Source: Octopus sinensis
Taxonomy: Eukaryota
Direction: 5' to 3'
DNA: 64,000 nt
Assembly: GCF_006345805.1 (NCBI RefSeq)
Contig: NC_043019.1
Coordinates: 3,658,001 to 3,722,000, forward strand
The position numbers and the translations under genes were made by a program. Shown here piece after piece: positions 1 to 64,000 of the stretch. How positions within the stretch are numbered: the first letter of the stretch is position 1; each line of letters opens with the position of its first letter. A model generated the notes under the pieces. The model saw nothing but the letters and a program-made list of their open reading frames with translations. It did not search any database and was not told the DNA's origin.

Positions 1-5
1 ATATG

Positions 6-47
<42 letters not shown>

Positions 48-170
48 TGTGTGTGTATATTCATATAAAATTTACGCATACATTCACTTTCATATCTTTC
101 TTCCTGAGATACTTATAAGTCTTAACTCAGATGTAGAGTAGTGATGGATGTGTGTGTGAGTGTATATATG

Positions 171-234
<64 letters not shown>

Positions 235-239
235 ATATA

Positions 240-746
240 TATTATATAATGTAGTAGTTTAGCAGAGCTCTACTCAATTTCTTCCCCTTGGTTCGTTTAG
301 TCGTCCATTTTTAAACGTAACATTAGTTATCGTATTTTCACACCCTCGTGCATTGTGGTGTCTGCTGGAGTTGTCTATGCGTATCTCTAGTATATATATA
401 TATCTATGTACTGTATGTGTGTGTATGATAGATCATGTTCGTAGCCTCGGTATATAATGTATATAATTGCTATCAGCTCTATTTACCGTCTTTCATTGAC
501 ATTCGGATGACCACAGCTACTACAGTTATTACTTACTAATGGTGGGCACGTGGGGTTTCACCATGTATGTGTATTAACTACAGCGATCACTGTGTGCGTG
601 CGTGTGTATATATATATATATGTATGTATATATATATATACGCACACACACATGGCGGAGGTAAAGAATACGTACACGGACCCTTTTCGGCGTAACGAAA
701 ACCTCTTACCCTAAAAACACAGTGTGTACGTATTATTTACTTTCGC

Positions 747-793
<47 letters not shown>

Positions 794-845
794 TTTGGTA
801 AGGCAAACAGGAAAATAGAACTCAAAGCGTGTATATGTATGTATA

Positions 846-876
<31 letters not shown>

Positions 877-1162
877 CATAATCGGTAGATGCTAGTGGCT
901 TAAGAACGGGAGTTTCGTCTGTTGGCCTTGTCAATTACACGAAATTTTCGGCTCTTGTTACACTGTAATTTCTGCCTATTATGAAAGTGTTGTGTCTGCT
1001 TATTATGTAAAGATACTTAGGAAAAACAAAAAGAAAAAACCCCAAAAAAGCAGTTTAACATAAAAACCGGAAGATATTTTAACTTTTTACAAAGGAAAAA
1101 AAGGTTGTTACAGTGACTTCGAAGGTTTTGGCTTGCTTTGCCTTTATCAGCACACTGTGTGA

Positions 1163-1197
<35 letters not shown>

Positions 1198-1673
1198 GTA
1201 TGTTATCCTAGTTAATTTTTTTGCTAGCCATTTATTATTTTGACCATCAGTACCACTACAACAGGCATTTAATGGTGTTAATATAGTATAATATACTAAG
1301 TTTAACGGTAATACTAACCACGCTCTCAAACAAAAGGTTACACACACACACGCGCGCGCACACTACTACATGCTGCCGACTCATACTTGTCTCCCCTTCC
1401 CGCCCTCTTTCTCGTATCTGTCTTCCCGTTTACCTCCCTCTCGCTGTCACTACTGCTACCACCACGTTGCTGTCTAGTGAACTCCCCTTCACTCACTCGC
1501 TTACTTACTCTCGGCACCAGAAAGTCTTTCGTTGTGTTGTAGCCTTGATTTTTTTATATAATTTTTTTTTTTATTTTCCCCGTTTAGTTGTCCGATAAAA
1601 AAGCCCCCCAAAATATATAATTCGGAAACCTCCACGATTGTGACTCGAAACCGGAGTGTCTGAGATTATATAT

Positions 1674-1721
<48 letters not shown>

Positions 1722-2226
1722 GTGTGGTCGACTTCAGATTGAGGGTGACGGGTAGTAGGATGTTTGTCGGTCGAGTGTGGTGCGCGCGGTTTAATTTAGG
1801 TGGCGGGGTGGACTACAGAACGTGAGAAAAATTAATTTAACACTATTAGTACGTGTATATATATATATATATATATATATACACAAAAATGTATATACAC
1901 ACTCGCACGCACATGCAGCAAACCATGTATGTTAAAAGTATCTAGTTTATTCGCTCCGTGCTCCTAGGTCTTCTAATATATACACATTACCGTTAAAGCA
2001 CAACTATATATATATATTTATATAAAAAATAGGTTTCTCAGTATTTTGTGATTAAGTTAACGATCGATTTTTAAGACCTGGGAATGAATAATCAACCTGG
2101 TTTTTTTTTTTTTAGTCATTCAGTTATTCGTCATACAAATAAATACACACGTACACAATAGTTATTGTTCAATTAACTAATCATTATAAAAACTTGATTA
2201 GTTACTTTCAATTACGTTCAGTCGTC

Positions 2227-2262
<36 letters not shown>

Positions 2263-2334
2263 AAAATAAATGCAGTGTCTATTTTTTCTTTTTTGAATAA
2301 TTCCACAGCAGTTACAACTCTGTGGTAACGAGGG

Positions 2335-2375
<41 letters not shown>

Positions 2376-2800
2376 GAGGGTATATATATAATATATATAT
2401 ATATATAGTGATAGAAAGCTTTGGAGCACATGGAACAAGGTTTCAAGCTCGAGGTGAAAACGGCCTTTTTGCCCCTCCCCCCCACATCCATCGAGATTGT
2501 ATTTTCTTTTTTTTTCTTTTATAATGGGTCTCTCTTACTAATTTTTACCTTAGCGCCATTTTAATTGCATCGATTTTACGGTGTCTGTCCTTGTTTCTCT
2601 GTGTGTATGTGTCTCTGTGTCTGTCTGACCCTCTTAGCAACTCGTCTATAAACGTTGATAGGTTTTTCAAAATGTAGTAAATCGATACGATTAGAGTGTA
2701 TGATGTATATTGAAGCATGTCTGTTAATTTCGTCTGGAGGTGCCGACGAGGTGTTGTAAATGAAATTGTCACGTAAAAAGAAAAGCAAATTATAGATACG
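240..2800 (+). promoter_or_regulatory. CpG-retaining promoter / first-exon-like region, probably a pum promoter (possibly an internal, alternative one)
   Basis: Visibly more CG dinucleotides than the rest of the window, GC boxes (CCCGCCC near 1399, GGCGGGG near 1802), a pyrimidine-rich tract at 1385-1510 and few interspersed repeats. The TSS was not located. Confidence 0.45.
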
Positions 2801-3455
2801 AGGAAATTTTTTTCATGTTAACATTGTCAAACAATCAGCAAGATTTTTCTATTATGTAATAAAAACCAATTTTTAAAAAAATTATTTTGGGGGATTTTTT
2901 GCTCCGAAACAAATTTCAAAATAAAAAATAAATTGTTCCCTTTGCGTATGCAAAAGTGGGCAGTGAAGGTATAATTTTAAGAAATGTCACGGTAGGAATG
3001 TCTTTAAAAAGAAGAGGCATTAAAGATTTAAGGAAAACAATGTTTTTTTTTTTCTGGTGTTCAAAAACATCGTTATGGAAAAAGCAACTAAACCCTTGTT
3101 TGTAACAAAATTTTAAAATAATTGAGCAAATAAAATTGGTAAATTTACTAAAGGGAATCGTAATCTTTAAAACCAGGAGACTTTAATATCCTCGGAACTG
3201 TTTTTGTGTGCGCAAAAGGAAAACAGACTTAGAATAGGTTGCTCCTTTTTTTTTTTTTTTTTTTTTTTTTAATTTTGTTTCAGAGCTTGAATTCCAGGCT
3301 ATCGCTCCTTAAATTATGCACAAACAGGAATTGGTGCCACAACACTACAATATCTCCTGTTGTCTATATTTCCGAGCTTACATTCTTTTGAACGTCAGTA
3401 GTATTGTGTGCATGTATATATATTATATATATGGCTGGCTATTTCTACTGGTGTG

Positions 3456-3496
<41 letters not shown>

Positions 3497-3708
3497 CTGT
3501 CAACTGATGTTGGTGTGTTTACATCCCCGTAACCTAGCGGTTCTGCAAAATGGCCGATAAAATGAGAATAAGTCCTGGGGTAGATTTCTATGACTAAAAC
3601 CCTTCAAAGCAGTGCTCCAGCATGGCCACAGTTAAATGACTGAAACAAGTAAAAGAATATTAACTCTTACTATGCTTAATATTACTTGTAAAACCGAGTA
3701 TGCTTTAA

Positions 3709-4096
3709 CCCTTTCGTTACCAACCCGGCTGAAACCGGCTCTTGCTCTGAGTACAAATGTCTTGTTTTTATAAGTTCTGAATTAAAATCTTCCACCAAAC
3801 CTTAGTCACAATTTATGTCCCTAACACCAGCCCAAATGATAACTAAGTTATTTTACTAAATTCTTTGTTATATTTAACCCTTTTGTTACCAACCCAGCTG
3901 AAACCGGCTCTGGCTCTGTAGTAATAAATGTCTTGTTTTCATAAGTTTTGTATTAAAATCTTCCAAACCTTAGTCACAATTTATGTCCCTAACACCAGCT
4001 GAATGATAACTAAGTTATTTTACTAAATTCTTTGTTATATCTAAAGTAATTCATAGTAACACAGGGCATCTCAAAATAAATGCGGTAACGAATGGG
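3709..4096 (-). mobile_element. piggyBac-type MITE family 1 with a duplicated right half
   Basis: CCCTTTCGTTAC-type termini, flanking TTAA, internal second terminus at 3878. Confidence 0.85.
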
Positions 4097-4483
4097 TTAA
4101 GCATATTCCATGCAACATTCACGTAGTATCTTTTGTAAATTAACATTATATAAAAAACACAAACTCTATTCATTGTAGTCCTACTTAATATCTTACAGTG
4201 TGTATACTGTAATCTACCCAGTATGTCTTTTAAATTAACTCCACCTTGAATGGTTTCAGTATTCCTGATTTAAGATAATGTCTGCTCTTCCATTCTTGTA
4301 TGAATCGGAGGGAATTTTCTTTGGTGTTATGCCCTTCCTGTTACCATTCTTTACCTGTTTCCAAGCAAGGTAATATTTTCTCCCATAGCCAGAAAAGTTT
4401 CTCAGAAGATGGGAAGCCTTTGAATGGTCTTCATATACAGCCATCACATAGTGTCAATGATGAGCGCACTCACAAACACACAG

Positions 4484-4515
<32 letters not shown>

Positions 4516-4551
4516 GTACACAAAATACACATATATAAACAAACACACATA

Positions 4552-4786
4552 TACCTATTTCTTTATTAGCCAAAGGGGCTAAACATAGAGGGGACAAACA
4601 AGGACAGACATAGGTATTAAGTCGATTACATCGACCCCAGTGCGTAACTGGTACTTAATTTATCGACCCCGAAAGGATGAAAGGCAAAGTCGACCTCGGC
4701 AGAATTTGAACTCACAACGTAATGGCAGACGAAATACCGCTAAGCATTTCGCCCGGTGCGCTAACGTTTCTGCCAGCTCGCCGCCT
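4552..4786 (-). mobile_element. tRNA-derived SINE family B monomer
   Basis: Head AGGCGGCGAGCTGGCAG..GAGTTCAAATTC, core GCCTTTCATCCTTTCGGGGTCGATAAA, tail AAAGAAATAGGTA. Confidence 0.85.
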
Positions 4787-5083
4787 ATATACCTATATAC
4801 ACCTATATACACACACATACAGTTCACAACCTTATAATAATAATAATAATCATCATCATCTCTGAAAAATAATGAAATATTAGTTGATTTAATCCTGTCC
4901 AGTACTTTAGTTGGGTACTTATTTTGTTGGTCTCTTTTGCCGATAGAAACTGGTTGTCTTACAGTTAGCTCTCTCTCTTCCAAATTTACTCACAGGGCTT
5001 GAATCATTCAGGGGCAAGTGTTAGAGGATGCTTGTTGAAGTACTGAACCTGAAATCACATTGTTACAAAACCAGCTTCTTTAA

Positions 5084-5688
5084 CTCTTTAGCATTCAGAT
5101 TCTGTTAGATGTAATGTCCGTTTATTGTGATTGTTTTGAATTAATCGTGCATTATTTTGTGACTTTGAGATTTCAGTGATGTGCTTATTTCCAGAATGAC
5201 ATTGTAGGGTAGATGTGAGTGGCCAGATCTAGCCAATTTGAACATAAAACAGAATATTTTGGCTGGCCAGTGCCGCCTTGACTGGCTTCCGTGCTTGTGG
5301 CATGTAAAAAGCACCAACCGATCGTGGCTGTTGCCAGCCTCCCCTGGCACCTGTGCCGGTGGCATGTAAAAAGCACCATCTGTATGCGGCCAGTGCTAGC
5401 GCCGCCTTGACTGGCTTCCGTGCCAGTGGCATGTAAAAGCACCAACCAATTGTGGCTTTTGCCAGCCCTCCTTGGCACCTGTGCCGGTGGCACGTTAAAA
5501 GCACCCACTACACTTATGGAGTGGTTGGTGTTAGGAAGGGCATCCAGGTGTAGAAACTGCCAGATCAGACTGGAGCCTGGTGCATCCTTCTGGCTTCCCA
5601 GGCCCTGGTTGAACCGTCCAACCCATGCTAGCATGGAAAACGGACGTTAAACGATGATGATGATATGGCCAGTTTAAATGCCGAAAGG
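5084..5688. mobile_element. TTAA MITE family 2 (CCCTTTAG-type termini) interrupted by a family-C SINE
   Basis: TTAA-ctctttagcattcag ... tttaaatgccgaaagg-TTAA. Confidence 0.7.
5270..5664 (+). mobile_element. SINE-like retroposon family C (internal repeats with a GTGCCGGTGGCAC hairpin, (GAT)n tail)
   Basis: Tail ..CCATGCTAGCATGGAAA.CGGACGTTAAACGATGATGAT. Confidence 0.8.
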
Positions 5689-5774
5689 TTAATTACACAG
5701 CCATGCCTACACCTATCTGTGTTAGACTATTTTATTAGGATTTCGTTTTTTCTATTGTTTCCCCATTACCTGTT

Positions 5775-6005
5775 GTATAGCCTCGTGTCATTCCTGATAG
5801 AGCAAACCTGCATGCTGTGTAGTATCATGTCCTGCTATTTGAGCAGACCTCTAGCACAACACCCGCTGTGTGTTTTGTAGCCTCATGTTATACCTGATTG
5901 TGCAAATCTCTAGCAGGATACCCTCTGCATTTTGTGTAGCCTCATGTCATGCCTGATTGAGTAGACCTCTAGCACAACACCCACTGCATGTTGTGTAAGT
6001 CTCTG
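5775..6005. repeat. degenerate tandem repeat of about 59 bp, 3-4 units
   Basis: Recurring TAGCCTCATG and CTCTAGCA motifs. Confidence 0.65.
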
Positions 6006-6918
6006 GCCAGCTCCAATTGAACAGCCTTCTATCACACAAGTAATTGCCTGTACTTATGACTGGGCATGACTCCCACTGCATGTAATAGAGCCTGGCTGCT
6101 CTTCTGATGACTGTCACTCAAATTTTAAAATTAGTCAGTTTGTTAGTGAAACAGTTTCTAACTACCAATTTGGAACAATTAAACAAACATGAAGCAGTAG
6201 CCTCTTGTAGTATCCAGTGTTGGTAGGTGGGTGACTAGTGGTTTATGTTTAAAGATTATGATTTTGACTCATTTTCTTAAAGCTTATTCATTGTGAATAT
6301 TCTGCAATTTGTTAGACCTAGGTTTTTTTTTGTCCTAATTTTTAATAGGTTTGAATTAAATACTGCAATCATTGCATGTGTTGCCAGCAGCTGTAGTTTT
6401 CCCTTGAGTTTATATTATTGATAAGTTATGCATTAGTAGCAGTTGGTGTAGCTATTATTATGCATGGGATATATAATCTATGCCTGTCTGTGTAAGGTGA
6501 ATAATGGACAAGTCCAATATTGGATTGATTCACGAATGTTTAAATATTGATTTCTTTTTAAAATTATTGTAATATAGGTGGGATATAAACCAGGAAAATT
6601 ACTGCAGATGTTTAGCCTTAGACTATATAGGTTTGGCTGTGTGGTAACAAGCTTGCTACCCAATCACATGGTCCTGGGTTCAGTCCCACTGTGTGGAACC
6701 TTGGTCAAGCGTCTTGTACATCCTTGGGCCAACTAAAGCCTTGTAAGGGGATTTGTTAGACAAAAACTGAAAGAAGCTCGCCGTGTGTGTGTATGTATGT
6801 ATGTATATATATACCGGAGTAAACACATAAATGTGAAACAAGGTGGAAAAAAAGAGTACTCAAATACCAGTGGTAGAGTAATATGCTTTATTTAAAGCAG
6901 CAGAAAATTCAACAAAAC

Positions 6919-6956
6919 CTGTTACTCTGAGTTTCCCGTTGCCTTTCATCGGACAG
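6919..6956 (-). ncRNA. degenerate minimal hammerhead-like fold, core variant CCGAUGA
   Basis: Minus strand reads CTGT CCGATGA AAG GCAA CGG GAA ACTC A GAGT A ACAG: stems I and III pair, stem II is mostly mismatched. Confidence 0.4.
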
Positions 6957-6967
6957 TTTTTGCACCT

Positions 6968-7002
<35 letters not shown>

Positions 7003-7734
7003 ATTTTAACTCTGAAAAGACTAAAGGTAAAGTTGATATTGATGGGATTTCAACACTGCAGAGGTAGTCTGCCCAGTTCCCTCACTGTTATTTGAGCTTA
7101 TTTAAAACTGTCCTATTTATTATTATAGGTTAGTAATGTAAGAAGAGTTGAGCTAGCATGTAAAGTATAGTCGTACTCTGCGGCTGCTGTTAAGTTAGAT
7201 TTAATTTTTATGAAGTCAACTTGTAATTTGTGCCAAGAAAGTGTTGTTTATAACATGCAGCTATACTGCGGTACCATCATTATGGTTCATTCATCATCAT
7301 CATCATTTAATGTTTATTTTCTATGCTGGCATCAGTTTATTTGACAGGGGCTGGCCAGTTGAGCAGCTGCATCAGGCTCAAACTGTCTGTTTTGGCGTGA
7401 TTTTTATGGCTGGATACCCTAACTAATGTCAACCTCTTTTATAAAGTGTACTGGGTGCTTTTTACGTGGTACCAGCATGAGAGGTGCAGGCATGGCTGTG
7501 TGGTTAGGAAGCTTGCGTCTCAACCACGTGGTTTTGGGTTCAGTTGGGCTGACCGAAGCCTTATGATTGAATTTGGTAGGTGGAAGTTCCTGTCTTGTGT
7601 ACATAATTGTGTGGAAGTGCTTCTGCCTCTCAACCATTTAGCATTTAAACCAGCTACATCTGGCCAAAATATTCCACCTGTTTTAGATTCAAACTGGCCA
7701 GATCTAGCCCCTCACGCACCTTCTACATCATAAA

Positions 7735-8200
7735 AAATAAATAAAATAATGAAATTATTGTATACAGTGCTCAGGTGCACCACAACTTGTCAAAAGTGCG
7801 TATAAAGTATATGCAGTAATGTACAAATGTCTGGGAAGGGAACAGTGTATGAGTCACGTACATGCTTGCGTGTGTATGGAGGGGAGAAAATCAGGTGTAG
7901 TGTTGGCGAATCTCAGGAAGCATGGAAGTTTTTGAAGGATGCAGTGCTCTAACAACTGATGCTGGCAGTTTGTTCCATGCTTCAGCAACTCTTAGCGTGA
8001 AAAAATGTTTCCGAAAGTCATGGGAGCTGTGCTGTTTTCTGACTTTGTAAACATGTCCACGGGTGTTAGACAGATGGAGTTTGAAAAGGTGCTCAGAATT
8101 ATTGTTTGTAAGATGGTTAATAATTTTATGGGTGTCTGCCAAATCAGCTGCCAGACGTTGGAGTTTCAATATATCCATGCCCAGGGAAGTAAGGCCTTCA
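7735..8200 (-). mobile_element. CR1-type LINE 3' fragment
   Basis: LKLQRLAADL..HKIINHL..TRGHVYKV..FFTLRVAEAWNKLP, the typical CR1/L2 ORF2 C-terminus. Confidence 0.85.
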
Positions 8201-8718
8201 GAATATCATTCTAATAATAAAACTACATAAAAAAAATCTCAAAGTTACTCAAGATAATGCATGATTAATTCAAACCAGTATGAATAAACATCACTTTTGC
8301 AGAGTAAATCTGAATGTTAAAGGGTTAACAGATAGTACAATACATATCACTCTTATTTGACTATTAAGTACTTTGTTGTTAGGGAATAGCTGTAATAATG
8401 AAAATTTGAAGAATGGATAAACTTGACAATTATCCTCTTCAAAATTAAATAAATTTTGTGCTTGTATAGTGTTATCAACCCATTTCATATTTTCTTAACC
8501 ATTTTGATCATAACTGGAATGCCTTTGACCACAGTCTTACTGGATCAGGGTTGATGTGGAGTTACAGGTTATGTGCCTGTGTGTGTATGTGATCCTGATC
8601 AACTAACCAGCTTTGTGATCATTCATGTTCTAGTCCCCCCAGTTTTTTCTTTTGAACATTTGTGGAATTTGAGGTAGATTTTGGTACTATATCTACTAAG
8701 TCAGATGATATTGTAGAG

Positions 8719-9279
8719 CAGTGTTTCTCAACCATTTTTACCTACGGATCCCTTTTATTCCTATTCTACTCAGATGACTTGAGACAGCATTCACCCAGGG
8801 TGGGTTGAGCTGGCTTCATTCATCCTCAATGCTGCATCTCTCACAAACGCCGACCAGGCCTGGCAACTTGAGGCTAACCGCGTGATCTCCAACCACTCCT
8901 TATTCCAGCGGCAAATGCTGTAGATATGGGGGCTTTGGTTGGGTTCGAGATAAGCCTTGACTGTCATCAGCCAGGTTTTTCGTTGTCCACCACATCACTT
9001 TCGCCAACCCTGAAGGGGAGCTGGGGCAATTGCTTCGTAGATGAATTCTCCTGGTCAACGACGGAGGGCATGACCCAGCCAACGCAGTCGTCTCGTTCAA
9101 ATATTCCTCCTCTACTCAGACGGGCCCTCCTAGCCATTCAATGTTTAAAAAAGTCATATACTTCTATAATTAAACATTAGGAATGTATAAAAAAAATTTA
9201 AACTTTTTTTATTGTAAATGTATTAACCAATTGCAGATAAATTTTAAGATCTTATGTGGACCCCAGTAGAGAATCACTG
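8719..9279. mobile_element. hAT-type MITE containing an RTE LINE fragment
   Basis: CAGTGTTTCTC / GAGAATCACTG termini; 8-bp TSD ttgtagag / atgtagag. Confidence 0.8.
8777..9110 (-). mobile_element. 5'-truncated RTE-clade LINE, 3' end
   Basis: Minus frame reads RRLRWLGHALRR*..GW..GGQRKTW..RWNKEWL..WSAFVRDA..PG*; flanked by the direct repeat tctactcaga (8765-74, 9111-20). Confidence 0.85.
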
Positions 9280-9641
9280 ATGTAGAGGATCACTCATTTG
9301 TGTGTGTGTGTGTGTGTGTAGCTGTATGTCTACTTGTGGCTTGGGCATTTGACCACATGATTGTGAGTTCGATTCTTGGCAATGCATTGTGTTTTTGAAC
9401 AAGACGCTTTATTTCACATTGTTCCAGTCCACTCAGCTGGAAAAAATGAGTATTTGTAATACAAAGGGCCAGCCTTGTCACATACTGTGTCCCCTGCTGA
9501 ATCCCTATGGGAACTACATTAAGGGCATGAGTGTCTATGGAGTGCTTAGCCTTGTGCACATTAATTTTACAAGCAGGCTGTTCTGTTGATTGTAGCAACT
9601 GGAACCCTCATCGTCGTAACAGAGTGCCCTTTTATTCTATA

Positions 9642-10008
9642 CTAGCACTACGACCCAGCAACGCCGGGTCATAGTGCTAGTGCATGCATATACAGCTGCG
9701 TGCGTGGGCACATACACGCGAGTACTGTCCAAATCTCTAACCAATCACGTACAGCTAGCTGGCATTCAATTGGCGTATCAAGTTTCGGGCATTTTGATTG
9801 GGTTTTGGATAGAAAATTCACAAAAAAAGTCACTTCTATTGATTTTTTTTTAAATGGCTTTGCGGAGTGACTGGGGAAATGTAAAGATGTGCACGACCAC
9901 CTTTGGACGGTTTTGAATGTGCGAGACCTCTAACTGAAAAATTGTGGATTTGTATAAAGGACACACACACACAGACAGACATTTTGCTGTTTATGTATAA
10001 TAGAGAGA
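9642..10008 (-). mobile_element. non-autonomous Helitron family B (palindromic 3' end)
   Basis: Terminal CTAG-bounded palindrome at 9642-9680; TC at the other end; A|T target. Confidence 0.8.
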
Positions 10009-10944
10009 TATCACAATGGCTAGTACTGTGCTTCACTCCATCTCATCATTCACCTCATCATCACCTGTGCTCTTGCTGTAACAGCAGATTGTGCAGAGCC
10101 TTACCTGCATTCAATCTTCTTACTATCACCCACCATCCTCATTATTTGCCAAGTCTGTGTACAAGATTATATAGGACCATTCTCATCATTAAGTTTATGA
10201 GACTGCACCAGACTGTTTCTACCTAACATACTCTAACTTTACCCTTTCTATACTGTGCTCCTCCAGTTTCCCCACTCACCTATCATTTACTCTTACCTTT
10301 GTCATCTCTGCTATTGCCTGTGTATATCTACATATGCACACACGACTAGCTTCCGTGCAGTTTCTGTCTTCCAATTTCACTCGCAAGGCATTAGTCAGAC
10401 ATTTTCTCGCAGTGCTGCACAATGAGACTGGACCTAAAACCATGCAATTGTGAAGTGAACTTCTTAACGACATAGCCATGCTTGTACCTAAATGAGTATA
10501 TGTATACAGGTGTTTATATCTGTGTAGTTGTAAATGTTTTCTTGTCCCAGTAATTACATAACTATTTCAGACCACATTGCAGTTTTCTTTGAACTTTCTG
10601 ATTTTTATTATTCACCTGCAAACAACAAAATTATTTCAATGATTCACTCGTACAAATGCAGCTGTTTATATTTTTGTTTCCTTTACAATTTGCATTTGTC
10701 TTGGGAGTATTTGTTATTGCCGTTCTTCTTCTTCTTCATAGAAGAAAATCTTAAAATTAACATTTCTCATTATCTTGGATTTCAAATTTTAATTTATATT
10801 TCTGTTGGGATTTGTACCTCTGCACGGCTCCTTGGATAAATGTCTTCTACTGCAGTTCCGGTTGGTGGAAATTACATTGTGTGTTTGTGTTGTCTCCCAC
10901 TATTGCTTAATATTGGGAATGGTTTGTTCAACAAAACCCTTTAA

Positions 10945-11542
10945 CCCCTTTTGTTACTGTATTTATTTTGAGATGCTCTGTGTTTCTTTCAAATAATTTT
11001 AAATATAACAAAGAATTTAGTAAAATAACTTTCTTATCATTAACCCTTTCATTACTGTATTTATTTTGAGATGCTCTGTGTTTCTCTCAATTACTTTAAA
11101 TATAACAAAGAATTTAGTAAAATAACTTAGTTATCATTAAGCTAGTGTTAGGAACTTAAATTGTGACTAAGGTTTGGTGGAAGATTTTAATTCAAAACTT
11201 ATGAAAACAAGAGGTTTGTCCTCAGAGCCAAAGCTGGTTTCAGCTGGGTTGGTAACAAAAGGGTTAAGCTAGTGTTAGGAACAGTATTTGTGACTAAGGT
11301 TTGGTGGAAGATTTTAATTAAAAACTTATGAAAACAAGAAATTTGTACTACAGAGCCGGGTTGGTAACGAAAGGGTTAAATATAACAAAGGATTTAGTAA
11401 AATAACATAGTTATCATTAAGCTAGTGTTACAAACATAAATTGTGGCTAAGGTTTGGTGGAAGATTTTAATCCAAAACTTATGAAAACAGAGCATTTTAC
11501 TCAGAGCCAGAGCCGGTTTCAGCTGGGTTGGTAACGAAAGGG
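10945..11542 (+). mobile_element. MITE family 1 compound: copy 11044-11263 nested in another copy, plus a duplicated right half
   Basis: TTAA at 10941, 11040, 11264, 11376 and 11543; the host resumes exactly (tatcaTTAA..TTAAgctagtg). Confidence 0.85.
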
Positions 11543-12479
11543 TTAAGACGGTGCTCCTGCCAGGCTGCAGTTAAATGACGGACTGATGAAGCAAAAGGCA
11601 GAGAATATAGTCTCCTAAAATAATACCATCCCATTCTTACTTTTAAAGAACAATTTACTTGGATAAATATATAAATATTACTGCAATTAGCTTCATTTTC
11701 ACAAAGCCATCTCAATACTACACTTCAATGTCTGTCCTTGTCAGGCAATTATTTCTATCTGTTACTCTTAATTGACGTGAGAATATTTATATTTTCTCTA
11801 AATTATGACAGTTATTTCATTGTTGATGATTGAAACACATTTAACCTATGTAGTATATAAGTTGACTGCCACTTTATACCTTATATTTGTCTGTCTAAAG
11901 TTAGTTGTTCTTTCTAAATTTCTAGCTCAGTTATTAAATACCAGATAAAACAGAATGTAGGGCGACCACCAGTGGTGGCCTACCTTGGCGAGACTGGTAT
12001 TAATTTGGGAAAAAGCCCTGAAGTGGAGTTTCCAATGTTTTGGTCATTTCTTCGGAGTTGAGATAACAGGGGGAGTTTTACATTCTTTGTTTAACTGGAA
12101 TGTATATTTACTCAGTGTATTTTTTTTGACTTGCATTATCATGTAGCTTCAAGATTTCAGTGTGATTGTTTATTTTTAGGATGACATTGTAGGATAGGTG
12201 TGAGAAGCTGAATCTAGTCAGTTTGAATGTAGAACAATATTTTGGTCCGGATAGAGCTGGTTTAAATGCTAAAGGGTTAAGCAATTGGTTGTGACTGATA
12301 GGAACACAAAACCTGACTGGTTACATCAATGGCTCTCAACTGGACTCCATATGGCCCTTGGTGGGGTCCACATAAGATTTTATTGCTAAAATTTGTGCAA
12401 TAAACTGGTTATATTTCTACAATACACTAGAATAGTTTAACAATTTTTTAATATTATGAAAATATAGGATTTTTTTTAA

Positions 12480-12700
12480 CCCTTTAGTGTTCAGATTACT
12501 CTGTTAAATGTAATATTTTTTTACTCAAATTGTTTTTAATTAATCCTGCATTGTCTTATAGCTTTTGAGGTTTCAGTGATGTGATTGTTTATTTTTAGAA
12601 TGTCAATGTAGGTTAGGTGTGAGAGGCTAGATATCACCAGTTTGAATATAAAACATGTAGAATATTTGGGCCGGATATGGCCGGTTTAAACACTAAAGTG
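12480..12700. mobile_element. MITE family 2 inserted at a TTAA inside a hAT-type MITE
   Basis: TTAA at 12476 and 12701; the host reads through as ggattttttTTAAacattgaatg, as in the uninterrupted copy near 40125. Confidence 0.8.
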
Positions 12701-13349
12701 TTAAACATTGAATGGCCATGAGGGTCCATCTGAGCAAAATAAGAATCAAAGGGGGTCCGTAAATTTGGTCTATGTAGATAGGTAATAAATAGGAGAGGGG
12801 AAGTGATTAAAGAAGGAAAGAGAAATTGGTGAAGATGAGGTAAAAGAGCTAAAGGCTAAATCTAGGATTACTGGGGGGTGGCGGATGGAAAAGTAAAGGA
12901 AAATGTTTATCTAAACCCATAGCGCACAAAACTGTCTACTGCATATCTGCTAAATCTTATACTGCATTATCTACAAATTCTGTTGTGCCCTTTACGTAGG
13001 TGAAACAGGTCGTTGCCTCGCTGATTGCTTTCACCAGCACATAATACTGTACTGTGCTAGGCCAACCCGTTGCCACCCATTTTGACACAAGCCACCCCAT
13101 TATCCATTTATCAATGTCTGGCATTCTAGAATATCTGCACACTTCAATTTTTCCCACTCTACTTCACCCTTAACTTTTTCTTTCCTTCTCCCTCTACCAC
13201 TTAGTTCCTCTCTCCTCCTCCTACTACTACTACTTCCAGTATACATGTGCACCCTTATGTTTTGTGTTCCCTATCATTTGCAGCCGGTCACCCAACTATA
13301 AAACATGGCTGTCTTGTTCCTTCAGGGTTATCTCAACTCTGAAGAGGAA

Positions 13350-13709
13350 TCTCTATATATATAAATGGCAAAATGTCTGTGTGTCCTTTATACAAATCCA
13401 CAATTTTCCAGTTAGAGGGCTCGCACTTTCTATGGTCATTCAAACCTGTCCAAGGGTGGTTGTGCACATCTTTACATTTCCCCAGCCACCCCGCAAAGCC
13501 ATTAAAAAATCAATAGAAGTGACTTTTTTGTGAATTTTCTATCCAAAACCCAATCAAAATGCCCGAAACATGATACACCAATTGAATGCCAGCTAGCTGT
13601 ATGTGATTGGTTGGAGATTTGGACAGTATTCGCATGTATGTGCGCACGCACGCAGCTGTATATGCATGCACTAGCACTATGACCCAGCAACGCCAGGTCA
13701 TAGTGGTAG
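13350..13709 (+). mobile_element. non-autonomous Helitron family B
   Basis: a|TCTCTATATAT start; body is the reverse complement of the 9642 copy; palindromic end at 13671-13709. Confidence 0.8.
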
Positions 13710-15454
13710 TTTAGTCCAAAATTTCAGAAACTCTATTCTCCATGGTAATATTGACTTTTTCTGCCACTTTCCATTAACAGCAACATATAACATATAACTG
13801 GAAGTTGTGGATATTGCGATAAAGTACTTAATAAAAGGGCTACCAGCAATATTTAGTAATTCTTCTTTAAAAAAAATGTTTTTCAGTATTTTATACTTGG
13901 TAAGGATTCACATATGTTTTTATTAATTCCTCAGAATTTTGAGCAAGTTTTTTAACATTTCAAAAACAAAATTAACTATGAAACAAAATTTGTAAATAAA
14001 ACAGGGCATATTAGCATTGTCTGTATAAAGACCTGAAGAAATCTTAAATAAGAAAATTAGGAGCATATAGCTAAAATTGTAGAAGTATTCTGCACTTTAA
14101 TCCTTCCATTATTGTTTCTAACCAAGTTCCATGTTTCAGTTTTATTTCCTTTACAATTACTTGTGGCTGAACTGAAAAACTAGGGGGAAAAAAAAAAATA
14201 AAATAAAAGCCCTTGGTTATGGTATGGAAGTGATAAGGCCAACATCATCATTTAATGTCTGTTTTCCATCTATCCTGGGTTGGATGGTTTTGACTGAGGG
14301 CTGGCAACCAGATGGCTACACCAGGCTCCAGTCTTGATCTGGCAGAGTTTCTACAGCTGGATGCCCTTCCTAACGCCAACCACTCCGAGAGTGTAGTGGG
14401 TGTAGTCTTCTACTATAGCCTCGGGCCAACCAAAACCTTGTGAGTGGATTTGGTAGACGGAAACCGAAAGAAGCCCGTCATATATATGTATATATGTGTT
14501 TGTTCCCCCTAGCATTGCTTGACAACCGATGCTGGTGTGTTTATGTCCCCGTTACTTAGTGGTTCGGCAAAAGAGACCGATGGAATAAGTACTGGACTTA
14601 CAAAAGAATAAGTCCTGGGGTCGAGTTGCTTGATTAAAGGCAGTGTTCCAGCATGGCCACAGTCAAATGACTGAAACAAGTAAAAGAGTATATGTATATA
14701 TGTGTGTGTATGTATGTATATATATGTATATATATATATATATATATGTATGTATATATATGTATATATATAGAGAGAGAGAGAGTGTGTGTGGCAGCTT
14801 GGTAACGATACCAAGAATGTAATATACTAATATTGTAGCAACTGTTTATACTGTGACACCTAACCACATTGCTAGGTATGTAAGTACAAGACAATCTAAA
14901 GACTGTCTTTCAGCAATACAATAGTGCTGAATAATAATTCCCCAGCATCTACGTGCATTTGTGCATGTGTAGGCTGCTCTCATCCCATCTGTTTTGGTTT
15001 CTTTATTTAGATGACAAGACAGAATCTCAACAGACATATAGAGATCTTATATTCAGTGAAAATTGATAGTTACATAGTCTAACACAAATCAAAACCTGCA
15101 TAAATAAAGCCACTCTGTAAATATATACTTTAAACTTTGAAATCTATTCAGTTCATAATTCCAGTTCTTTGTTCATGTAATAAGATTAATGTAAATATAC
15201 TAAAATATCACATTTTATAATCGTTGAAAATAGTACTAGTAATAATTAGCAGTATTATTTTATCAATACCAAACATCGTAAAGGTTAAATTTCGGTGCTA
15301 AAACAAGTAACTTCTAGACTGCCATTCCACTTGCTAGAAACACCAACCAAATCCCCCTCAAACTACAATCACTTCTAAAATGTAAGAAATATATATTTAG
15401 GATGCCATAGTTTGAATCCATATTTTAAACGAATGAAATGATCATATATGGAAT

Positions 15455-15759
15455 TCTCTTGACCATATGTTCCTTCTCAAGCCATGCCTGGCTCATAAGG
15501 GCTGATTTCCCGGTTTCCTTGGCAAATAGATTTCCCCCACCTGGACGGGACGCCAGTCCGTCGCAGGTGAGCTGCAAGATGCAGGAGGAAAGAGTGAGAG
15601 AAAGTCGTGGCAAAAGAGTCAGAAGTTCGCCATTACCTCCTGCGAGAGCCGCCTGGAGCTTAGGTAATTCGCTCATAAACACACACCACCGCCCGGTCTG
15701 AGATTCGAACCCGCGATCCCTCGACCGCGACTCCGCTGCTCTAACCACTAGGCCATGTG
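15455..15759 (-). mobile_element. tRNA-derived SINE with a V-domain-like core
   Basis: A box TGGCCTAGTGG, B box GGTTCGAATC, core CCTGCGACGGACTGGCGTCCCGTCCAGG; related degraded copy near 20.1-20.25 kb. Confidence 0.7.
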
Positions 15760-16238
15760 AGTGGATTTGGTAGATGGAAACAGGATGGAATAAAGATTTT
15801 AAAAAGTAGTTTTCTTTAAGATTTTGTCAGAAGAGATTCAACTCCATTAGAGCCTTTCCAATAAATCAAAATCTAAATATTTATACAGAATATTAAAAAA
15901 TGGGAAAAAATTTGGTGTTTACATTCTTAGAGGAAATACGCTATAAACAATAATCCCTCGCTATATCGCAGTTCACCTGTCACGATTTATCATTTAAGCA
16001 TACGGAGATTCCTCTGTAGTGTAGAATTGCATTTATAATAAAATATACAAATTATAAAAAAAAAGTATGCAGTAACAGTACTGTTTCTACTTCATGAATT
16101 TTCACCTATCAGAGGGTTTTGGAACGTAACACCTGCAGTAGTCGAGGGATTACTGCACAGGCATTACTATAGCAGTGGGACTGAACCCGGAACCATGTGG
16201 TTGGTAAGCAAGCTACTTACCACATAGCCACTCCTATG

Positions 16239-16290
<52 letters not shown>

Positions 16291-16480
16291 TCAGTTTTTT
16301 CTGTAGATTTTTACTTGATGACACGTGGATAGGCAGGGAAAGGTGATGAACCTCATTCGTATATTCTGGGATTCGGCGGTACTGGACATTGAATGTAGTT
16401 TGTCTAAATTCTGTTGGTTGGAAAGGTACATTCGATTCTTCCAGTGCCCCTGGATTTAATATTATATTATATTGTGAAGT

Positions 16481-16564
16481 CCCATACTGAAGAGGAAAGT
16501 GTTCCGGGTAAAGTATAAATTCTACATTCTTTATACCGAACTAATTCTGAAACGCGTACATGGG
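16481..16564 (+). ncRNA. type I hammerhead ribozyme fold with canonical core, of the kind associated with Penelope-like elements
   Basis: CCCAT-a-CTGAAGA (16487-93); stem II GGAA../..TTCT with an extended interrupted hairpin; GAA; palindromic ACGCGT (16552-57); A; c-ATGGG closing stem I. Confidence 0.7.
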
Positions 16565-16754
16565 TAATCAAATATCGATTGATTTTCGTTATTCTTCATC
16601 TCTGCCTACGAGGATTGTTTTCGAGTACTTTGTTTTTGTCCAGGAATCTCTCTTTAAAGTAGAGGAAATAGCTAAGGTTCACTGGCTGCTATTTCTAAAC
16701 TTCTGTATGTGGCAAAGCAAATCTTTGCTGAGCCCTAATTTTTTTTATTTTTTA

Positions 16755-17130
16755 CTTCTAACGTCCGTTTTCCGTGCTAGCACGGGTTGGACGGTTCGAC
16801 CGGGGTCTGGGAAGCCAGGGGCTGCACCAGGCTCCACTCTGATCTGGCAGAGTTTCTACAGCTGGATGCCCTTCCTAACGCCAACCACTCCTCGAGTGTA
16901 GTGGGTGCTTTTTACGTGTCACCTGCACAGGTGCCAGGGGGGTCCGGCATCGGCCACGATCGGTTGGTGCTTTTAACGTGCTACCGGCACTGGAGTCAGT
17001 CGAGGCGGCGCTGGCATCAGCCACGTTCAAATGGTCCTTTTTATGTGCCACCGGCACAAGCCAGTCGAGGCGGCGCTGGCAACGGCCATGTTTGGATGGT
17101 GCTTTTTATGTGCCACCGGCACGGGTATCA
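16755..17130 (-). mobile_element. family C retroposon
   Basis: As above. Confidence 0.8.
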
Positions 17131-17894
17131 CAACTAAAAAATATATATGCAGCTAAGAACAGTTTCCAGTATGTAATTTGATAAATCAGGATTTAAGCTA
17201 CACATACTGTAAATGTTATTTTAACCCTGTTAATACCAACTTGCACAAGACTGCCACGGATTCTATGTTATAAACTTTGTTTTAATTCAACATTCATATT
17301 AGTCTGTCAAATGTAATGCTTATTTATTCACATTGTTATGAGGTAATCATGCATCATCTTCTAGCTTTGAGATTTTTGGATTGACATGGAGTGGGCATGA
17401 GAAATGGGGTTCTTTGGGCTGGATATGGCCGGTTTAAATGCTAATGGGTATAATCACATCATTGAAATCTGAAAGCTACAAGATAATGCATGTTTAATTG
17501 CAAACATTATCAGTAAATAAAGCATTGCATTTGATGGAGAAATATGAATGTTAAAGGATTAATTCAAACAAAGGCATTGTCTTTCAGCAGAAATATAAGG
17601 AATTACTGAGATGTACTTGCATAGCAAGTGACCTGACCTGATCTGAGATTGTGTGCTGGAACGAAAACAATTGCAACGTGAAAGGTGTTTATAAGTCATT
17701 TAAGAAACACACAAAATCCGTTAGATTCACTTCAACATTTGAATTTAATTTGTCAAAATATTTTCGTCGCTTTGAGACCACGACAGCTCGGAATTTTGTC
17801 AGTGAACAGGTTGTGGTCTCAAAGCGACAAAAATATTTAGACAAATTAAATTTAAATGTTGAAGTGAATCTAACGGTTTTTGCGTGTTTCTTAA

Positions 17895-18977
17895 CCCTTT
17901 CGTTACTATATTTCTGACCAAATTACACCCCTTATGTGTTTCAATTAATTTCTAACGTAATCATAAATTTAGTCTGGTTTCATTAAACAACTATAACTTT
18001 TTTATTTATCAATATATTAATCTGATTTTTGGAAGATGATTTAATGAAATATTCTCAACCAATTCTATACTATAATTTTTGTCACAAAGTGACTCTATTT
18101 GCAGGTAGATACAGGTAAATTCCACAAAATATAAAATTATTAAAATTTTGTTCAAACATCGCTATAGAAAATATTAGCTAATATTCAATTGGGTATACAA
18201 CAAAATTTTACGATAGAATTTGTTATTCTGGGTAACTTTCTGATACCCATAATAATATTTATGGCAAAATAGGCCTTAATTTCATTTAAGGTTGTGGGAA
18301 ATAACAAACTATCCTTTCTTTCGTTTTGTTTATGTTTAGCGTAACGGTTCGTTTTCGCTGTAATGATTTCAAATAGGCTCATTCGAAAAAGTAAATAGAA
18401 ATAGCCTAAGGCTTTACCCTTCTGGGAAAGTCTGTGGCTTGGTCCAGTTTCTGCAGAAAAATCACCGAAAGAAACAGTTTTTAAATTTTCACTCCATTCA
18501 GGTGCCAATTCGTTTTCTTTATCGCTATCGGAGATCTCAGATTCACTGTTTTCACTTTCGGAAAATGAAACATCAAATTCATTATCAAATACCATGTGCT
18601 TTTTTTTTTCAGTCATAGAGTTAGATTTATGAAGGTCTTCAGTAGAAAATCCTTCGAATTCTGACTCGCTGCTTGCTTATAATGAAATTCGTATCCATTT
18701 TTTGTCAGAATTACAAATTTTGAAAACACAATAGGAACAAATTTCGGAAAAAAATCTCCCAAAATTCACGGAATTAAAATTACACTTCGATTATTGTACA
18801 AAACTGTAGTTGAACTGTTTACGAAGTATAATACGTGTTTTCACGAATGTACTGAAGAGATTTGCTCTGATATTATCATTTAAATATGAATAGGTAAATT
18901 CGGGCGGCTTTGGGCGGTTTGGTTTCATGAACCAAAATTTTTTTCGGGCGGCTTTGGGCGGTTTGGTAACGAAAGGG
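17895..18977 (-). mobile_element. internally deleted piggyBac transposon (1083 bp)
   Basis: 12-bp perfect TIR CCCTTTCGTTAC; TTAA at 17891-94 and 18978-81; 24-bp subterminal direct repeats at 18900-23 and 18944-67; transposase remnant inside. Confidence 0.92.
18215..18698 (-). pseudogene. piggyBac (PGBD/DDE_Tnp_1_7-type) transposase N-terminal fragment, frameshifted near the start and truncated before the DDD core
   Basis: SSESEFEGFSTEDL acidic N-terminus followed by YFYLLF..IITAKTNRYAK..TTLNEIKAYFAINIIMGIRKLP, typical of piggyBac transposases. Confidence 0.88.
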
Positions 18978-19689
18978 TTAAATGGCTTATAAACACCTTC
19001 CACGCTGCAGTTGTTGTATAAGAAAGGAGTTAAGTTTTTAAGTTTCGACATCTTCCTTTTGCAATAGAATGTTTTAGCTTTTTTCCTCACCTGTGCAACT
19101 ACATACAGTATGCTTAATGATAAAATAGTTAGTAATTATACTCTAATGAATGATGATGATGCTGGTCTGAATTTGGTGTGATCACAACAATTTACATTTG
19201 TGGAATAAATAACTGTAGCCACATCCAGGGTCTAGAAACAGAGAGATAGTTCCTGTTCAGATTTCTATATAACTAATCATGTGTACTGAGCAGCATGGTC
19301 CTTAGGTGGGACATTTTCATCAGCCTATGTCTAACATAGTACACAAGGAGAGATAATTTTTTTTTTTTTTTCCCTTTGAAGTGATAGTTTTTACAGATGG
19401 CTTGTTGCCCTGGCTGTTTATGAAACACTCAACTATAAAAAGTACATCTACCAGGAGTGGTCTGGTTTTATTTGTCAGGCAAAGTAGAGCAAGCGTTTGT
19501 GTGAATGCTTGATTGCTCAAGTACACAACACACTGACTATAATATCTGAATTTAAGATTGATCATGTTTTTTTTAACAAATATAACCACATGACCCTTTT
19601 TTCAAAGCTAATCCCTTTCAAGGACTACAACAAATTTTGTTGCATACCCGACTGAATATTAGGTGATGATTCATTTTCTATGGTGATGT

Positions 19690-19945
19690 TTAAACAAAAT
19701 TTTAATATTTTTACCTTTTGCTCAATTTACCTGGATTTACCTGTAATTAAAGTCACTTTGAGACAAAAGTTATGCAATAGAATTGATTAGGAACCCTTTC
19801 TTTAATTATGTTCCAAATATCACTTTAATATGTTAAGTAAAAAAGTTAGTTATTTAATGAAACAAGCCTAAATTCATGATTATTTTAGAATTTAATTGAA
19901 ACTCATGAGGGGTGTATTTTGGTCAGAAATATAATAACGAAAGGG
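19690..19945 (+). mobile_element. diverged, inverted copy of one end of the 17895 piggyBac
   Basis: Reverse complement of about 17895-18150; ends AATAACGAAAGGG-TTAA. Confidence 0.75.
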
Positions 19946-21020
19946 TTAATGTTATGATGTATAATTATAATTATGGTAAAGAATACTTTACAAGCATTCA
20001 CAGATCCTAAATAAAACAAAAGTAATTTCAGAAAAGTGACCTTTTGAACTTTTACCAGGTGTAGGCCTGTAAGGTTAAGGTGCATGACTTGGTAGTTAGG
20101 ACACTATACTCCTGCTCACAAGATTGTAGTTTTGATTCCCGGAATAGGCAAGCTGTTGTGTTCTTGAGACAAACACTTTTGTTTCACATAGCTCAGGCCA
20201 CCCAGCTGTACATGAGTAACCCTGTGATGGACTGGTGTCCTGTTCATGGGGGGTAATTCACTTTTTAACATTTAAACCGGCAATATCTGGCTCAAATATT
20301 CTACCTGCCTTTTGTTGAAAGTGACCGGATCTGGCCTATCACACCTACACACTACAATGTCACTCGGTTGTCGTCCTGGTTATTTATACCTCATAGAAAC
20401 TGGCCCTTTTAAGTCCTAGGACTGAAGATAGTAATGTCCAGTGGTTGATGATATGCACATGTAAAAGTATATCTGCTGTATAAAAAGTTAATGTAGCAAC
20501 ATTTACCTAATTGAGCCCCCCTCACTAGAAAATCGATGATGCTGTGTTTAATTTTACATTTGTTTTTTTCCTCTATGTTGTGTAGATTTAAAATCCTTCT
20601 AAACACATTTTTTAATATATTTTTTCTTAAGTCTTAGGATTTTAATTTGAACATCAGGCATTTGGATCTGGCAAAACTTTGCTTTAATTATGCGTTGTGT
20701 AGTTTAATATAATTTTACAACTGTCTACAATAATGCCTTGTTATACGAGTTAATTCGTTCCTGGAGAATGCTTGTAGAGTGAAAACTCGTAAAGCGAGGT
20801 ATTATTGTATATTGATCTAACATTGATGAATGATATATATATATATATATCGGCGGTGCATCAGCATGGCCGCAGCTCTGAGCTGAGACTAGAGAAGAAA
20901 AAAAAATATATATATATATATATATATGTAAGGGAAAGTTTACGAAAATAAACGAAAGACGAAGGCAGGTGGATTACAAACAAACAAATGTATTAGTATA
21001 GCGCTCAGGAATAGAAAAAG

Positions 21021-21058
21021 TCTTTTACGTTTCGAGCCTACGCTCTTCGACAGAAAGA
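21021..21058 (-). ncRNA. minimal type I hammerhead-like fold, core variant CUGUCGA
   Basis: Minus strand reads TCTTT CTGTCGA A GAGC GTAG GCTC GAA ACGT A AAAGA: 5-bp stem I, 4-bp stem II, palindromic ACGT stem III. Confidence 0.6.
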
Positions 21059-21439
21059 TACACAGAAAAAAGCAAGGAGAGAAAAAAATGCGTGTAGGAG
21101 CTAACGTGTGTGTGTTAAATAATATTTGACTTGGTGTTATGTTATTGTGGGTAATTGAAGCAGATTTTTAAGAAGAACATGTTCTGGTAAAAGTGCTAAT
21201 TTTTTTTCATGTGAACATCGAATGAGGTCTATCTAAGGCAGAGTATTGTAACTGAGTGCCCTTCCTGTTGTCTAGCATAAGTTCTTTTTGAAGCAAAGGA
21301 TTTCTTTTTATATTCCTGGTGTTCAAAAGCACAAAGTGACTGGTCATAATATCAAAGAATGTAAGCATTATATCAGTGTTTTTTACTCAGATAACAAGTG
21401 AATCTGTGGAATGTGAACGTTTGCACGTACACATTCACA

Positions 21440-21470
<31 letters not shown>

Positions 21471-21947
21471 AACCACCATACTCTGCCAATTCTCTAAAAG
21501 AATTGGCTGGCTTGGTATTATTATTATAGAAGAAAAGTACTTATCCGAGATAAAGTGTAGGGCTGGACCTGTAATCGTGGTTGCAAAGTTAGCTTCTTAA
21601 ACACACAGATGCCTGTGCCTTTTGTATATACACAAGCTAGATATGCAATGGCATATAAATGGAAACGAAATACCTCCTGTTTTTGTTTTCCATTTTGGTT
21701 TTATTTGACCTGAATTACTTTGATGCCAGTCAAGTGGTAAACAACGTTGATTGATATAATTTGATGTGGACACACTTATGTAGAAATGTTTGTTATGAAT
21801 TTCATAGATGTAACATTATTATTATAATAATTTAAATTCTTCATGACACATCAGTTAGTATGGATAACATGTATAACTTCTGCCATCTTGAATAAGGCCA
21901 ATTTTCTTGGAACTAGAAAATTAGGTCATATTTCATCATCCTTTAAA

Positions 21948-22627
21948 CCCTTTCATTACTGTATTTATTTTGAGATTTTCAGTGTTTCTCTCAGTTATTT
22001 TAAATATAACAAAGAATTTAGTAAAATAACTTAGTTATCATTAATCTAGTGTTAGGACCATAAATTGTGACTAAGGTTTGGTGGAAGATTTTAATTCAAA
22101 ATTTATGAAAACAAGACATTTGTACTACAGAGCCGGGTTGGTATCAAAAGGGTTAAAGAAAACAAAGAATTTAGTAGAATAACTTAGTTATCATTAATCT
22201 AGTGTTAGGAACATAAATTGTGACTAAGGTTTGGTGGAAGATTTTAATTCAAAATTTATGAAAACAAGACATTTGTACTACAGAGCCGGGTTGGTATCAA
22301 AAGGGTTAAATATAACAAAGAATTTAGTAGAATAACTTAGTTATCATTAATCTAGTGTTAGGAACATAAATTGTGACTAAGGTTTGGTGGAAGATTTTAA
22401 TTCAAAATTTATGAAAACAAGACATTTGTACTACAGAGCCGGGTTGGTATCAAAAGGGTTAAATATAACAAAGAATTTAGTAGAATAACTTAGTTATCAT
22501 TCAGCTAGTGTTAGGAACATAAATTGTGACTAAGGTTTGGTGGAAGATTTTAATTAAAAACTTATGAAAACAAGACATTTGTACTACAGTGCCAGAGCCG
22601 GTTTCAGCTGGGTTGGTAACGAAAGGG
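21948..22627 (+). mobile_element. MITE family 1 with four tandem right halves (153, 153, 153 and 169 bp)
   Basis: TTAA at 22000, 22153, 22306, 22459 and 22628; a single left end. Confidence 0.88.
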
Positions 22628-22984
22628 TTAACGTCTATCTTCCATGCTGGCTATGGGTTAGAGCTGGCCAGATAGAAGACGATACCAAGCTACTGTTTGT
22701 TTTCTCGTGGTTTTTATGGCTGGATGCCCTTTTTAACACCGATCTTTTAGAGTGGACTATGCTTTTTGTATGGCACTAGCACAGGCAAGGTCAGTTTTGG
22801 CATGGTTTTACAGCTGGATGACCTTCCAAAATGCCAGCCACTTTACAGTGTGGCCTGGATACTTATGTGGCACCAGCTCCAGCAGGGTCACCATTTCTCA
22901 TGTATAATGTATATTCTTAGTTTTAGGGCTAAAAATTCAGGAGGGTAAAGTGTGATGTGTTTCATATACGCTTCAGTTTTAGAT

Positions 22985-23370
22985 CGATGGATGGAAGCAC
23001 TCCGTCGGTTACTACGACAAGGGTTCCGGTTGATCCGAATCAACGGAACAGCCTGCTCGTGAATTTAACATGTAAGTGGCTGAGCACTCCAGACACGTGT
23101 ACCCTTAATGTAGTTCTTGGGGATATTCAGCGTGACACAGTGACAAGGCTGGCCCCTTTGAAATACAGGTACAACAGAAACAGGAAGTAAGAGTGAGAGA
23201 AAGTTGTGGTGAAAGAGTACAGCAGGGATCATCACCATCCCTGCTGGAGCCTTGTGGAGCTTTAGGTGTTTTCGCTCATTAAACACTCACAACACCCGGT
23301 TTGGGAATCGAAACCGCGATCCTCCGACCGCGAGTCCGCTGCCCTAACCACTGGGCCATTGCGCCTCCAC
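22985..23370 (-). mobile_element. tRNA-derived SINE with a Deu/Nin-like 3' core
   Basis: tRNA-like head TGGCCCAGTGG..GGTTTCGATTCCC; core TTAAATTCACGAGCAGGCTGTTCCGTTG also seen near 9.55 and 35.1 kb. Domain naming is from memory. Confidence 0.6.
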
Positions 23371-23647
23371 TCAGTTTTAGAACTACTTCCTCAAATAGTT
23401 GGCTCTACTCCGTTTAATCCTTTAGCATTCACATTATTCTGTGAAATGTAATGTCTATTAATATTGTTTTCAACTAATCATTTACTGTCTTGTTGAGATC
23501 TTGATGATGTGATGGTATATTTTCAAAATTACATTGTAGGTAGATGTGATAAGGTAGGATCTGGCCAATTTGAAAATAAGGGTAGAATATTTAGGCGGGA
23601 AATGGCTGGATTAAATGCTAAAGGGTTCATCTTTACTCCTTCTTTAA

Positions 23648-23839
23648 CCCTTTATCATTGAGATTTTCCCGTCAAATGTAATACTTATTTATTCACATTG
23701 TTTTGAATTAACCATCTTATAACTTTAGGATTTTAATGTTTTTAAAATGACATAGCAGGTGTGAGAAGCCTGATCTGGCTGGCTTGAGCATAACACAAGA
23801 ACATTTGAGTCAGAGATGGCTGGTTTAAATTCTAAAGGG
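23648..23839. mobile_element. MITE family 2
   Basis: CCCTTTA..TAAAGGG termini with TTAA. Confidence 0.75.
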
Positions 23840-24507
23840 TTAAAACTGAATGATGGTCATGAAAATTGATATTAAATTTTTGAAATTTCATTTTCATTTG
23901 TTTGACAATATTTTCAATATATCTGTAACAAATAATTTGAAACCAGATCATTGCATCATCCACATTGTTTAAACATAACCGCTTATACTTGAAAGACATA
24001 AAATCATCAAGGCAAGTTTTCTGTATAGCTGAATGCTCTTGTCACTAACGTTCACCTGTTTCCAAATAAGGTAATGATTTCCATTGTTCTTTTGAACATA
24101 AAGACTACAATGGCTGGACATGATTTCATGGCTGTTTGTATTTGAAAGAACAAAGGGTCCATAACTTCCTTTTCATATCAACACATCTTATTTCTTTACT
24201 GCCTACAAGGGGCTTCACACAGAGGGGACAAACAATGACAGACAAACGGATTAAGTCGATTATATCGACGCCAGTGTGTAGCTGGTACTTCTTTAATTGA
24301 CCGCGAAAGGATGAAAGGCAGAATTTGAACTCAGAACGTAGCAGCAGACGAAATACCACTAAGCATTTCGCCCGGCTTGCTAACGTTTCTGCCAGCTCGC
24401 CACCTCATATCAATACACCTGAGACCACCTTACTCCATTTTAAAAATTATCAAAATGAAAACCTTCCATCAAAGTTTCCTTCTAATTTGTTTCAAACACC
24501 AGCTTAA

Positions 24508-24700
24508 CCCATTAGCATTTAAACCTTACATATCCAGCCCAAATATTCAACCTGTTTTGTGTTCAAAACTGCTAGATTTGGCCTCTCACACCTACTCTAC
24601 AATGTCCTTCTAAAAAATAAGCTATGAAATATAATACACGATTAATTCAAAACAATGTGAATAAATATTACGTTTGATAGTAATCTGAATGCTAAAAGGG
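24508..24700. mobile_element. MITE family 2 (opposite orientation)
   Basis: CCCATTAGCATT..AATGCTAAAAGGG with TTAA. Confidence 0.75.
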
Positions 24701-25548
24701 TTAATAATGGTAAAATTATTTTACGAAATTCGTCATTGTTTTTAAAATTAATTGAAACAAAGTCAGTATATTTCAGTAGAAATAGGATAACAAAAGGGTT
24801 AAATATAATTTAGAGGGGAGGAAATATCTAGTGTTTATCCCCAAAAGGCAAATAAGATTCAAAAGAAACCTTATGAAAGTCAGTTGAGATGTTAGAAAAA
24901 TTAGCAGAAATAGGGTAACATCCAATATCCTAGAAGAAAGTGAAGTTCTCTGTTGGTGCCATCATTCACAAACTTATAGACCAAATTATTAAGCTGTTGC
25001 TGAGAGAACATCTGTTTGTTTAGATGCTAGCTTTTACCATTTTGATACTTCCTTTCACTCTCTCTCTCTTTCTCTCTCTCACACGAAGGCCAACAGCTCA
25101 AAATGGTTTTTCTCTCACGTCACCTCACAGCAATTGAACTTATTGGAAGCTTTTCTGCAAATTCTCTTATTTGTAGGTTGTTTATAGAAAGCAGCATTAC
25201 ATGAAAAAAATGTTTAAAGCAATACGGAAGGGTTTTAGAAATGGCACAAATTTAAACCAGTGTGGTAGGGTTTTTTATAAATTAAAAGATTTGAAGAAAG
25301 ACTGCTATAAAAATTATTTTTATCCGTTTTATAACTATATTTAACTATTTATGCTTTTTAGTTTCAATTGAGTTTTCAATCTACAGGCATACCTTGACTG
25401 GAGTCATTTTGAGTTTTTGATTTTACATCAGATCTTTGTTTTTTTTTCCCTTCAAAGAAATCAGTTGGAAAAATAAACTTCAGCAAATTATGTCTCAGAA
25501 ATCTAGAAAAATAAGTCTCAGAAAAGATATTTAAAAACTAATACTGTC

Positions 25549-26330
25549 GCAGGAGTGGCTGTGTGGTAAGTAGCTTGCTTACCAACCACATGGATCCGGG
25601 TTCAGTCCCACTGCGTGGCATCTTGGGCAAGTGTCTTCTGCTATAGCCTCGGGCCGACCAATGCCTTGTGAGTGGATTTGGTAGACGGAAACTGAAAGAA
25701 GCCTGTCGTATATATGTATATATATATATATGTGTGTGTCTGTGTTTGTCCCCCTAGCATTGCTTGACAACCGATGCTGGTGTGTTTATATCCCCGTTAT
25801 CTAGCGGTTCGGCAAAAGAGACCGATAGAATAAGTACTGGGCTTACAAAGAATAAGTCCCGGGGTCGATTTGCTCGACTAAAGGTGGTGCTCCAGGATGG
25901 CCGCAGTCAAATGACTGAAACAAGTAAGAGTACTGGAGGTGGAAAATCAAATGAAATACAAGTGAAAATATCTGAGTGCAGAGGAAGTTTGCTTCCTAAC
26001 CATGTGGTTTCAGTCCCACTGTGGCACCTTGGGCGAGTGCCTTCTGCTATAACTCTGGGCAGACCAAAGCTTTGTGAGTAGATTTGGTAGACAGAAACTG
26101 AAAAAAGCCTGTTGCATGTGTGTGTCTTTGTGTCCCGCACCACCACTTGACAATTGGTGTTAGTGTATTTGTGTCCTTGTAACTTAGTGGTTCTACAAAG
26201 AGCCTGATAGAATAAGTACCAGCTTTAGCAAAAAAAAAAAATAAAGTACTGGGGTTGATTAATTTGACTAAAAATTCAAGGCAGTGCTCCAGCATGGCAA
26301 CAGTCTGACTGAAACCAGTAAACTGAGAAT
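25549..26330 (+). mobile_element. two tRNA-derived SINE family A copies in tandem
   Basis: Head GGCTGTGTGG..GGTTCAGTCCC (A/B boxes), internal microsatellite, tail ..CATGGCCGCAGTCAAATGACTGAAACAAGTAA. Confidence 0.85.
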
Positions 26331-27276
26331 AAAAAAATGTACAAACCATTTATCAAAACTTATAAGGTAATAAAGTTAAATTTTTTTTTTGTAATTAAGT
26401 TGCATGTCTTGGCACCAATTAACGACATCAGTGTGTCTGTAATATTTTTGAGGGGGTTTACTAAATATCCAACTTTTGGATATTTAGTATAATATTGGTG
26501 TATATTTAGTATGCTGGGGTTTTATGCTAATTACGTTTCTGATACGCTTTAGGTGAAGCAATCTTGGAAGCGGATTTTATTTTAGGAATGTCTTAATTTT
26601 CATTGACTTTCAAATACTAACAAATGTTAGTGTTTATTTAGTTTCAGTTTTTATTGATATCAAATTCTAGCAAATTAGTACATTAAAAATACATAAAGTA
26701 GTAAACCAGCTCATTTCAATAAACAGTTCTGTAAACAAGTGCAAGGAGACTCTACTTCGTATTGTTTAGCTCTATTTTTACTATTGTACTATTTTTACCT
26801 CTCACATTAAACAATTGTTATGGAAAGTTTGAATCACTTGAGACCAGCAGGAGTGTAGTTATACCCTCTTACTTTGCTTAAAATCTTGTACTACCATCTT
26901 GTAATAGAGAAATCATTTTGTGTTTTACTAAAAGTATATAATTTTCTTTGTTGGTTTCCACTTGAATACTCTAACATGTGTTTAAATTGTTGAGTGTGTA
27001 TGTATGTATGTATGTGTGTATATATGTAGTTTGTGTATATGTAGTTTGTGTATATATGTGTGTGTGTGTATACACATGCATATATAGAGATTATTAGAAT
27101 CTCCCTCCGGTCAAAACCTTGAAGTATGTTGTGTATAAAGAATACCAGTTGTCAAGGTTAATAGTGTAAAATTTAGTGGTGGTGGTGGTGGGTATTTTAG
27201 GATGCAGGCATACCACATGTCCCATGTGGTTAATAAGTTTGCCACCATGTGGTTTTCGGTCCAGTCTTATTTTTTT

Positions 27277-27505
27277 CTATTTCTTTACTACCCACTAGGG
27301 GCTAAACACAGAGGAGACAAACAAGGACAGACAGATTAAGTCGATTATATTGACCCCGGTGTGTAACTGGTACTTAATTTATCGACCCCGAAAGGATGAA
27401 AGGCAAAGTCAACCTCGGCGGAATTTGAACTCGGAACGTAACGGCAGACGAAATACGGCTACACATTTCGCCCGGTGTGTTAGCGATTCTGCCAGCTCGC
27501 TGCCT
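27277..27505 (-). mobile_element. SINE family B monomer
   Basis: As above; another minus copy at about 24170-24402. Confidence 0.85.
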
Positions 27506-28313
27506 TATTTTTACGGGATATATTTCTATTAGTCTGAGAATTATGGAAGTGTTGTAGATTAGAAACTTCAGGTGTGTGGTCTGTGTGTTGGCATGGTATG
27601 ACCAAATTTGATGTCTGGAACTAAAGTGCTCTCTTTGGGTTGCAGCTCTTCATTTTGACTTGGCCTTAACTCTTTAGCATTTGGATTACTTTATCAAATG
27701 CTTATTTATTCAGTGTTTTTAATTAATTATGCATTGTCTTGTAGCTGTGGGATTTTAATGATGTGGCTGTTTATTTTTAGAGTAACATTGTAGAGTAAAA
27801 TGTCTGGATGATTTGAATATAAAAATTTTGGGCCAGATATATCCACTTCAAAGCATTTGTCCCCATTATTTTAACCCTTTAGCATTTGAAGATGGTGTCC
27901 TAGAACGGCTGTACTCTTAACACTGGAAACAGTAAAGAATAACAGAATTTTAAATCTATTTCTTTTCTGATGTTATAGGTCTGTCATTTAACCCTTTCAT
28001 ACCCACATGCCCGAAATATAACTGCTTTAGAATAAACTTTATTAAGCTAGGTGTTTGAAAACAGTGATCGATTTTTAATTGAATTATGAACATTTTAAAA
28101 ACAGTGGAAGCTTATAAAACAAAAAAAAATACAGGCAATGCAGATTGGTACGAAAAGGAATTAACTAGCCATATGATTTTGTGGCTCCTGGTCTATTGTA
28201 TCTACACTATTTCTGTGTAATTAATATTTGATATAGTGAAATCTGGAAGGCAAGGAAACTGGTGATGGTCTGCAACAGAAGAAAAACATCAAAGATAGGT
28301 AGTTTGTATAGGA

Positions 28314-28760
28314 TAGTGGCTCTTAACTGGGGTTCATTATAAGATTTTGTTGTTAAAATATGTGTAATAAACTGCTTAATCTTCTATAATACACAATGTT
28401 TTAACCATTTTTTTTATACAATTCCTAAAAACATTTAAACTGGTTGTATCTGGCCTGAAATTTTCTGCTTTATGTTGAAACCGACCAGACCTTGCCTCTC
28501 AGATCTACCTAACGATGTCAGTCAAAGCATAAACATTCACATCATTGAAATTGCGAAGCCATGAGATAATGTATAATTAATTCAAATCGGTGTGAATGAA
28601 TGTGTTACATTTGACAGAATAATCTGAATGCTAAAGGGTTAATTATAGAAATACAATAGGATTTTTTTTGTCTTTATATACGTCGAATGGCTGTGGTGAT
28701 CCAGTAGAATAAAAGAGGAATCAAAGAGATCCATAGCCAAAATATGGTTGAGAAGCACTG
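28314..28760. mobile_element. hAT-type MITE with a nested family-2 MITE
   Basis: TAGTGGCTCTTAACTGGGG..GGTTGAGAAGCACTG; body shared with the other copies. Confidence 0.65.
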
Positions 28761-28883
28761 GTGAAGAGTATAGATCTTGTCGTTTTGGGGGTTCTTGGCC
28801 TTTCACCTGAGAGTAAGAGAGGAAAGAATACTGCTTTTGTTTGGACTTAATTTTGAGCTTACTAAGAAAAGGCTTGGTATTTT

Positions 28884-29104
28884 AGGCAGTGAACTGAGCA
28901 GGCTGGGCGAAATGCTTAGCGGTATTTCGTCTGCCGCTATGTTCTGAGTTCAAATTCCACCAAGGTCGACTTTGCTTTTTGTCCTTTTGTGGTCGATAAA
29001 TTAAGTGCCAGTTACGCACTGGGGTCGATGTAATCGACTCAATCCCTTTGTCTGTCCTTGTTTGTCCTCTCTGTGTTTAGCCCCTTGTGCGTAGTAAAGA
29101 AACA
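28884..29104 (+). mobile_element. SINE family B monomer
   Basis: As above, flanked by the repeat ggtattttaggc. Confidence 0.8.
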
Positions 29105-29315
29105 GGTATTTTAGGCTCGCTTCACTTGGCATCACAAATGAATATTGATCTTAAACCTTAATATTTGATATTTATTGAGTTACTTTGAATATTTTCTTCC
29201 ATGAAAGAATAACGCCCTACTTTTGTTACTAATTGATGTTGAATCATTACAACAAAGCTGATACAATCTCGTCAATTTTTCACTCTGATTAGCTTGGAAT
29301 TGGTTTATTCGTACA

Positions 29316-29701
29316 CTAGCAGTATCGCCCGGCGTTGCTCGGGTTTGTTTCGACCATTTAGAATTGGAATTTTTGAAAAGTAAAAATTTTGCATTATGTA
29401 GCTTGTTATTCTCTTTAAGTGAACATTTTTCTGGTAGAAATACACTGAAAAATGGTGACATAGCAGTCAAAAAATCGTAGGGATTTTTATAGAAAAAAAA
29501 GCACCTTTTTGATGTAAACAATTTTTTGTGTTAACATGGTCCGATTTGAATTTTTTCTTCTATGGAAGGAAGAGCAAGCCTTCTTCTTTCATACTCTCAA
29601 TTTTGGTCAACTTGCGCTGCAGGGTCTCGGAGAAGATAGTGTTAGTTGAAGGCTACCAAACCTGCCACACACAGACAACTTCAGCTTTATATATAGAGAG
29701 A
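29316..29701 (-). mobile_element. non-autonomous Helitron, family A-type ends
   Basis: Minus strand starts TC and ends with hairpin CCCGAGC-AAC-GCCGGG plus CTAG; inserted between A and T without a TSD. Confidence 0.8.
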
Positions 29702-30183
29702 TATACAAAACGCATTTTTCTCTTAAAAGCAGAATTGCTTCTACCAGATCCTCTTAGCTCTTAATCCTGTCGCACTGTATTACTGTTAATTTTGGGAATA
29801 GTTTAAATGTCATCTCTGCCAGATTCCTAGTGAAGCGGCAATGAACAACATGCGTAGAAAAAGACGCAGTTGACTCTGCAATTGTTACTCTTGAGCTGTA
29901 TATGCAACTATTTCTTTTGCTCAGGAGCCTAGATGGGAGGGTAAAGTTGGGCACAGGTCTGAGAGGGTTAAATCTAATTTAGAGCACAGTCAAATTATAC
30001 CAGATTTAGTCAGGTGTATTTTTACTGATTACTACTACTCTGTAATTGTCTGAAACTCTGATACCCCATTCCTGGTTAGGAATGTCCTCTGATATTCTCT
30101 CACGGCTTCTGGTTGAACTCCTGTAAGCGTTACACAAATTATATACAGATAAATGAAACATTTGGATCTGAGTTAAATCTTCA

Positions 30184-30382
30184 TTACTCTTTTGTTTCAG
30201 TCATTTGACTGCGGCCATGCTGGAGCACCGCCTTTAATCGAACAACTCGACCCCGGGACTTATTCTTTGTAAGCCCAGTACTTATTCTATCGGTCTCTTT
30301 TGCCGAACTGCTAAGTGACGGGGACGTAAACACACCAGCATCGGTTGTCAAGCAATGCTAGGGGGACAAACACAGACACACA

Positions 30383-30439
<57 letters not shown>

Positions 30440-30965
30440 GAGCTTCTTTCAGTTTCCATCTACCAAATCCACTCACAAGGCTTTGGTCGGCCTGAGGCTA
30501 TAGTAGAAGACACTTGCCCAAGATGCCACGCAGTGGGACTGAACCTGGAACCATGTGGTTGGTAAGCAAGCTACTTACCACACAGCCACTCCTGCGCCTA
30601 TTGTATAATTTGTTAGCATGGCTGTGTGGTTAAGAAAGAAGCTTGCTCTGCAACCACATGGTTTCAGGTTCAGTCCTACTGTTCGGTACTTTGAGTAAAT
30701 GACATCTGCCTAAAGACCCAAGCTAGACAATGTTTTGTGAGTGAATTTGGTAGATGGAAACTCTGAAAGTCAGTTGTGTTTATATAGGTGTTTGTGTCCT
30801 CTGCTGACTGTGTAGCAACTTGAGTTGGTTTATTTATGTCTATGTAATTTAGTTTTTGCCAAAATAGACTGATAAAGTACCAGATTTAAAATCGGAAACA
30901 TAAGTACCGAGGTTGATTCTCTTTCTCCTCCTTTCAAGATGACTGTCCAGTGACTGAAAAAAGAA
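30184..30965. mobile_element. SINE A (minus, 30184-30599) head-to-head with an older plus copy (30615-30965)
   Basis: Family A consensus in both orientations. Confidence 0.8.
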
Positions 30966-31059
30966 AAAAAAGGTTATATTTATCTTGGGGGCTCAAGGTG
31001 TGAACCATTTTAGCTCTTATGAGATACCAGAGGAGCTTAATAATGTTATCTTCTCTTAA

Positions 31060-31279
31060 CCCTTTTGTTACCATATTTCTGTTGAGATGCTCTTTGTTTC
31101 TTTCAATTAATTTTAAATATAACGAAGAATTCGTAAAATAACTTAGTTATCATTAAGCTAGTGTTAGGAACATAATTGTGACTAAGGTTTGGTGGAAGAT
31201 TTTAATTCAGAACTTTTGAAAACAAGACATTTGTACTACAGAGCCAGAGGCGGTTTCAGGCGGGTTGGTATCAAAAGGG
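31060..31279 (+). mobile_element. MITE family 1 monomer (220 bp)
   Basis: CCCTTTTGTTAC..GTATCAAAAGGG termini, TTAA on both sides. Confidence 0.88.
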
Positions 31280-31836
31280 TTAATGTTCCCTATTCGTGAT
31301 GCCACTTACTTTATTTATCCAATTTGATTGGAATCATTTTTCTTAATTTGACATGAGTTTATTTCTGTTATTGTCACCTAATTAACTTATAACATTGTCA
31401 GTCGGAGATTGAAGTAGATTAAAATAATTTTAATTCAAGATAAGTCTCTCTCAATTCCAATAATTTTGCCAGCAATGGTGGATAGTGACTTATTGACTTA
31501 GTGTAATTCAGTTTTGTGTCCTTATGATGAAATCTTCCCCAGGTTGCATTAACCTTTCCATTCTTCTGGGTGGGCTTGAAACAAATCCCAATCTTCTACT
31601 CCTATCCCTTAAGGTATGTAGCCCTGGGCAAATGATATTATTTGTCAATTACTGCATTGGTTTGTATTTGTGAAAGTTGTATAGGATGATTAAAATACAT
31701 ATTGATAATCCCTAATTCTTACCCACCCTCACTTGTGCAATGTATTAAAGACTGTTGAGAATTATAATTAAATATTGATATTTGGCTATAGTTTTGTCTT
31801 TTCTTGTAAGGAGTCGCCATTTTATTTAAATTTTAG

Positions 31837-31911
31837 GTAATGCGATATCCTCAAGCAGATACCAACCCTATGACAGGGACTCCATATTTACCACAAGGAA
31901 GAGCAAATAAG
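31837..31911 (+). CDS. pum: pum exon (75 nt, phase 0-0): VMRYPQADTNPMTGTPYLPQGRANK; the ATG at 31840 is a possible start
   Basis: ttttag|GTAATG acceptor, AAG|gtaagg donor; in frame with the next exon. Confidence 0.8.
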
Positions 31912-32080
31912 GTAAGGATATCTCGAGTAGAGCCTTACTCGACCACATAGGGCTGTGAAGTAAATTACTTGTAACTTGGTTCTCCTTAAAATGTTGTTTT
32001 CCCCCCTCCTCCTAGTAAAAAAAAATTAATCTTTCATTGGTTGTGGCTCAGCTAGGATGCCAACATTAGATTGGTTTATT

Positions 32081-32283
32081 TCGCCAGCCTCGTCTGGCAC
32101 CTGTGTCTGTGGCACATAAAAAGCACCCACTACACTCACGGAGTGGTTGGCATTAGGAAGGGCATCCAGCCGTAGAAACACTGCCAGATCAGACTGGGCC
32201 TGGTGCAGCCTTCTGGCTTCACAGACCCCAGTTGAACCGTCCAACCCATGCTAGCATGGAAAGCGGACATTAAACGATGATGA
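32081..32283 (+). mobile_element. family C retroposon, 5'-truncated
   Basis: As above; near-identical copy at 47190-47407. Confidence 0.8.
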
Positions 32284-34044
32284 TATATTTGTAGTCAGAT
32301 CCAACTTGATGGTGGTTCAGATCCAGATCAGCCCGATCCCTCCAGCACGATTGACGTGTAACCATCCATTCTTTATTCAGCTGTACTATGCTATCCACTG
32401 TCTCCTTTTAAAATAGTACTAAGATATGAGAGAGATTTGGCTGTTAGTTGATGTTGATCATCTGATGTATAGACCCCTTCATTGGCTCTTTGTTGATGTA
32501 GTGTCACTGATTTGCAAGTTCAAACTCCACTACATCCCTGTTATGTGGCCTTTGTGTTCTACGTCTTGCAACTATCTATTCATGTTATGCATGTTGTGGA
32601 CTTTGTGTGTACTCTGTCTTGGAATTAGCTCTTTCAATTCCCTTTCAGTTCTTTGGCTTTTGAATTTTATTTCCTTGAATTATCTGTCCTGTGGCTTTTG
32701 AGTTCCATGTCTTAGACTTAGTTATTAATATTCTGTTGCCTTTAAATTCTTTGGATTTTTTTTTTTTTAGTTTTATATTTTAAAATTAACTATCCACAGA
32801 CAGTCTTTCAACAGACCTGGAGTTGAGAGGATACATGTTATGAGGTTGTGAACAACAGCAAAAGGACTTTGCCAAACCTAGCAGGATTGATTGATAAATT
32901 GATTAATCAAGCAATCAATTAGTTAATTGGGTTAACTGTTAATTAATTAATTATCCACACTTTTCCTTGTTGTAAATATTTCTCATTGTTTCCATTTCAT
33001 AATTTCCATCATCAATTTATATTTTTAAGTGACGCAAGAAGAAAAATTGAGAATGTATTTGATATGAAGTAGGGCCTGAGAGGTTTTGTACAGCGAAAAT
33101 TTATCAACATTGAAAAGCAATAGCTTCCAAACCTCATGGTTCCACTGTGTGGAATGTCAGGCAAATGTCTTCTATAGCTCTGCGCTGACCGATGGAAACT
33201 GAAAGAAACCTGTTTATGTCTCCTTGTCTTGACATCGTATGATAGTTATGAGTGTTTCTGTGATAGTCTTCTTCATTTCTGAAATTCTGTGAAAACCTTC
33301 CAGCCATGGTGGAAAACAGGATCGCTTACAGGAAGGGCATCTGGTCATAGAAAATCTGCTTCAGTAAAACTCCATTTGACCCCTGCATGCCTGAAAAAGT
33401 GGATGTTAAAATGATTTAAACTTAAGAAGTTTTTCTTCAAAAGTTAGTGGCTGTAAAAGGTTTTGTCATCAGACAATGCGTTTCCATAGCATTCTCTCAG
33501 AAAATGTAATATTACCAGTTTTCATGATCAAACCCCTGTGGAACTTTGAACTACATCTATTTTTATCAATCTGAGTGGGCGGCTTGTGATGGTCTTGGGG
33601 GACAGCAAACCTTACTCCACACCAATTAAATTGCACGGTCCAGTTCACTAATTACATAACTATAACATCGCTGTGTTTTCTTGACCCTTTTGATACCAAC
33701 CTGCCTGGGACCATCTCTATAATACAAATTTCCTGTTATAAGTTTATCTAAATTCAACTTTTCATTAAATTTCATGTAAATTTATGTTGCAAAACTCAGC
33801 TTAACGAATGGCAAAGTTATTTTACTAAATCCTTTATTTTCAAAATTGAGACAAAGGGAATGTATTTGGCAAGAAATATATTTAAAAAAAGGGTTTTAGG
33901 TCATGTAGGTGCTTTTTCACATTTGTAGAAATAATTGTGAATTTTCTTTTAAATTGTAATTCTTTCAATCTAGATCTAATATTTTATTTTTTGTGAAGTA
34001 TACTGATGATGATGATGATGATGATAATCTCTTTTCTTCATTAG

Positions 34045-34162
34045 ATGAATGCACACAAGAAAATATGGGATGTTGAAGATGATGGTAAGAGTCAAGAAGC
34101 AAACAAGGGTATTTTTTCAAGTAGCCCTTGGACACCACGTGATAACACCTGGAGCACTGCAG
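34045..34162 (+). CDS. pum: pum exon (118 nt): MNAHKKIWDVEDDGKSQEANKGIFSSSPWTPRDNTWSTA
   Basis: ttcattag|ATG acceptor, GCAG|gttag donor; resembles PUM1 KKFWETDE..KGIF..WRDSAWGT. Confidence 0.93.
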
Positions 34163-34559
34163 GTTAGATTTATCTTTATATGTACACACACCCATTATAA
34201 TCTTATTTTATTGCTTTGAAAGCAACTGTTCACTAATTTCTTTTCAGTATTTCCATGATTGTCTATAGGTGTCCCAAGACTGTGGTTAGGGATAAACCAA
34301 AGAAGACTTTGTATGCTGTATTTATACAGCATACTAAAAACTCAAGGACCTGTAGAAAGATTGAAGCAGTCTGCATGTTTGTTTCTCCCTGGTTATAGTT
34401 GTGTTGTGAAGGGGTTTGCCTCCCAGCCATGTAGTTCCCTGGCTTAATTGCTCTGAGTAGCAAGTTGAGCGAATCTTCTGTCATAGCCCTTTTGGATTGG
34501 TCAATATCTTTGCAAGCAGCATTTAGAAATTGTGCTGGAAGCCCACAATAGTGTGTGTG

Positions 34560-34915
34560 TGAGTGTGCGCATTGCCATTGAGAATTCATGGAAGAAGTTT
34601 TGTGGGAATATGTGGATTTCACAAGCGGTCCCCAACAACCCCGCATGCAGAGACATCCTGTTTGCCGCAGATTGTCCGCAGACACAGGGACTGAACGACC
34701 GAGGAGCCGCCGGTTGCCGAAACAGACACTCCGAGGATTTTCACCAGAGCTCCGTCTGCCGGGTTGTGGCCCTAGTACCACTTGGTGTCAGACCAATCTG
34801 CCTTGGGTGGCCCTACCAGGAACCGAAGTTCCCCGACGCCATAGCTCTGACACTACCCGTTGCCAGCGTCCCCACCACAGTGAGGAGGGGATGAACTTTG
34901 GGGACGTGTGTGTCC
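34560..34915 (-). mobile_element. RTE/BovB-like LINE 5' region (structured UTR)
   Basis: GC-rich island; the minus strand has GGGCCACCCAAG..GTCTGACA..GTGGT, a motif I recall from BovB 5' ends (not verified). Confidence 0.5.
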
Positions 34916-35381
34916 CCCTTATTTGAATTCTGTTTGTGCATGATTTGCCTTTCATCCTTTCGGGGTCGATAAATTAAGTACCAGTTACGCACTGGGGTCG
35001 ATGTAATTGACTTAATCCGTTTGTCTGTCCTTGTTTGTCCTCTGTGTTTAGCCCCTTGTGGGTAGTAAAGAAACAGGTATATGTGTCTGTGGAATACTCA
35101 CTCAAGCCACTTGTATGTTAATTTCACGAGCAGGCTGTTCCGTTGGTCGGATCAACTGGAATGCCCGTTGTAATCAATGGAGTGCCAGTGGTGGGTGTTC
35201 AAATGTTCCTGGTTTTGGGTAAAAGAAAATACAGGAGGATCAGTTAATTAGGATATTATTCAACATATCCCCTCTCAGATTCACACTCTTATTGTAAGGG
35301 CCCTTCAGTTTCTCTAAGTCCTGCATAAAAAAACAAAAAACAATTTGGAACGTTGGGCCTCTAACCAGGCCCTTTGTGATA

Positions 35382-35798
35382 CCTATTTCTTTACTACCCA
35401 CAAGGGGCTAAACACAGAGGGGACAAACAAGGACAGACAAATGGATTGAATCGATTATATCAAATCCAGTGCGTAACTGGTACTTATTTAATCGAACCCG
35501 AAAGGATGAAAAGCAAAGTCGACCTCGGCGGAATTTGAACTCAGAACGCAACTCTGGCGAAATACCTATTTCTTTACTACCCACAAGGGGCTAAACACAG
35601 AGGGGATAAACAAGGACAGACAAACGGATTAAGTCGATTACATCGACCCCAGTGCATAACTGGTACTTATTTAATCGACCCCGAAAGGATGAAAGGCAAA
35701 GTCGACCTCTGTGGAATTTGAACTCAGAACATAACGGCAGACGAAATTACTGCTAAGCTTTTCGCTCGGTGTGCTACCGTTTCTGCCAGCTTGCCGCC
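35382..35798 (-). mobile_element. SINE family B dimer
   Basis: Two units joined at GGTATTTC; TSD ttgtgata (35374-81, 35799-806). Confidence 0.85.
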
Positions 35799-36095
35799 TT
35801 GTGATAACCTTAAAGCCAGGAACGATTCAGAACCCTTTTGCATTTGTGTGTGTGTATGGTGGGTGGGAAGGAGGGTGCGAGCTAAAGATAGCATGTCTTG
35901 CACATGAATCACCCAAGTTTAGTGCCACCCCATGCACTTTCTTCATAACTTAGTTTTTGTGTGAAATTTTGGGTTTCAAGAGAGAATTTGTGTACACACA
36001 CACATACAATCGTGTGTGAGTGTAGATATATTTATCTCAGAAGTAAGCCAGGAGAGTCAGTAATTTTGTATGCTTTTTTTTTTCTCTCCCTCTAG

Positions 36096-36286
36096 ATCAT
36101 ACTGTATCTCAGCCATTAAGTGTTGTTCAAAGGCGTGCCAGTAGTTTTACTAACAATGAAGTGAACAGTGTACTTTCTCCTCGTTCAGAAACCAATGCCC
36201 TTGGTGTAAATATGGTGGAATATGTGTTAAACAGTTCCCCGACAGGAAAAGATCTTAACCCTAGAATGAATAGATTAAAAAATTTT
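36096..36286 (+). CDS. pum: pum exon (191 nt): [64 protein letters not shown] (first conserved N-terminal motif)
   Basis: Polypyrimidine tract-tctag acceptor, TTT|gtaagt donor; strong match to PUM1 [38 protein letters not shown]. Confidence 0.97.
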
Positions 36287-36946
36287 GTAAGTATATTTTA
36301 TCTTTAACCCTTTTGTTACCATATTTCTGTTATATATTCTGCCTTTGTTTCAATTAAGTTTTAAGATAATGAAGTATTTAGTAAAATAACTTTGTAATTA
36401 TCAAGCTGGGGTCTGGAATAATTTAGTATAAATTTTTGATGGAAGATTATAATTTAGATGGATCTTTTCAGCAGTTTTTTTCTAGCGGTGTCATATGAAA
36501 TTGTCACCCATAATTATGATCCTAGTATCGATCTATTGCATTTCAATCTGTTTTAGGGGTGGGGGAAGGGTATCTTTTTTTTTTCAGCAATGTAAATAAA
36601 CCCAATCTGTTTCTTAAATGAGGGACATATTCATACGGCACAGAATGTTTTCACCTCAATTAGACGTCATTGATTGGCTGAAATTGCAGAAATTGAAGAA
36701 AAAACAAACAACAAATATCTTACAAACTAATCTGAGATTAGACATTTAATCCAAAGCAATGTAGAAAAATATTACATTTGACAGGTAATCCGAATGCTAA
36801 AAATTTAAATGAAATTTTTAAAAAGTGGTATATAGGGATGGAGGTGGGGAGAGCAAAGAAGAAAAATTCCTTGAAAATTACTAGAAACTGGAAATATGAA
36901 ATGCAAATTTTAAGAAATTAAAAGATTTTTGTTTTGGTAGATATAG

Positions 36947-37125
36947 GGGCAAAAGGTCATCAGTTTGGCAGTGGAGGCTGCAGAACTTGCCTCGAGATGA
37001 TTATGGATGCAGAGTTGCAAACCCTGGAAAGGACAGTGTAATGAGGTAACTCAGCTGGTGCTTGATCTACCCCGGTTGGGTTGCCTAGGTAACTGTGTCA
37101 GATGTTGAAAGATGTTGTGCACCTA
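36947..37125 (+). mobile_element. degraded HERO-like (restriction-like endonuclease) non-LTR element, 3' end
   Basis: Plus frame EAAELASR*LW..KPW resembles the EAAE.ASRWLW C-terminus, followed by ccccggttgggttgcct..gatgttgaaaga; match is from memory. Confidence 0.45.
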
Positions 37126-37462
37126 ATTAGCCTTAGGAAACATCATTGGTGTGACTGAATACATCATAGGATGGTGGAGGGATAGACCCAGATAGCTCTT
37201 TACTATATTGATTTGAAAATACAATAGTTCTCTCCCTGCTTGCAATATATATTGTGAAGCATACTGAATAACCAGCGAGAGGAGGCGTTCTCCTGGGGTT
37301 AAAACAGCAGTATTGTCTGTTCTTATACAACACCCATTTTAGGTGGTGATTAAACATGACTTCTCTGTATACTGCTTTCATCTCTAATAGAAATTTTCTT
37401 AATGGAATAATTAATTTTTTGTTTGTTTTAAAGACAGACATTAAAAAAATATTTATAGAGAT

Positions 37463-37623
37463 GGCGCAGGAGTGGCTGTGTGGTAAGTAGCTTGTTTACC
37501 AACCACATGGTTCCGGGTTCAGTCCCACTGCGTGGCACCTTGGGCAATTCTTTTGTACTATAGCCTCGGGCCGACCAAAGCCTTGTGAGTGGATTTGGTA
37601 GACGGAAACTGAAAGAGCCCGTC

Positions 37624-37658
<35 letters not shown>

Positions 37659-37912
37659 AAAAGTAAAAAATATATACAAACTGGGACAAGAACGTGAAAC
37701 ACCTAGGAGACGACACATGTGTATGTTTGTGTCTGTGTTTGTCCCCCTAGCATTGCTTGACAACCAATGCTGGTGTGTCCCCGTCACTTAGCAGTTCGGC
37801 AAAAGAGACCGACAGAATAAGAGACAGAGAATAAGTCCCGGGGTCGAGTTGCTCGATTAAAGGTGGTGCTCCAGCATGGCCGCAGTCAAAATGACTGAAG
37901 CAAGTAAAAAGA
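37463..37912 (+). mobile_element. SINE family A, full length
   Basis: As above; short foreign insert at about 37655-37715. Confidence 0.85.
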
Positions 37913-38024
37913 GAGAGAAAAAAAAAGATATTTGATGTTGATTTATTGGAAAGCTTTTTTTTAAATTTGAGATTTCTTTGTTTTGGTCTTGCTCATCACA
38001 TTTGCCTATCTTTAATTTCAACAG

Positions 38025-38173
38025 TCAGATGCTTCAATGGACAATTCTAATGATAAAAAAAGCAAAACTCCATCTCCGTTTGAAGCAGGGGATGGTAGTG
38101 ATCTGGAGAAACAGGATGCTTTACAAACAAATGGAATCCTTCAAAACGGATTAGATGAAGACGACGGATATCG
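38025..38173 (+). CDS. pum: pum exon (149 nt): SDASMDNSNDKKSKTPSPFEAGDGSDLEKQDALQTNGILQNGLDEDDGYR
   Basis: caacag|TCA acceptor, CG|gtaagt donor; phases 0 and 2 fit the neighbours; TNG..QNG matches PUM1 TNGLPVQNGID. Confidence 0.93.
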
Positions 38174-39348
38174 GTAAGTTACTATAATTTGGTGTTGTTG
38201 TTCACTCTGTAACACTAATGCTTAAGAGTACCTTGTAAAGTTAAACGAAGAATTTTAATATGATTTTAATCAATGGAAAATGTACTGAGTCCTGTATTTG
38301 ATGGTATAAAAGAAGCACAGGCATAGAAAATGTGCCCCACTTCAGCAGTACATCATGTTTTCTATGCTGGCATGGGTTGGACAGCTTGATAAGTTGGCAA
38401 GCTGTAGGGCAGCACTAAGCCCCCGTCGTCTGTTTTTGCATGGTTTCTAAGGTTTTTGATGCCCTTCCTAAAGCCAACTATTTTATAGTGTATTGGGTGC
38501 ATCATCTCCTTAATGTCTGTTTTCCATGCTGGTGTGGGTTGACCAGGGCTGGAGAACTGCACCAGGTTCCAGAATGATTTGGCTTGGCTTCTATGGCCAG
38601 ATGCCCTTTCTAATGCCAACCACTTTACAGTATGTGCTGGGTGCTTTTAATCTGACACTGGCGTGAGTAGTGCTTTTTATGTGGCACAGAACTCCCGCAG
38701 GCCGATCTGCTACACAAGAATGCAAGTTATATGCCATGAAACACAGTATACTTGTACTGAACTTAAAAGATCATCATTTGTTTGTAGCTTATAGCCTCAT
38801 CTTGGGAGAAAAGATCTGTATAAATTTTGGGGAAGACTTCCTTGAAGGGGTCAGATTTATGATATCTTCTCTAGGACCATAGAAAGACTCGAACTCTGCT
38901 CTACAAGTTGACAGATATTGTTCCATACAGTGGTGCCTATTTGCAATTGGATAGACTGAGCTGTCTTTATTTTGGACAAGTGCAGCATCGCCAGAGGTGC
39001 AAATGACCATATTTCATGGTATAAAAGAGGCACACAGGTGTATTAGACAGATCAATCAATTTCTACAGCACATGTTCAAGGAGAAAGTTTGTAACATATT
39101 AATGCGTGTAATATCTAAATGCTTAGCGGTTTTTCCTCTGCCGTTATGTTCTGAGTTCAAATTCCACCATGGTCGACTTTGCCTTTCATCCTTTTGGGGG
39201 TCGATAAATTAAATACCAGTTACGCACTGGGGTCGATGTAATCGACTTAATCCCTTTGTTTGTCCCTCTATGTTTACCCCATTGTGGGCATGAAAAAAAA
39301 ATATCTAAAGCATTTTAGCATATAGGATGAGCAGTGGATTTTTTTTAA

Positions 39349-39570
39349 CCCTTTCGTTACTGTATTTATTTTGAGATGCTCTGTGTTTCTTTCAATTAAT
39401 TTTAAATATAACAAAGAATTTAGTAAAATAACTTAGTTATCATTCAGTTAGTGTTAGGAACATAAATTGTGACTAAGGTTTGGTGGAAGATTTAAATTCA
39501 AAACTTATGAAAACAGGACATTTGTACTACAAAGCTAGGGCCAGTTTCAGCTGGGTTGGTATCAAAAGGG
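39349..39570 (+). mobile_element. MITE family 1 monomer
   Basis: Same termini and body as the 31060 copy. Confidence 0.85.
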
Positions 39571-40322
39571 TTTAAGCCCTTTTCCTGATAATAGGGTATT
39601 TTATGCCAGCGTTATTGTTTAATGTCTGTTTTCCATACTGGCATAGTTTGGATGGTTTGAGAAGAATTAGCCACCTGGAGAGCTGTGCAGGCTCCAGTTA
39701 TGTTTTGGCATGGTTTTTACAGATGGATGCCCTTCCTAACGCTAACCATTTTTCATGGTGTGCTGAGTGCATCATTCGTGGCACTGGCACAAAAACAAAG
39801 GCCCCTTGGCGAGGGAATGGAGTGGGGGCATGGCCATAAGGGACATGCTTGTATGGCTATGATTTTACTTGGTGTGTCTTCTCCAGTACAGCAAATCACC
39901 AGAGGTCTTGGATTTCTCAACTGGGATCCGTATAAGATTGCCAGGTGGTTGTGGTGGTGTCCAGATGCAATATAATAAATTGAGGGGCCACAGTAATTTT
40001 TCGGGGGACATGAAAAAATTTTGTGTCAGACCCGTGAAGTTTATGTGCAATAAATTGGTTAAATGTCCACAATACACAAAATATTTTAATTTTTATACAA
40101 GTCCTAATATTTAATTATAAATAGGATTTTTTAAACATTGAATGTCCACTTAAGTAAAATAGGAATCATGGGGGTTCATAGGTAAGGAATGGTTGAGAAG
40201 CCCTGTTCTAAAAGAAATAGCTTATTTCCCTCATTTTGGACCTAACCATTTTAAAATAATGGAAGGCATGTTAGAGAACACAAATATGTGAGGGTGTTGA
40301 CTGGAATGTTTTTGGTCCTAGG

Positions 40323-42177
40323 TCTGTGAATCATCATTTAGTGTCTGCTTTTCATGCTGGCATGGGTTAGACAGTTTGACTGAAAACTGGTAAGCTGGAG
40401 GGTTACACCAGGTTCCAATCTGGTTTGGCATGGTTTCTACAACTGCACGCCCTTTCCAACTGTTACATATTAAAGATGCTTTAGGGTCTCTGTTCCACTG
40501 CGTGACATCCTGGGTAATTAATTGTAAAGGCACTGGCAGCACTGTGGTTCAGAAGTTCGCTTGGCAACCATATGATTTTGGGTTTAGGCCTATGCAGTAC
40601 TTTTGATGATTTTCTTCTGCTATAGCTGCGGGCCAGCCAAAGCAGATTTGGTTAGCAGGAACTGCAAAGAAGCCCATCATGTTTATATATGTGTATATGG
40701 AAGTTGATTTGGGGCATAGACAACAAACTATTTTGTAATTATTGTTCTTCAGTTGTTCTATTATTGTTCTTTTATTACCGTCTTTCATTTGTAAACGATA
40801 AATGCTAATATTTGTGTTATGTATTGAAAACTGCTTTTACATATTTTTCACTTTTAATATACTCTATTGTGTTTATGTACACTGATATTGTACATATTTC
40901 AGCGGAAGCCGCCAGAACTCCCCTATCGATGAAGTGAAGGTGAACCAACCTACCATCTTGGTGGATGGGCAAAAATTGATGAAGTCGGAGTCAGATTTTC
41001 TTGAAGCTCAGCATACTCTGGCTCAACAAGGGTTTCAAATTGATCCTAATACATTTGAGCCTGTTGCTATTGATCCCCTTCATTTTGACTACCCTAATCA
41101 CTTGATGCCATCAATGGACAGTCCAAACTTCAACATGGATTACACTCAGGTATGTTATTGTCCCCTAATTAATTAACTGGGGGTTTTTTTTTCACTTCAC
41201 CTGTCTCATTTTTTTATCCCATCATTGTTGTATCTCATATATGGTCCCTTTATTCTTCATTGTCAGGAAATTTATCAAAGTTTATGGTTAGTCGCGAAAA
41301 AGTTTTGATTTTAAAGTTGCATGGTCATGTATTGATGCTTGGCTTCCCAATCATGTAGCCATTAGTTCAATCCCATGGCACGGCACTTTTAACAAGTGTT
41401 GTCTACTACAGCCCTAGGCTGACCAAACCCTTGTGAGTGGATCTGGCAGGTGGAAATTGAAAGAAGCTCATATTGTATATTTGTGTGTGTGTGTAGACAT
41501 TACATGATGGTTGAAAATGAGCATCAAAGCTAGGCTGTTCATTGCAGTCTTCCATGAGAAACCTCTCTAGCAAGGGGTGGGGGAATATTGCCTTGCTCAG
41601 AAACAGGTAGGGGTTGGTGACAGGGAAGATAATCAGTTGCAGAAAACTTGCTTCACCAAATTCCGATTGATCCATTCATGTATAAAATAATGGATGTTGA
41701 ACAACAATGAAGAATTGGAAATCAGTTGTACTCAGTGAAGTTGTCATGTCTTTAGGGGCCACCATTTAAAGTGTAATTTTTAAAATCAGATTTGTCCTTA
41801 TATCTGTGAATCATCATTTAGTGTCTGCTTTTCATGCTGGCATGGGTTAGACAGTTTGACTGAAAACTGGTAAGCTGGAGGGTTACACCCGGTTCCAATC
41901 TGGTTTGGCATGGTTTCTACAACTGCACACCCTTTCCAACTGTTACATATTAAGATGTTTTGGGTCTCTGTTCCACTGCGTGGCATCCTGGGTAATTAAT
42001 TGTAAAGGCACTGGCACCACTGTGGTTCAGAAGTTTGCTTGGCAACCATATGATTTTGGTTTCGGTCCTATACAGTACTTTGGATGATTGTCTTCTGCTA
42101 TAGCTGCGGGCCAGCCAAAGCAGATTTGGTTAGCAGGAACTGAAAAGAAGCCCATCATGTTTATATATGTGTATATG
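40323..42177 (+). repeat. about 376-bp direct duplication (40323-40699 and 41803-42177) flanking the 40903 exon
   Basis: Near-identical sequence including the junction between two old SINE fragments. Confidence 0.92.
40903..41149 (+). CDS. pum: pum exon (247 nt): GSRQNSPIDEVKVNQPTILVDGQKLMK..DPLHFDYPNHLMPSMDSPNFNMDYTQ
   Basis: tttcag acceptor, CAG|gtatgt donor, phase 2-0; DPLHFDY resembles PUM1 EPLQFDY. Confidence 0.94.
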
Positions 42178-43045
42178 TTTGTGCACATCTATGGTTGTTG
42201 TTGGCATTTGTCAGTAGCTTGTCTGTTCCCTTTGTGCCTTTGAAATGAGAGAAACAAGTCAGGATCATGAAGGGCATCTGTAAATCAGTGCCTGATAAAC
42301 ATATTTGTTTAACCCAGGCTAGCATGGAAAGACACATGTAAAGTGAGCAAATGTTCCCCTGTTGCACACGCTTGCACATCATTTTCCGTCCACTTTCCCA
42401 TGCTTGCTTGGATCAGACGGAATGTTTCGAAGCACGTTTTCGATGGCCACATTGCATTTCCTGCCACCAACCCTCAACTGTTATTAATCAGGTGTTTTCC
42501 ACAAAAGTCTGGAAACGTGTGACAGTTATGCTTATTTACGACCATCACATACAGGAAGCCAGGACAAGAGTACACACACACAGCTTAAAATTCCTGCCTA
42601 CCAAATGTATTCTCAAGACTTTGGTTAATCACACAGTTGAAAGTAGGCTTCTTAATCACATAGCCATGCTGTGTGTGTGTGTGTGTGTGTGTGTATACAT
42701 ACATATAATAGTGGACTCTCGTCATTAGACGACATACGACGGTTTGACAATTTCTTAGCGAACAACCACACATGCGATTTGCTTATACTGATCAAAGTAT
42801 TTGTGTAGACATAAGCTCACTCCCTCCATCAGATGGACATTACCTGTACAGGTGCAACGGGTGCCACATGTCAGATGTCAGTGTGATTGCAGAGCAACAC
42901 GGAATGAAGTGCTTTGCTCAAGAACACAACATGACGCAGCACCTGGTCTGGGAATTGATCTCACGTTCTCGCAGTCATGAGTGCAACATCTTAACCACTA
43001 GGCCAAGCACTTACACTCTCTCCCTCCCCCCCTCTCTCTCTCTCT

Positions 43046-43087
<42 letters not shown>

Positions 43088-43163
43088 TATAAAAATTGTA
43101 TGTATGTATTTGTACTTTTGTTATTGTATAAAGTTCTATATTGGACTCTAATCTATTTTTCAG

Positions 43164-43242
43164 CTTCTTCAGCGTCAACAACAGCCTATTGCAGTACTCA
43201 CACAGCAACAGTATGCTCTGGCTGCCCAGCAGCAGCAATTAG
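43164..43242 (+). CDS. pum: pum exon (79 nt): LLQRQQQPIAVLTQQQYALAAQQQQL
   Basis: ttttcag acceptor, AG|gtatgc donor; matches PUM1 LFQRPN..QQQQYALAAAHQPHI. Confidence 0.94.
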
Positions 43243-43613
43243 GTATGCAAATTTGACAATTTTCTATTTTGCTATCTTTTATATATTTTTCAAAAAAATT
43301 TTCAAAAATTTCGTCAGTGACTATTTAGTTCAAAAGATGAGATCTCAAACTGTCTATGTAGTCCTAGATAACTGACATTTACATTTATTTATTTATTCTG
43401 GTTATCTGATATTCAATAGCCAATTTTGAAATGTTTTAAAATTTGTTTTGAAATTGTCAAGTGTAAGTTTTTCACTGTAACAGAAACCCCCCTCCACCTA
43501 AGTCGCTGTTAATGATGCATTATTTGTGCATGTGTGATTAATTTTTGCTTGTTTGTTTTAAGTATTGTCTGTTTGTTCAGATGTGTAAAAATTCTCATAT
43601 TTCACAATGAGGT

Positions 43614-43660
<47 letters not shown>

Positions 43661-44361
43661 AAATCATGAAAGGAACTGTTTTTTTTTTTATATATATCGT
43701 TACTGTAATTATCAAATCATTTGATTACTTTACAGTTTTAGTTTGCATGACTCTCTTGAAAGTCACCGAGATAATATCTACCTATATAGACACCAAAATT
43801 ATTTATTCCCTGTACTGCTTTTACTCCTCTGCCCTACTTTCTTTCACCCCTTTCAATATTGTGCCCCACTTGGTTATGGTGGATGGTCTTATCTTGCCTG
43901 TACTTGGTGACCTCGCTGCTTTCAATGCCAAGAAGGAAAGCACTCACCCAGTACACTCTGGAAAGTAGTTGGTGTTAGGAAGGGCATCCAGTTATTGAAA
44001 CCATGCCCAAAACGGACTTTTATGCTTGGTATAAATCCTTCAACTTGTCGGGTCCTCTCAAATAGTCCGATTCATGCCAGGTGGAAAACTGACATTAAAT
44101 AAGGATGATGAAATTTTGGAAGGAGTAACAATATTGATTTCATTTTGTTTGAAATGTTTTTTTTAGTGTAGATGAGATGAGAGTTGGTCAGTTTTGTTGC
44201 TGTAGGACTTAGTCTTATGTTCACAGTAAAATGATAGTCTTTGTGTGCAGAACTCTAAACATTTTGATCATACACCCTGTTTCGTATCATATCTAGTCCA
44301 TCTGTAGGTGGCAGTTTCAGAAGACAATTTGCTAAATTTAAAGTATGTAAATAAAAAAAAT

Positions 44362-44712
44362 TGTGTGGTAAGTAGCTTGCTTACCAACCACATGGTTCCG
44401 GGTTCAGTCTCACTGCGTGGCACCTTGGGCAAGTGTCTTCTACTATAGCCTCGGGCCGACCAAAGCCTTGTGAGTGGATTTGGTAGACGGAAACTGAAAG
44501 AACCCCGTCGTATATATATGTATATGTATATTTGTGTGTCTGTGTTTGTCCCACCAGCATCACCTGACAACCGATGCTGGTGTGTTTATGTCCCCGTCAC
44601 TTAGCGGTTCGGCAAAAGAGACCGATAGAATAAGTCTTGGGGTCAATTTGCTCGACTAAAAGGCGGTGCTCCAGCATGGCCGCAGTCAAATGACTGAAAC
44701 AAGTAAAAGAGA
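44362..44712 (+). mobile_element. SINE family A
   Basis: As above. Confidence 0.85.
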
Positions 44713-45156
44713 GTAATGGGGACATTTATCATTATTGATGAGTTTCCGATACCAACATTTCATTTAAAAAAAAAAATTACGGTATATTGGTGTATTGAGT
44801 TAAAATGTTTGACTCACTTTTCAATTACTTTGAAGTTGTCCCGTGATTTAAGGAAAATCCTTCAAGAATTCATGCAAATAGTGTAATAGGTATGTGTGCA
44901 TGTGCACAGATGCAGGAATATTAGTGAATTCTTCCTAAACAGTATTTTATTCTTTCTCATTGGAATTGAGACTTTGGCTGAGCCATGTATGATCAAAGAC
45001 TAAAGCTGAATGATGAAACTAAGTTCTGGCATTATTGCACTCCAATATATTGTCCACCTGGGCTAATATGCTCTTGAAAACATGGACCACTACACAAGAT
45101 ATGTAGTTGACTATGGTAAACTAGGAGTAATTTGATGGAAGTCTTCACATATTTAT

Positions 45157-45478
45157 TGGCAGAATCGTTAGCACGCTGGGCGAAATGCATAGCCGTATTT
45201 CGTCTTCTGTTACGTTCTGAGTTCAGATTCCACCGAGGTCGACTTTGCCTTTCATCCTTTCAGGGTTGATAAATTAAGTACCAGTTACGCACTGGGGTCG
45301 ATGTAATCGACTTAATCCCTCTGTTTGTCCTCTCTGTGTTTAGCTCCTTGTGGGTAGTAAAGAAATAGGTATTTCGTCTGCTGTTATGTTCTGAGTTCAA
45401 ATTCCACCGAGGTCGACTTTGCCTTTCATCCTTCCTGGGTTGATAAATTAAGTGCCAGTTACGCACTGGGGTCGATGG
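45157..45478 (+). mobile_element. SINE family B dimer, second unit truncated
   Basis: Junction GGTATTTC at 45368. Confidence 0.8.
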
Positions 45479-45580
45479 AAATCAGGGTGGTCCTATATGT
45501 CCGGTTCATTCTCTAATAGGTTCACATTTATTATATATTCGTATATTTTTATCTTTGAAATCTGTGTATATATTTATATA

Positions 45581-45629
<49 letters not shown>

Positions 45630-45670
45630 CTGCATGTGTTTGTGTGTGTTTATGTGTTTGTATGTATGTG

Positions 45671-46040
45671 TAGGAGTGGCTGTGTTAAGTAGCTTGCTTA
45701 AGAACCACATGGATCTGGGTTCAATCCCACCAAGTGGCACCTTGGACAAATGTCTTCTACTATAGCCTCAGGTCGACCAAAGCCTTGTGAGTGGATTTGG
45801 TAGACGGAAACTGAAAGAAGCCCGTCGTGTATATATATGTTTGTGTGTCTGTGTTTGTCCCCCCCAACATCGCTTGACAACCGATGCTGGTGTTTACGTC
45901 CCCATAATCTTGTGGCTCGGCAAAAGTGGACGATAGAATAAGTACTATGCTTCCAAAGAATGCCCTGGGGTTGATTTGCTCGACTAAAGGCAGTGCTCCA
46001 GCATGGCCGCAGTCACATGACTGAAACAAGTAAGAGAGTA
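45671..46040 (+). mobile_element. SINE family A
   Basis: As above. Confidence 0.8.
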
Positions 46041-46261
46041 TAGTGTATATTGTGTATGTATGTATATATATATATACACAGACACACACACACACACACA
46101 CACACAACTACAGCTGGCTATTATCAATAAAGGTTTTAGTTGCCAATTTTGTACAAGACATTGTAGATCTTTAGCTGGGCTAAAAAGTCACATTCGATCA
46201 CAGCACCTGTGACAGTTAAGCTTCGTGCAATGGCCATACTCGACAACGAGGGGGCAGCCAT

Positions 46262-46292
<31 letters not shown>

Positions 46293-46341
46293 GTGTGTAT
46301 ATGTGTGTGTGTGTTTCAATATGTGTATGTATATGTATATA

Positions 46342-47190
46342 CTAGCTGTTGTACCCGGTCCGGTGTTGCTCAGTTTTTCTGTGTTAAGGATAAAAGTATA
46401 AGTCCATGCTGTTGTAACTGTTGCCTGGTGAAATTTCTCTCTGAATTTTACGGATGACATCATGCCTGAGGTACCCGATAATTCCCAGCTTGATTGGAGT
46501 GTAGTTCAATTGCATGCTAAATGTCTATTAATTTTATAATTTCCCCTGCTCATGCGCAAATATCTCCCCCTCCCCCCGTCAACTCTACATGCCGTATCAA
46601 ACTTATGGACATAAACTGTAATCATGTATAAGATATCTTAAAAATCAATAGCATAGTCTCTGAAAAAGGCTGATACATGCTTGTGCCGTTCCAGTTCCTC
46701 TGGACTTGAATTAACCCCCCCCTACCACAAAATTTACCTAAATCGCAAATTTCATTAAAATCAAATGAAAACTATAAAAGTTAGGGCCAAAACTAAAATC
46801 CATATGGGGATTTGCATGCAAAAAGCCTATTCATTTTATAAAACCACTGCTCAGGCACAATTATTTTTCTTTGTTAATGCCATATACTGACATCAACTCA
46901 CTGCCATGTGCCTTGCTCACTCATTGATTTTCATAAGAATTGGACAAAAGATGCAAAACCTGTAGGGAAATTATGGGAATTTCCATTCAAATGCCCGATT
47001 GAGCTCCCAAAAATCGATGCCAACTGAGCGTTATCAAGTTTTCGAAAAATTCTGGCTTTGTTTGAACTTCAGGACATGTGATCTACCTATGTGCCTAAAA
47101 TTATTAAAATCAGTTGGATGGTGTGAGAGGAGTTAGAGTAACCCGAAACACAGACAGTGACAGACACCATTACATACATATATATATATA
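46342..47190 (-). mobile_element. probable Helitron-derived element (third family)
   Basis: a|CTAGCTGTTGTACCCGG end and an opposite end ggagttagagtaacccgaaacacagac similar to families A and B. Confidence 0.5.
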
Positions 47191-47508
47191 CACGTAAAAG
47201 CTCCATCCGTTCGTGGCCGTTGCCAGCTCCGTCTGGCACCTGTGCGGGTGGCACGTAAAAAGCACCCACTTGGCGTTAGGAAGGGCATCCAGCCGTAGAA
47301 ACACTGCCAGATCAGAGTGGGCCTGATGCAGCCTTCTGGCTTCCCAGACCCCAGTTGAACCGTCCAACCCATGCTAGCATGGAAAGCGGACGCTAAATGA
47401 TGATGATGTGTGTGTGTGTATATATACACATATATATATATGCTTGAAATTTACAGTAAAACAAAACATGAGGTATATTAGTTTGATGCTCAGGAAGGTG
47501 AAAAAGAT

Positions 47509-47545
47509 TTTTTATGTTTTGAGCCTATGCTCTTCAACAGAAAGG
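47509..47545 (-). ncRNA. decayed copy of the 21021 hammerhead family
   Basis: Minus strand CTGTTGAAGAGCATAGGCTCAAAAC with G12 changed to A; shares the upstream flank tattag..gctcaggaa with the 21 kb copy. Confidence 0.45.
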
Positions 47546-47834
47546 AATACTAGGAAACAAGCAGAGGAAATAAAAGAGCTTTTGGAGTTAGCGGTCGATC
47601 ATATGTGTATGTATATATATCTTCTACATATGCGGGAAATTCTGAGTGTGTTTGTGGAGTTGTTAGCTAACTCCTCCTACATCGTTCTATCGATTTCGAT
47701 GAAACTTGACATGTGATTGGAACTCATGTCTGGAAATCTCATAGCATACTCATAATAGGGCCACTGGAAGGGATCCTTATATATTTGTCACTTTAACAGC
47801 CAGGGGGGATAATCCATAGTAATTTATATATGTC

Positions 47835-47865
<31 letters not shown>

Positions 47866-48697
47866 ATGCTTGTGTGTATATATATATATACATATATATA
47901 TATATGTTTCTTTGTTTGTTTATATGTATGTCTATATCTATGTGTGTTTGTGTATGCGCATGTGTGTATATATATATATTTTGATGTATGTATATATATA
48001 TCTATATATGTGTGTATGAGCGTGTGTGTATGTGTGCATGTGTATCCGTTTGTGTGTGTGTGTGTATATATGTATGTATATAACATTACATAATAAGGGT
48101 AGAAATTGATATTAATCAATTAAAACCAGTGGCTTAGAAAATTTAAAAATCCAAAGATTAAACATTTTATTACATACAAAATTAAGGATGACCTCTAAAG
48201 TGGACACCTAATATGTTAAATATAGATGTCAAATCGCCATTACCATGAAGTGTGTGTTCTCGAGAAATTTTTTTTAGCAGAACTCCAAAATGAGCAAGAC
48301 AAATGAAAATATACAAAATAAAAAAGGATTACCTACGTACCATGGTTTCATTTGTTACTTAGCAAAGTAGGAGTCCCCTTCAGTGGCCATTCCTGTAAAT
48401 TTTGTATGTATATATATATTTACGTATTTTGTATGTATATATATATATATGTATGTATATATGTATGTATTTACATCAACGTACATATATATGTATGTGT
48501 GTGTGTGTATGTATATATGTATGTATTTACATCTACGTACATATATATGTATGTGTGTGTGTATGTATATATGTATGTATTTACATCTACGTACATATAT
48601 GTGTGTGTGTGTGTATATATATATACGTACGTATGTATACATACATGTATGTATACATATCTATCTACTTCTGTGTGTGTGTGTGTATATATATATG

Positions 48698-48766
<69 letters not shown>

Positions 48767-48785
48767 ATATATATATATATACATA

Positions 48786-49142
48786 CTAGCACTATGACCG
48801 GCAACGCTGGGTCATAGTGCTAGTGCATGCATATACAGCTGCATGCTTGCGCACATGCACGTGAGTACTGTCCAAATCTCCGACCAATCACATACAGCTA
48901 GCTGGCATTCAATTGGTGTATCAAGTTTCGGGCATTTTGATTGGGTTTTGGATAAAAATTCACAAAAAAAGTCACTTCTATTGATTTTTTAATGGCTTTG
49001 CAGGGTGACTGGGGAAATGTAAAGATGTGCACGAGCACCCTTGGACAGTTTTGAATGGCCATAGAAAGTCCGAGCCCTCTAATTGAAAAATTGTGGATTT
49101 GTATAAAGGACACACGCAGACATTTTACCGTTTATATATAGA
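48786..49142 (-). mobile_element. non-autonomous Helitron family B
   Basis: Perfect 14-bp arms CTAGCACTATGACC / GGTCATAGTGCTAG (48786-48823). Confidence 0.8.
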
Positions 49143-49190
49143 ATTATAATAAGAGATATATATATATCCACACACACACACACAGATATA

Positions 49191-49460
49191 GTCTTGCGTA
49201 TTTACGTATTGGATGTACATTTTGTGCAATCATGTATCGGATGTACGTCTTGCCTATTTATGTATCGGACGTACGTCTTGCGTATTTATGGATCGGACGT
49301 ACGCCTTGCGTATCTATGGAGTCGCCGTACGTCTTGCGTCTTTATGGATTGTACGTACGTCTTGCCTATTTGTGTATTGGATGTACATCTTATGTACTTG
49401 CATTTATCAGATGTATGTCCTATGTATTTGCATTTATTGGACATACATCTTATATGTATA
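49191..49460. repeat. 28-bp CpG-rich minisatellite, about 9-10 units
   Basis: Unit approximately GGACGTACGTCTTGCGTATTTATGTATC. Confidence 0.85.
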
Positions 49461-49763
49461 CTAGCAGTATCGCCCGGCGTTGCTCGGGTTTATAAGGGAA
49501 ATAACTATATAAGCATTTTTAGAGAGTTACTTCCCTTATATAAACCGAGCAAAAAATGCATTAAAAATGCAGAAAAATAGTGGTAGATTTTCTTTTAAAT
49601 CATAGACTCATCGTAGACGCACGCTAATACCCAGAAGGGCTCGATATGAATCACGACTATAAGATACCCGGTTTTGGTTAAAATGCACCGCAAAATGTGG
49701 GAGTAGTTCGGAATCTAAATCGGAGTCGACAGACACACACAACTTCAGTTTTATATATAAAGA
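49461..49763 (-). mobile_element. non-autonomous Helitron family A
   Basis: Same termini; body shared with the 56375 and 59434 copies. Confidence 0.85.
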
Positions 49764-50194
49764 TATCTATATATATCGTACATATACATTATATATTTGT
49801 ATATTAGTTCTATGGATATATTGGTGTAACAGTTATTCGTATATGCATATTTTGGTGTAATAAATACTTGTATACACATATATTGGTATACTATTTACTT
49901 ACATATTATATATGTATATTATATACACATATTTGTGTGTGTTTGTATATTGTATGTGCCTATGTAATTTATGTTTAGATATGTATCTGATTTGTGTGTG
50001 TATGTATATAATATATGATGTATATTACTCTATATATGTCTAAATATGCACATTATATGTATGTATATACTATACATATATATCTGTATTTGTATATTAG
50101 ATATATTTTTGTTTTTGTTTTATATTATATATGTTATATATATTTATATATGAATATTGTGTGTTTGTGTATATGTGCGAATGTGTGATATATA

Positions 50195-50428
50195 AGGCGG
50201 CGAGCTGGCAGAACTGTTAGCACGCCGGGTGAAATGCGTAGCCGTATTTCGTCTGCCGTTACTTCCTGAGTTCAAATCCCGCCAAGGTCGACTTTGCCTT
50301 TCATCCTTTCGGGGTCGATAAATTAAGTACCAGTTACGCACTGGGGTCGTTGTAATCGACTCAATCCGTTAGTCTGTCCTTGTTTGTCCCCTCTATGTTT
50401 AGCCCCTTGTGGGCAATAAAGAAAGAGA
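50195..50428 (+). mobile_element. SINE family B monomer
   Basis: As above; other plus copies at about 34945-35080 and 39115-39295. Confidence 0.85.
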
Positions 50429-50461
50429 TATATCGATATATTGCATTTCCTATATACATAA

Positions 50462-50547
<86 letters not shown>

Positions 50548-50669
50548 TCAGTGAGTGGAGCAAGACTTAAATGTGTGTAGTATTTGTTGCATGTTTATGT
50601 GCATGGCTTACATTGTGTGCTGTGCTCCTCTTTACTTAAGCTTGCCTCCTACTCCTCCTCCTCCCGCAG

Positions 50670-50759
50670 CGATCACATCTCCTTCAAACCCCTACGTAGT
50701 CAATTCTCCTGCTGCTGCAGCTCAGGATCCTTACGCTGCCATGGGGTTTCATATTGCAG
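50670..50759 (+). CDS. pum: pum exon (90 nt, phase 1-1): AITSPSNPYVVNSPAAAAQDPYAAMGFHIA
   Basis: C/T-rich tract then cccgcag acceptor, GCAG|gttag donor; matches PUM1 PNPYIISAAPPGTDPY. The AG at 50639-40 would give the wrong phase. Confidence 0.88.
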
Positions 50760-50972
50760 GTTAGACCATTTAGTTTTTGTTGTTAATGCTGCTATAACAG
50801 TTATTGCTATTTCACTTAACTGCACAACATCTACCGACTGGAATCTGTAATACATGTTGACTGCTGCTTCTTCTGGCCTCTCTCTCTCTCTTTTTTTTTT
50901 TTTTTTTTTGTTAATAATACATTACTATATAATCCCTCTAGTAGTTAGCTGCTTAACGTTCTTACATCTTAA

Positions 50973-51560
50973 CCCTTTCGTTACTGTATTTATTTTGAGA
51001 TGCTCTGTGTTTCTTTCAGTTATTTTAACCCTTTAGCATTTAAACCGGCCATATCCGGCCAAAAGTATTCTGCCTGTTTTATGGTCAAACTCGCCAGATC
51101 TGGTCTCTCTGTTTTAAAAATTAACAGCTACCTCATCAAAATCTCATAGCTACAAGATTAATGAATGATTAATTCAAAACAATGTGGATGAAGAAGCATT
51201 AATTTTGGCAGAATAATGCGAACACTAAAGGGTTAAATATTACAAAGAATTTAGTAAAATAACTTAGTTATCATTCAGCTAGTGTTAGGAACGTAAATTG
51301 TGACTAAGATTTGGTGTAAGATTTTAATCCAAAACTTATGAAAACAAAACATTTGTACCTCAGAGCCGGTTTCAGCCAGGTTGCTATCAAAAAGGTTAAA
51401 TATAACAAAAGAATTTAGTAAAATAAGTTATCATTCAGCTAGTGCTAGGAACGTAAATTGTGACTAAGGTTTGGTGGAATATTTTAATTCAAAACTTACA
51501 AAAACAAGACATTTTACCACAGAGCCAGAGCCGGTTTTGGCTGGGTTAGTAACAAAAGGG
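50973..51560 (+). mobile_element. MITE family 1 with duplicated right half and a nested family-2 MITE (51029-51232)
   Basis: TTAA at 50969, 51025, 51233, 51396 and 51561. Confidence 0.85.
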
Positions 51561-52541
51561 TTAAAGTTGACGATGTCAACTGTCAAAATAACTAAAATGC
51601 TGTAAACTGCATGGACTCATTTTTTTGTTTCTTCTCTTTCTCTCAACTGACAAAAAAAAATTTTAAACTGAAGCATTGCATTGGAACTTGCTTGGATGTA
51701 ACAGAAAGAACCAAAAAAAAAAAAAATTTTTTTTTTTGTTTTGTAATCTAGATGTAATTTAGTAACGATGAGATATTTTTTTATATTTATATTCTTCCCT
51801 CAAATTTTTCCCAAAGAAAGAAAGATGAATGAAAAACAAAAGACAGCCCACAATAAAGCAATAGTTTATTTATCACATTGCTTCCTCACTCATCTGATTT
51901 GTAAAAGCTCCAATTAACATTGATTGCTACTTCTATGTGTGTATGTATATATATATACATATATATATGCACACACATACACACAAACTATATAGCTAGT
52001 TTGCTTGTTTTCCGCTAATTAGTAGCAGCAAAATTTCTCTTTTGCAAATTTATTACTAATTGCTTTTTTTTTTCTTGGTATTTAAATTTAACCTTGCAGT
52101 AGTTTAAAAATTTAAACTTTATTTTTTTACAATTTCATAAAATGAATGTTTTTTTTGTTCATTGCATGCTGTAAGACTACCATTACTAATTCTTTTTTTT
52201 ATTTACTAATTTTCATGTTAATTGAATAACACTTATTTGATCCATTAGTTTTTATTGAATAATATTTAAGTATTAAGAATTTTTAATATGGTTTATTTTG
52301 GTTGTGGCCATATTCCCCTGAATCTCTCTCTAGTAAACTGATGTGTTTACTAATTGGAAAAAGCCATTCTAATGAGCTCGTTACATTGTATCTTGCCCTT
52401 TGTCATAGCTTGTACTTATACAGTAAAAGAGAAAATATTCCAAATGTCTCAAATAGATGACATTCAGGAAAATTCTTAAAAGGTTTCAATTAGTAAAATT
52501 TGAAAAGATTACTGTTAAAAATTTGATATGTTGATGTAGAG

Positions 52542-53097
52542 CATTGGTCATCAACTGGGGGTCTGTATGACCATCGGTGGGGGTCCGCATAAGATTTTGT
52601 AAAGGTTTGTGCAATAAATTGGTTATACTTACATTTAATGAATTTTTTGGGGGAATTTCTAATATTTAATTCTAAAAATATGGTAGGATTTTTTTAAATG
52701 TTGATTGACAACTGTGATTGTCACACATCGATGACGGGTCAATACCCAGAAACTCGAGTCCGTGTGTATCATAAGTTGAAGACGTGAAGGATGGCTTCCC
52801 TTTGCAAATACTGATAGGGCACAGAAAGTGTGCCTGAAGCCAGATGGAGGAGGTGTCCTCCTGGGGCTACAACAGTGGTGGTGCCCCAGCATGGCCGCGG
52901 GCTTCGAGCTAAAACATTTTTAAGGATTTAAGGAAACAATTGGGGCTGGGTACAGCTCACTGGTGGCTGACCAGCTCCTGTCAAACTGTTCAACCCTTGC
53001 CAGCATAGAAAATGTATAATGAATGGCTATAAGGGTCCACTTGAGTAAAATAGGAATGAAAGGGGTACATAGGTAAAAAAATGCTTGAGTATCACTG
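52542..53097. mobile_element. hAT-type MITE with internal insertions
   Basis: CATTGGTCATCAAC / GAGTATCACTG termini; 8-bp TSD atgtagag / atctagag (NTCTAGAN-like target). Confidence 0.75.
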
Positions 53098-54425
53098 ATC
53101 TAGAGATTCAAGGGTAAGAGGTATTTCTGAAAGGGTTTGAACTTGCATCCTGTTCCCTTAGATTATCTAGTGTTATTGTGTCTGGTTGAGTTGGTGCTTG
53201 TGTTTAATCAGAATGCCAAGACATTCTTATGATTGATAAAAATAGCAGGGTATAGTTTGAAGGGTTTAAGGGTAGAGGCATTACAGTGTATGGGTATTTT
53301 GATTTCAATTTTGCTTCTTCATTAACACTTTGGTTTCTAATTAAGAAACAGCTTGATAATTCTATGTTGGGAGAAATGGAACAAAGAAAAGAATAAAGTC
53401 GACTGTCAGAATTGTGTTATTCTACAAGTTGTTCTTGCTGGTATAATGGCACTTCTTTCTTGCTAGTTGTAGAAAAGTAAAGTTCAAAGGGATTTAAAAC
53501 GAAGTGGATTGTCTTGGTATAGCCCGTGGAGAGCAGATCAAACGGTCAGTTAAAGCGACATGGTCAAATTGCTGCTCTGACTATTGAATTGTACTTTTGA
53601 GCAAGATACACAACTGTTTCATTTCTCACTGTAGGAAGAGAATCTCATAAGAAAAAAAAAAAATATTCCCTAGTGTTTCAATACAGTGGGTTGTAAATAA
53701 ATTTGTCATATCTGTATTGCATTTAGTCTTATCCGTGTTGAATTTGGTCCCAGAAGGGCATTTTCAACAACGTTTGATGAGGATTGAACTGATTTATTTC
53801 AATGTCATTTAAACCAACCAAGATATTCCACCTGCTTTATGTTCAAACTGGCTGGATCTGGCCTCTCACACTATTCCTACGATAGTTTTAAAAATTAAGT
53901 TGCCTCATCAAAATATCAGTTACAAGATAAAATATGATTAATTCAAAACAATGTGAATAAATAAGCATTACTTTTGACAGAATATAATGTGAATGCTTAA
54001 GGGTTAATAATTAAGATAGGCTTATCAAGTTAAATGAAAGGCAACCTAGGAGGTTAGTGTATAGATATCACTATTCATAACCCATGTGTTGGTTCTAGTG
54101 GTAATTATTGAGCTGTCATCCTTGTGCTGTTATGATATTAAAGTGCCTAGTCACATATTTTGTTTACATTTAAGTCTTTCTGCTACACACCCTTAGTATC
54201 TCAACATGGGCACGTGAGTGGATCCTGATGGATCGTTAAGTAACAGTTCCTATTCCAAGCTGCCGAAATTGCCCTCATGGGTCCAATTTCTGACTCCATG
54301 TATTTATTTCTTCATAAACTACTATGCATGTATGGAAAAATAGATTATATGAAGTAACTCAAAATAATTTTTGTTTCGGTTACATCACCAAAATAAATGG
54401 GAAAAATAGATTATATGAACTTTAA

Positions 54426-54645
54426 CCCTTTGGCATTCAGATTATTCTGTCAAATGTAAAGCTTATGTATTCACACCATGTAAAATTAATCTTGCATCAT
54501 TTCATGGCTTTGAGATTTCAATGATGTGATTCTTTATTCTTAAAATGACACAGTAATGTAGCTATGAATGACTATATCTGACTAGTTTGAACATAAAATA
54601 GGTAGAATATTTTGGCCGGATATGGCCAGTTTAAACACTAAAGGG
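54426..54645. mobile_element. MITE family 2
   Basis: CCCTTTGGCATT..ACACTAAAGGG with TTAA. Further degraded copies lie near 7.6/8.3, 12.1, 17.3, 23.4, 27.7, 28.4, 53.8, 60.1-60.6 and 61.2 kb. Confidence 0.8.
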
Positions 54646-54958
54646 TTAAATGATTTTTGTTTTAGAGACATGACCAAAATATTTAATATTTCCTTAAGTT
54701 TCTGAAGGGGCTGGCACCGTTGGAACTACACTATATATTTAACTATCATTTTTGTTTATAAATTGTTTAAATAAACATTTAAATTTCTGTGACACATTGT
54801 GATAAAAAAACAATATTAAAAACTTCTCAGTTTTCATATTAAATTGCGGTCAAGAAATTAAAATGGCACAGTTTTCTATAAAAAAAAAATTATATATGAA
54901 AATTGATAAATTGTATTGTGAAATACTAGTATTGATTGATAGCTTGCTTTGATTTCAG

Positions 54959-55027
54959 CTACTGAAGGCACATATGCTGCCCACAGAGAGAGCTCTGGTG
55001 TTGAACACCAGCACTTCAGCTTACAAG
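54959..55027 (+). CDS. pum: candidate pum cassette exon (69 nt, phase 1-1): ATEGTYAAHRESSGVEHQHFSLQ
   Basis: ttgctttgatttcag acceptor, CAAG|gtactg donor, open in the required phase, GC-richer than its flanks. No homology recalled. Confidence 0.6.
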
Positions 55028-55265
55028 GTACTGACAATTTTTCAATTGAATTTAAAATAATTCCAAGCAAGGAAAAATCTGTATATTTGCTGCATTGTTA
55101 GGTTTTTTTTTTTTTTTTTAGCTCTTGCAAATCATTAATTAGGCAAATCAGGGCAATTACAATTATTTGTGTTGTACACAAATGGTGCAGTTTTGTTTTA
55201 AATTCTCTTCGTTTGTGAAAACCTACTTTTACATATCAATATTTATATATATATATATATATATA

Positions 55266-55663
55266 TCTCTTTTACTCTTTTACTTGTTTCAGTCATTTGA
55301 CTGCGGCCATGCTGGAGCACCGCCTTTAGTCGAGCAAATCGACTCCGGGACTTATTCTTTGTAAGCCCAGTACTTATTCTATCGGTCACTTTTGCCGAAC
55401 TGCTAAGTGACGGGGACGTAAACACACCAGCATTGGTTGTCAAATCAATGCTAGGGGGACAAGCACAGACACACAAACATACACACACATACATATATAC
55501 AACAGGCTTCTTTCAGTTTCCGTCTACCAAATCCACTCACAAGGCATTGGTCAGCCTGGGGCTATAGCAGAAGACACTTGCCCAAGGTGCCACGCAGTGG
55601 GACTGAACCTGGAACCATGTGGTTGGTTAACAAGCTACTTACCACACAGCCACTTCTGCGCCT
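55266..55663 (-). mobile_element. SINE family A, full length
   Basis: As above. Further partial copies near 3.5, 6.65, 7.5, 14.4, 16.2, 41.4 and 61.5 kb. Confidence 0.85.
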
Positions 55664-55889
55664 GTTCATTAAAGATGTGTAAAAGTTCCCCAGCTTCCTG
55701 CCTAATATTAAATTTTGTTTGTTCAGTAGTTTGATAAAACCCTGACATTTCAAAAGATAGACTGTATTAATTTTTTTTAATGTAGCTTGATGTTTTTCTT
55801 TATGGGAATAACATGTGCTTCTTTGACTCTGAAAAATATTTTAAAAATATCCTCTGCTGTTATATGAGAACAAGGAAATTATATAACAC

Positions 55890-56310
55890 TCGGTGACTGG
55901 CATCCGTTGCTAGTGGAGCGCTAAGAGTACCATACGAGTGAGATCGTTGCCAGAGCAACAAGCTGGCCTTCGTGCCGATGGCACGTTTCAGCACACCATT
56001 CGAGCGTGATTGTTACCACGTTGCCTTACTAGCACTTGTGCTGGTGGCATGTGGAACATTCGAGCGTGGCCATTGCCAGTACTGCCGGACTGGCCTCTGT
56101 GCAGGTGGCACGTAAAAAATACCATTTGGGCGTGGCCGTTGCCAGTACCACCAAACTGGCATGTGAAAGCACCCACTGCACTCTCGGAGTGGTTGGCGTT
56201 AGGAAGGGCATCCAGGTGAAGAAACTCTGCCAGATCAGATTGGAGTCTGGTTCGCCAGACCTCAGTCAAATCGTCCAACCCATGCTAGCATGGAAAGCGG
56301 ATGTTATACG
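55890..56310 (+). mobile_element. family C retroposon with a longer 5' part
   Basis: As above; degraded copies near 7.3, 14.3, 22.7, 38.4, 39.6, 43.9 and 60.3 kb. Confidence 0.75.
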
Positions 56311-56374
56311 ATTCCCTTACAGCTTACCTTTCCATAACTTCTACTGTATGTATGCTTGTGTGTGTATATGTAAA

Positions 56375-56668
56375 CTAGCAGTATCGCCCGGCGTTGCTCG
56401 GGTTTGTAAGGGAAATAACTATATAAGCATTTTTAGAGAGTTATAGCCAAAAAATAGCAAAAAATGCATTAAAAATGGAAAAAAATGATGGTAAATTTTT
56501 TTTTAATCGTAGACTCATCGTAGACGTGCGCTAATACCTAGAAGGGCTCGATATGAATCACGACTATAAGATACCCGCTTTTGGTTAAACTGCACCGCAA
56601 AATGTGGGAGTAGTTAGGAATCTAAATCGTAGGAGACAGACACACAACTTGACTTTTATATATAAAGA
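56375..56668 (-). mobile_element. non-autonomous Helitron family A
   Basis: a|CTAGCAGTATCGCCCGGCG..TATATAAAGA|t. Confidence 0.85.
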
Positions 56669-56772
56669 TATACTTTGTTAGATTAAGTGTTATTTATCAC
56701 ATAAATGACTGAATCTATATGTAAATGTTGAAAGAGATGTCATCGATGTATTTGTTCTGTGGTTTTGTTCAG

Positions 56773-57018
56773 GTCCTGCTGTCATCCATCCTCAATACTA
56801 CAGTGTACAAGCTCCTTGGTTATATCCAGCTAATTTGATTCAACAAGGGCAACAGCCCCACCCCGGGGCTGCTGCCCAGTCCGCTGCTGCTGCTGCACTC
56901 AGTCAGCAGCAACAACAACAACTATTGCGCGGTCAGTCTGGACGACCTGTTACTCCTCAACAGCAAAGTGAAAATATACCTGCATCTGCTCTTCAAGCAC
57001 AAGCATTACAGACTCCAA
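56773..57018 (+). CDS. pum: pum exon (246 nt, phase 1-1): GPAVIHPQYYSVQAPWLYPANLIQQGQQPHPGAAAQSAAAAALSQQQQQQLLRGQSGRPVTPQQQSENIPASALQAQALQTP
   Basis: ttgttcag acceptor, CCAA|gtaaga donor; matches PUM1 [24 protein letters not shown]..RPLTP. Confidence 0.96.
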
Positions 57019-57074
57019 GTAAGATATTCAAAGGTCTTGTTGTTATATCAGGAAATATTTAATTGGAGAAAAAT

Positions 57075-57995
57075 GTATTGTGTGTGACTATGGAGTGTAA
57101 ATGTTATACTGTCTGTTATATAGCAAGTCTCTTGTGTGACTGTATGCAGTGTAGATGTCATACTGTCTACACATCATATAGCAAGTCTCTTGTGTGACTG
57201 TATGCAGTGTAGATGTCATACTGTCTATATTATATAGCAAGTCTCTTGTGTGACTGTATGCAGTGTCAATGTCATACTGTCTATATTATATAGCAAGTCA
57301 CTTCTGTGACTGTATGCAGTGTCAATGTCATACTGTCTATATTATATAGCAAGTCACTTCTGTGACTGTATGCAGTGTCAATGTCATACTGTCTATATTA
57401 TATAGCAAGTCACTTCTGTGACTGTATGCAGTGTCAATGTCATACTGTCTATATTATATAGCAAGTCTCTTGTGTGACTATGGGGTGTCAATGTCATACC
57501 GTCTATATTATATAGCAAATCCTGTGTGGCCCTGTGTGGTCTAATAAAGCTGTATAGCAAATCTCTTGTGACTGTATGGAGTATGTTATACTGTCTCTAT
57601 TATATAGCAAGTCTGTGTGACTGTATGGAATGTAAATGTTTATATTACATAGCAAGTCTCTGACTTTTTGGGGTATATATATATTTCTTTACTACCCACA
57701 AGGGGTTAAACACAGAAGGGACAAACAAGGACAGACAAATGGATTGTCGATTACATCGACCCCCAGTGCATAACTGGTACTTATTTAATCGACCCCGAAA
57801 GGATGAAAGGCAAAGTCGACCTCGGCGGAATTTGAACTCAGAACATAACAGCAGACGAAATAAGGGTACGCATTTTGCCCGGCGTGCTAACGTTTCTGCC
57901 AGCTCGCCGCCTAAATGGGGTATAAATGTTATGCTGTCTGTATTATATAGCAAGTCTCTTGTGTGACTGTATGGAGTGTAAATGTTATACTTTGG
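57075..57995. repeat. 56-bp minisatellite, about 11-12 units, split by a SINE
   Basis: GCAAGTC recurs at 57181, 57237, 57293, 57349, 57405 and 57461. Confidence 0.9.
57683..57912 (-). mobile_element. SINE family B monomer inserted in the 56-bp minisatellite
   Basis: As above; tggggtata on both sides. Confidence 0.85.
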
Positions 57996-58072
57996 AGATC
58001 TGTTTTGAAACTTCTGTTTACTTATATTCTTCCTTCATTTTTTTTTTTTTTTTTTTACTTCAAACTTTTCAG

Positions 58073-58213
58073 ATGCTCCAGGTTACCAATTCTTGGCTAC
58101 TGCATATTATGATCAAAATGGACAGCTAGTGATGGGTAATCCTCGAGGGATCGGTACACCTGTCAGGTTGGTTTCACCTGCTCCAGTTTTGGTGAATACA
58201 GGTAATCAGCAAG
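58073..58213 (+). CDS. pum: pum exon (141 nt, phase 1-1): NAPGYQFLATAYYDQNGQLVMGNPRGIGTPVRLVSPAPVLVNTGNQQ (second conserved N-terminal motif)
   Basis: Poly-T then cttttcag acceptor, CAAG|gtaggt donor; matches PUM1 PGYPVLAPAAYYDQTGALV..GAPVRLVAPAPV. Confidence 0.97.
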
Positions 58214-58767
58214 GTAGGTGTTGATTAAATCTATTATATTTCATTTTGTTTTTATTTATATGTAATTTACATACTTGGATAATAAGTGGTAGAAGATTAT
58301 TGGATAATCACCTGAAGGGTTAATATTTCCACCACATATATACTTATAACCAAATTGACCACTTTGGCCAGTTGCAGTAGTGTGTTCTACTGTGTTACAA
58401 AACTCACAGGTATGACAAAATGGGTTTTGAGCTGATACTCCATCCCGACATGATCATGACCAGATTTTTCTGAAGTGATAAGATTGCCATTAATTTATCT
58501 GAATAGACAAAGTTTTGACTAGGTAGAACTTTGTAATTTAAAAAACAAAGTGAAAATAAATGTAAACATCGTCACAATCTTTCCAAATCTTGCTGCATTT
58601 CACATGGAATTTTTGGTCCTTCAAAGTCTTGTTGGTGTATAAGTTGGTTTATCTTTATCTTGGCTTTAGATTTTGTCTGCGAAATTTGACTTGTAAATGC
58701 TGGAAAATATGGTAATAAAAGGCTTGATGCTTCAATTAAGATGGCAGTATAAAAATAGTTATCCTCT

Positions 58768-59175
58768 AAGGTGGCGAGCTGGCAGAAACGTTAGCACGCC
58801 GGGTGAAATGTGTAGCTGTATTTCGCCTGCCGTTACGTTCTGAGTCCAAATTCCGCCGAGGTCGACTTTGCCTTTCATCCTTTCAGGGTCGATTAAATAA
58901 GTACCAGTTACGAACTGGGGGCGATGTAATCGACTTAATCCGTTTGTCTGTCCTTGTTTGTCCCCTCTGTGTTTAGCCCCTTGTGGGTAGTAAAGAAATA
59001 GGTATTTCGTCTGTCTGAGTTCAAATTCCGCCGAGGTCGACTTTGCCTTTCAACCTTTCGGGGTTGATTAAATAAGTACCAGTTATGCACTGGGGTCGAT
59101 GTAATCGACTTAATCCCTTTGTCTGACCTTGTTTTGTCCTCTGTGTTTAGCCCCTTGTGGTTAGTAAAGAAATAG
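58768..59175 (+). mobile_element. SINE family B dimer
   Basis: Junction GGTATTTC at 59001; 19-bp TSD gtataaaaatagttatcct (58747-65, 59176-94). Confidence 0.88.
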
Positions 59176-59433
59176 GTATAAAAATAGTTATCCTTTCCTA
59201 TGAAATGCTATTAATTAATTACGACATGAATTTTTCTTGAAATGTTACAGACAATGATGTTTTGTTGAAATGTTAGAAATAATTATCTAACATTAAAATG
59301 ATATAATTAAACTCGTTAATTAATAGGATTCAGATCATTTCACCAGGTTTATGTTGTGGTAGCATATCTGCAGATAGATGACATTGTTCAGTGAAGTTTC
59401 TGGATCAAGAGTTTTTATTTCCTTTATATGTTA

Positions 59434-59809
59434 CTAGCAGTATCGCCCGGCGTTGCTCGGGTTTGTAAGGGAAATAACTATAAAGCATTTTTAGAGTTAT
59501 AGCCAAAAAATGCATTAAAAATGGAAAAAAAAATTATGGTAAATTTTTTTTTAAATCGTTGACTCATCGTAGACATTTTTAGAGTTATTTCCCTTTATTT
59601 AAAAATATGCATTAAAATGGAAAAAATGATGGTAAATTATTTTAAAATCGTAGACTCATCGTAGACGTGTGCTAATACCCAGAAGGGCTCGATATGAATC
59701 ACGACTATAAGATACCCGGTTTTGGTTAAACTGCATCGCAAAATGTGGGAGTAGTTAAGAATCTAAATTGGAGTAGACAGACACACAACCGTTCTTTTAT
59801 ATATAAAGA
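59434..59809 (-). mobile_element. non-autonomous Helitron family A with an internal duplication
   Basis: Same termini. Confidence 0.85.
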
Positions 59810-59955
59810 TATATAATGTGGTGGCCTAATTTCTTCATAGATCAACCTATTCCCTCATGTGAAATGTTTTGTAATGTGATCAACTTATTTCTTTATGTGA
59901 AATATATTTTATATTGTAACCATGAATAACCTGTTGAATTTCTCCTTAAATTTAG

Positions 59956-60099
59956 GTAATGCTAATTCAATCAGCAATAACCAATTACGACTGTTGACCA
60001 CACAAGCCCAACAGGCTCAGACTCCTCCTGTCATTTATTCTAGTAACAACTCTAGCAACAGTGCCACACCCCAGCAAAACAATACCCTTGGTGGAAGTG
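59956..60099 (+). CDS. pum: pum exon (144 nt, phase 1-1): GNANSISNNQLRLLTTQAQQAQTPPVIYSSNNSSNSATPQQNNTLGGS
   Basis: tttag acceptor, GTG|gtgagt donor; Q/N/S-rich low-complexity composition and correct phase. Confidence 0.88.
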
Positions 60100-60604
60100 G
60101 TGAGTACTTTAACCCTTTAGAATTTCACTCTTTAACATGTAGATGACTCTGTCAAAGGTAATGCTTATCCCCCTATATCTCTAATCTTTCAAGCTTATCA
60201 ACTGGCACAAAGCCCTCCTCCTTTCCTATTGCGCCGTCTTCCCAAGTGAGGTGTCTTTGTTTTGTAAGTTACTTGGTGGTCCTATCAGTGCTGGTACCAT
60301 TTACAAAAAACACTCAGTACACTCTGTAAAGGGGTTGGTGCTAGGAGGGGCACCCAGCTGTAGGAACCAACCCAAAGCAGACGATTGGGTCCTGGTGCAC
60401 CTCCTGGCTTTACCAGATCCTGTCAAACTGTCCAGTCCGTGCCAACATGGAAACCAGAATGTTAGATGATGATTTGTGGTAAGGCTATGTGTGAGAGGCC
60501 AGATCTAGTCCATTTGAGCATAAAGCAGAATATTTCGGCTGGATATGGCTGGTTTAAATGCTAAGAGTTAAAACAACCTTATCTGGCCTATTATTCAGTT
60601 TTTA

Positions 60605-61172
60605 TAATAATAATAATAATAATAAAAAAAAACATTGTGTACAGTGCTCAGGTGCACTACAACTCATCTAAAGTGTATATATAATCAGGTGTAGTTTCGG
60701 CAGATTTCGGAAAGCATGAGGGCCTTAAAGGATGCAGTGTCATGGCAGTCAACAACTGACGCAGGCAGTTTGTTCCATGCTTCAGCAACTCTGAGCGTGA
60801 AAAAATGTTTCTGAAAGTCATGGGAGCTGTGTTGTTTTCTGACTTTGTAGGCATGTCCACGTGTGTTAGACACATGAAGATCAAAAAGGTGTTAAGTGTT
60901 GTTGTTGGTGAGGTGGTTGATAACTTTGTGGGTGTTTACCAAGTCCATCGCCAGACGCCGGAGCTTCAGTGAATCCATGCCCAGGGAAACAAGGCGCTCA
61001 GAGTATGGTAGGTGTCTGATGGAGGGTATGCGTTTGGTTGCACGTCTCTGAACAGATTCCAGGAGGTCAATGTTCTGAGCAAGATAGGGGTTCCAAACTG
61101 ATGATGCAAATTCCAAGTGTGGTCGTACCATAGCTGTATACAGTTTTAAATTATGTTCTAAGTGACCAGATA
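60605..61172 (-). mobile_element. CR1-type LINE 3' fragment, same family as the 7.7 kb copy
   Basis: VRPHLEFASSVWNPY..LESVQRRATK..YSERL..LRRL..TRGH..FFTLRVAEAWNKLP, with a (TAT)n tail at 60605-25. Confidence 0.9.
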
Positions 61173-61821
61173 TGGCCTCATACCTATCCTATAATGTCAT
61201 TCTGAGAATAAAGTTACATTAAAGAAATCTCAGACCCTAAGATAATGCTTGATTAAATTCAATATAATGCGAGTAAATGTGTTTTATATTTGTCAAACTA
61301 TTTGGATGCTAAGTGGTTTAATTCTGGCAAATTTTTCTTAGTCTCTCCCTTATAAATACATAGGTGTGGTGCCAGGTGTTTCAGTATATAAAAATGAATG
61401 TCAGTTGATGGTTCTAGCACATGCATTTCTTACATAGTTCTATCCCTCTCTCTCTTTCGGAGAGGCACTGAGCAGCTATACGCACACATACACACACAGC
61501 AGTAACTTCCACCTACCGAATTCAATCACAAAGCTCCGGTCGGCTCGGGGCTATACAGTAGGAGACACTTGCCCAAGGGTGGTGTGTAGTGGGACTGAAC
61601 CCGAGGCCATATGATTGGGAAGCAAGCTCCTTAACCACACAGCTGTGCTTGTGGAACATTTCACAAAATGCCCTGCTTCTAATGCGACTGCATTATTGAT
61701 GGGAGAGCAAATACCACCAGCTACAGAGCTGGATAAACATAACTCCACAATAATTAATAAAATATTGAAAAACCAGCCAGATTATCAGTTTTCCTCTACA
61801 TACATAACCCACTCCTGATAT

Positions 61822-63663
61822 ACTCTTTACTCCTTTCAGTCATTTGACTGCGACCATGCTGGAGCACCGCCTTTGGTCGAGCAAATCGACCTCGGGACTT
61901 ATTCTTTGTAAGCCTAGTACTTATTCTATCGGTCCCTTTTGCCGAACCGCTAAGTGATGGGGACGTAAACACACTAGCATCAGTTGTCAAGCAATGCTAG
62001 AGGGACAAACATATACACACACAAACATATACACACACAAACATATACACACACAAACATATACACACACAAACATATACACACACAAACATATACACAC
62101 ACAAACATATACACACACAAACATATACACACACAAACATATACACACACAAACATATACACACACACAAACATATACAACACACACAAACATATACACA
62201 CACACAAACATTACACACACACAAACATATACACCACACACACACATATACACACACACAAACATATACACACACACACAAACATATACACACACAACAA
62301 CATATGCACACACACAACATATGCACACACACACAACATATGCACACACACACATATGCACACACACAAAACATATGCACACACACAAAACATATGCACA
62401 CACACACACATATGCACACACACAACATATGCACACACACAAAACATATGCACCACACACACATATGCACACACACAAAACATATGCACACACACAAAAC
62501 ATATGCACACACACAAAACATATGCCACACACACAAAACATATGCACACACAACAACATATGCACACACACACAACATATGCACACACACAAACATATGC
62601 ACACACACAAAACATATGCACACACACAAAACATATGCACACACACACCAAACATATGCACACACACAAAACATATGCACACACACAAAACATATGCACA
62701 CACACAAACATATGCACACACACAAACATATGCACACACACAAACATATGCACACACACAAACATATGCACACACACAAACATATGCACACACACAAACA
62801 TATGCACACACACAAACATATGCACACACACAAACATATGCACACACACAAACATATGCACACACACAAACATGCACACCACAAACATGCACACACACAA
62901 AACATGCCACACACACAAACATGCACACACACAAACATGCACACAACACAAACATGCACACACACAACAAACATATGCACACACCAAACATGCACACACA
63001 CACCAACATGCACACACACAAACATGCACACACACAAACATGCACACACACAAACATGCACACACAAACATGCACACACACCAAACATGCACACACACAC
63101 AAACATGCACACACCACACAAACATGCACACACACACACAAACATGCACACACACACAAAACATGCACACACACACACACACAACATGCACACACACACA
63201 CAAAACATGCCACACACACACACACAAACATGCACACACAACACAAACATGCACAACACACACAACATGCACACAACACACAAACATGCACACACACACA
63301 AACATGCACACACACACAACATGCACACACACACAAACATGCACACACCACACAAACATGCACACACACACACAAAAATGCACACACACAACAAACATGC
63401 ACACACACCAAACATGCACACACACAAACATGCACACACACAAACATGCACACACACAAACATGCACACACACACGTATATATATATATATATATATATA
63501 TGACAGGCTTCTTTCAGTTTCCGTCTACCAAATCCACTTACAAGGCATTGGTCGGCCCGGGGCTATAGCAGAAGACACCTGCCCAAGATGCCATGCAGTG
63601 GGACTGAACCTGGAACCATGTGGTTGGTTAGCAAGCTACTTACCACACAGCCACTCCTGCGCC
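61822..63663 (-). mobile_element. SINE family A whose internal microsatellite has expanded to about 1.5 kb
   Basis: 3' half at 61822-62005 and 5' half at 63480-63663 flank the satellite. Confidence 0.85.
62006..63477. repeat. CA-rich satellite in three zones (16-, 18- and 16-bp units)
   Basis: CAAACATATACACACA, then CAAACATATGCACACACA, then CAAACATGCACACACA. Confidence 0.95.
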
Positions 63664-63787
63664 TATATGTGTCGTATATATTGTGATGCTTGTGTAGACA
63701 AGTAATTTATAGAATGTTTGAAAGAAAAACTTGTTTGTAATTTTTTCCTTTTTTTTAAAAAATACCTTTTAAATTTCTCTCTCTCAG

Positions 63788-63946
63788 GATACACCCCGTC
63801 AAGTACTCTGCCTGGTTACACTCAAGTTACATCAAGTCTATTCACACCCATTAGTGCCAACCTGGGGCTTACACCACAACAGCAAAACAACTACAATGGG
63901 CCGGCTGCTAGTCTTGGTGGCTCTGCCCCTGGAGCAATTGGTTCTG
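63788..63946 (+). CDS. pum: pum exon (159 nt, phase 1-1): GYTPSSTLPGYTQVTSSLFTPISANLGLTPQQQNNYNGPAASLGGSAPGAIGS
   Basis: tctctctctcag acceptor, CTG|gtaagt donor; SSLF and LGG resemble PUM1 SSSLFSQ..SLGATLG. Confidence 0.9.
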
Positions 63947-64000
63947 GTAAGTAGAAGTGATCTTGGGGATCATTTTGCAGACTCGCTAGTATTTCTTCGT

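Follow-up and report, generated by a model that had tools for sequence, protein, structure and literature searches.

A minimal hammerhead ribozyme motif in an octopus Pumilio intron, probably an impaired relic of a mobile element

The window analysed here is a 64,000-nt stretch of the Octopus sinensis genome (GCF_006345805.1, NC_043019.1, positions 3,658,001 to 3,722,000), and coordinates refer to it unless stated otherwise. A Q/A-rich ORF at 56.7–57.0 kb pointed to a 1007-aa Pumilio homologue (P0007), and tblastn with this protein located eight Pumilio coding exons with plausible splice sites between 34,048 and 60,104 (Table 1). These alignments bear out the assignment, made in a preliminary description of the locus, of the + strand as the Pumilio sense strand. 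A hammerhead-like motif lies on this strand, separated by 17.5 kb or more from the first exon detected downstream of it. The conserved N-terminal exon (aa 1–95 of the homologue, including the SQDDA..YFFQRP block) was undetected anywhere in 1–34 kb; therefore, the start of the gene is probably located upstream of the window, and the motif may lie in an intron other than the first. The earlier placement of the motif in the first intron is thus unproven, and the transcription start proposed at 1–2.5 kb is unsupported. Most likely, the motif resides, in sense orientation, in an intron that measures 34 kb or more and is preceded by an exon beyond the window.

Several other features were recorded in the window. 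Three genomic contigs from a related octopod (L001–L003; Logan SRR11869385, SRR11869390, SRR11869391) match the Pumilio exon at 56.8 kb with 100% identity in protein, and their flanking intron sequence is 77–83% identical to the window. A 56-bp tandem repeat of ~8 units (57059–57535) occupies the Pumilio intron just downstream of this exon. A 153-bp tandem repeat (21847–22746; 4–6 units at 22 kb) has partial copies at 11042–11547, 39348–39689, and 51179–51564, and also in contig L001. A CA-rich satellite of ~1.5 kb (61925–63480), built of 16–19-nt units (ACACACAAACATATGC and variants), contains long spurious ORFs on both strands. An ORF at 7894–8205 (−) carries an RGH..K..RK.FF..RV...WN.LP motif reminiscent of how non-LTR retrotransposon polyproteins end at the C-terminus.

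Table 1. Coordinates of the hammerhead motif, its surroundings, the Pumilio exons, and the related octopod element
Feature	Position	Strand	Basis or remark
Complete hammerhead-like motif (minimal type I with palindromic helix III)	16481–16564	+	Sequence; sole descriptor match
Helix I 5' strand CCCAU (16481–16485) and A2.1 (16486), mismatched with C1.1	16481–16486	+	
Core C3–A9, CUGAAGA	16487–16493	+	Sequence
Helix II, 55 nt, interrupted	16494–16548	+	Sequence and folding; stability not above shuffles, z = −1.24
Core G12 A13 A14	16549–16551	+	Sequence
A15.1-CGCG-U16.1, self-complementary ACGCGU	16552–16557	+	Sequence and cofold
A17 (16558), C1.1 (16559), helix I 3' strand AUGGG (16560–16564)	16558–16564	+	Sequence
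Single-copy 447-bp segment carrying the motif	16291–16737	+	No second window copy, no Pfam domain; boundaries tentative
(TA)23 microsatellite (perfect run 16241–16286, TATA on to 16290)	16241–16290		5' bound of the hammerhead-bearing segment
Later SINE insertion, poly-T at left end, interrupting 3' part of the segment	16738–17126	−	Self-BLAST, >10 copies
Pumilio coding exons	34048–34152, 36182–36268, 38028–38174, 41030–41152	+	tblastn with P0007
Pumilio coding exons, continued	43161–43202, 56769–56981, 58078–58215, 59973–60104	+	tblastn with P0007
Decayed, 5'-truncated copy of the L125 unit	48180–48405	−	BLAST; nhmmer E = 9e-10 with L125 query
Hammerhead-bearing 283-bp unit; inverted arms of 44 bp, (TA)n at either side	L125 4449–4731	−	Octopus vulgaris GCA_951406725.2, OX597840.1, ~21.09–21.11 Mb

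The motif reads CCCAU-A-CUGAAGA-(55 nt)-GAA-ACGCGU-A^C-AUGGG in the 5' to 3' direction, where the caret marks the predicted cleavage site 3' of A17, between 16558 and 16559. All 13 hammerhead core nucleotides are present in the sequence. Helix I consists of 5 bp (CCCAU/AUGGG). Helix II opens with the closing pairs G-U, G-C, A-U, and A-U (GGAA/UUCU) and continues with three more short helices (GUUC/GAAC, GG/CC, and UAAAG/CUUUA), interrupted by a 3×3 internal loop, a bulge, and a mismatch, and capped by a 15-nt terminal loop. The ACGCGU palindrome allows a 6-bp helix III only between two molecules. Two defects adjoin the core, namely, a G16494-U16548 wobble at 10.1/11.1 and an A16486-C16559 mismatch at 2.1/1.1, beside the scissile bond. 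Compared with a three-helix hammerhead having paired 1.1-2.1 and G10.1-C11.1, the motif therefore shows C-A and G-U at these positions, with helix III intermolecular only. Each detail of the preliminary description (type I, helix II segments, wobble, mismatch, and cleavage at 16558/16559) is present in the sequence. C is usual at position 11.1, and the G10.1-C11.1 pair is highly conserved in hammerheads. CpG decay, as suggested for U11.1, is plausible, given that C11.1 and G12 form a CpG in DNA.

Minimal type I hammerheads of Penelope-like elements (Cervera & de la Pena 2014, PMC4209133; also Lunse et al. 2017, as cited by PMC6765202) are characterized in the former work by a short helix I, a palindromic helix III, and dimer dependence, with an unpaired nucleotide after A9 and a G10.1-C11.1 pair as further hallmarks. 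According to the same source, most published copies are solitary, and the lineages are extremely variable within genomes. The candidate shares with them the type I topology, the helix I of 4–5 bp, the palindrome at 15.2–16.2/loop 3 within A15.1-U16.1, the occurrence as a dispersed single copy, and the (TA)n association. In contrast, it carries G10.1-U11.1, lacks a clear unpaired nucleotide after A9, and has a 55-nt helix II with three interruptions in place of a compact one of ~6–8 bp. If G16494 is taken as the extra nucleotide, G16495 pairs with C16547, but U16548 then intrudes before G12; in the alternative register, 10.1-11.1 is G-U without an extra nucleotide after A9. The combination of an unpaired nucleotide with G10.1-C11.1 is thus absent in either register. 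The motif contains no tertiary (loop–loop) contact between helices I and II.

The 447-bp segment that carries the motif possibly forms the body of a non-autonomous element of small size. A tRNA-derived SINE ends at ~16242, directly left of the (TA)23 tract that bounds the segment. We rejected the tract as the tail of this preceding SINE, since other SINE copies end in TGCGCC without TA. The motif begins 195 nt downstream of (TA)23; positions no more than 200 nt downstream of a (TA)≥20 tract make up just 1.3% of the window. Penelope-like elements are documented to prefer (TA)n as a target (PMC8557442). On the other side, the interrupting SINE starts 173 nt downstream of the motif; its ORF matches hypothetical proteins of Octopus vulgaris and O. 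bimaculoides, and when it is taken out, the segment runs on into CTAAAAAATATATATG.

Neither a tandem nor a dispersed second copy of the segment occurs within the window. In this respect, the candidate differs from metazoan non-LTR retrozymes (PMC7229834; bioRxiv 10.64898/2026.07.22.740005), which form tandem arrays with a ribozyme in each unit. Like the candidate, retrozymes are short non-coding mobile sequences with a type I hammerhead and depend on a dimeric or tandem partner, and they are related to Penelope pseudo-LTRs. The pseudo-LTR location itself, within an element encoding a reverse transcriptase and a GIY-YIG endonuclease, is not apparent for the motif. A six-frame Pfam scan of 14001–18800 yielded no reverse transcriptase or GIY-YIG remnant, its single match being a piggyBac transposase fragment at ~18.2–18.4 kb (−), and no Penelope ORF or pseudo-LTR was recognized nearby. 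ARAGORN detected no tRNA-like gene or promoter near the motif. The piggyBac-type ORF fragment extends over 18185–18676 (−) (Pfam DDE_Tnp_1_7, E = 5e-8), and palindromic ORF-like sequences at 17.6–17.9 kb lie close to it.

Five 20-kb pieces of the O. vulgaris genome (100 kb), reached via SINE matches, were scanned with a relaxed descriptor. They contained one clean minimal hammerhead, on the minus strand of the piece designated L125 (4599–4664), which reads GCCAUG-CUGAUGA-A-GGC..GCC-GAAA-CUGAUCAG-U-A^CAUGGA. Its helix I has 5 bp, A9 is followed by an unpaired nucleotide, G10.1 pairs with C11.1, and helix III is formed by an 8-nt palindrome; the fold has a z-score of −2.74. The hammerhead belongs to a 283-bp unit (Table 1), which lies antisense in an intron of an O. 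vulgaris protein-kinase gene; an 85-nt segment (AAGGGTAGAAAT...) is found beyond its left arm. In another O. vulgaris piece, L126, positions 7027–7103 correspond to a mir-9/mir-79 precursor, above the Rfam gathering score on both strands.

The window contains a decayed, 5'-truncated copy of the L125 unit on its minus strand, in which the core is now CUGAAGG and the palindrome CCAUGG. This copy adjoins a TG/TA microsatellite and continues to ~48095, with the arm and the AAGGGTAGAAAT segment retained. It shows that hammerhead-bearing elements occur in the genome of the window. Given the clean O. vulgaris unit in 100 kb and the decayed copy in the window, hammerhead elements occur about once per 100 kb of octopod DNA, a density far above that of chance motifs. 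In addition, GGCCATGCTGATG at 20857–20872 (−), between two (TA)n tracts, equals the 5' half of the L125 hammerhead. Neither GAAA nor the 3' half was found after GGCCATGCTGATG at ~20.87 kb (−), and the site may be a truncated fragment or a coincidence.

The candidate is related to this octopod hammerhead. Outside the core, 16 of 23 compared positions (helix I, 15.2/16.2, A17, and a few flanking bases) are identical to L125, with P = 2.5e-5 against random sequences sampled under the descriptor's own pairing constraints; this comparison has L125 as its one intact relative. The matching stretches are CCAU..CUGA and GAAAC..GUA^CAUGG..UAA, and the GUA^CAUGG of the candidate is identical in L125. Octopod DNA totalling 168 kb contains the pattern GAAAC-N(0–10)-GUAC-R-U-R-G three times, once each in the candidate, L125, and the 48-kb copy; ~1 Mb of phage loci contains it nowhere. 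Both hammerheads lie downstream of (TA)n and have a near-identical helix I and cleavage site. They differ in the palindrome (CUGAUCAG in L125, CGCG in the candidate), in the length of helix II (32 and 55 nt, respectively), and in the helix I 5' strand, which is GCCAUG in L125 (G2.1 paired to C1.1) and CCCAUA in the candidate. L125 has G2.1-C1.1, G10.1-C11.1, and an extra A after A9, none of which the candidate has cleanly.

The resemblance does not extend to the 283-bp unit outside the ribozyme. The candidate flanks could not be aligned with the L125 unit, pairwise scores being within those of shuffles, and nhmmer with a two-copy profile (L125 and the 48-kb copy) returned nothing at 16.3–16.8 kb at E ≤ 100. 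A covariance model built from the L125 hammerhead gave the candidate 0.3 bits, largely because its helix II is 23 nt longer and its palindrome shorter. Based on these comparisons, the candidate is not a member of the L125 unit. Instead, we read the two sequences as members of the same broader octopod minimal-hammerhead lineage. The link to Penelope-type minimal, dimer-dependent hammerheads drawn in the preliminary description thereby holds, as shown by the 16/23 match and the presence of such elements in octopod DNA. A further covariance-model match at 19273–19332 (−), inside the piggyBac region and without GAAA, was judged to be chance.

Database look-ups for the segment returned no relatives. 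The look-up of exact ORFs was empty, and a 226-aa peptide query covering several frames of 16220–16770 gave 0 protein-database matches, a weak negative because the very abundant SINE used as a control gave only 7, which marks the database as too sparse in octopod non-coding sequence. Exact and degenerate DNA patterns had 0 matches in viral contigs and JGI metagenomes, collections with little or no octopod non-coding DNA in which the SINE control also gave 0; a looser pattern in the viral contigs retrieved only chance phage matches.

Taken together, we consider the motif to be an impaired relic of a mobile-element minimal hammerhead, carried as a passenger without a role in Pumilio, at a probability of roughly 0.7. 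It would stem from short, non-autonomous retroelements, of a kind with Penelope-like elements or retrozymes, that insert into (TA)n in octopods. In an active element, two copies would pair via the palindromic helix III, and each would cut after position 17, trimming the element transcript; dimer cleavage is reported to process the transcripts of known elements (PMC4209133; PMC6765202). A copy would have landed beside (TA)23 in the sense strand of the large Pumilio intron and would later have been interrupted by the SINE. Position 2.1 is now A (G in the relative L125), breaking the pair next to the scissile bond, and position 11.1 is U in place of the usual C, consistent with a CpG-type transition. 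The outcome would be a catalytically impaired passenger with no part in Pumilio expression. Impairment is most likely, judging from the changes at 2.1 and 11.1, the weak helix II, the absence of a tertiary contact, the poor activity of the class, and the lack of a partner. No partner with a compatible palindrome occurs in the window, in which the 48-kb copy is antisense and carries CCAUGG.

A second reading assumes the same origin and a copy that is still catalytically competent as a dimer. At high RNA concentration or in tandem form, it would cleave after A16558, like other Penelope-type minimal hammerheads, yet Pumilio would not be measurably affected, since a lone copy in a nascent transcript would rarely meet a partner. 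GUA is a permitted hammerhead cleavage triplet. The intact set of core nucleotides and the retained G10.1, with a G-U wobble that still closes helix II, also agree with competence. Dimerization is predicted to be favourable (−35.9 kcal/mol for the homodimer versus 2 × −15.8 kcal/mol for separate monomers), with the 6-bp ACGCGU helix III formed in the dimer. However, both the A-C mismatch (1.1/2.1) and the wobble (10.1/11.1) lie next to the active site, the pairing in helix II is weak, no loop–loop contact supports the fold, and published minimal hammerheads cleave poorly even when intact, with very low activity even as dimers (PMC4209133). We regard competence as rather unlikely.

A third reading attributes the motif to chance, with an AT-rich intron bringing CUGAAGA and GAAA together at a spacing that allows weak pairing. 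The thermodynamics lend no support to the motif: the z-score of the whole fold (−0.80) is not significant, helix II alone is no more stable than shuffled sequence, and hammerhead-like conformers make up 1.5% of the monomer ensemble. The 0.3-bit covariance score, the lack of a repeat copy within the window, and the combination of two core-adjacent defects with a loose helix II, which is typical of chance matches, point the same way. An Rfam 15 cmscan at three scales (including 1 kb and 116 nt) returned no hammerhead at the gathering score or at E ≤ 10, but this silence is uninformative, because the clean O. vulgaris hammerhead was equally missed; the Rfam hammerhead models do not cover the octopod minimal class.

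Against chance stand the descriptor counts. The motif is the single match of a type I descriptor on either strand of the window, where 300 dinucleotide shuffles predict 0.007 matches per window, none of them having helix III as a palindrome. First-order Markov sequence amounting to 60 Mb contained 0 equally good and 2 looser matches. These figures are optimistic, because the descriptor was composed after the motif was seen, and a several-gigabase genome would be expected to hold a handful to a few hundred chance matches, so that the counts alone are not decisive. The expectation of at most 0.007 per window is accompanied by the 16/23 non-core identity to a bona fide octopod hammerhead and by the adjacency of (TA)23. 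We conclude that assembly by coincidence is very improbable.

A further reading holds that the motif was exapted as a regulatory ribozyme that tunes Pumilio output by cutting the pre-mRNA co-transcriptionally, a cut that the preliminary description had envisaged. Its sense orientation, likely within the Pumilio transcription unit, would permit this, and intronic self-cleaving ribozymes have precedents (PMC4209133; CPEB3). The amniote hammerheads HH9/HH10 and the mammalian CPEB3 HDV-like ribozyme are likewise sense-strand intronic in protein-coding genes, and the CPEB3 gene, like Pumilio, is a translational regulator. Unlike the candidate, these ribozymes are monomeric, structurally complete, and conserved across species; the candidate has no stabilizing tertiary loops, needs a partner, and carries core-adjacent defects. 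The analogy with CPEB3 is one of position only. The later SINE 173 nt downstream interrupts the element, and retrozymes are reported to be depleted from introns in Xenopus, suggesting selection against genic ribozymes (bioRxiv 10.64898/2026.07.22.740005). With one copy, no compatible partner in the window, two defects, and no tertiary contact, co-transcriptional cleavage is unlikely, as is a regulatory role in Pumilio, and exaptation of this kind is very improbable. Least credible of all is a still-active exapted hammerhead that cuts the nascent octopod Pumilio pre-mRNA, possibly aided by transcript pairing at the locus or by a chaperone.

If such cleavage did take place, Pumilio, a master translational repressor, would be under a ribozyme-based brake in a lineage known for unusual RNA biology. 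Activity of this copy within the Pumilio transcript would make it a remarkable regulatory device, but the evidence speaks against such activity. As an impaired relic, the motif itself is ordinary, in that many animals are known to have dimer-dependent minimal hammerheads dispersed by Penelope-like elements, and decayed solitary copies are to be expected in introns. The literature searched contained no mention of cephalopod hammerheads, and standard annotation will not report the octopod minimal hammerheads, because the Rfam models miss this class. The most useful product of the analysis is that octopod genomes carry short (TA)n-targeting hammerhead units.
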